From Vezdaea acicularis (lineage: Eukaryota): DNA of 49,670 nt. Positions 1 through 49,670 of this stretch are shown here, piece after piece (position 1 is the first letter of the stretch; the number at the start of each line of letters is the position of its first letter). Both the position numbers and the translations under genes were made by a program. The DNA lies in contig JAPEUI010000116.1 in assembly GCA_026025075.1 (NCBI GenBank), forward strand, positions 1 through 49,670. Reading direction: 5' to 3'. The notes beneath the pieces are model-generated. The model saw only the letters and a program-made list of their open reading frames with translations. It was not told the DNA's origin and made no database searches.

Positions 1-243
1 CCCACGAGATAAGCAGATGTCTCGCCTCTGCCTCCGCCTCGCGGTCTCCCTTGTTCTTTAGATCGTGCCTGCGCATCATCCACCCAATCACAAAAGAGCA
101 TTCCAGAGCGCCTCTTCAGCGGAGGGAAGAGAAGAGAAGAGAAGGAGGAGTGTTTGCTCTTCCCCAAACTTGTTTTCTGGCGCAGGGGATCGAAGGCGCT
201 TGTACCGCTTTCAGCACAACATGCACCCTCCCTCTTTCCCTCC

Positions 244-271
244 CTCTCTCTCTCTCTCTCTGTGTGTGTGT
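244..271. repeat. compound (CT)n(GT)n microsatellite
   Basis: ctctctctctctctctct followed directly by gtgtgtgtgt. Confidence 0.9.
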
Positions 272-1048
272 ACCCGCTCCTCGGGGTCGGGGGTATCGCT
301 ATCCAGGAAATTCCTGCACCACGCCGTTCCTGGGCTCCATACTGTATCTCTCACGTGTATCCAGATTCCCGACGTCCTCCGTACCGGTACTTCCGGCACC
401 GTTCCTCATGCCTCATGCGACCGTGCGTCGGAAACGCCGCGGTGGGTGGGGCGGGTTTGCTACGTGCAGCAGCAGCAGGTAGCAGGGAGGTAGGGAGGGT
501 ACTGTGACCCGGCTCTCCTGTCCTCTCCGCTGCGCGCTCCGCTGCACGGGTGGGGTTCGGGTTCGTGTCTGCGAGGGCTTGGTTTGGCCGAGGGGTTGGG
601 TCTGGGTCTGGGTTTGTTTGTTTGTGAGAGGGGGGCGCGCGTTGGGACTGAGCTGCTGGGGCAAAGAGCAGGACGGTATCTTGTTCTGTCTTCTCTCTAC
701 ATCTGTATCTCTCTATGTCTGCGCCCGAAACCACGCGGCCTCCCTCTCACCCGACCAATCCCTCCCCACCACCCATCACAAACCTTCCCGACGCAGCAAC
801 CCGTACCACGTGGACTCCGCAGCCACCGCATATCTCTGAGAAACCGCTTCTCAGCTATCCCCCCCTTTCCTCCTCTCAGAAACAGGAAACCCCTCCCTCC
901 CTCGCCTTGCCAAAACCAGATCGGGCCGCTGGCAGGGTGTCACGGCAGGTGGGTGCGTTGTCTCTCTCTTTTATTTCATTTCCATCCATCTTGGCGGGGG
1001 CGAAGATGATCGGTCATATTTCTTTGTTTTCGGCGTGATTGGGGGCGA

Positions 1049-1088
1049 GTTTCTACGTTTCTACGTTTCTGCGTTTTTGCGTTTCTGG
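1049..1088. repeat. degenerate 8-bp tandem repeat, 5 copies (GTTTCTAC/GTTTCTGC)
   Basis: gtttctac gtttctac gtttctgc gtttttgc gtttctgg. Confidence 0.8.
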
Positions 1089-3311
1089 CTTCTTGGCTAT
1101 TGGGCTTCATGTCACACACACCTCGCCCCCAAAGAAAAGGGTGTCGCACAAGATTACAACTCTTTTGTACACCCACACTCTTTCCAAAATTCTCCGTCGA
1201 GGCCCCCTCTGTTCCACGGACGTTGTATCACCCGCTTCTTCTTTTTTCTTCCGGTCGTACATGCGATATGTTGTGCTATCGTTTCCCACGTGCCCATCTT
1301 TTTTTTTGGTTTCCTGTCTGAGGTTGTACGGGTGATATGCTGTGCTATCTATCCTTCTTCCAAAGCAAGCAAGCGTCCTGTCGGCTGGCACGGAAAGGGG
1401 ATGGGTTGGCTCACCTTGCCTTCTTTTCTGACCTTGTGGAAAGGGCGGCGATGCTGGATGTGGGTTGGTGGAGGTTGTGATCTTGCAATGAGTTGATATC
1501 TGCTCAGCTGGTGCAGCAAGTGGGGGTGGGAGGGTGTACGGCGTTTTTCTATGCTATTGCCCAGAGCCCTTTCACAGCGCTGTCGTTCACGCTCGTTAGA
1601 CGCGTCTAGGAGACGTCCATATCAACCAGGCTTGTGCTCCAGCACGAAACGCACGTTGTGGCTATGCGTACATGTGGCTTGCACAGCGGTAACATGCGTG
1701 AGCTCGTTCAGCCCCTCTTCGGTCTTTGCTGGGCTGACTCGAGGGGAGAGGGGGTTGGAGTGATATGCTCTGATGTCTACTCCAAGACCATTCTGCTCTC
1801 CTCGCCCCGTATACCCATGGTCACTCGCTCCCTATCGAGCTCACGCTCGATATCTGGTTGTCATCTCCTTGGTGTATAACTTAGCAGAAAGTGGTTTTGA
1901 ACGTCAAAACATTCCAAAAGGAATCTTCTCCTTCCGTCTGTTTAACTCCTGGAAGCTGTCCAGCAGGTCTTCTCTCAGCCTCACCCATTCCTTACCATCG
2001 CCGGCATTGTGTTCGGTACAGAATGGCTTGCGTTCCGTTGAATAACAGGTTTGATACGAACATCCGCATCAACCCCGTCCTCGAGACTCGTATGCCTCGA
2101 ACTTCCGGCTATCCAGACCATGTGGAGTAATTGCTCGATGGAAGGAAAGTGCAAGACCGGACCTTTCCACGAATATTCCAGCTGGAACCATACCCATATA
2201 CTTCGCTACACCGTTTGTGAGAGACTGAGTGGTAAAGGCGTCGGGTATTAGCTCCCTACCCTACCCCCTTACCCGCGTATCAAGAGAGCACTTGGAACCT
2301 ATTCGCAAAGAGCTGAGTCACTCTCCTTCTAGCCATGTCTTCTACGGCTGTGACAGGTATGTTGACTACGATGAAGCATGGAGAAGTGGGGAATTGCGAA
2401 TACTCAAGCACGGTTGCCGACGAAACGCGGAGGTTTAGATGGATGATACAGTGGCTTGTTCCCGACCGACCAGCGGATAGCTAGTCGGACTGCCTCGCCG
2501 TCTTCACGAAACATGCGGGTATGGGGCTTTTCACGGATTTGAATAGGCTGTTAATCATCTAGTATCCCCATTGTCGTACCTACCATCGCCGGAGGTCGTT
2601 TTGGTGGCTATCCTGGCTCCAGCCCTGACTGTGGGATCTAAAACTATCGCTATCAATTTAGCCATCTTCAGAATCTCTCCTTCACACCCGCCCCGTTCTG
2701 CGTAGAACAATACTTCAAGGGCAGTAAGCTATACCACTCCGATACGGGAGAGGGGAGGGGACAGTTCCGGATCCGGTCTCGCGGAGGAAGCTAGGTGGTT
2801 TTGTCCCTTGCATGTGATTCTTTGTAATCACATAAAGGGAGGGTTTCGATCACTGCGCACGAGATGATATTCTATCCGCGACGAAAGACTTAATGATCCG
2901 CATTCGTCGCGGAAGAGAGGAAAGGGGTAAGTGAAACTCTACAACCAGATACATAGACACAAAAAGCACCAACCCCACCACATCACCCCATCTGAGCTAC
3001 TCTCTTGCCAGTATCCAACGTCCTTAAACTGCCCTTAAACCAAGTACCGCATCACCAGCGACCACATGCACTTTCCTGAAGCCAGAATGACTACTTCGCT
3101 GCAGATCTGCCACATTCATCCCCCCTATCTAACCCATGGAACCCCGAATCAAGTACCCAACGACCATGTCAACCCAAAACTCAGCTTAAACAGCTCTAGC
3201 GGAATCGTCGTGTGGTTCAATGATCCTTCGTCTCGAGAGAATAAATCAAGTTCAGAGTGAGTGTGAGGGACAGGCTTGGTTAAGCTGCTTGGCTAAAGGT
3301 GGATGGATAGG

Positions 3312-3364
3312 GTATTAGTATCAGTATCAGTATTAACATCAGCATCAGCATCAGCATAAGTATC
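3312..3364. repeat. degenerate hexamer tandem repeat (GTATCA/GCATCA), about 9 copies
   Basis: gtatta gtatca gtatca gtatta acatca gcatca gcatca gcataa gtatc. Confidence 0.8.
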
Positions 3365-4045
3365 CACAAAAGGAAGAGACTTCCGACTTCCGACCAACTT
3401 CCGTAAAAGAGCTCAGGTCAGCATAGTTGACGGTTTTCCAGTTGCCGCGTGGTGGGGTATGCGGGTGGAGTGAACTCCTTACCCCTGGAGAAAATCTCAG
3501 AACGGGGATTTCCTAGCTTAGGTTTTTTGAGAGTTTGTTGGATTCTGGGTCCGGGTTGAAGGTGGCGACATACCCGGATGATGTGCTCAATATCTAACGC
3601 CGAAACTCACCTCTTTTACAATATAAAGCTTCAGCTTCAGAGGTATGTTCAGCCATTCTGGCTTATACACATTAGTGGTGAGCAAGCATTGGTCTGCGCA
3701 GTGATTGACTTTGCAAATGCTCTCACGACTCTTTCCTAGTCATAAAGAGGCTGCTGGCGAGTACCAATTAGCTCAATGAACCGGCCGTCTGCGGAGACAA
3801 TGCGAGGAATGTGGAGAACTCGACGACGTCGGTATCCTGTTCACTCCATATGTGGAGATCATGTGCGGTTTTAATGCAATTCATGCTATCGTAAAGCCCA
3901 TTATAGTTGTTCGAATGAGAATCAGGCTAGATTAAACCAATCCAAACAATGTAAACGCCGTAGCACCGGGGCAAATTCAAACTCCCTATTTCGAGCTTGC
4001 ATCCCCTCAACAAGTTCCAGCTCTTGTAAGAGCTGTCGAGGATAT

Positions 4046-4861
4046 CTAGTAGTATCGGCTCATACCCCCAGTATTCGTTCTCCGATTTGGCTGCGGCCAT
4101 GAGGAGGGTGGCTGGTTCTGATCAATTGATTGCCACAGACTCTGACACCCCCTACAGGAGAAGATCCTCCCAGGACATTCTCGGTTATGGTCTGCAAAGT
4201 AGAATTGCCTGCACTCCTGACAGAAGAAACCCCCCTCAAAACAATATATGCGGTTCCTACTGTTGTTTGTTAAGACTTCTATTACAACGTCTCTGTTTCC
4301 GGCAGGGTCACTGTTTCTGGGGGGTTGCCTAGGCTACCACAAATATGTGAGGTTAATCTAGAGTACATCGGTTCGCTCCAAGATGTATTGACATACCGAG
4401 TTTGGTTGTGGCACGGGACGTACCCAGGTACCTCCTGATGCTTGTATTGCCCCACCCTGATTGCTAGTCCCAATCTCTCCTGAGTCTCTTGGCCTGCACA
4501 AGTGCTCCCTGTACGATCTAGCTTCGCCATCGACATCGTAGCCCGGGCGGCTATTTACACCCTGCTCTCCCTGAAGTCCGTACTGCGCACGGTCATAAGG
4601 TTGACCCTGGCCCGCGTAGGGTGATGTCGTGCTCGCTGAAGATCTCGAATTCCCGTAGGCCGAAGCTGTTGGTGCGTCATATAGCGTAGGCGAGGCCAGA
4701 GAAGAGCCAGGCGTGGATACGTTTACGGCCCCAAGTGGTTCGACACCAGATTGCCGCGATCGCTGCGATTGCTGCCCACGCTGCCATCCAGCATACTCAG
4801 CCGTTTCTACTGCGGGAGGAGCCGTGGAGCGATACGCGGAGTTACCAGAATTTGATGACAT
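4046..4861 (-). CDS. hypothetical 250-aa protein: low-complexity S/Q/G/Y-rich N-terminus and C-terminal CxxC-x18-CxxC (zinc-ribbon-like) segment
   Basis: Exon 1 4861-4397 (155 codons, ATG in aaaaccATG context), phase-0 intron 4396-4334 (GTATGT...TTAAC...TAG), exon 2 4333-4046 open for 95 codons (PRQPP...YCFEGGFFCQECRQFYFADHNRECPGRIFSCRGCQSLW...RYY*). No family recognised. Confidence 0.6.
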
Positions 4862-6710
4862 GGTTTTGCAAGACCTTTGCGGTTGCTACCCTTAAAGCTG
4901 GAGATGTGAGGTTAGGAGAGATCGATCGAAATGTCCGCTTCCGCGGTAATGGTGACTGACAAGGCTGCGGGTAGTGTGATTTCCAGCCCAAGGGCAAGAA
5001 CAGGATGACACTGCCATGTTTGAAAGGCTAGCGTCAAGAGGGGTCAAGACTGTGGATGCACCCTTCAAGTAGAGCGTTCTAGCCCGCCCGCACTGAAAGG
5101 TAAGTAGAGACGAGTCTGCATAGCCCCTAGACCAAGGATGTTCTCGGCAACCAATAGCCCCCATGGATGTTCTGCAGGCCGGGGAAGCTTCAGCCGCGCC
5201 GTGGCTTAGCCTCGTAACTTCGACAAGGAAATCCCGAACGTGGGTTTTAAAAGAGCAGATGCCATCGACTTTGAATACTCACCATCTACACACTACAACT
5301 ACTATACTGGCGCAAGTGTCAATGTTCTTCTCAATCAAATAACAAGCCTAGACACTTCCGTCGTTGGAATATTAGTGTGCACCCGCAAAAACTCCATATT
5401 ACTCTTGGACCCCAGCAAAGTTCGATTGGTCATACGCTTGAAGTTTCATCGCTCTTACCTTGCCAATAATGATAGATGACACAAGACGAGATGCTCAACT
5501 CTGAGAAGAAGAATCATCACAGTTGCGCTCATCGCCGCCGAAGAGAAGACACAGATTCACTATGTGCAAACGGTTAGTGCAGATATTATCAGGTCGGCCT
5601 TAAAAGCGCATAAACAAATGCAACATGGCATGTCGTAAATATAATCCAAGAGGACAGTTAGAATAGGTTAACTCATTGCATTGATCCCATTGGTAAGAAA
5701 TCCACTAGACAAGATCAGGGGCACTGCCGAAGTGTCATATCACAAGGGTCTTACGTTGGAAATAGTTGAAGCAAGAGGTGGGGAGTCGCCCATCAAAAAA
5801 GGCCAAATGATACGATTCGGAGTAAATCCTGAATGTTTACTGCATTGGTCCTCCTAAAGACCGGATTCGGAGCGTAGGTGTAAGGATCCAGAAACGCAAT
5901 TAAAGGGAAGCCTATGAAAGGTGACCTGGCATGAACATCTTGGCTGCTAACACTTTTCTGATGACCTTGCTCACGATGAATTGATAGCCTTCCTGGACAG
6001 CGGGGATAATGGTATTGAACGGTATCAAGAGTTGGATGTAGATCAAGATGGCTTGCACTAATCTATTGCCCTATAATAGAGGCACAACATATGCACTAAG
6101 AACGTACCAAATCCCTGCAGCCAGACATGGAGCTTGCCAATAGTTATGATATTTCGCTACAGATTGAAGAGTCGAGTGGAGGCTTGGTCTAGCAATGATA
6201 GTTGGGACAAGGCTGCCAGCTATGAAAGAGCAGCGGTTTTAAATAAATGTAACCTTGTTAGAAGAAGAGTATATATGAGCCACCCATAAGATAGAATTAG
6301 AAATTGCAACCACTAGCGCCTCGATTGATTTTTCCACGTTTGTGGCTGCTGATGTTCGAAGGAAGGATAATACGGACAATTGAAACAGCGAAATGAGATG
6401 ACCATGAGGGGTTTGGAGAACTGCTTTCCGACTGTGCCCGCGACGGTGAAGGTAATAAACATACTGAGAAAATGAGATATTTACACGGGCCTGGAGGGCC
6501 TGAAACCATGGGTGTTGCGTTCGCTGGTTGTATAAAAACTTCAGCTTCCGGAAAGCTAGCTAGGGCTAGCATCTCAAATTTAAGGGGTATGATGTCGACG
6601 CGCTGAAGCAATCAGCAAGTGGTTAGAATTGAGGAGAAGAGCGTCGCCACTGTCATGAGACGGCATCATCGAGCCCCTGAAATGCATTAAGAGCACATTG
6701 AAGCTCTACA

Positions 6711-7532
6711 CTATGAGCCGCCTGCGCCATTCTTTCGAAACGACACCTTCTCAACACCCACGCTCTCAACCCCATTCGCATCCTTCTTCAGCTGGTAGAC
6801 ATACAGCACTAGCACATCTCCCTGGACCTATTGTGTTACAGAAAAGTCAGTGCCTTCTCTCCAACCATGTAGGATAGGGCCAAAAGAGAAGTTCGAGCCG
6901 ACCCACATCCATCAAACAAAAGCTCGGGACCCCCCCCTCTGGTCCATCCTCCTCCCTCCAACTGCCCGTCCCGACTGCACCCGTCGCGCTCCCGGGGTTC
7001 ACAAAGAATTTACCCTCCAGCTCATATGCCTCGAATCTCATCGTGCCACCCCATAACAGCACATCTACATCCATATGCCGCGCGGCTATTAGTAACGCGT
7101 CTGGGTCGCCTGGTGGAACGATAGTGTGTCCATGCGTGAAGCCAATTCGGAGCCCGCCATGAGCAACGACACGTGAGAGGGCTAGGTTTGGTGCATCGAT
7201 GTCGAAGTCGCCTTTTACTATCTGGAGGTCAGGGGCTATGGACCGGAGGAAGTCGTAGGGTTCCTTCGATGTGAGGTTGCCAAGGCAGAGTATTTGACCG
7301 ATCTTGCCCGGTGTAAGAAGCTTCTTGAACTACACAGTGAGGTATCAGTTGTTAGCGCAAAGGTGAAGACGTGGTAACGCTGCCGTTGCTATAAGGAGGA
7401 ATACCTACCTTCAACGGAATGTCCTGTGATGCTGTAAGCTCTCCGCTCGAGGGAGCTGAGTGGGAGTGCACTCACTAATGCCCGGTCCGGGATGAAAAGG
7501 TCGCCCAGTACCAGCACCAATCTTGCGGACAT
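6711..7532 (-). CDS. VPS29: retromer subunit Vps29 (metallophosphoesterase fold)
   Basis: Exons 7532-7476, 7423-7409 (15-nt DIPLK), 7329-6907, 6827-6711. Spliced product [44 protein letters not shown]...VKGDFD...FTHGH...FFVNPGSATGA...PSFCLMDVQGDVLVLYVYQL, typical of Vps29. Confidence 0.96.
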
Positions 7533-8301
7533 GGTTCTGAGAGATTGTGCTGGTAGCTCTTTTGGAGACGGGGCATGGAACAAATTGTAATGGGGGGGTT
7601 ACGAAGCGATTTCGATGTAGCATTGACGACTAGAGTGTTTGCACGGTTTGCATCAATTGGGACGAATATCCTCTCATTAAGATAGAGTCCACAGCTCGCT
7701 CAGGATTTACTTTCAATTCCACCTTTGCGCTTCACAGAGGGTTCACCATCTGGATGCCGATCGACCATCAAACCAGTCAGCGGGTTGAGTTCACTTACTT
7801 GATGGAATTGATCTACGTAAACTTTCCATGCGCTCTCCCTAATGAGCCTTACAACTACAAATCTGCAAATCTTCACGCGTCCACAATTCTGGCCACGTGA
7901 AAGTTTGGTCTTCTCGAGGGGCTTTCACAGTCTCCGCTCGGGCGAGTTGGATCTGCCGTACTGTCACAACGGATGATGCATAGAATTCGCTCGTCTCAAC
8001 TTTAAAGACGTTCAAAGAATACAAACAGAACAAGTTCTAGAGACGTTTTACCGTCTTGTTATCCAAGATGCTGACGGTTTGGTTGACCATGCTGGATTTA
8101 GTATGAGATTACGGATGTATCCCTTTGACTCCCTAGATTCCTGAGCTATATGCGCCACTACCACATGTTGAGTGCCGAATGCTGAGGTCCTTCGAATGAG
8201 CTCACAGGGCATCGCTCGATGAGGACGAGCGGATACTCCAAACGAAGCTAACGAGAAAAGCGAAGTTAAAGAAGAGAGTTGAAACTGCCATCTAAGAAAA
8301 C

Positions 8302-8322
8302 GCTATGCTATGCTATGCTATG
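8302..8322. repeat. (GCTAT)4 pentanucleotide repeat overlapping the uL3m stop codon
   Basis: gctatgctatgctatgctatg; reads TAGCA x4 on the minus strand. Confidence 0.85.
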
Positions 8323-9331
8323 GTGCGGCTGCCGGCGTGGCTGAAATCTCCGTAGCCGGAAGATCCATCGTGGGTGGCGCTGGGAAGGGTTTCTTGATAG
8401 CGTCCTGAATATTTACGATTCCTTTGTTGGGGCCAGCAATGCAGCCTGAGAGAAGTTCGTTAGATATGGACCAGCTCCTACGATTATATTCATATACATA
8501 CCTCTCAACACTACGATCCCCTTCTCTTCGTCAGTTGACAATATCTCTACATTTTGCACAGTGACTCGTTGGCCGCCCATCCGCCCGGCCATCTTCTTGC
8601 CTGGATATACCCTAGATCCGCCACCTTGCGACTGCCCTGCGGAGCCCATCGCCCTATGTGTGAGGGATACACCATGACTTGCTGGTTGTCCCTTAAATCC
8701 GTGCCTTTTCATACCCTAGGATAATTGTCAGCTATCATCTTGCAATCGAATTGGACACACTTACTCCTGCGAAACCCTTTCCCTTACAATTGGCTCTCGC
8801 ATCAACATATTGACCAACCTGAAACCAACTTGGTGTGATGATCTTCCCAATCTTCAAAAGCCCCCGTTCGTCTTTGACCCTGAATTCCGAAACATGTCGT
8901 TTAGGGCTGACTTTATGCTTAGTGAAGTGGCCCAGCTGCGGCCTCGTCACATTGCTGGGATGCTTCCATCCACACCCTACTTGTACCGCATAATAGCCAT
9001 GTTCCTTCACCGTCTTATGCGAAACGACCTGAACCCGATCAAGCTGCACGACTGTACAAGGTGTGCGTTTTCCAGTTTCAGGGTCGTAGACTGCTGTCAT
9101 ACCCTTCTTGATTGCAAGGGCCCCCGTACGGAGCGGTAGGCTTTTGGCTTTCCGCTCGAGCGCAGCAGCTTGGCTTGCTCCAAGAATCGACGGACCACTG
9201 TCATTGTAGCGCTCAGGGCCGCGACCATGAAGGGATTGAATGCGCCTCTTCAGTATTCGAGGGAGAAGAAATTCAGGGATAAGAACAGTTGGACGCATTC
9301 TCAAACACTGTCGTCCGATATTGTGGGGCAT
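8318..9331 (-). CDS. MRPL9: mitochondrial large-subunit ribosomal protein uL3m
   Basis: Exons 9331-8765, 8715-8502, 8445-8318. L3 motifs [51 protein letters not shown]; basic N-terminal presequence. Confidence 0.95.
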
Positions 9332-9841
9332 CTTTGTTCAACGCGATGCTGCTCTGAAGCTAAAAATCATGAAATCCTTTGGTTGTCGCCGAACGCCAAA
9401 CGTTGCGCTAGTCTAAAATGGGTCATCATACTACACAAGTTAAGACCTCTTCACAACCTTGCTCTTTCTAAACGAATAGTTGGTATATCTAATATGATTC
9501 TTAATCTAGAGCTTATTTAATTCTAATTTATACGACGTCCTTTTTCGTATTTATTTCGTAATCGAAGAATTTGTATTTTTTTTGAGCCCCCAACGTGTCA
9601 AGATTTACCCATAACCTCCTCGTGTTCGACGAGAGCCACAAACAGGGAACAATCAGCGTAAAACACATGTGCAGAGGGCGAATTTGGGAAACGCTAGTTG
9701 TTTAGAAAGTAATCAAGACCTCACGCCCAAAGTTTCCATGCAGAAACCCCAAGTTGAACCTGGTTTGGATGCCAAGTCTAGCTTTACACCTAGTAATTGG
9801 CGCTACGTTTCACATGGATCTTGAAGTCGAATGATAATCAT

Positions 9842-10786
9842 CTACATAAAGTCCTCCTCAAAATCAGGATTGCGATCCTCGTTGCTGGTTTGCGCTAGAT
9901 TTTCCTCGGTGAAAACTTCATCATAGGCATGATCCCTCTGCCAGGCTTTCTCCCTTCTCTCCTTCGCAATCCTCGCCTCCTCCTTTTGCTGCACTGATCG
10001 TTAGACGGGCAAACCGTAGATTTCAGGCAAACTTACTCTTTCTCTTTGAGCACCTCTATCCCTTTCTCTTATTTCCTTTAAGTGCGCCTCCTTTTCTTGT
10101 CGAAGATCCGGGAACTTTTCAAGCTTAGTCTTATTAAGCCTATTGACGATCGGATTTTCTCGTTGCGGTACTAATATCTTCTTGACCTATAGGATGTAAA
10201 TAAGGTCTCAGTGTTTGTCGTCCGAGGACTTGTACCTTCTTTTGGTCATGGAATCCGACTTGGCCAACAGCCATACTGCCATCTTTCTTCAGATTCGACC
10301 ACGGTGTATATATGATAGTCTGGTTGTCTTTTTTGTTCCCTATAGGAATCCATGAGCATTTTTAAGCGTCGCTGAAAGCCGTATCCTACCTTCAATTGAA
10401 TTCGCCTTTGTCAATTGGGCACAATCTGTCAATAGTTCAGGAGGTATTGCGTCCCAGCCACTTCCCTCGTTCATTCGTAGGTATATGTGTGCGCTCGAAA
10501 GCTTGTCGACATGGAACTAGTCATAATCATCAGCGTAAGAGTACAAGGCTGGCACACGTCGATGACATACCCTGCAATAAATTAGCACTCGTGGTTGTGC
10601 AGCATGCTGAGCTTCATATGTACCAGACATCCTCCTCCCATCCGTGCTCGATCAGCTCCTCGTCTGTCCCGGCGTCACCTTGCAATCCCAATTACCACAT
10701 TGGAACAGCTTACTCTCAACTTTATCCTTGCCGACATAGATGAATGCGGCAGGGGTCACAGTGTTTGAGGAAAAGTAATACACCAT
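9842..10786 (-). CDS. CCDC25: CCDC25/Jlp2-like NFACT-R (DUF814) coiled-coil protein; 6 introns, includes a 1-nt exon
   Basis: Hand-spliced: [52 protein letters not shown]...[43 protein letters not shown]...NRLNKTK...DFEEDFM*. Exon 1 10786-10714, exon 2 10663-10624, exon 3 10571, exon 4 from 10516, three further introns. Absent from the ORF track because the exons are short. Confidence 0.93.
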
Positions 10787-11638
10787 TCTGGCAAGCTGGG
10801 AACTAGCCTTGACCCGCGTCTGGAGTTGGGGTAAAAGTGTGGTTCAGCTAGGCGTGGGATGTTTGCTTCGGTTTGCTTTAAAGATCCGAGGAGATCATCA
10901 TAAGCGCTGGGGCTTGAATCACCAGTATTCGAAAGTATATAGTCGTAATTGACTAACACAACATATCTACTATCCTTTGGGATCTACTGCTCGTGCCCTG
11001 CAAGCGTCTGCGACCACCCGACGTTCAAGACTGTCTGTTACCCGCACATATGCGTAGATCTCACAATACCTTTCGCAATGACTTTGTCTACTGAACGAAG
11101 CCGCAGAGCTCGGAGCTAGAGAGTTGTAAAGTCAGAAAGGAATCGTGACGCGAAGAAGTCCTATCATGTGTATCAATTGCTCCATACATAATTCAGGCTT
11201 TTCTACGTTAGATCAGGGCGCAAACAGATAAAAGTATATAGCACACCAAGGAGTCTAGCAAAGAGGGACTTCGACATGGATAGCTTAAGCGAAGTACCTC
11301 CATATCAAGGCTTAATGAGGGGATACCTTTGGATTGTCGCCTGCCTCGGCTAGTGGGGGCCATCACATAGGGTTTTGCAAGAGGGCTGGAACGACTAAGC
11401 CTGGTGACCAGCTAAACGCGATAGGCTTGTATTTAGGAAATGGGAAGATGAGCAAGTCAATTGAGATACTTCATACGCAATGAAACGTGGGACATTTAAT
11501 GCTCGTGTGTTCTGCTCATGAGGCCCCCCACCGTCACACCGCAACCCTTACAATCCCTATGCTCTACCTGTTCCAATCCTGCCAGTAACTCCAGACCCTC
11601 CCATATCATTGCTTCTTCAGCAAGCGAACTCGTGAGAT

Positions 11639-12032
11639 CTACTCGACAGGCATCTTCTCACCGTCCGCCTCTCCACTGGTGACTGCCTTCCCGGTCTTCT
11701 TGATCTTCTCCAGTACGGTCGCATAGGTGAGGGAATCTTCGGCGTCGATAGTTGCGGTCTGGTCTTCAAGAGAGACGGTGTAGGACTTAACACCTAGACA
11801 AAGAGTAGGATGTCAGCTTGTTACTTGATCACCATGGAGCAGTCGAAATAGAGAGATGCGGGGTTGCGGGGTTGCAGAGCAAGAGGAGTCAGGCAAAAGT
11901 GGAAGGTCCAGTAAGGCTCCTTCACTGCCAGTGGAGAATCATACCATCAAGCTTCTTGAGGACACGTTCAACGGCCCCGGAGCAGCCACCGCAGGACATG
12001 GTAACATTGAACTTGTACTGGTGCTCTGCCAT
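11639..12032 (-). CDS. ATX1: copper metallochaperone Atx1 (HMA domain)
   Basis: MAEHQYKFNVTMSCGGCSGAVERVLKKLD-G-VKSYTVSLEDQ...LEKIKKTGK; MxCxxC and KKTGK motifs; intron 11944-11794. Confidence 0.95.
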
Positions 12033-12655
12033 TTCAAGCTGTGTAGTGTATTTGAAGAGGCGAGAATGAGGACGACGTGTACTCTATGAGACAGAAGTTG
12101 TAGGGGTCTTATTGAAATAAAGTAACATATCTACATTCCACCGTGGTGGTGGAATGGGCCGAGTTTATATTGTGGTAGGGGTGCGCGACTTGTGCGGCTT
12201 CTCCGTAAGCAATGGAATGTTCTTCCTAGCGGCAAATGTTCGCTTACCTGTTCCTGCTGGAAATGCAGTTGGGCAAATACATCTAGGCGCCTTTTGTATG
12301 ATCGACAAAGATATTCTCAAGCAGTTACTGGTAGGACACAAAGCAACAAGAACAAAGCAATAAGGACAAAGCTTTTCAACGTATAACTAAGGTTGGGCCC
12401 GATCTCACATGTAGAAGCCTATAATACAATATATGGATCATTCAAGGTTATCACAAGAGATGAAGATAAGACACAGAAGATCAATTGATTTATCAAATAC
12501 ATCTACGCTATCATGGGCACATGAAATGAAAGTATACAGTACAAACATCGAATCTTTACACAGAAGGGCGGTGAGTCGTAAACTCGTAAGGTGGGGTATG
12601 CGATCCGGCAGGACGAACGCCAAGCAAAGCTATCCCTTTCCATAAACGAAACTCT

Positions 12656-14944
12656 TTACCTTGCGCCTTCGTAATCGCTAGCCCAGTCATTGCCGCCATA
12701 TGCACTGATATTGCCCATTCCGAAACCTGTCCCTGGTCCACTCACATATCCTTGCTCTTCATCGTCGTAAAACTCTCCTCCGGAACTAGCATCATAACTA
12801 CTTCTTCCACTAATATCACCCTCATCTGGTCCGGCTTGACCTAGGGTGTCCCACTGAATGCCTGCTAGTGCGGGATACTGAGCAAGGAGCGCAGCAGGCA
12901 GTGAATAATTCCCGCTTGCGTCCATAATATCCATTGGTTGTACCGGTGGCGGCGCTTGCATACCTTGATTGTGTGCAAGCATCTGTTGCTCGTTCCATGC
13001 TCGCTGGCGCTCCAAAGCTTCTTCATCCAATAGCGGCTTGATACAAATACGGCCAGCCTCGGAACGAAAATGTCGACCTAAGGCGTCAGCACGAGCAAAG
13101 CGGCGTCCGCAGCCCCAATGACCCCCAGACTTAAGCTCGCCTTTGCAAACGAACTTCTTCTCTCCTGAATGCAGACCTTCATGCCGTTTCCGATCGTGCT
13201 GCCGGGCAAAGGCTTTGCCACATACAGTGCATACGAAAGGGCGTTCGTCAGTGTGGGTGCGAAGATGGGACCGAAGATTGTAGGCTCGAGTGAAGCGTTT
13301 TGGGCAGAGGTTGCATTGGAAAGTGGCAGGATGCTTCTGGACGCGTTTGGAGTCTGCTGCATTTGAGCCAGGACGTTGGGGGTCTGCAAGATCAAGAATA
13401 TAATCACGGTTGGGTATCGATGAGGTTGATGAGCGGCGGTTGCCTTTCTGCCCAGATGGCGAAGGGGACCGTGATCCACCACCAACATCGTGCGGAGACA
13501 GTGACCGAGTGGGATCTAAAGATCCTAGACGAGGCGATGCGCCGCCAGCCGAGAGGTTACGTGAAAATGAAGTGGCATAGGGATCGGACTTGGCTCGTGT
13601 ACGACCTCTCCGAGCTACCAATAGTCAGTATTCAGAATGTTTTCAGGTTGGAGTCATCGTACCTGGGGGAGGAAACAATGCATTTGCATTTGAGTTTGCA
13701 TCGTCCTCGCCAGCTAGCTTGGGTTCAAAACTTGATGTTCTTGAGGGACCGGCAAACTCAATGTTGATCTCTGGAGGAGCCATCTTGTTATCTCCATGTA
13801 TCCCTTCCTGCCCCATAGCTGGGAAGGCTTCTTGTTGCTGATTATTATACATCGTGTTGTACATACTATGCGCTTGCAAAGGGTCATATCGCACAGACTC
13901 CGAAGTATTGGATATCATGAAAGGGTTCTCATCAATACCACCAGGCCCTTGCTGAGGAGAGATACGAGGCGAAATAGCTGGACTATGACCAGGACTAATG
14001 CCTTGACGAAAAGATTGATCCGATAAATTGAAATGCTCGATCCCTAGAGCTTCCGGATTCACACTTGGGTCTTGACTACTAAGAAGAGGAGAATGTCGGT
14101 CGACAGGTTCGAAATTATCAGATGAAAGGAAGGGAGATGGAGATGTGGAAGAAACGTCTGAGTGTTCGGAGTGTGCTCGACGATGTCCTTGAAAAGAAGC
14201 TCCTTGGAGCATATCAGTCCAGTTCGTAGGTGACTGGCCTTGCGGGAAGGCAGCACTAGCTGGATCGAGAGATGTGTGTCGTGAGTGGTTTGGGGAAAGA
14301 GACTGATGATTCATCGACGGGGATGAATGCTGCCCAGGAGATGAGTGATCCGGTGGCAGTAAACTTGGGGGCGAAGTGGTATTGTTGTGGGGTGAAGGGG
14401 CACTGATGAGATCGGCCGGGTTAACGGAACCCTGCTGTGGCCGGCCTGAGGTTTGGAGTGATGGATCAAGCATATATTGGTTCTCGAAGCCGGAATTCTG
14501 GGTTTCAGGGTTCTGAAACAGAGTGAAATCTTCTCCAATGTTGCCGGTAGAACCACTTGAATCGAAAAGTTGCGCCTGATATTGATTTTCTGGTTGATTG
14601 AAGTTGGATGATTGGCCGTTTAGTTGGTATTCATTATCTTTATCCGATCCCCTGAAACCCTGATCCTGTGTGAGGTAGTCACGCTGCTGGTTGAGCTGAT
14701 GCGATTGCGTTGCTTGGATATACGGAGTTGTAATATTGTAGAGGGGCGCTCCAGAAGTCGACGACTGAGGCCTGCCTTGAAAGTTATCGTTTGCGTACGA
14801 TGAGGAGTTATTGACGAAAGGGTCTAAGCCAAGCCCTGACAATGGAGGGTCCGAATGGAACCTATGTGGCGATGGAGAGTGGTTTATATTATGAGATTGA
14901 TGGCCTCCAGAGGGAGACCTGCCCCGCTGCTGCTGGCCCTCCAT
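12656..14944 (-). CDS. crzA: calcineurin-responsive C2H2 zinc-finger transcription factor CrzA/Crz1
   Basis: Exons 14944-13663 and 13614-12656 (48-nt intron). PxIxIT-like docking site PEINIE, Ser/Pro-rich region, fingers [56 protein letters not shown] and [23 protein letters not shown]. Confidence 0.96.
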
Positions 14945-16067
14945 TTAGGATGTTCCTGATATCCAGCACTTAATAGGAGATACGACAGTATGCTATTCTT
15001 AGTGAGGCGGAGGCTAAGGGAAGGACTTCTATGCGCTTTCAGCGCAGGTCACTCTACGGAAGATTCTTCGGCAGCCTTAGAGTAACTCTGAGTATGCTAC
15101 GAACCTAACCTTTCTTCAGACAATGAGTGGCCTGATAGGGCGTGAGGCGTTCCCAAAGAAGCGAGTTGGACCTAGTGGGAGGGAGCGAGATCGAAGAAAG
15201 ACAACGAACCAACGTGAGAAATTTAAAGCAAAGGCGAACTTCCAACGGTCCTAGTACTAGTCCTGAATTTGAATGCTCCTAGAACTTGACCACAAGGTTT
15301 TGGGTAAAAGCTTGAGTAGCTATGAAACTCTGAAAAGTGGCTTAGAGCTTCTATAGATCCCTCAAACCCGGGTTTTGTTCCAGGTGTAGAATTCTTGAGG
15401 CAATTTCGGGTTCGCCTGTGTGGAGTTGGACAATAAGCGGATGGGGTGCTCGGGGCGACTTGCAATCTAGAAGTTGCCCGAGCGGATTCGACGATGACTA
15501 TAACAGCCCTGGGAAGCGTGTGAGAACGGCACGACAAGGATCTAAGCCCCAGAAGCTTTGGAGATCTAATAGAAGGAATGCAACTCGAGAATCTAGTCGC
15601 ATAGTCTCAGTGGAGAGGGAGTGCTTACTTTCCAACATGGAGGTTACGATATGCTCGAGAAATGCTGACTCGGCTTTGAGAAACGATCGTCGAAAGAAGC
15701 GATTAGCAACTGAGCAGACGTGCTGAACTGGAAACCGAAGGGGCAGACGGGTCAAATAAGAGATCGGAATTTCGAGTAGTGAAGAGGTAATATGTAGTCG
15801 ATGCTCGCTTCCACCAATGCTTCTTTTGGAGTCAATTAGCTTTATCGCGGTTACAGCCGAGGGCCATGATCCAGCTTCTCAAAGTGGTTCAAGGTACAGG
15901 CCGCCAGGTACACGCCCCACGTAACTCAATCGGCTTTAGGGCACCAGAGTTCCCTCCTGCAAGCCTCAAACGTTAAAGCGGGCGACGATCATTGGCTTTC
16001 CAGGCGACGTATGGGCATGGCGAGTGAACGTCAGACTCTGAAACAGTTCCTGAGGCGGCGTGCAGGC

Positions 16068-16086
16068 GGCTGTGCTGAGCACAGCC
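16068..16086. promoter_or_regulatory. perfect palindrome GGCTGTGCT-G-AGCACAGCC holding two inverted CACAGCC (Crz1-type) sites upstream of crzA
   Basis: The 9-bp arms are exact reverse complements; CACAGCC matches the CAC[A/T]GCC-type fungal Crz1 element; 1.1 kb upstream of the crzA ATG. Confidence 0.45.
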
Positions 16087-16514
16087 CAGCATCGCGTAAG
16101 GCAGACAGCTCCAATTTTATACATATCACGACAGTCCATCGTAATGACGACAGCAACGCGCATTCAAGTCACAGCAAATTCCAAACAGCGCTTGATCAAT
16201 ATTGCTGCCACATGGTCGCTCGCTGCCACTGCGACATCTGATCGTGGGGCTCATTGCCTTTGCTGACTAGAGACAATTGTTCCCAAACACCTCCGGCAAT
16301 TCTCTCGACCCTAGCGCTGAAAAGGCCAGTTTTCAAATCTGCCGCTCAATATTCCTTTTCTATGATAGAATCATTCGCATGTCCTAGGAAACGGCAATGT
16401 CTATACAAGAATGCAAGAGCCGTTCTGTGTCTTCAGATATGCTTCTCTTGTGCAACGTTTTCCTACGGAGAATTACGATTCTATGATTGTTTTATGTACA
16501 GCGTAGTTCTACTC

Positions 16515-17581
16515 CTAGCCTGGCGGCAGAGCACTAACATCAACAATGTCACTCGCTTCCTTCTCTACTTCCTTCTCGCTAGGCCCATACAGCGGCGATC
16601 GAGGTAGGGCCATAAGACCTGTAGGAGAGTTTTAGTCAAAGCCAACAAATACGGTAGGGCAGGCGATCTACCTGTTCTTGCTGATTCTAGAATACCAAAT
16701 GGAGCTAGGAGTTTCATGAACGATGTGATTCTAGATGGTTTGGCGGAACTTTAAAATCATTTAGTAAGCATGATCCTGTCTATGCTCTTAGGCATGACTT
16801 ACACTTCCACAATGCAGTTGTTCGTACTGATGTCAAGTACCTTCCCCCCAAATTGGTGCGTCAGATGCGTGATCGCCTCAAGGTGATGATGCTTATGTCG
16901 GAGAGCCTCAGACTTTGCAAGGTTGATTGGGTGATATTCTTGTGAGTCTTGCGCATGGCTGGATTGTTCACTATCCCCCTGAGCTCGTGCCCGTGCGTCT
17001 TCATCGTCTGCTGTCATTTCTCGGTGATGCGCGAGGAGCTCTTCGAAGACTTCCGGTCCCAAAATGGAGACTTTCGCGAGGAGCAGCTCTCGCTGTACAA
17101 GAGGGGCGGCCGTGTAATCCAGTACAGCCCAAACGGGCACAAGATCCTCTAATTGGCGTCGAGCCTGCTCGACAACGCCATCTTGACCCGAGAGAACAAT
17201 TGTCATGCGTGATAAGTCCTCGACTTCCGTGTTGCACACCACCAAGCTGTCAATGTTGAACCCTCTTGCTGCTAGGATGCCTGACACACGAGACAGAACT
17301 CCGGGCTCATTTTGTACTAGGCAATTTAGGATATGCCTTTTTGGCGGAGCAACAGAGGGAAGGGGCGTTTCGTATAGTATTGATGAGACAGCTGCTGGTG
17401 CGGACCATGCGGGCGGTGAATCACTTGTAGGGAGGGGAGATATTCGTCGATGTAGAGCTTTGTATGCGAGTGCTGAGGTCGAGGAAGTCTGATTTGCTCG
17501 AATCTGGATTATAGGTGAGCAAAAGGGCATCGCCTTTCGGCAACGTATCCTTGAATTCAAAAAAGCCCTTCTTGATGCCAT
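16515..17581 (-). CDS. ILV6: acetolactate synthase regulatory (small) subunit, mitochondrial
   Basis: ACT domain HILNCLVQNEPGVLSRVSGILAARGFNIDSLVVCNTEVEDLSRMTIVL; introns 16802-16749 (AAG acceptor) and 16671-16619; C-terminus ILESARTGLMALPRSP...LPPG*. Confidence 0.96.
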
Positions 17582-17938
17582 TGGAGATAGTCAGGGGTTT
17601 CGTACGGCCGCAGAATCATTGCTTAGGGTATGAATCATAAATGTCTAGTGTGGAATTTTGTGAACATTTAAGGATTCTGCTGCAAGTAAAACCCCAGCGA
17701 AGTCGGTGAGCGATAAGCAGTTGTGATTGGCTTTGAGGTCTCATCATGTGATTTTAGCGAGCGAAGCTTTAACATTGAAAAGGCGTCCCTCTCCCAAAAA
17801 TCGTGCTTTCCAAGCGCTGGTAACGTAGAATAATAGCTATAGTAGCTTCTATTCGAATTCCGTGTGCTTAAGATTTCAACAACTGTCAAGCTAGATTATC
17901 TTTTGGATCTCCAAAGAGTGCTACGGTCCATTTCAGAT
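17582..17938. promoter_or_regulatory. 357-bp divergent promoter region between ILV6 and the KH gene
   Basis: Head-to-head ATGs at 17581(-) and 17939(+); contains ATTGG (CCAAT box, 17726-17730) and CATGTGA (17745-17751). Confidence 0.6.
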
Positions 17939-19879
17939 ATGGCTGATGATGAGCGGCGTACGAAACGCTCCAGATTCGATCAAACTGAAGCTCCCCGTGA
18001 AAGACGAGACAACCACGAGGAGAGCCGGCGTTCATCCCGCTTCGACCGACGGTCCCGATCTCCGTCAATTAGGGACTCGAGATCTGCACGTAGCCGCAGT
18101 CCACTGGGACGGGAGACACTCAGTCCTGGGTCCGGCTCTGAAGGGAAGAAGCCGGTCGCAGATCCGGCGGCCGCTGCTGGTAAGAACTCTTAGACTATAC
18201 TTTCTAAATGTCTCTTTCTAACCTTTTACTGTAGCTGCAGCTGCTGCGAGGATAAACGCCCAGCTTCAGGCAAAGAGAGGAATTCAACATGTCGATGTGC
18301 CTCCCATTCGATCAGTACGCCTACTCAATCAAAGACCTCTTGTCCTGTTGCACTTCTGCTAAAAATGAACACTCTAGCCTGCAGGTACAGCCCCTAAAGT
18401 AGCCTCTCCATCGAGCTCAGCAGCCGTGAACGGGGAGATGTATGTTGCAGATGGCGACTATATCAAAGACATAGAAGTCAATGACTTAAGAAATCGCTAT
18501 ACACTGACTAAAGGCTCAACTCAGAAGATGGTAATTATTCCTGCTATTCACGTAAACTGATAACTTCAGGCATCCTCCTTCTCCTAATACGAAGTCCTTC
18601 CTTGATGTATTCACAAGTCGTTTGGTGGAGGATCATAACGCTTACAAAGAGCACATAGCACTTAGTCGAAACCCTCATTGTCCTCTGCTGACCTTACGCG
18701 CGTGATATCTAGATCAAAGATGAGACAGGCGCTGGTACGCTGAACCTCATAACCAAAAGATATTTTTGTAGATCAGGTTGCTCATTAGTGTTCTCAAGAT
18801 GTCACAACTCGCGGAGAGTACTATCCAGACAAGTCAATGGCTACAGCAGCTGTAAGTATTTGCCTGTGTAGTACGCGTACTGAGTTGCTAAAGAAGACGC
18901 TACAGAAACCCCCACTATATCTTCACATCACAAGCACCTCCAAGGAAGGGCTAGAACAAGCCGTCCAAAAAATAGAAGATCTAATGAAACAGGAGCTTCC
19001 GAATCTCGTAGATGAGAGAAGGTTTCGTAGAAGAGACGTCGAGCAGGTGGAACGGGACGAGTACGGTCGAGTTTGTCTCAATGAGCTCATCTTTTCAAGT
19101 TCACCTGCTAATGTAGGCCCTTCTCCTAGCGTAAATGGCCGGAAGAACGGATTCCTATCACGCTTGAGCCTATCCCTGGCTTTAACCTTCGTGCTCAGGT
19201 TGTAGGTCATGGTGGTGCTTACGTGAAACATATACAACAAGAAACTCGATGTCGAGTCCAAATCAAGGGCAGGGGTTCTGGCTTCATGGAGCAGAGTACT
19301 GGCCAAGAGAGTGACGAGCCGATGTACTTGCACGTTGCTGGGCCTGATGCGAAGGACGTCGAGCGTGCAAAAGAATTGTGTGAAGATCTACTTAAGAATG
19401 TCACAGAGCAATACGAGCGTTTCAAAGAACAGCCACCACGTCAACAAGGATATAATTACAACCAGAATCGGGGAAATTACGGAGGTTACGGGCAAGCAGG
19501 CTCTCCGCACCCAGCGATGAGCCCGACAAGTCAAGCGGGGAGTCCAACGGATTATACTGCGCAATATGCTCAGTACTACGGTGGACAGGACCCTTATGCT
19601 GCTTATGGTGGTTACCAAGCATATATGCAATACTATCAGTATTATCAGCAGCAAGCAGCGCAGCAACAGCCAGCTCCTGGTGCGCCCCCTGGTACTACTG
19701 GCGCTCCACCCGGTGTGGCTCCACCTCCGCCAGATGAAGCGCCTCCTCCACCCCCTCCCTCTGGATCTCCGCCTGTTATGGGTGGTGGTTACAACGCTGT
19801 AAGTATGCCCTGGTAAATGATGCTTACTCAGTGCTTACAGAGCGTCCTTTTTTAGGTGCCCCCGCCTCCTGGCATGTAG
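17939..19879 (+). CDS. KH-domain RNA-binding protein, KHDC4/BLOM7-like, with RS-rich N-terminus and Pro/Tyr/Gln-rich C-terminus
   Basis: 8 exons: 17939-18179, 18235-18314, 18378-18530, 18713-18734, 18799-18851, 18906-19070, 19130-19798, 19856-19879. Motifs DIEVNDLRNRYTLTKGSTQKMIKDETGADVTTRG, PPLYLHI, FNLRAQVVGHGGAYVKHIQQETRCRVQIKGRGSGF. Confidence 0.9.
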
Positions 19880-20730
19880 TTTTCTATAATAATGATTATG
19901 AGAGTGACTCTCAGAAGCGAGTGGGTGTCAGATTGCTAAAGTTTGATTGCGTTTTCCGTTAGTTCCCCATTTTCCCTTCCCCTTTTTACGCCCCATTCCC
20001 TCTATCCTTCAACGTGATAGGGCATGAATGGCAGTTAATGACTTTCCTATAGCAACGCTGTGTGTGAGAGCTTAATTATGTTGATTGTGAACGGTAGGTT
20101 TTTTGGAACATAAGCTTAGTCATTATGGGCAAAGGTCGTGCAAATACATCTGTCTAAGCGAGCCACGGAGATCATTATGACGAACCCGATTTGGGACATG
20201 TAGGCTGTTGGGCTTTCGATTGGCGACACGGGATGGAGGAATTCTCAGCTATAGTTGAGATCATGTTGACACTATGTTGTCGCCCTGCTTTGTCACTATG
20301 CTATATTTGGGCGCAGCCAGGACTCTTCGACACCGTTGATGATGCAAGTGTCTCATTTATCTGCTGGTCCTTTTCTGCCAGCGTGTTGAATGGTCCAAAT
20401 GACTATAATTTTCATTTCACTTTGACGGCGAATTAACCATCTTCATAGCCACCGACATCAACGTGTTCAGCCCCTGATCATAACAAGGCTCGAAGAATGT
20501 CTAATTAAACCTGCTTTTCGAAGTCGTTTGATTGACATTGGGCAAGTAAGTGTGTTTCTAGCCTACAGGTTGACCTCTGTTCCGTTGAGAACGATATCTA
20601 GTATTAAGAATACTTAGTTCGAGTTCAAGTCACCATTACGATGTTGACCAAACTGCATGAAGAAATGGCGCTGAGAACGAGCTTGGCATCGTCACAAAAG
20701 GCTCTAGTCAACAGGCCCTTATCAATGCAT

Positions 20731-22419
20731 TTAGTCGTACTCGTCGTAAGCGCAGTCGAATGCCCTAGTTTCCTTCTGCGTAGAGCACCACTCCTCACTT
20801 GCCAGTCCTTCTTTCCACCTAGACTTCAAGCCTTTCGCATCCTTGTGCCAATCGCACGCAAAATCACACTCCGGCCTTGTCGTATCGCCGAAATATCTAC
20901 TTATATAATGATGCCTGCAGATATCTGTTGACTCGCAATATTCTACAACTGCCTGATAACTTTTCACGCGACCCATGGTCTCAGCTGCGTTCGTCTGGGT
21001 CCCTTTGCCAATCATATAGTATCCGCGATCGCGATCTTCGCGGCTATAATACATGATGCACAGACTAGCCTTCCCGTCCCTACCCGCTCGTCCGGCCTCC
21101 TGGTAGTAACCTTCAAAGCTCTTGGGGATCTGCCAATGACATACAAATCGAACATCCTCCTTGTCAATTCCCATTCCAAACGCGGTCGTTGCAACGACGA
21201 CGTCATAGCCTACGGCGTTAGCAATCCAACCTTTCAAATGGTCGTCTTTCTGCTGATTCGTCAGGCCGGCATGGAATGGCTTTGCCCCTATGCCCGCAGC
21301 GCAGAGACGCTCAGCAATTCTCTCACAATCGTATCGGAAGAGCGCGTAGATGATGCCGCTCACAGCGTCAATTCTTTCTCCTTTCTCGCGCAGCTCTTGG
21401 ACTCTACTGGGGTCATCAGCTCGCCTCTGATGTACCCCTTTAAGCCAGACTACGAAATCGTCAAAATGATCTTTCTCGTCAGATTTGAATCGGACTTCGT
21501 AATGCATGTTTGGCCTAGACGTGCTCATGCCGAAACACTTCAAACCTGTCTCCACGGTCAAGCCAAGGGTTTGCAAGATATCTTGCCGCACTCTCTCCGT
21601 TGCTGTGGCGGTGCAGCAGAAGATAGGAACGTCGCTAAACTCCCCGCGGAACCATTTCAGCTCCATGAAAGAGAGTCGGAAGTCATGGCCCCATTGACTG
21701 ATGCAGTGGGCTTCGTCGATGACAATTCTTCCTAGTTCTCGCTGCAGATGGACAGTGCGGAGGCGGCCGCGGAAGTAGTCTAAAGCACAGGTCTCGGGCG
21801 TGACATAGAGTAGTGATAGAGTAGGGTGTCCAAGGTGTAGGTCTGCGAGGATAGCCTTTTTGGTGGCAGCGGAGGTGGTAGAGTTCAGCGACTCAGCATG
21901 AATCCCGGACTTCTTGAGAGCAGCTACTTGATTATGCTGGACCGAGGAATACGGTCAGGCACGGAATCACAGACGGATAGCTTGATTTTCTCACCATAAG
22001 CGCAAGGAGGGGTGAGACAACAATTGTGACTACGTGAAAAATTAGCCTTTGAGTCTCTCTAAAAATAACAATAGAAATCACGAACTGCCATTTCCTACAA
22101 CTGCAGGCAACTGGAAGCAGAGGCTTTTACCAAAGGACGTTGCGGCTTGAAGGAAAATGTCATGTCCTTCTAGTGCTGCTAGAATAACTTCGCGCTGAGT
22201 GGGACTATATAATGTCAGAGAGAGTACCCAATAACTCGCTCATGGTCGCTGAATTTATGCAGAGCTTTGCCTTTGGGATACTTTTGGCGATCCCTTGAGC
22301 AGCTGTAATGCTACAGAACCATTAGACAATTCTCCTTACCGAAAACTGGACTTGCGGAACACGCGTCGCAAAGTGAAATCAATGTCTACTTTGGACCCGT
22401 TCGTTTTGGCTTCTGCCAT
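20731..22419 (-). CDS. small RecQ-family DNA helicase (helicase core plus Zn-binding region only; RecQ2/RECQ5-like rather than Sgs1)
   Basis: Introns 22339-22205, 22085-22030, 21994-21937. Motifs QAATSFGKSLCFQLPA, VSPLLALM, DEAHCISQWGHDFR, TATA, VVATTAFGMGIDKEDVRFV, YYQEAGRAGRDG, CRH...CDFACDWH. Confidence 0.93.
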
Positions 22420-22617
22420 TGTGTAGCTGGTTGAGATGGTTGGAGAGACGCGTTGGATAGTCGGTCTCCCGCCTAGTGTATACGGAAAGGGGGCATTTGC
22501 TTGCGAAACCAGCTGTTTACTCAGACTAGCCATCACGTTGGGAGCAGTCAAGAACGCCGCGAAACTCGCTAGCGATCATTAGAACTCGATCATGGAAATA
22601 TTTGGGCAAATCCTAAA

Positions 22618-24396
22618 TTAATTTATCGCTTCGTTAAGGTTCTGACTTATATACGCTCGATCCTCTGCATCTGCCTTGCTTAGTGTCTGAGCCTCTTCCC
22701 ATATCTCAGAGACCCTTGCCTTAGTTGATACTTTCTGAAAAGCTCTAAGCGCCCAGATAATCATCCATCTGCCCATGTGGACATTACTTTGCTCGGATTT
22801 AATAGCTTCTAGTAATGCAGACCAGACGCTATCCAACGCCCCCTTCGTCCACAGAGTATATCGGATGCCGCCATGGACTGTAAAACCTCTGAATATCAAC
22901 AAAAACATTATACCATGCAAAGAGATGTTGTAGTATGGCATTTCGTTTAGTAGAGATGCCACCCGCTCGATTTCACCCGATTCCAGACAGTGATAATTTA
23001 TCAAAGTGCGGTAAGTACGGAGATCCGGCGCAATAGGAGCTGAGCCCTGAATTATTTGATGATGGGCCCTATCGCTTCGCGCAATTCTTGTCATCCGTGA
23101 TAATGTACGTCCTAGAAATCGGGCCTCTCGCCAATCTTGAGGAGGAAGCTTTTGATGGGTGCTCTGAGCATGCAGTTTCTTCATACGTTCGTAGACCTGC
23201 TCAGCGGCTGTTGCCTCGCCACTTTTTAGCAATGCTCCTATGACAGCATTCATAACGGTCGTGTCTACGATTTCGCCTGCTTCTACTAGCTCCTTGTATG
23301 CTGTTCGGACGCTATCTCCGTCTCCTCGAAGGCCATGATAGTAGATTTGAGAAACATGGCTGTAACGATCCATCCGAAGCCCTCGCGCTTCCATCTCTTC
23401 CCGTACCATGTCAGCAAGAGCAAATCTTCCGGCCTTGATGGATATATCGAATAAGATGTTGAACGTCACTTCACTGCCGCGAATACCAGCCGTAGATTCC
23501 ATCTCTTTCCAGAGGTGCAATGCAGATTCAACTTGATCATCCCTGATGTTATAAAGAAATTGTCCAGCAAATGCAATTGCACTGTTCCATTCTCCCTCGA
23601 ATATTGAGACACTCGCGTTCCTCATATCTTCAATGATTGACAAGAAACGTAACATCGATGCCTCTGACTTTCGCTCTACCACGGACAGTTGGGAGAGAAG
23701 CTTCCCGAGATTCTTACGCCGTAGGTATGGCGCACGTGGTTCGGGTAAATCCTTATATAATGAAAACAACTCCTCGTGACCTGTATTTCCATTTCTGATT
23801 GCGCCCTCCAGTCTCTCGATTGCTCTCATCTCTCCAATGTCCCTAGGAATCCATTTCAGAAGTTGTTGGGTGCCCGGTGGTAAAGTTTCAAAGCCCTGAG
23901 GTGGATTGGTCGCACATCTGGGCTGCTCTGCCAATTGATGGAACTCTGTGGGGGAAGGCTCGTTGCCGTAAAAGTCGACTAAATCGATGTAATCCCTTCG
24001 CGTTGCAGCTGTAAATAGCTTTGATGCATTCCGCTTTACTCCAGAATCTTTGTTCAGGCCCTGAGAGTCATTTCGGCGAGACATCGCTGAGTGTATATGT
24101 GAATAATTTCTGCAATCTCGAAGTCGACATCTTAGATGATTGAAGGACCTCTCTGATCGATTGGCATGATCCTTGCAGAAGCCTGCTTTAAGCAATAGTC
24201 CAACGAACAAGTCATCAACCTGCAGAATATTCCGATTTGAAGCTTGAGTGAGATTTCGACGTTGAGCGGTTGCATGTCCATGCCGCGCCTGCTTGTTTGA
24301 GGATCGTGGGGAAATAGTCGCAAAGATTGGACGAGAGCCTATCTTTGCGACAACGGAGCTGCTCGTCGATCTTTCGACTGCACAAAACAAGGACAT
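22618..24396 (-). CDS. pentatricopeptide-repeat (PPR) protein, probably mitochondrial
   Basis: Intronless 592-aa ORF; helical repeats such as WNSAIAFA..., EVTFNILFDISIKAGRFALADMVREEME, TTVMNAVIGALLKSGEATAAEQVYERMK, PDLRTYRTLINYHC; basic Ser-rich N-terminus. Confidence 0.85.
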   Translation of the reverse strand: MSLFCAVERSTSSSVVAKIGSRPIFATISPRSSNKQARHGHATAQRRNLTQASNRNILQVDDLFVGLLLKAGFCKDHANRSERSFNHLRCRLRDCRNYSHIHSAMSRRNDSQGLNKDSGVKRNASKLFTAATRRDYIDLVDFYGNEPSPTEFHQLAEQPRCATNPPQGFETLPPGTQQLLKWIPRDIGEMRAIERLEGAIRNGNTGHEELFSLYKDLPEPRAPYLRRKNLGKLLSQLSVVERKSEASMLRFLSIIEDMRNASVSIFEGEWNSAIAFAGQFLYNIRDDQVESALHLWKEMESTAGIRGSEVTFNILFDISIKAGRFALADMVREEMEARGLRMDRYSHVSQIYYHGLRGDGDSVRTAYKELVEAGEIVDTTVMNAVIGALLKSGEATAAEQVYERMKKLHAQSTHQKLPPQDWREARFLGRTLSRMTRIARSDRAHHQIIQGSAPIAPDLRTYRTLINYHCLESGEIERVASLLNEMPYYNISLHGIMFLLIFRGFTVHGGIRYTLWTKGALDSVWSALLEAIKSEQSNVHMGRWMIIWALRAFQKVSTKARVSEIWEEAQTLSKADAEDRAYISQNLNEAIN

Positions 24397-24685
24397 GAGA
24401 TTTCGAGCATGTTTTCGAAGAGACAGTTATGGCGACCGCATTCTTGAGAACTTGGGGAATTGTATCATGCGAAGATTATGAGAGGTTGTTGGTCGGGTTG
24501 CCTTCAATGTGCCGAGCACTCAATCACGGGCCTTAGCTTGCGACATCCCTGCCAAAAATCTACTCCATCTATCTTCACGTCCGAGCGCAACGACTAACTC
24601 GATAAATCCACGGATTTACGCTCACCCTTTTTATACTCAACCATGATGGATTTAACTTTCAAACGAAGTTTTTAGCACCTCCAAC
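24397..24685. promoter_or_regulatory. 289-bp divergent promoter region between the PPR gene and RSM25
   Basis: Head-to-head ATGs at 24396(-) and 24686(+). Confidence 0.6.
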
Positions 24686-25527
24686 ATGGGTCGGTACAAC
24701 TTTAGGGCACAACGCGTTCGAGAAGGGGCGGCGCGATTAGCGCAAGCATCATCTACATCAAGTAGTTTGAAATCCCTGCCACCAACCATTCCGCCATGGT
24801 TTGAGGTCATGGGAAGGATACCACCGGCCCAAACTGTTGTTCGAACACAGCCAATCCGACATCAGCCAGCCCTCGAAGCGCCGAACTCTCGGAGGCCGAG
24901 CAGAGCTTTTATTCCTCATCAAATTAAGTATGAGGAGGATAAGCTTCGGAAGCATTTCTTCCAAGACCACCCATGGGAGCTCGCCAGACCAACGGTAGTA
25001 TTGGAAAATGATGGTACAAACAACCAGAACTATGATTGGAGTCACTTGCGCCAACCTGGGCATAGAATCGATGGGGAGAGGTAAGCGACTTTATGGATCC
25101 TGAGCCCTTCCGCACCAGAGCTTGTTGGCTTATTATCATCAGTGTCATTCAACGTCAACTGTGGCTTATCAATAATCAACCTGACATGACACCTGCAAAA
25201 GCTTACGATCAAGCGCGGAAAGAATTCTACATATTCCGCCTCCAGGAGGACGTCGAACGCAATGTTGCAGAAGAGGAGGCCCTTGCTACGGGTGCTTACT
25301 TTGGACCGTCATATCTAGAGATCGGCATGAAGATTGAGGATCGATCGTATGAGTCTTGGAGGGTATGGGCTGCAAGAGAGGTGCAGAAAGTTGATCAACG
25401 GAAATCTGCAGCTACCATTGGCAGCGGAGATGATACTCCAGACGACGAATTGAGTGCTATGGATCAAGACGTGGTACCAGACGATCTAGATGATGTTGCG
25501 GTAGTTCCTGGGGTACCGGCGCAATGA
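24686..25527 (+). CDS. RSM25: mitochondrial small-subunit ribosomal protein mS23
   Basis: Intron 25081-25142. Motifs [65 protein letters not shown]. Confidence 0.92.
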
Positions 25528-26353
25528 TACCACTGAATATGAATGTTTAAAGCATCAGCGCTAGTCATAATCATAGATCTAATTCAGAGAGGTTTGATAA
25601 GGTGCCTGAGAGTTAGGAGTAAGCACGAAGCCAATGGTTGTTTTATTTATCAAGATGGCCGCCAAAGGGGTCTTGGTCTGTATGGACGGGAAAATAAGGC
25701 AGGTGAGAAAAGGCAAAAAATTGGAAAGGTCTAATTTGAGATCATCTCATGAGAGAACTTGGTTGCGTTGGAAACTGTGGTGCTCGTTTGGTGCTATGAT
25801 TTGGATCGATGCTCTTTGCGATTTGATGACCTCTAGGCTAATTTCAAAGAGTAGATCGCTCATTGGATGATTTCTGGAAGTATTCACAGCTCATACAGCT
25901 TGTATTATGTCTTATGGAGATAGTTCAGGGACGTCCGAACGATCCTCGTTTTCTCTCTTCAATAAAATAGTCGAATATGTGTTGTGCGCTCCTAATGCAG
26001 GAACGGATGATCCATTCGGCCACGCTAACTTAAAGGGCTTTAGACGAGCCACCGAATCCCGCATCCACATCCTCCCTTGTGACTGCACAGACACCCGGAA
26101 GAATCACAACCACTTCTTCTCCAATCACCTCTGAATACTTCACCGTCATCATGATCTTCTCCTATCTTCTACCAACTAGGTCCAAGTGATCACTGTTGAG
26201 GCGTCCTCCAGTGGAGGGCGCGTGTTTTTCTGACCCCTTACATTGCCCTCCTCCCCTAGCTCCTGGCCCCTCGCAAATATAACAGCGACCCCAGGCGGGC
26301 CGTATTCGCACCATAGTTCAATGCTGAGCATCTTTACTTCCCTCTAGCTAGTG

Positions 26354-29300
26354 ATGGAAGGCTATTCCAACAATGCCTTAGCGCAAACCTATCAGTATCC
26401 GCCTTCAAACCACGCCGTGAAGCGGATGCCTCCACCAATAGACCACTCATCTAGGCACAATCCTCAATCTTCATACACCTCGTCGCAATCGCGAACCGTC
26501 CGCTATGCCCCCCCGCAACATCTAACAAGCCAAAATCCGCCAATATCGGGAGGTCAAGCTATTGCGCTAATTCAGGATGCAGTGTCCAGGGCTCAGGAAG
26601 AGGAGGAGCGATTGATAGGAGGCTCGGGGGCAGCTGAGGGTGGTCCTATGCCTGGCCTAACAATAGAACTCACCCACAAGAATATTCAAAGGTTGCCAGA
26701 GGAGATAGTTGACATCATAAAGGATAATGTGGAAAGGTGAGTAATTCATTAGTTCCCGTATGATTACTCTATAAAAGTTTGGTCTGCTGGGTCCAATAGT
26801 CCCCCCCTCCCCAGCTCTGCGCTTCTATCATACTGAGCACTAACAAATACTGCTCTAGGCTAGCATTGCACCAGAATCAGATATGCGATTTTCCTGGCAG
26901 GTTCGCTGAATGCTCCAGACTTCGCTATTTAAACCTGCGATCCAACTTGCTGCGCGAGTTCCCACCACCTGTAAGGAGACTCGTCTCGTAAGGAAAGTCC
27001 TGCTCTATGCTCTGAATTAACATCTTCTTTGTCTTCTAGATATGCCAATTGTCTCATCTTGAGATTCTCGATATGCGAGGAAACAAGCTGAAGACCTTGC
27101 CGGAAGACATCTCGAAAATGACATCGTTAAACGTAAAGACACCAATTCCAATATCAGTGATAACACCATTTCTGATTACTTCATACAGGTTTTCTCCATT
27201 CAAAAGAATCGCCTTGAAAGTTTACCCGTTTGCTTTGGTCAAATGAATGCATTACAAGTAGTGAAGCTCGATGGGAACCCCATTAATTTTCCGCCCAAAG
27301 AATACATAACTTTGGAGCCTGGAGAAGTAAATGAAAGAATGAACGAGAACGAGAGAGACACTCTGATCACTACTAAATTCAAGAGGTTCTTAAAGCAGCA
27401 TCTCATGCCTGAGAAGCTTGAAGTTGACTCTGGAGGAGAGTTGAGGTAGAAGTGACCACCTGTCAGACCTACTACCATGCTGACCACCAACCTCAGTAAT
27501 CACAGTAACGAGGGCTCTGTTGAAAGTTTTAAGCCCCTGAAACGAGTTGCCAGCGGCCGCTTTCCCGTCAAAGTGAACACCAGCGGATCGGATTCGGCAG
27601 GCGATGCGAGATCTCCTGCTGTACCGCCAATACCAACAAATGTGTCACACAACCACTATCGGGATCTCTCACAGCACAATGCTGCCTTGCGCCGACCTTC
27701 ATTATCAACGCATGGAACCAATAATGAGCGAAATCGGAGCAATAGCGAGAGCGTTCTACAAGCTACCCGCAACAAACGTATGGGTATTGTGTCGCGAAAG
27801 ACTTCTGACCTGGGTACCGTGGACGAGACTAGATCCATTCGCAACAGTCATCTTCGAGGCCTGAGTTACAGTTCAGGGATGCATGCCAAATCTAGTCGTA
27901 AGTCGCAGCATGAGCGTGAGATCAGCCTCCTTGATAGACATCCAAGCATTGGCCAACAAAGGAAAGGAAGCTACCTTCTACAAGCAACTGCTGCTACAGC
28001 ACCTAAGCCCTCGCTGAGGCCATCCAGTGCTATGGTAAACGGAGCAAAAAATCTATTTTTTGCCTTGTCTGAAGTAAACCCAGTCATACTTAACCTTACT
28101 ATATTAGTAAAGGAGAGTACGGGCAAAGAAAGCAATCTGGAACGGGTATTCTACACCGCAGGAGCGCAGTTTGATGCCCTTGATCGAGAACTTTATCGTT
28201 TCAGCACTTATGCTGATGGGAAAAGTGAGGAAGACCTCCGAAGAGCCAATGACAACCTTCAGCAAGCTTGCTTTACGTGCGCTTCTGCATACTTCCACGT
28301 GGCTGAGTCTCTGAAGGAGCAAAGCAAAGCGATTATAATGAACGCTGATGAGCGCTTTGTGCGTTCAGTGATGCATAGATTCTTTGGGAGCTTGGTTGAG
28401 ATTTCCAACGCTTGTTTGAGCATCGCAGGGCCGACCGTTGATGAAGTAACGAACCTTGAAGCGCCTTCGAATGGTGTACAACGAGATCCAGCTCTTACAC
28501 CAACTCGCGATAATCAAATCAAGAGCTCGAGGACTCGGAGTGATACAATTATCAACCATGGCCATCAAAATAAACCAAGTATTGACATTGCTCCTTCCCG
28601 CGCTCCCATTCCTTTGAAGCTTGCTCCCTTTGCTGGAAATGAACCACCGAGCAGTGCTGAGTATCTTCCACTTCCATTTACACCCTTTGGACAAGCCTCG
28701 AGGAGTAACGCAATGCAAAGCATCGACGAGACAGCCGCGTCATCAATGCCTACTAGGAACAATATTTCGCAAGTGGTAGACTTCAGAATGGAGGAGCAAC
28801 TTTTCGAGAAGATATACTTGAAGCTTGGTCATTGCTGTGATCTTGTTGCATCACAGCTTCCTTCCGTCAACAATTGGTTCTCAAAGGTTATAGACATGTG
28901 CCAGAAACCAGACACGCCTCCGGATGTAAAGGCTTTGTGGGTCAAAGCGAATCAAAAGTGTGTTTTGACCCGTAACACGAGCGATCGTCTGAAGCATCGA
29001 CTTTCGATGTTCAAGTTGGATGATCCTGATCCAAGCTTCCGACATCAAAAGGACTTCTGGCAGCTTTGCCGCTCATTTCTTGATGTAAGTTCTTGTCAGT
29101 TTCTATAATCAAACACGCTGCCGTTGGGATCTTGGAGTCCATTTATATTGACTATCCATAGGCTTTTGTTGAAATGGGTATGCTTGTTAAAGAAGCAAAA
29201 AGTCATGCACTCCTCCCAGGCAGTTTGGTAACCACTCTTCGTCCTGTACAGAAGGCCATCAAGGATGTGACTCATCAAATTCATCACTCACCATGGAAAG

Positions 29301-29737
29301 ATTTGGCTGAACCTTCAACCCCTTATTTACCACATACCCCCTCCCTTCCCGTCCCGCCTCAATCTCTCCAGACAAGTTTCACAAATGCCTCTGACAGCTT
29401 TGGTACCATGGGCCTGAGTGCTGCTACTCCTGTTACTTCGCCTCCACCAAGCTCAGCAACGTCCACAATAGAAAATCCAGCGAGCCTTATGACAGGTCCA
29501 CTAGGAGCTAGTTCTCAGGTCACAATGTCCACTACAACAGGCGCCTCCGTTTCGTCGATGTCAACAACTGCTCCCGTAGCCTCGAAACCCCTTACAGGGA
29601 TTAACATATGGGAACGTGCGGATAGCTATCTCAACAGTCAAGGAAAAAATGCCAACTCAACAGGAACTGAGAAATATGGTGCAAGTGCAGGAGGAAGATT
29701 TCACGGGAGATTTGGCGATAGTGGGAATGCTCGCTGA
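26354..29737 (+). CDS. SOG2: RAM/MOR network leucine-rich-repeat protein Sog2
   Basis: Introns 26737-26858, 26971-27039, 27133-27188, 27446-27496, 29085-29161. N-terminal LRRs (RLALHQNQI, LRYLNLRSNLL, LEILDMRGNKL, LQVVKLDGNPINFPP), then SGRFPV, RNRSNSES, NKRMG, HLRGLS, LERVFY, FWQLC segments typical of fungal Sog2. Confidence 0.88.
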
Positions 29738-29896
29738 ACAATGTATTATTACGATTGCGCATCAGCACCTTGTTACATTGCTTGTTGCATATGGATGGAA
29801 GAGGATGGGAAGCATAGGCACGGAGTTTGCCGGCAATGAGTAACGAACGGAAGACATTTCACAATCTCCATCTGGTTTATTAGACGCTAGCTCGGC

Positions 29897-30562
29897 CTAG
29901 TCAACAGCCACATTTTGAAAGGCTTGTAAGCTGTCCTCAGTCTCTTCAATCACAGACTGTGCCTCGGCATCCTCGAATGTTAGCTTTGTGCCGTATGAAA
30001 TGCCTAGAGAGCGTTGAATATGGGCTTGAGGAATACTTAGTATGCTGGGACATACATAGCTCTTCCCCTTTGCACACGTTCCTCAAGGTAATATATCTCA
30101 CAAGCATGCGTTGCACGTCGCGCTCCCAACCTACATTCTGACCTGGTCCGGAGTGATTGAACACGGAGCCAAGTCCTAAGACAATGGCCTGCGTTGTGAC
30201 GATCTTGCCAGTTTCATAGTGCATGATTGGCCAATTGCTGACAACATAGTCAGCATATCGACAAGATTTCGTGAACGAGTGCTATCTCACTGACTAGGTA
30301 TAGTGGTTCAGTTTTGTATGCCTGACATGATTTTCGACATCTTGAGGTTCCAACACGAGAACCGGGCATACTTCAATCAGTGATCTGGAAGGAATGTCTC
30401 TGCCTGCAAATACGCCTCGACCTATACTTCATGTGAGCCCATCAACATTATACGAAATTGTATATGAGACTACTCAAGGACTAGCTTAGAACCTTTTGGT
30501 GTATGTAGAATTAAGAGGAGATCTGAACTCCTCGAGAGCGGAACTCCAGCCCTGAGATCCAT
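29897..30562 (-). CDS. small single-domain SET lysine methyltransferase, S. pombe Set7-like (about 160 aa)
   Basis: Introns 30492-30422 (weak GTTCTA donor), 30294-30238, 30055-30004. Motifs KGRGVFA, IEVCPVLVL, HYTYNW, LGLGSVFNHS, GEELCISYG. Confidence 0.88.
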
Positions 30563-30766
30563 GAAGATATTGTGTATGTGTCACGAATGAAAGAAAGTTT
30601 GGAGTGACAGCTTCTAGCGAAGCCGAGATCGCGATTCATTTACAGCGCACCATAGAAAAGCAGTCTATGTAACGACAGTGAACCAAAGCATGTGACTTTT
30701 ACGTTCTTGAGTAAAGAGTGTCCAGGAATGTTCCCCTCCGTCTGAGCTGCCTGCCCTCACCGTGTC
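30563..30766. promoter_or_regulatory. 204-bp divergent promoter region between the SET gene and TRAPPC13
   Basis: Head-to-head ATGs at 30562(-) and 30767(+); CATGTGAC at 30689-30696. Confidence 0.6.
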
Positions 30767-31893
30767 ATGGCTCATCAAAGGACCCTATCTACGGTAGAGA
30801 CCACGAAAGAACCGCACAGTGTATCATTGAAGGTCTTACGGTCTGTGATTTCTACATCGAGATGAAGAACAACACCCCTGACCTTTGCTATAGACTTTCG
30901 AGACCGTCGTTCTCATATCGGTTTGGGCTCCCGTCAACGGAGAGTCCAGGACTGCCCGAGATACCTCGGGAGGCAGGCCTCGGCTATCCATCCGCAGATG
31001 TGAACAATGATTTTATACTGACGCCACTACTCACCCTTCCACCAGCGTTCGGTTTGGCTTATGTTGGTGAAACTTTTTCATGCACATTTTGCGCCAACAA
31101 TGAACTCTCATTGGAGGATAAATCAAAATCTGTCAATTCTGTACGCATCATTGGTGAGATACAAACGCCCACCAAAACCGCACCCCTTGAACTTGAGCCT
31201 CCTGAAGGGGACGCAAAAGGAAGCCCGTTAGGGCCTGGAAAATCTTTGCAAAAGGTTGTGAAGCACGAATTGGTCGAAGAAGGCAACCATACTCTGGCCG
31301 TGACCGTCACCTATTCCGAGACTGCTCTGGCTCAGGGTGAAGGGGGGATTTCTCAAGCTATAGGCAGTAAAGTCAGGACATTTAGAAAGCTTTACCAATT
31401 TCTTGCACAGCCGTGTATCGTCATAAGGACCAAAGCAGGAGAACTACCACCCTCCAAGCTGGAGGATGAGAAGGGAAAAAATACATCTGGTCCAAGCTTA
31501 TTACGGTATATTCTCGAGGCCCAACTAGAGAATGTAGGAGAAGGACCTGTGTTGCTTGATGTGCGTATAGGCCTCCTTCAAGCAAGGCTTCAGGCTGACG
31601 TGGTGTAGTCTGTGACATTGATTACTCGGCCTCCACTCAAAGCAACGTCGCTCAATTGGGACGTCCCGTCACCTGGTGGGCCGAAGGAAGCGCCACTCAT
31701 TCATCCGCGAGACATCACACAGGTAGCGTTCCTGATTGAGCAGCAAACAGGAGTTATTGAAGGACTAGACGACTTATTGAAGGAGCATAGAGAGGGGCGT
31801 GCTCTCGTTGGCAGACTTGGCGTTGTATGGCGAGGAGCGATGGGCGACATGGGGACGCTCACAACGAACTGGCTCGGTTCTAAGAGGCGATGA
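30767..31893 (+). CDS. TRAPPC13: TRAPP complex subunit 13 (DUF974) homologue
   Basis: Introns 30841-30893 and 31561-31608. Motifs PHSVSLKVLRLSRPS, LTLPPAFGLAYVGETFSCTFCANNE, HTLAVTVTY, RTFRKLYQF, LEAQLENVG, WRGAMGDMGTLTT. Confidence 0.92.
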
Positions 31894-33169
31894 TGGCCTC
31901 CTGATGACAGAGGAGATAGAAGATATTTACGGCATCTTGTGCATCATCGATCATATGTAAAAGATATGTCGATAGTCGTCCAGGCGCGATAGGGAGGCAG
32001 TGCCGCGTCCGCCGAAATGCACACCCCCCCTGAGCAAGAGCAATTTGCACGGCTAGACTACGACGACCGATAAAAGGTGTGCATAAGCAGTGTGCAAAGG
32101 CGGTACAGCTAATGAAAGGGCGCTTTTGCAATGAGACATGAAAAAGTCAGCGACCGATTTCATAATTATTAAAGGAGACTCGCCAGCCATTCGCTGGAAG
32201 CGACATCTCGTTCCTCTTCCCAGCAAGGTGTGCGGCCTGGACTGAGGTGTCCCGCGGTGGTGGGCCACGGGCAAGCTGACGAAGAACCGCCCCGGACCAA
32301 TCAACGGCCCGGGCCTGACCCCTCCATGCGCATCATCGCTCGTGCGCTGCTCGTGCATTGGACACAAGATCGAGGATGACAACCTGCGATGTGACTGCTT
32401 TGTTTTTCTTGTCTGACAGCTCAGCAACGTCCAGCCTCGGGTCTGGCTGGCACCAGGGGATGTCCGCCCAGCAAAAAGGGTTCGTGGTAAACCATTGCAT
32501 CCTTTTGCATGATACATGCGTCTTCCGTCCTCGTCTTCGCGTCCTGCACTTGCCATCCCACGCAGAATCCCTACGCGAATTTTGACTTTCCTCGATAACA
32601 GGGTTATCACTTGAGGATTTGTTGCTTTGCTTTGCTTGAATCCGCGCCCCGTTTTCAAACGTCTTTGCATTTGAACATACTGCTCCTTGCCGCTGCCAAC
32701 ATAAAAAACATTGAAGCAGCACTCCAGCGACTACACTGTAGCGGGAGGCCAATTATCGACGAGATCGACCCTGCTCGGTTCCCACCCTGGTCATCTCGAC
32801 TGTTAGGTCCGGCGCTGCCAGTAGCTTTGCTATCCAGGATCAAACCGTCCGGACTGAGAGAAGATTGACAGAATCTGAGAACTCCTCACTCAGAGGCCCC
32901 ATGAAGGGTCTTCCGCCACTCGTTCATCACTTGCCCTCCATCACATTCACCGTCTTCGAAAGCGTCAACAACGTCGCGTATTCTCGTTTACGCCCACGAG
33001 CTCCGTGCTACACTGCACCTTTGCCTCGAACGTTTTATCTCAACTGGCTCTTGAGAGCACTTCGCGTCGCAACGTCGCTCTTTGCCTCTCCAATGATCTA
33101 AAGACGGAGAAATCGCCATCAATACAGAGGCCCACCAACGTTCTATAGCGCTCTTAGCCAGCTGTCACC

Positions 33170-36100
33170 ATGCAGGGGGCACAGGAGCTCTCCATGGACC
33201 GACCCCCACTTGCCGAATACTTTTGGATCGCTGGCGTCGATTCGCTATCGTATGGGCAGGATTTTTACAGCAATGGCAATAGAAACTCAAATGGAGCGTT
33301 ATTACCTCCTCCACTCGCATCTACAATTGAAGAAGACCGTCCTCTTGAGACAGATGTACGGCCACTTTCGCGGGATTCGACCAGCGAAGTTCCAGCATCC
33401 AACCCTTCTGATCCTCTCCAGCGCCTATCAAGTCTCTCCAGCGAAGCTCGTAGATCGATACGAAGTATATCTGAGCCAGAGCAGCTCACAACGAAAAGTA
33501 ATCGAAGTAGCATGACGATCAAAGGTGTCCAGGTCAACTCGACAAATGGCACCGGTTTCAGCGACGAAGATTTTGAGAAAGCACTGAAAAAGTTTGCCTC
33601 AGAAAGGGATAACTTTCTCGATGAGCTTTCGTTCACTGCAGGAACAATCTTGCCAAACCGCCCTGTTATGCACCCGAAAACTCAGAAAGTGAAGGAAGAG
33701 GAGGCGAGCGGTAATGGGAATATGGGTGGCCTACGTCCAGGACTGGGCAGTATAAGGCGGAAGTTATCATATAGGGAGTTGAGCAGCGCAAAGAGGCAAC
33801 CGTCCGTGGCACGTAATGGTAGGTTTTCACTCGATTCTAGTGAAGGATTACCTGTGTCAATTCATTTTGGCATCCAGTCTGTATTCATTTTTCTTCAAAT
33901 TGTCCTGCTTTGTCTACTTACCCTTTCCCTCTTGATCCAGGTCCTTTACTGCTGAGTCTCAGGACCTAAGCCTTCACGAACGCTAAAGCTAACATTGTAA
34001 ATACAGCTTCTGTCCGTACCTCAAAGAGGCTTAGCAACTACAACTCTGTCATACCACAGCCGCAACCTTTGCACACAAGCTCAAGTATGCATCCTCTAAA
34101 ACGCAAGTTCGAACCGGTCTTGCTTGACAGATATCCTCCAAAGAGCATGGTTGAAGAGAACAAGAGACGAGGCCCTTTTCCGGATTATGTACCTATGTTT
34201 GCATTTCCCAACGACGTCAACATTGTCTCTTCCGATGAAAGACCAAGATCCACGTGGCATGGATTTGCGATGACGACAGGAGACAATTCACGGCTTTACG
34301 GAATCTGTGTATTGATTTGGATACCTCTCAACCCCAACGCTGCGGCAGAAGTGGAAGCACGATGCGAGCAATGGAGAAGAGACAACATGACCGATGAGGA
34401 ACGAGAATTAGCGGCTAGCTTGGGCGAGAGACTTGCTCTTGAGCGTGCAAAGCTTTCGGAGCTGTTGGCTAGACTTCCACTGCTCTCATCCGGATCCCCA
34501 GCCCGAGAGTCGTTGGAAGACGAAATTAGCGCTATCGAAGAGAAGATTCAGTTGATGACAGACCTGTTGAGACCGGTTCGACATGGAGCTGCCTCCAAGA
34601 TCGAGGGTCTTACAGATGGCGATACTGGACTCTGGATTCCACGCTCTTATGGCGTTCTTGGAAAAGACCCTACACTCACCGGCTTTTGGAAAGAGTGGCT
34701 TAAAGCCGTCGTTGTACCGATGACGAATGGTGCTGTTCTGAGGGTGCCACCGAGCTCGCCGAAGTTTGGAATGTGGCAACCTCTTGAGAGATACGTTGTC
34801 AACCTGTGCATGGAAGCTTTCAGCCCCGACACGTCAAAGACACAAGTCGAGATTCTTATTAGAGAGCTACGCCTCTTTGCAAGAAAGGAAGCAGAGAATG
34901 AAATTCCTGGAAGTCGCAACGTAAATCCTGTCATCAACCAGCCTTTCGAGCTCTGACTAACCCACGAACAGACTGACTTATACGCGCTCTTTCGCTCAAT
35001 GTCAATCCAAAACATTGTGCACCTTCTCGAGGTACGACAAAGATACGGCAACTTGGAAAAATAAATCGCTAATCATTCTCTAGTTCATGCTCTCCGAATC
35101 TCGAATAATACTTCTGTCGTCCCACACGGCTATGCTACACCTAGCCAGCAAAGCTCTAGTCAGCCTTCTGTACCCGTTGACATGGGCCGGCATCTTCATC
35201 CCGGTTCTTCCAGCACGTCTGCTTTCAGCCCTTGAAGCGCCTTGTCCTTACATTGTAGGCATTGAGAGACGCTACGAAAAGATCGAGTTGCCTGATGACG
35301 ACTTCGTTCTTGTCGACCTCGACAGAGATCACATCGAAGCTACGGCTCAACCACTGTCACTGCCACGATCTATTCGGCGAAAACTAGTGTCCCTCTTACA
35401 ACTGGCAGCCCCCCACCATAATCGCTACGGTGTTGAGCCTGGTCCACCGGCTTATGCAGTCGAGACGTATCCATTCGACGCGTTCATCTCCGAGAATCCT
35501 TCTATATTCCACACCTCGTTCGAGCATAGCACACTCGCCAAATATGCTTCTCTAACTTCAACATCTTTCGGCAATGCGACGTCTGATGATCCACCCAAGC
35601 CGCCTATCTTCAACGCTTTTCTACAAGCTAGGGCTGATCAAAGAAACGGCTTCGGTGGCTCTGATCGCCCCCCAACAAGTAGAAAGAGTAGTTCTCCGCC
35701 GTCACCCTCTCTCTCCCCCGTCAATGGCCATTTTCCAACTCCGCTCCCGACGACTCCTAAGTCTCAGAATAGTTCGACTCACCATTTGACCGCCACTCTC
35801 CGCGAGAAACGCTCAGGGCACTTTAACAATGATAGCTCTTCGCGTCGCAGCTCATCATTTGCCACAATAGAAAAGGCGCCTATCCTTCGCCGGCCTTCGA
35901 TTCCGTTCTCGAACCATTCTTCACAGCCATCGCTGGCAACTATTCACACTGCCTCTGATGCACAATCTCTCTACGGCGGTTACGCTCCTTCCACTTATGC
36001 AGCATCTACCCTGGCCGCTTCCACAATCATGCCTTCCATGCTCCATCAGCCGGTCCGTAATACTGGAACTACCCTCTGGCAGGAGGGGCACTGCCTCATC

Positions 36101-36950
36101 TACGACCGTGAAGATGTCACCACGTTCTGCAACATCTGTGATGAGCGTGCCGACGAAGGTGGCCTCTACAAATGCAGTGGCTGCAGCGTTGCAGCCCACG
36201 GTCGCTGCTCGCAGCAGGTCTGTCTCGTCTGTCCAACGGCATTCCACCCTCAGCAGATTACGGCTGCGTTTGGGCGTTGCTTTGCAAGCATGTTTTTTAC
36301 TTATCGTAAATACATGAGCCCTGCCACGGGTGATGCAAAGAAGGCGGGTCAGAGATGGAAGTTCGATATGGATGGTTTCATCAAGGGTGTTCCAGGCGAT
36401 CAAGGGTCGTATCTGGCGATGCTGCGTCAGACACAGGGTACAGTCGCCTCCCAAACCCGCTCCCCTTACTAGCATCATTGCTAATCTCGTGATTGTAGCG
36501 TTTAACGAATTCATCCATGACCGTACGACGCTTCCCCCATCCACGCCGTCTATCCTTTTATTCGACGCCCTCATCGCCGCTAAGAAAACCCGCTCCCGCT
36601 TCTCCCTCTCCGCTAAGACCTCCTCTTTCTCCAGCACCTTGGCCAACCTCTCCACCAAGAACTCCTCCGGCAGCACGACACCCCTCAACTTCCTTCAAGA
36701 CACCTCGAACCATCTCTATGCCTCCGCTTGCGCTACTCCACCCTTGTCTCGTCTCCCAGGCGACTACATGAAGATGACCAGCCGCATCCCCGCAAAGCTC
36801 GACCCGGCGCTCATGAAGGAACCACGTGTCGTGCAGGGCAAAGCAAGAGTTGTGAGGGGCGGGCCGGTGGGCAGGAAGGCGGTGCCGAGTATGCTAGGGC
36901 CGAGTCTCCTTGGGGGAAAGGCTCGACAGTCACAAGGCACTGATATATGA
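33170..36950 (+). CDS. DENN-domain protein (uDENN/DENN/dDENN, Rab GEF family) with C1-like Zn finger
   Basis: Introns 33819-34006, 34921-34971, 35032-35083, 36438-36498. Motifs LAEYFWIAG, FEPVLLDRYP, YVPMFAFP, ESRIILLSSH, YPLTWAGIFIPVLPARLLSALEAPCPYIVGI, VLVDLD, QTQAFNEFI; H-x12-C-x2-C...C-x2-C-x4-H-x2-C-x7-C. Start could be Met1 (33170) or Met9 (33194). Confidence 0.93.
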
Positions 36951-37460
36951 CGAGTTGGCATCGAAGAACAGGACACTCATCATCTGAACATTTACCGAAT
37001 ACTACTGAATAAGGGAGGCTCCACCCCCCACCCTCTCCCCTATTGCTCACTACTACTACCACCACCCCGTCGAATGTTCCAGCCTCTATCATCGAGCGAT
37101 ACCCTGCGATCACGCCATTGGATCAAGCAAATAACTTGGATAAAACTACACCCCCCGTCCCGTCCTAGTCCTCCAAACGTCCACCTTTTCTCCTGTTCTT
37201 CGCACCATACTTCCATAGGCTCTCTTCTCCTTTACTTCCTCCTCCTTTGGCTTCTAGTTTGGATCGTATCGGACCAGGGGAGCATCGAATCAGCGGGCTG
37301 GCGTTCTCTGTTTCTGTTTCTGTTCCTTTCTTTCTTTATACGCTTTTTTTTCTTCTCTTTTTCGTTCGTCCCCGGCTCTGGTTCGTCCTGTTTGTATACT
37401 AGAATTTTTTCTGCTTGTATCATAGATACCTGGATCGCCATGGATGGATTGGCGGGTGAG

Positions 37461-37523
37461 TGGATGGACGGACGGACGGATAGATGGTGCGGAATGAACG
37501 AACGAACGAACGATCGATCGATC
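37461..37523. repeat. compound tetranucleotide repeats (GGAT/GGAC)n, (GAAC)n, (GATC)n
   Basis: tggatggacggacggacggat...gaacgaacgaacgaacgatcgatcgatc. Confidence 0.8.
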
Positions 37524-37884
37524 AAATGCATGCACGGATGCCCCCGACCAGATATCTCCCCCTCCCTCCTCATGAAGAGAATAAAAATCCCCACGTCCCC
37601 TCCCCACCGCGATCTACCCAACCCAACCCCATCCCCCTTCTGGGCACGAGAAGTGGCGGGATCATCCCCATCCACATCACTCTTCCTCCATCTCCATCGC
37701 CGCCGCAACAATAACACCTCCCTCTCCCCCTCCACGCGCTTCTATTGTTATTCGTTTCTCAACCATGACCCCGCCTCAGCGCCGGTCTCTCCCCTCTCTA
37801 CACATCCCCTTTCCCCTCCCTCCCTCCCCTCCTCTCATCTGACTTAAAACCCGGGTAGCTTGGGTAACCGCGATATTCCCCCCC

Positions 37885-37911
37885 TCTTCTTCTTCTTCTT
37901 CTTCTTCTTCT
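37885..37911. repeat. (TCT)9 microsatellite
   Basis: direct reading. Confidence 0.9.
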
Positions 37912-38711
37912 ACACAAGTATCCGTCCGATCAATAGATGGTTCACCCGGTAGGAAAGCTTAACGTGCAGCGGAGCGCCGGAAAGCGGGAGTGAGAGAGTG
38001 AGAGTGAGAGTGAGTGTGAGGGAAGCAGGGGGGCGGGCGGGCGGATGGGTGAAGAGGGCGGGTGAGAGGGCGGGTGAGCGGGTAATGAGGCTGGAGGGGC
38101 TGTATGGTATTGGGATGCTCGGATCTGGTTCCGTCTCGGGTCGGAGAGGTTGGGGGGGAGGGGGTGGCGGCGAGGGGGTGGGGGGGTGAAATGGCGATGC
38201 CGAATAAAAAGGTCGTGGCTTGTGGCTTGTGGGATTTGGGAAGGGGGGAGAGAATGAGGTTCACGAGAGCGGAGGCTACGGGATGGGACACAGTGGAGAA
38301 GACGCAGGGGTTTCTAATGTGATATGATTGCTCTCTTTCTCTTTCTCTCTCTGTCTCTCTGTCTGTCTGTGTCTGTTTCTGTATGAGGCAAAGTCTATCT
38401 ACGACCCCCTGATCCGCCGCTTCCACGAAGGGTGCAGAACCGCGACGAGGATCAATCAGCCTTCGCCCGCAAGCAAAGGTGCAACTACCGGTCTAAATTC
38501 GCGTGTTTGCTCGAAAGGAATAAGGGAGGTTGAGAAACGGGCAGGCCGGCAGAGAAGGAAAAGCTTTAGTGAAGAAGAAGTTGAAAGAAAAGGAGGTTTG
38601 CTGTGAATATCCCATCCGATCTTATCCCCACCCTCCCCCTCCCCTCCTCGATGAACGAAGAACCCTCCCTTCCTTAGCAAGCAAAAACTAGATGAACGTC
38701 CATCGCACAGT

Positions 38712-38752
38712 CCCATCCCATCCATTCCATCCCAGTTCATTCCATTCCATTT
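38712..38752. repeat. degenerate pentamer repeat (CCATC/CCATT)
   Basis: cccatcccatccattccatcccagttcattccattccattt. Confidence 0.7.
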
Positions 38753-39079
38753 CAATCCCGGCGGAGAGCGCGAAAAAAATACGATAAAATAAAAGGAGTC
38801 CAGTGTGTGAGAATAATTCTGATATCCAAGAGGAAAAGAAAGGGCCCTGACCGTAGGACTACAACACCGAGCGAAACGCCGCGGCGCCTTCGCTGTCTAG
38901 TATGTGTGACAAAATAAAAAGTAGGGGGGGGGGGGTGTTTGTTGGTCTGTTTGTGTGGTTTCGGTGGTGATGATGGTATTGATGGTAGTGATGATGGTGG
39001 TGGTGTGGAGAGATCGTGGTTGCACCATTCCCCTCACTCGTCTAAGATATTTATAAGGGGTTTTCCTTAAGGGGCTCGC

Positions 39080-42000
39080 TCAATCGCCATCGCTCAGGGC
39101 GACGGCCCTGCCGACTGTTCCGGTACTGCCACTCCTGTGGCCACGCGCACTCACGCCCGTGCCTCGCCGCGCCGCATTGACGCTTGAGAGCGGGGTGATC
39201 TCGTTCTGACGCGCTGTAGCAGCAGGCTCACTTGTTGCATCTCCCGTCCCCGCAACCGCTGCCGCAGCCGCTGCAGCAGCAGCATTGCCCTTCGACCTGC
39301 GGCGTGTCATGACAAGGAAATCGCCTTCGTCCGAGTCGTCGTCATCGTCGCTCTCGACGGCATGGTCGCCATTGTAGCCTGGGTCTTCATCTGAGACGAT
39401 AGACGTCGTTGAAGCAGAGGACTCGCGCTCCGTTTCGGATTCTTGGGTAGTGGGGGTGGTAATGGAGTCCGGGCGCGTGGAAGAGGCGGCGATGGAGGAT
39501 TTGCTGAGCAGGCCGCTGTAGTTCGCAAAGTCGTCCGTCGGAATGGAAGAGCTGGCTGACACGATGGAGGGGATGGAGGGGTGGGAGGTGGATTGCGAGG
39601 TGGAGGATGTAAAGTGGTCTTCGGATGAGCTGGAGATCATAGGAGGGGCTGCTGCAGGTGGTAGCGCGATGATGTAATGTCCACTTTCTCGTAGCCGCCT
39701 CTTCTCCTCTTCCTGCCTCCTGTAGAAAACATCGTCGTCCGGACTCGGAGGACAGCTACTCGGGGTGTTCGTATCGGACGCAATGCCAGCGGTGGTATGG
39801 GGCCTCGCCCTGGATAATTGCTCCATTTCGAGGCGATGGCGACGATTCAGCTGCGTTTCGGCGCGGCTGTAGGCTTCTGGAGTTGACTCTCCCGGACGAA
39901 GTGGAGCTGAGGGACAAGCATGAACGGTGGTTGTCGTCACCTCTGGCGCTGGTGCTGTCGTCGGTCTGCCAGTAGCAAGTGAGGGTCGACGTATGTCAAG
40001 TTGCCCACCAAATTGAGGAGTCAGGTGACGTGGTAACGACGTGTCCGAAGGGGAACGAGCAATAACCGGGCTAGAAGCATGATCATGAGCTCCCGAGAAG
40101 GCATCTCGAAGCGCAGGCGGTGGATCAACAACACCGGCTGCTACTGTGGTGCTCAGCGCCAGGCTGGGTTGAGCGTGTGGGTCTTCCGTTCCAGCGCCAA
40201 TACGATCGCCAGAATGCACACGTTTGCCGTTGCCAAAAGCCTCGCCTTGATCTGCATCAAAGTCTGCGCTTTGGATGCTCTTCAAGGTCCTATGTGGAGC
40301 TCCGCCAAAGATACCTGTCAGATTAGAACTGCCCATCGCCTCCATCGCCGTCGGGTTTCCGGGTAGCCCTGGAGATACGGGTGGCGAGCTTGAGATGTCA
40401 GAATGGGAAGGATAACGTCTGACGGTTCTCACTGAAGCTCCAGAGCTCGAGATCCCCCTTTCCATCGCGTCAGGGCGCCCTAACGTGGAGCCATAGCTAC
40501 TGGAGTGCTTGTGAAGAGGGGTGATGGTTCTCACAGATGCCCCTGAAGTCGAGGGCGCTCTATCCAAGGTCGTTGGCCGAGCCAAGCTCATATCCTCACC
40601 CGAATTCTGTCTCGACGGAGATGAAACAGGTGTCGTAGATGCCGCTTGGGCCGCGAAGAGAAAGGGGTCGCTCTCGGTTATATCTGGACTGGCAGTGACG
40701 CTTTGCGAGAGGGGGTGATCTCCTTCACGAGAAGCTTTCAGCGCCGAGAATATTGCTTCGTCTCCTCTTATGCTCGCTCGGCGGGCTTCTTTATCAAGGG
40801 ATGAAGATGAACCAGGCTGAGAGTCTGGAGTACCTGCTGAACGTAGAGAGCTCTCTGCTCGCTTGCGTATCTCTTTGCCCTTGCCAAGACCAACCATGCG
40901 CCTGACACCCGACCTTATGCGCTCGAACAGGTTGACACGAACGACGGCGCGTTGAACATCTTCCGTGGATACCTCAATCTTCCGTCCACTATTAACGTAA
41001 TCCGGATCGGTCTTGTCAATCCAATCGTTCGGATCAGGAACTCCAGCCACCACCCACGGATGGTGCTTGATCTCCTTGATCGAGATCCGTCTCGAGGGGT
41101 CTTTGATGAGCAGCCGTCTGATCAAGTCGTGGAGAGTATCATCGATCTCTTCGTATAGAAGTTCCGTCTCAAGCCTGAAGCCTGGTGGTGGGTATTGCCC
41201 AGCGGCGTTGTCTGCTTCAGCCCTCCACGGCAGTCCGTTCGCGACCGGTCTCAGTCTTTTATGGGGTATGTAGACATCTTCGTCCGCGATCGCTTTGAAC
41301 ATCTGAAATTGATCTTCGGCGAGGAAAGGTAGTCTGGCGAACACAAGGCAGAAGAGTGTGGCCCCCAGTGCCCATACATCGATTTTGCCAGTGACTGAAG
41401 GAGGATTTTCATTGGTGGCAAAGTCTGTCCGGCAGAGCTCAGGTGCGTAGAAGGCGGGTGTGCCGACAGTCTTCGCGAGCTCGATCGCCTCATCCAGTGG
41501 CTGAGCATCGGATTCGGACAGCTCTTCCCCAGCATCGTCGTCGCGGATGGGCCTGCCAAGGTACGAGACGCCAAAGTCAGAAATCTTTACGCGGTGTTCC
41601 GCGGTCCAAAGTAGGTTCGCAGGCTTGATGTCTCGATGGATGATCCCTTGGTAATGCAAGTATTCAAGTCCTAGTAAGGTGTCCCGGAAAGCAACACGAG
41701 CTTCAGAGATCGTCAAGCATGGGACATAGGAAAAGTCCTCCTCGAATGGGTCGACTCCAATGTCCGAAGACATTGTCGAGATGTAGCTGCCCGCAATACT
41801 TGGAGTCCGGCCTCGCGGTGCCTCTGGGACGTACGTAGAAGAGCTCGATCTCGCGAAATTAGTCGTTGATGAAGCGTAAGAGGGATTGGAGGAAGTGTGC
41901 GTCAGATCGTGATCCGAGTCGGCCGATGGAAGGTCGACCTCCTGTGGAAGGGGCGTTGCGGGACGATTTGAATGGGTGCGAACGTCTCTTGAATATGGCG

Positions 42001-43628
42001 AACGAGAACGTAATTTTGTCAGAGCCTCATGGGTCGCTACGAGCGACGTTGAGCTTTCCAGGCGAGTGAGGGTTGCAAAATCCGACTCGGCCTCTGATCC
42101 TATTTGGGGTTCTCGCTGATCGTCATCTTCGTCCGAGTCTCCGCTAAACTCTAAGCTCCAATGAGCCTTTCGTTCGAGCTGGAACTGCCTTTGTCGTTGG
42201 CGTTGCCTCTCGCGCTGCTCTCGACGCTTGAGCGCTTCCCTCAGGATCCGTTCGGTCTCGGCCGCGTTGGAAGAGTCTTCATGGACGCCACGAGTTTCTC
42301 GATCGTATCGTCGCCGCTCTATCAGTGAGATTTCCCGCACCCCTTTCACTCGCCACCTGATCTCGCCCAGCGAAACGTATTCGAGGACGATGTAGACTTT
42401 CTTCTTGGCAGGGTCGTCGATGACTTCAAGCAAGCTGACAACATGATCATGACGGGCCTTTTTCAAGATAGCGACCTCTTTCTTGACCTTGTCTTCTGGG
42501 TCGCCGAGCCTGCCGAGCCGCCGTCGCTTGGAATATCTCTCGACGATCTTGATGGCGACTATCTCCGAGTTCTCAAGATTGCGCCCTCGCTTTACCTTGC
42601 CATGGACGCCTCGACCTAATTCGTCGATGACCTCGTATTGGTTGATGAGCTTACGCCCTGACATGGGGTCGACATCTATGTCGGCAATGTGGGTTCTGAA
42701 ACGCAAAAGATCAGTAAATATGCTGCGACATCTTTCCACGTGGACTGATCGAGTAATATTCCGATGCACGCTCGTTGTGTCACGATGGAATTGAGCGGTC
42801 CGTAAACTTGAAGGATTGGATCACTTACTCTCTTGGCTGCCTCTCCTGCGTCCAGTGCAGCTTTGCGCCGCCTGGGATCCCCGTCGTTGCACCATGCTCA
42901 TAGAGGTCGGCTTGGCCGACGGGGCTGAAGAGGCCAGGGCTTGAAGCTGGCGTGTTCCCAACCGTCTTCGAACCGGATTCCGAGCTACCGGTCTCCTGGG
43001 AGTGTGACCGGGCGGTCGAGAATGCATTATACTGCGTGTACTGTGAAGGATTCGAGCTGCGAGTTCGAAGAGCGTGGGGTTGGTAAGGAGACTGATAGAC
43101 TTGTGAATGAAGGACGGAGAAAGCTTGGTTTGGGTAGACGGGGTAATCGCGCCGCGACTGTATGGAAGGATTGACTTGTGGTAGAGGTGAAGAGAAGACA
43201 GGAGCAGAGGTGGGGCCCGCACTGCTCGCACTCGTCGTTGGCATGCTTGACAGCTCTTGAATGCCCGACCGCTCTTTCAGCAGAGTCGTGGGTGAGGCAA
43301 ACCCGGCTGACACGGGAGAACGTCTGCCTGTGACGGAGAAGGACGAGCTGAGGACGCTGCTGAGCGGTGATGACGTTGTAGATGTATTCGCGGTTTCGGG
43401 TGCGGATGCGGATTGACTGGTCCGGTCGTGTTGCTGGGACCTGGGTACAAAGTAGCCCTCTGATAAGGGCATGTTATGGAGTTGCCCATCCGGGCTGGAT
43501 TCGACGGCAGTGCGTATCTGTGACCGTGGGGTCTCTGAATCGTCCCCGGAGCTGTGAGAGACCTTGGACTGCACGTCATCGCCTTCCATACTGGCGTCGA
43601 GCGTTGGCGGCACGTGGGAGTCCTCCAT
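39080..43628 (-). CDS. Ser/Thr kinase of the CaMKK / Sak1-Tos3-Elm1 / Ssp1 group (Snf1/AMPK upstream kinase type)
   Basis: Exon 1 43628-42829, intron 42828-42697 (GTAAGT...ACTGAT...CAG), exon 2 42696-39080. RETH...SGRKLINQYEVIDELGRGVHGKVK, VAIKIV, EVAILKK, LGLEYLHYQGIIHRDIKPANLL, KISDFGVS, ELAKTVGTPAFYAPELC, DVWALG. N-terminal start uncertain. Confidence 0.92.
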
Positions 43629-44469
43629 CGTCAACCTCGACCTTCGGCAGGCTTGTGATGAAAGTGGTACGACTTCATCCTCAGAGGGCCGACTCCCACT
43701 CCATATCTCCTGGGAGAGCCTCGTCGCTCGTCCAGCGTCCGATGCGAAGGTTGAGCGTTGAGTCCGCCTAGGCGAGGTCGACGGATCCACTTGATAAGAA
43801 TGTGGCCGTAGCGTAATCGCAGTTAAGGAGGGTCGTCGGAGTTCCAATCACGGTGTTGGAGGGCATTCGAGGCGGTGATCGAGGAGAGCGAGAGGGAGGA
43901 CGACAAGTGTTGTGGTTGATGGAACGGGGTCGAGGAAAAAGACTCAAGTGGTTGATGAAGGCCTATCACGATGGGGACTGCTCTGGCGGGCCCGCCGTCG
44001 TGCAGTAAGCGTGCGAGAGCGAGTTGCAGCGAGCCCAGCAGCACGGACGGTCGCCCAACGTTCCCTGCGCGCGACGCTCTTTTCGTACCCTCCGGTGCGC
44101 CGGGGGCCCCCCCTGTCGAACTGCCGTAGCCGACTCTTGGGCCTCGCTACGGCCGCCGGGGCGAGGGCCAGCCCTGAGTGGCCGGATGTGACTGGCCAGC
44201 CCTCTCCGGCATCCCCCACCGCAGTTCAACACATCGCCGAAAGCACATCAAGCCCCTCGAGCCCCTCTCAACCGCCGAGCAGGCGGCCGCTTCCTCTGCC
44301 CAGTCGACGACCGAATACTGAATAGTCGCCCGTCTGCGATTCCCCACTTCGCCGAGCTGGGCGCCGACTCGCAGAAGATCGTCCGTGGCGACCGCCCGCA
44401 CGCGGTGGCCGGACCTTTCTCCTTGACTGCAGCCAGGGGACTGCGGATCTTGATTGCGAAGCAGACGGA

Positions 44470-44491
44470 CAAGGGCAAGGGCAAGGGCAAG
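44470..44491. repeat. (CAAGGG)3+ hexamer repeat
   Basis: caagggcaagggcaagggcaag. Confidence 0.8.
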
Positions 44492-46262
44492 AGCAGGGGC
44501 CAGGGCACGCTCGCTCGCTCTTCCGTCCTCCCTCTCTCTCCTCGAGTCGGCCATCTCAGCCACGCCCCGCGAGAGCTCCCCCTCATGGGCTGCCATTGCA
44601 CCCCAACACGGAACATCGACCGCACCGCCTGTCGGTCATCCGATCATGGGCGATTGCGACTGACCCCTGCCCAGCCGCCGTCCGAGCACGCAGGGGGCAT
44701 CGTCTGCGGGCAAAAGGGACGTCCGCGAGACTGCTTTTGGTCGAACCCGCAATATCGGATTCATCAGCCACGGTCTTTGGGACACCCTCCTCGCAGGCGG
44801 CGGGCAATAAAGCTGCCCGCTCCCTGCAGTGGGAAAGTCGACGATGGCCAACTTGTCAAAACGCCGTGTTACGCTCGCTCGAGGGCGGGCGGCAGGGGTG
44901 CGAGGGATGGCCACATGCAGGGTCACCGCGGGGCCTGTTGCGTAGCTGCGTCGTGCGGAAAACCCCCCCCAGTGACGCGCGACGACGACTGCGACTGCTC
45001 GTCTGTTCAACCGAACAGCCGCTAGGCCGCGCCCTCACCAAGCCGACTCGCACGTCGCTCATGAACGACGAGCGGACTAGCCGTGCCAGGAGCGATGTGC
45101 ATGCCGTTCACTGCTCCCTTCTACCTCCATCGTGGCCTCCCTTTTCGCTCGTCAGCCGCGATGGCCGCAACAGACTCGCGCGAGAGACGGTCGCCCTCCG
45201 ACACGACCCTCCAAAGGGAGAAGATGGGCGGGCGCGGTGCGAACGAACGAGCGGAGGTGGCTGCATGCTGTCTCGCTCGCCGCCTCTCGTGCTCATCTCG
45301 CGCTCACCCTCACGCCGCGCTGGAGGGCAAGTCAACACGACTCGAGCGCGCCCATCGACGGGAGCACACCCTCTCGACGGCGCTCAATTTCGACGAGCGA
45401 GGCGCTAATTTACCCCAGACTCTTCGTCCCCAACCCCGGACTTTGCCTTTGCTTTTTGCCCGCCGCCAAGGCGAGGGGAGGGGAGACGGGGCCGGCGAAC
45501 GCAGACGCAGACGGAGCCGGAGGGGGGAGGGGGATCAGGGAAGGGGGATCGCTCTCCGCATTCTGATGCAGTGCAGAGCAGCGCAGAGCAGAGCACAGCA
45601 CAGCAGAGAGCACCGCAAGATGCACGAACATGATCTTCGATCTATCAACTCGGTGCTTCTGCACACCGCGACGTACGCCGTTAGCTCGCCGGTGCAGCTC
45701 GCCACGCCCACTCGCTCCGTGCGCGGCTTATCGACTGTCGACGTCGGTGTCGACGGGTGCGCCATCAGACCCTGTCCCTCTCCCTCTCTCCCTCCGCCTC
45801 CACTTCCGCCTCTCTGCCTCTGCCTGTCTCATGACGACGACGGATACCGACCGGCCCTGCTGCTGCTTGTTTCCGAGGACATGCTCGGCGCCTCGAATCA
45901 CCCCCTTCGCTGCTAATGTGCGGTCGGCGCAGCCATTCGGTCTAGAGTCGAGAGTCGGGAGTCGAGAAGCCAAAGCGGCCGAGTGGAGCGGCGAGGACAC
46001 TGGAACGTAACGGCGATGACATGCGAGCTCGATCGACGGCCAGCCAATCGCCGCAGCAGCAGCATCGTGCGTCGGACCGCTCGCTCTGTCGTCGCTGCCC
46101 ATCTCGCTCAACTGCCGCAACGTGCAAAGGGGGAAGGAGAAGGAGGGGGGGGCCGTGGGGCCATGGGCGCGGCGGGGACTTTGGGAAGGCGCGAGTGAGG
46201 CCGATGATGGATGATCCATCTGACAGGTCACAATTCGGGCTGGCTCGCTCTTGCCCTCCTTG

Positions 46263-46267
<5 letters not shown>

Positions 46268-46293
<26 letters not shown>
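46268..46293. repeat. (TC)13 microsatellite
   Basis: direct reading. Confidence 0.9.
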
Positions 46294-48215
46294 CCCCTCT
46301 CCGCCGTCCCGCACCTCCGCCCCTCACGGACGCCCATCGCCGGCCATCCAGCCACCGCCGAGAAATCCTTTTTCCCCAGACGCCGGCGAGGGGGCGACGG
46401 GCATGTCGCTCCTGTGCGACAGCCGAAGCGGCTACCCGCGGGGGCCCACGGGGAAGCTGCAGCATCAACGCTCGGCCGGCGGGGCAGAGCGCGTGGCGGC
46501 GCGGCCATTGCTTCATCTCCCCATCCCTCTCCATCTTTTCTCTGCCCCTTTGCGAAGTGCGGCCGGGCCGGAACGTGCGCGCGCGCGAGAAAAGAAATGA
46601 GAAAGCGAGTGAGGGAAACACGAGGGAGAGCGGCGGGGTGGGGCAGGTCTTCGCGAGGCCGCCCTCGTCAATTCTTACGGCTTTCGCCGCGACGTCGCTG
46701 CTCGCCGGCCCCAATGGCCCCTCCCAACCGTTTCATGCGCTCTGCACCTGCGTGGATCCAGCTCGGCCACATCACGGTGCAGCGGCGGGCGAGACGGCGA
46801 GAGGACGCTCTCATCCCATTGCACCTTCACCGGAACCATCCTCTGGCCTCGCCGAGCCAGGTGAGATTTTTTTTTTCACCTCTTTCACGAGGAAATGCGC
46901 CTGTCGATCTTTCGTCGTCCAGCATCGCGGTCTCGCTCCGTCTCGCGGCCTGCTCGTTTGCCACTGGTGGGGGATGCATGATTTGCACCGGCCTTCCACG
47001 CTACGGCGAGTCATGCCAAATTCGCCCAAGCCACAACCCGACTCGACACGCGTTGGACGTCCGACAGCAGCGACGGATCGAGCATCGCAGACGACGATTG
47101 GTGAGACGACAGACGAGCGTCCTCACGCGTTGCTCGATGGGGCCTTCAAGGCTTCAACGATGGACCCCCCTTCTAAGCTGTCCCAGACGCTGGTCCACAT
47201 CGTGATGATGATTTGCGTCGCGGACCGGCGCGCCAGGCCTCTGCATGGATAGCTTCTGTTTGCAAAAGTCCCCCTACGCTCCGTTCCAATCCACCAGCCT
47301 GCACCATGCAACTAACAGCCAGCTATCGTCATAGTGGCCAGCGTCCAGTGGGGGGGGATCACGGCCGATCAAGTAGGGGTCAGATATCGACCATGTGAAA
47401 GTCGAGGGCCCTCCGCTCATGCGAATCTCATACGGCATCATCGCCGAATCGATCAAATCCGCATCGTGGGCGATGTGAGAAAACGATGCCAGGAACGAGC
47501 TGCACGCTGAAGTCGGACCCAGACTTGACGCCGACACCTGTCCTATCAGCGTGTCCACGCCTCGGGGCGAGCGGCGAAGCGAGCGAAGCGAGAATTGAAT
47601 GTGTGTTCACATGCAAATGCCAAGAGTTCGCGGCTTCGGGCACGTGACAGCCCCTTTCCTCGCTCCAATGCGTGCCAAACAACAGCCCAGCAATCAAATG
47701 TAGATATGAAAGAAGATCTTGGATGCATGCAGAAGCGTAAGCTAACGACGGCTGTGGTATCTACGGAGTGTACGTGACATGTGAGAGTCTCTGTATTCTT
47801 CTCGCAGGAGCGACGTGATGATTCGCCAATGGCCAAATGGCGGGGCACGTCTCGCGCCATCACCCGGCCAACCGATCAGAAATCCTGTCACCAATCAAGG
47901 GCTGGCCGTCTCGGACTGGATCAACGGACGGCCACCGCGGCGACCGGCAGAAGATCAGAAGGCATTCAACCCTACGGAAAATTCAAGACAAGTCCAGGCT
48001 TTTGGTCAAAACCTCGGGTCTCCATACACAGACCACCTCTTATTTTCCCTGACCATACGACTCCCCCACTATCGGTGTTTGAGCGTTGCTGCCATCAACA
48101 CATCTTCCGTTGTTTCTTGGGCACAGTCAACTATCCGATGCGCCGGTGATCTCGCGCTCCGCAGCGTTGTGCTGCTTCATACCACTTACCCCAACACATC
48201 TCGCACAGAGCCGCG

Positions 48216-49670
48216 ATGAAGATCAGGCGCAACCGCATCTTTTGGACGACGGCCTCCATCCTGCTGTCTCGGGCAACCGCAGATCTACCCTACAATCCCG
48301 CGAGCGCCTACTTGCCCCCGAACAGCGCGGATGGTCCGGTATACGCCTTTCTACCAACTTCTGGCAGCGCCGCAGCGTTTGAACTCGCGTCTCTGAACAT
48401 CTCGTCGACGGTCCCTTCATCGAGTCTGCCCTATACAACGCTGTCCTCATCACTACCATTCCTGGATGGGGTTGATGGCACGGCATTCACGACTGCTATG
48501 GATGAGGAAGGGAGCTTACTCGTATATGCTGGATCATGTGCGACGGGGAGCGCTGGGTCTAATGTTTGGGTCTATAATACATCAAAAGCAAACGGGAAAG
48601 ACAGCTGGACAAAGAGAGATGTGATAGCCGGGAGCTCCGTACCTACGAGTAGACTGAGTGGCGCAAACTATCTGTCCTCCGGGATAGCCTTCTCGTCGGA
48701 TGGTAGCAGCCTGGACACGACATTCTATGTCTTTGGCGGGATGTGCCCGACGACCGCTACGGCCGGTTCCACATGGACCGTGGCCGCGAACTACTCGAAC
48801 AACATGCTTTCGCTCGCACCTCCGCCACAGCCCGCTGGACCGTATGATCTCGAGATTCTGAGCAGTCGAGGCCCTCCAATCGCAGAAGCTGGGTTCACAA
48901 TCACGGGGCTGCAACCAACGTTTACAAATGCAACAGGAGCAGAGCAGAACCGACAACAAAACTTTGTTCTCCTGGGAGGTCACACGCAAAATGCTTTCAT
49001 CAACATGTCCCAGGTGGCACTATTCTCTCTCCCTGAACAGACGTGGTCATTCATCGGGGTCGACTCGCCAGACGTGCCCAAGTCTGGCCTGAGCCGTCGA
49101 TCCAGTGCCATCATCGACTCGCGCTCAGGCCACAGCGCCGTGCTCACTCCCGACGGCAAGAAGATCATCGTCTTTGGCGGCTGGGTAGGGGATATTACCA
49201 CCGCCGCCAGCCCGCAACTCCTGGTTCTGAATCTGGGCACCGGCTATGGCGGTACCGGCGACTGGGCATGGAGCATCCCTGAGCAGACCGGCACCGGCCT
49301 TCCGTCAGGGACCGGCATCTACGGCCACGCAGCGGTGATGCTCCCCGGTGGAGTCATGATGGTCACAAGTGGATACAGCATCCCGACCTCCAATGCCAAA
49401 GCGAAACGCTCGGGCTCTTCCCCCAGCTCCACGACCTACTTCTTCAACACCACCTCCAACACCTGGCTACCGCACTACACGAACCCCTCCTCCCTCACTC
49501 ACCCTCCTCATTCCACCCCCGAACAAGTTCCCCAAACAGGCCTCTCATCATCTTCCAAGCGCGCAGCCCTCGCCTCCGGCATCTCCCTCGGCCTGCTCGC
49601 CCTGATCGCCGCCTGCCTCGTAGGCGTATGGTACTCGCGCCGCCTCCGCGCCCGCCGCGACGCCCGCGAG
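48216..49670 (+). CDS. signal peptide + kelch/galactose-oxidase-like beta-propeller + transmembrane helix protein; 3' end lies beyond the window
   Basis: 485 open codons to the window edge (absent from the ORF track because no stop): MKIRRNRIFWTTASILLSRATA-DLPYNP..., FYVFGGMCP, FVLLGGHT, SRSGHSAVLTPDGKKIIVFGGW, IYGHAAVMLPGGVMMV, TM ALASGISLGLLALIAACLVGVWY followed by SRRLRARR. Confidence 0.88.
   Translation, partial: MKIRRNRIFWTTASILLSRATADLPYNPASAYLPPNSADGPVYAFLPTSGSAAAFELASLNISSTVPSSSLPYTTLSSSLPFLDGVDGTAFTTAMDEEGSLLVYAGSCATGSAGSNVWVYNTSKANGKDSWTKRDVIAGSSVPTSRLSGANYLSSGIAFSSDGSSLDTTFYVFGGMCPTTATAGSTWTVAANYSNNMLSLAPPPQPAGPYDLEILSSRGPPIAEAGFTITGLQPTFTNATGAEQNRQQNFVLLGGHTQNAFINMSQVALFSLPEQTWSFIGVDSPDVPKSGLSRRSSAIIDSRSGHSAVLTPDGKKIIVFGGWVGDITTAASPQLLVLNLGTGYGGTGDWAWSIPEQTGTGLPSGTGIYGHAAVMLPGGVMMVTSGYSIPTSNAKAKRSGSSPSSTTYFFNTTSNTWLPHYTNPSSLTHPPHSTPEQVPQTGLSSSSKRAALASGISLGLLALIAACLVGVWYSRRLRARRDARE

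Follow-up and report, generated by a model that had tools for sequence, protein, structure and literature searches.

In recursive splicing, as it occurs in Drosophila and vertebrates, an upstream exon first joins a site that itself starts the next intron. At these AG-GT ratchet points, or zero-length exons, the 3' splice site directly abuts a 5' splice site. In a stwintron, the donor, branch point or acceptor of an outer intron is split by an inner one, and the outer intron comes into being only once the first splice has taken place (PMC5587772). One-nucleotide exons have also been published, in Arabidopsis APC11 (PMC4674806), Fusarium CYP621A (PMC12940212) and Coprinopsis (PMC12230235). The CYP621A P450 genes of Fusarium are described as having a lone G between short GT-AG introns, with an AGGGT core (Nelson & Syed 2026, PMC12940212), and thirteen 1-nt exons are reported in a long-read annotation of Coprinopsis cinerea (PMC12230235). 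A first-pass annotation of the DNA analysed here had called such exons very rare, which overstates the case, since they were already published, fungi included. Here we describe a candidate one-nucleotide exon in a fungal CCDC25 gene. A search of mainly open-access literature, covering PMC12940212 and PMC12230235 without their supplements, returned no description of a CCDC25 one-nucleotide exon.

A candidate one-nucleotide exon in CCDC25

The window, that is, the whole stretch of 49,670 nt that was analysed (contig JAPEUI010000116.1), comes from a metagenome-assembled genome and is labelled Vezdaea acicularis. It carries a gene orthologous to CCDC25 (NFACT-R domain), from an ascomycete associated with lichens; its features are presented in Table 1. 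By its sequence, the encoded protein belongs to the CCDC25/NFACT-R_1 family (PF05670). Exon 4 alone matched PF05670 with an E value of 1e-9, above the curated cutoff, and orthologs scored 114–116 bits over profile positions 1–112. The ortholog P0241 matched the solved CCDC25 chains (PDB) with an E value of about 1e-64 and with EDIWFH aligned, and the Val/Ile-Trp preceding the Phe is conserved out to these chains, in which the Trp aligns. The first-pass annotation had likewise recognised the motif as the core of the CCDC25/DUF814 family. When the coding sequence was rebuilt with G10571 kept and introns A and B removed, it comprised 642 nt and 213 aa with 0 internal stops.

Table 1 Features of the CCDC25 gene in the window (position 1 is the first letter of the contig)
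Feature	Position	Strand	Description
Exon 1	10714..10786	-	73 nt; ATG 10786-10784; end phase 1; 100% match to P0001 residues 1-24
Intron 1	10664..10713	-	50 nt, gtaagc...gacag; removal needed for an ortholog-like protein reading
Exon 2	10624..10663	-	40 nt; last bases TG (10625-10624) of the Trp codon; skipped by the deposited model P0001
GTCTGG	10623..10628	-	Val codon + TG + first G of intron A; possible in-frame alternative donor
Intron A	10572..10623	-	52 nt; donor GTACAT; CTAAT 10585-10581, putative branch A 10 nt from 3' end; acceptor CAG (ttattgcag)
Candidate one-nucleotide exon, G	10571	-	Third base of the conserved Trp codon
Intron B	10517..10570	-	54 nt; donor GTATGT; CTGAT 10533-10529, putative branch A 13 nt from 3' end; acceptor TAG (gactag)
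Exon 4	10390..10516	-	127 nt; first codon TTC (10516), end ...ANSIEG; PF05670 match
Intron after exon 4	10340..10389	-	50 nt, gtagga...ctatag
Exon 5	10236..10339	-	104 nt; by sequence and rebuilt coding sequence
Intron after exon 5	10187..10235	-	49 nt; donor GTACAA
Exon 6	10037..10186	-	150 nt; by sequence and rebuilt coding sequence
Intron after exon 6	9989..10036	-	48 nt; gtaagt...CTAAC...gtgcag
Exon 7	9842..9988	-	147 nt including stop TAG 9844-9842

Searching positions 8500-12500 on both strands against Rfam gave 0 matches at E values up to 0.1, and Pfam gave 0 matches for the antisense ORF 10366-10743(+) and for ORFs 9140-9520(+) and 10756-10983(-). RNA folding across the two introns revealed no stabilising fold (MFE -30.9 kcal/mol; shuffled sequences averaged -35.1, giving z = +1.2).

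Reading frames and conservation of the AG-G-GT core

Candidate mRNAs of the window were rebuilt from the coordinates and translated. Retention of intron A led to a stop at codon 41 and retention of intron B to a stop at codon 56, and when GT(10623)-AG(10517) was taken out as one intron, the resulting 641 nt were frameshifted and stopped at codon 53. Splicing from the donor GTCTGG (10628) to the final acceptor (10517) keeps the frame and gives 211 aa without Val-Trp, and a non-canonical TA(10622)...AG(10517) intron gives an mRNA identical to that carrying the one-nucleotide exon. All other canonical splice choices end in a frameshift, a premature stop or the loss of Val-Trp. Against an HMM built from 119 full-length orthologs, the 213-aa form scored best with 409.4 bits, compared with 393.6 bits for the Val-Trp-less form and 356.9 bits for the deposited model. 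The Val-Trp forms fill the 112-position PF05670 profile with 112 residues and gain 10.3–10.4 bits in it over otherwise identical forms lacking Val-Trp.

The first-pass annotation had placed the two introns, each with its donor, branch motif and acceptor, and the single G between them exactly, to the base, and the outcomes it gave for retention of A, retention of B and joint removal agree with the rebuilt mRNAs. Its claim that only removal of A and B around a retained G yields the conserved protein stands for canonical GT-AG splicing and the 213-aa form, but is too broad as worded, because the same mRNA follows from the TA-AG intron, and an in-frame product from the GTCTGG donor. These two choices had been overlooked there.

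Relatives of the locus were compared in a set of 81 sequences, namely the window and the best 80 of 534 metagenome relatives. The layout TG-GT...YAG-G-GT...YAG-TTY was present in 32 of the 81 (the window and 31 loci among the best 80 of 534), corresponding to 28 distinct sequences, and it was found in a Tuber locus (Pezizomycetes) as well as in Sordariomycete-like and Dothideomycete-like loci. The site is intron-free in 44 of the 81 sequences; the basidiomycete-like CCDC25 loci (KYAWPQD type) within the best 80 of 534 have no intron there. A single intron after TGG was detected in 2 of the 81 and, judged by eye, in L003 likewise, and contig ends cut L051 and L058 at the site. The single intron of L003, L021 and L025 is in phase 0 and 34–36 nt long; an atlas search with these three loci returned generic CCDC25 clusters with animal taxa only.

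Each of the 32 phase-2-start sequences carried exactly one AGGGT between the outer splice sites, with 0 exceptions, which is the conserved AG-G-GT that the first-pass annotation had proposed to look for in relatives. AGGGT splits the intervening sequences into halves of 48–194 nt and 49–163 nt. In shuffled interiors it occurred with a mean probability of 0.07 per sequence; the observed pattern is far above chance, though the 32 sequences are not independent trials, because they are related by descent. In the 28 distinct sequences, invariance is confined to the splice signals, and the intron bodies diverge. G was found at +5 in 26 of 28 donors for A and in 26 of 28 for B; the window's intron A donor GTACAT is the sole one with A at +5 among the 28, and GTACAA (intron 10187..10235) is a second donor of the same gene without G at +5. 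A branch-like motif precedes the internal AG by 5–26 nt in 32/32 sequences (22 CTRAY, 9 YTRAY and 1 matching the loosest pattern only). The codon preceding TG is GTT, GTC, GTA or GTG, or else ATA, and this synonymous variation of the Val codon fits coding sequence. In L032, the locus closest to Tuber borchii, the codon is ATA followed by TG (ATATGG), so that an in-frame GTNTGG donor is absent, and the internal AG-G-GT is kept.

Features expected of a one-nucleotide exon include a complete intron on each side of a single base, a need for that base in the frame and in a conserved residue, and retention of AG-N-GT while the intron bodies diverge; these three were found here, the last in 32/32 sequences. 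It is thus very probable, judging from the genomic sequences compared, that G10571 is an obligatory one-nucleotide exon between two complete short introns. The first-pass annotation had proposed this, and the comparative evidence bears it out.

Gene models and alternative explanations

Three database searches provided 203 full-length CCDC25 proteins, 85 of which (42%) are wrong at exactly the Trp junction, in line with the earlier expectation that automatic annotation errs across the family. The deposited model P0001 of the Vezdaea contig is among them, as are the models of all five named Tuber species. Val-Trp is missing from 50 of the 203 proteins, all of them NCBI gene models, and this corresponds to the choice of a GTNTGG donor by the predictors. 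Forty-four proteins of at least 195 aa have no NCBI source and no name, and were taken as ORFs called without intron modelling; Val-Trp is present in 38 of these 44 and absent in 0. Those that cover the junction all read VW-F or IW-F, and none was matched to the organism of a genomic locus. Three Val-Trp-less models have Val-Trp counterparts differing by 0–1 mismatches, two of which are Logan-only ORFs. In Glonium stellatum, the model P0289 lacks Val-Trp but otherwise shows 0 mismatches to the Logan-only ORF P0290, in which it is present; in Cenococcum, P0285 and P0284 show 1 mismatch, and in Verticillium dahliae, P0219 and P0220 show 0.

Pairing of cDNA-like ORFs with a locus of the same organism by tblastn yielded none, the closest being L032 at about 95% overall. 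The near matches of L032 are a T. borchii model and the Tuber ORFs P0241 and P0243, which come from contigs of about 1 kb, read KEDIWFHADKLSS and share 94–100% with L032 over exons 4, 5 and 7 and 82–89% over the first 28 residues; both introns are present in the L032 genomic sequence. Another Tuber-like ORF, P0244, reads through the positions of the two downstream introns of L032 but still has a sequence other than exon 2 upstream of the Phe, a combination that fits slow or incomplete splicing in the region. L067 and P0227 are equal but were rejected as a cDNA-locus pair, because P0227 is an ORF of genomic origin that begins within intron B.

One rival is that the main splice runs from GTCTGG (10628) to 10517 and that the protein simply lacks Val-Trp. 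It is in frame, and predictors have chosen it widely, yet we regard it as very unlikely: every protein called outside NCBI that covers the junction carries Val-Trp or Ile-Trp, the near-identical counterparts of the three Val-Trp-less models restore it, and the 211-aa product loses 15.8 bits against the ortholog HMM in addition to the Pfam loss given above. Moreover, the residues persist as far as the solved CCDC25 chains, the Val codon varies synonymously as coding sequence would, and L032 retains AG-G-GT where such a donor does not exist. A single-step TA-AG intron, in which the Trp G would be 10623 and the internal AG-G-GT would be idle, is another rival. Since it gives the same mRNA, an origin of the G at 10571 or at 10623 is indistinguishable in the mature transcript, and the 213-aa protein cannot discriminate either; the sole argument that would favour 10571 is the conservation of AG-G-GT. 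We hold the TA-AG intron to be very unlikely, slightly less credible still than the GTCTGG splice: all lineages would have to splice from a TA donor (TG in relatives), and it leaves unexplained both the single AGGGT in 32/32 sequences (28 distinct), against about 0.07 expected in each, and the branch-like motif that precedes the internal AG in each of the 32.

The origin of the contig from a metagenome-assembled genome would suit an assembly or sequencing error that dropped a G from one of the outer splice sites, or else a pseudogene in decay. We give this next to no credence, given that 31 loci assembled independently (among the best 80 of 534) show the layout too and that the remaining gene is intact, with 213 aa and no stop. 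A different kind of proposal, made in the first-pass annotation, accepts the one-nucleotide exon and makes it a regulated switch, in which skipping (TG-TTC) leads to nonsense-mediated decay. The skipped form does stop at codon 53, with three more exon junctions still to follow, and P0244 fits slow or incomplete splicing around the site; however, decay would be the fate of any wrongly spliced mRNA that stops early, without regulation, and the arrangement seems dispensable, because many lineages have lost both introns, as the intron-free sequences indicate. Regulation of this kind is accordingly improbable, to about the same degree as the GTCTGG splice.

With G10571 as an obligatory exon, the Trp codon would be split three ways, TG ending exon 2, the lone G following, and then the exon starting with TTC. 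We infer the splicing of the window's locus from its sequence: the mature mRNA would result from two separate splicing reactions, either order of which joins TG, G and TTC. A single base separates the acceptor of A from the donor of B, so that simultaneous assembly of two spliceosomes is probably impossible and the reactions would probably be sequential, by intron definition. The process would resemble recursive splicing at an AG-GT ratchet point with one base kept. The arrangement is presumably old and held by selection, being common to Pezizomycetes (Tuber) and several leotiomyceta classes, with both introns apparently lost in many lineages. Whether it is the most widely conserved one-nucleotide exon, pre-dating the split of the Pezizomycetes, kept purely by selection on the adjoining splice signals and changing intron position by differential loss, is a proposal we hold to be evenly balanced.

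Implications and comparison with known systems

For annotation, the signature of a phase-2 donor and a phase-0 acceptor with one AGGGT between them could repair models and find more cases. For mechanism, a 3' splice site that in many lineages is separated by a single base from a 5' splice site is a natural substrate for questions of packing and order; if our reading is true, the locus is a natural reporter of ordered, mutually exclusive spliceosome assembly, because the sites are one base apart. For evolution, the occurrence of two introns, none, or one phase-0 intron at the same site makes one-nucleotide shifts and concerted loss testable. Loss of the upstream intron only would, on the same reading, leave a phase-0 intron one base from the phase-2 position, a stwintron-independent route to one-nucleotide 'intron sliding'.

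The first-pass annotation had appealed to nested splicing of the stwintron type. This reading was rejected, since each intron leaves the splice signals of its neighbour whole: for A and for B alike, donor, branch motif and acceptor are all intact as the primary sequence stands. The likeness to [D1,2]/[A2,3] stwintrons is nonetheless close: these also consist of adjoining short U2 introns removed consecutively by intron definition (Fekete et al. 2017, PMC5587772), and DNA-level loss of one intron would there, too, shift the intron position by one nucleotide (PMC5587772). They differ in that, as described, their two alternative internal introns share a G (AGT) where they overlap, with nothing kept between (PMC5587772), whereas in CCDC25 both introns are complete, the junction is AG-G-GT and the G would stay in the mRNA. 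A recursive splice site was likewise rejected, because a G stands between AG and GT in 28/28 distinct sequences and is required by the frame; recursive splicing retains nothing and operates in very long introns, in contrast to the one base retained between two introns of about 50 nt.

Among published one-nucleotide exons, that of CYP621A is similar: the AGGGT is identical, the G restores the frame inside a conserved motif, pipelines missed it, and it is conserved in orthologs (PMC12940212). The CYP621A exon is described from 20 orthologs in Fusarium/Nectria that are rarely expressed (PMC12940212), whereas the CCDC25 arrangement extends over several Pezizomycotina classes (Pezizomycetes, Sordariomycetes, Dothideomycetes and the Vezdaea lineage), in a gene with one domain that is widely conserved; junction-spanning SRA reads are reported for CYP621A (PMC12940212), and the Vezdaea CCDC25 exon is a prediction from DNA sequence. 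The APC11 exon of Arabidopsis is constitutive, with both flanking introns spliced, and was mis-annotated in GenBank (Guo & Liu 2015, PMC4674806); it belongs to a plant gene and was proven by GFP fusion and RT-PCR (PMC4674806). The Coprinopsis annotation indicates that 1-nt exons are dealt with by fungal spliceosomes across the genome and that their omission breaks gene models (PMC12230235), but it concerns a basidiomycete, and the basidiomycete-like CCDC25 loci compared here are intron-free at the Trp site. The CCDC25 exon is therefore a further, unusually widespread case of the known one-nucleotide exons and not a new kind of element.

Structure and reading frame of the CCDC25 gene

The CCDC25 gene of the Vezdaea acicularis contig is divided into seven exons, the third of which is a single G lying between introns A and B. 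On the minus strand of 10000-11400, exon 2 ends in ...GAT GTC TG (TG, 10625-10624), and exon 4 opens with TTC CAT GTC GAC AAG CTT TCG AGC, so that the base-level layout given by the first-pass annotation (TG, A, G10571, B, TTC) was borne out exactly. Each intron has its own donor, branch-like motif at normal fungal distance and YAG acceptor; the branch motif is CTAAT in intron A, with the branch adenosine 10 nt short of the 3' end, and CTGAT in intron B, where the distance is 13 nt. Exon 4 alone gave a match to Pfam PF05670 (NFACT-R_1) that exceeds the curated cutoff (E 1e-9). Upstream on the same strand, an ORF fragment (11639-11812) showed an HMA (heavy-metal-associated, PF00403) match (E 3.7e-5; 24.5 bits, slightly below the curated cutoff of 24.8), and is a candidate exon for a copper-chaperone-like gene.

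Exons of the CCDC25 gene and the two introns flanking the lone G
Feature	Position	Strand	Remarks
Exon 1	10786-10714	-	
Exon 2	10663-10624	-	
Intron A	10623-10572	-	52 nt, gtacat...gctaatttattgcag
Exon 3	10571	-	one nucleotide, G
Intron B	10570-10517	-	54 nt, gtatgt...cgctgatgattatgactag
Exon 4	10516-10390	-	
Exon 5	10339-10236	-	
Exon 6	10186-10037	-	
Exon 7	9988-9842	-	

Six splice models were built by joining exons by coordinate and scored against an HMM of 119 full-length orthologs. The first-pass annotation had held that only removal of both introns with the G kept gives the conserved product. Retention of A, retention of B and their joint removal did all run into stops; the models with an in-frame GTCTGG donor and with a TA-AG intron had been overlooked. 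The deposited protein of this contig, P0001 (labelled V. acicularis, 204 aa, 356.9 bits), skips exon 2 and contains a 14-nt pseudo-exon made of G10571 and the start of intron B, reading KVE-RYVID-FHVD.

Splice models and their scores against the ortholog HMM
Model	Product	Bits
One-nucleotide exon	open frame of 642 nt encoding 213 aa	409.4
A retained	translation ends at codon 41	73.5
B retained	translation ends at codon 56	73.0
Single intron 10623-10517	641 nt, frame shifted, translation ends at codon 53	67.8
In-frame donor GTCTGG (10628)	211 aa without Val-Trp	393.6
Non-canonical TA(10622)-AG(10517) intron	mRNA identical to one-nucleotide exon model	409.4

Conservation of AG/G/GT among related loci

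A metagenome collection was searched with the ortholog alignment and the best 80 of 534 relatives were kept, which together with the window gave 81 classified sequences. The layout TG/GT...AG/G/GT...AG/TTY was found in 32 of them (31 loci and the window; 28 distinct sequences). Nothing intervenes between TGG and TTY in 44/81, so the two-intron arrangement, judged from these sequences, is dispensable. A single very short intron right after TGG was assigned to two loci, L021 and L025, and by eye L003, unclassified by the script, has the same layout. In these three (L003, about 1466-1500; L021, 1466-1500; L025, about 477-512) one phase-0 intron of 34-36 nt sits exactly at the position of intron B, with a GLP(Q/H/Y)D-type motif upstream; either the ancestral state or loss of intron A alone may account for it. 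Two further loci, L051 and L058, end at contig edges, the 68 nt of L058 starting gggtatgag, which is compatible with G/GT.

Among the best 80 of 534 plus the window, every one of the 32 sequences with a phase-2 start to the intervening stretch contains exactly one AGGGT, and none lacks it; this is the AG-G-GT conservation that had been suggested as a check. Split at AGGGT, the A parts measure 48-194 nt (median 57.5) and the B parts 49-163 nt (median 54.5), normal sizes for fungal introns. In shuffled interiors AGGGT had a mean probability of 0.07 per sequence, and multiplying these values across the 28 distinct sequences gives ~1e-36, though these are relatives and not independent trials. Constancy in the 28 is confined to splice signals: the A acceptor has AG in 28/28, preceded at -3 by C (14), T (10) or A (4), the lone base is always G, intron B always starts with GT, and G at +5 occurs in 26/28 for the A donor and likewise for the B donor. 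Of these A donors the weakest is GTACAT in the window, the sole one with A, and neither G nor C, at +5. A branch-like motif lies in range of the internal AG in 32/32 (CTRAY 22, YTRAY 9, loosest pattern only 1), while the codon preceding TG varies as coding sequence does (synonymous GTT/GTC/GTA/GTG, or ATA). An assembly error in the window contig was ruled out, since an error in one contig cannot explain a layout that recurs in other loci.

From the placements of L032 (nearest Tuber borchii, Pezizomycetes, 98% over 84 aa), L053 (94% identity over 127 aa to a Microdochium nivale protein, among Sordariomycete matches) and L046 and L039 (nearest Gloniaceae/Mytilinidiales proteins, 76-80%; Glonium is a Dothideomycete), the two-intron layout is seen in DNA of the Vezdaea contig (labelled Vezdaeales, leotiomyceta incertae sedis, Pezizomycotina) and of fungi resembling, at a minimum, Pezizomycetes, Sordariomycetes and Dothideomycetes. 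No intron interrupts the junction in the EDLIAHGWPED-type loci (96-99% match to Cladosporium proteins) or in those of the KYAWPQD type, found in basidiomycete-labelled proteins. Models lacking exactly Val-Trp require intervening sequence after GTNTGG and so mark probable sites of the layout, which on this basis probably extends to Sphaerosporella, Wilcoxina, Terfezia, Trichoglossum (Geoglossomycetes), Lophium, Glonium, Cenococcum and many Sordariomycetes including Verticillium. Two database proteins look like products of contaminant contigs in their respective assemblies: P0211, labelled Phytophthora cactorum (partial, 655-nt contig), has 82% identity to the Sordariomycete-like L053, and P0297, labelled Lyophyllum atratum, a basidiomycete, carries the ascomycete-type EELIKHGWDEDIW motif.

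Gene models, products and rival explanations

Three protein searches returned 343 proteins, 203 of them full-length (at least 195 aa, canonical N-terminus). The form ...D(V/I/L)W-FH... was present in 118/203, exactly Val-Trp was missing in 50, which is the GTNTGG-donor solution, and 35 had other errors at the junction (WY-F or WW-F insertions, partial intron read-through, exon 2 skipping). The prediction that automatic annotation would go wrong across the family therefore holds for 85/203 (42%), P0001 included, and by the source columns of the searches all 85 have an NCBI source and an organism name. In Tuber, the models of all five named species are wrong, each differently. Five gene models (P0197, P0229, P0230, P0297 and P0203; 214 aa) have one extra residue, VWY-F or VWW-F, likely caused by the second GT inside a GTATGT-type intron A donor (TGG TAT/GT...), which would keep the frame with a single intron and is likely another predictor workaround for the one-nucleotide exon. 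Since some deposited models contain Val-Trp in lineages whose neighbouring species' models lack it, databases already contain the correct product of some species, independently of what the exon tables state.

Proteins with only Logan, JGI or ENA sources were taken as contig ORFs called without intron modelling. Among the 44 of at least 195 aa, 38 have Val-Trp, four start within sequence upstream of Phe and two are without the motif; none shows the exact Val-Trp absence. The Glonium stellatum model P0289 (211 aa) differs from the Logan-only ORF P0290 (213 aa) solely in lacking Val-Trp, with no mismatch elsewhere; Cenococcum geophilum P0285 and P0284 have one mismatch besides the junction, Verticillium dahliae VdLs.17 P0219 equals V. 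dahliae P0220 apart from Val-Trp, and P0175 and P0176 are likewise near-identical and differ only at the junction. The Tuber ORFs P0241 (1053-nt contig) and P0243 (936-nt contig) read KEDIWFHADKLSS and match genomic L032 at 94-100% over exons 4, 5 and 7 and 82-89% over the first 28 residues. The L032 DNA reads ATA TG/gtgagt...tctag/G/gttcgt...ccaag/TTC, with two more introns. In solved CCDC25 chains (7eof, 8woh, 7eoe; E ~1e-64) the conserved motif aligns with the fungal EDIWFHADKLSSAH. A further Tuber-like protein, P0244 (197 aa, 902-nt JGI contig), is identical to the T. melanosporum model P0245 over 175 aa from Phe onward and uninterrupted through the positions of both downstream introns of L032; the 22 residues that precede Phe do not correspond to exon 2 and look like intron B translated in frame, and the ORF may derive from an incompletely spliced transcript still carrying B.

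An isoform without Val-Trp may be made as a minor product; as the main product it is contradicted by its count of 0/44 in the ORFs called without intron modelling, by the near-identical partners carrying Val-Trp, and by Pfam, where Val-Trp forms outscore partners that are otherwise the same by 10.3-10.4 bits and cover the 112-position profile with 112 residues. It is also at odds with L032, in which ATATGG leaves no in-frame GTNTGG donor, and relatives' product nonetheless has Ile-Trp. A single non-canonical TA-AG intron would yield the Trp codon and the same mature mRNA as the one-nucleotide exon, but it is unlikely given an invariant internal AG/G/GT and a branch motif preceding the internal AG. 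The suggestion that skipping of the exon acts as a regulated NMD switch is unsupported. Comparative and database evidence support the core of the first-pass annotation, and an obligatory one-nucleotide exon, often missed by annotation, is a well supported reading of these sequences.

Proposed splicing and known one-nucleotide exons

Two complete introns lie one base apart, the frame needs that base, and the signals are conserved across deep divergence. We propose that the introns would be removed by two separate reactions through intron definition, in either order: with A out first, ...TGG/GTATGT would present an ordinary donor, and with B out first, ...TTGCAG/GTTC an ordinary acceptor. Two spliceosomes are not expected together on sites one base apart, given their footprints; because the A acceptor and B donor are so placed, the reactions should be sequential, resembling use of a recursive splice site but keeping one base. 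No sign of a stabilising RNA fold across the two introns was found (z = +1.2). Donors lacking G at +5 occur in two of the gene's six introns, A and 10187-10235 (GTACAA, minus strand); since the latter is another intron of CCDC25, this fungus seems to tolerate donors of this sort. Intron B is perhaps removed first in the window gene, a guess from the weak A donor.

The CCDC25 exon is of practical value for annotation; for splicing mechanics and intron evolution its interest is moderate. A literature search of main texts, few of them from subscription journals, returned no description of it. The stwintron reading was rejected on the definition in PMC5587772: the two internal introns there share one overlapping G with nothing retained, whereas at CCDC25 the lone G is retained. 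The kind is already published in Arabidopsis APC11 (PMC4674806), in thirteen 1-nt exons of a Coprinopsis long-read annotation (PMC12230235) and in Fusarium CYP621A, which its authors count as the second case of all and the first from a fungus (PMC12940212). Among one-nucleotide exons that of CCDC25 is unusually widespread, and it has the AGGGT core in common with CYP621A.
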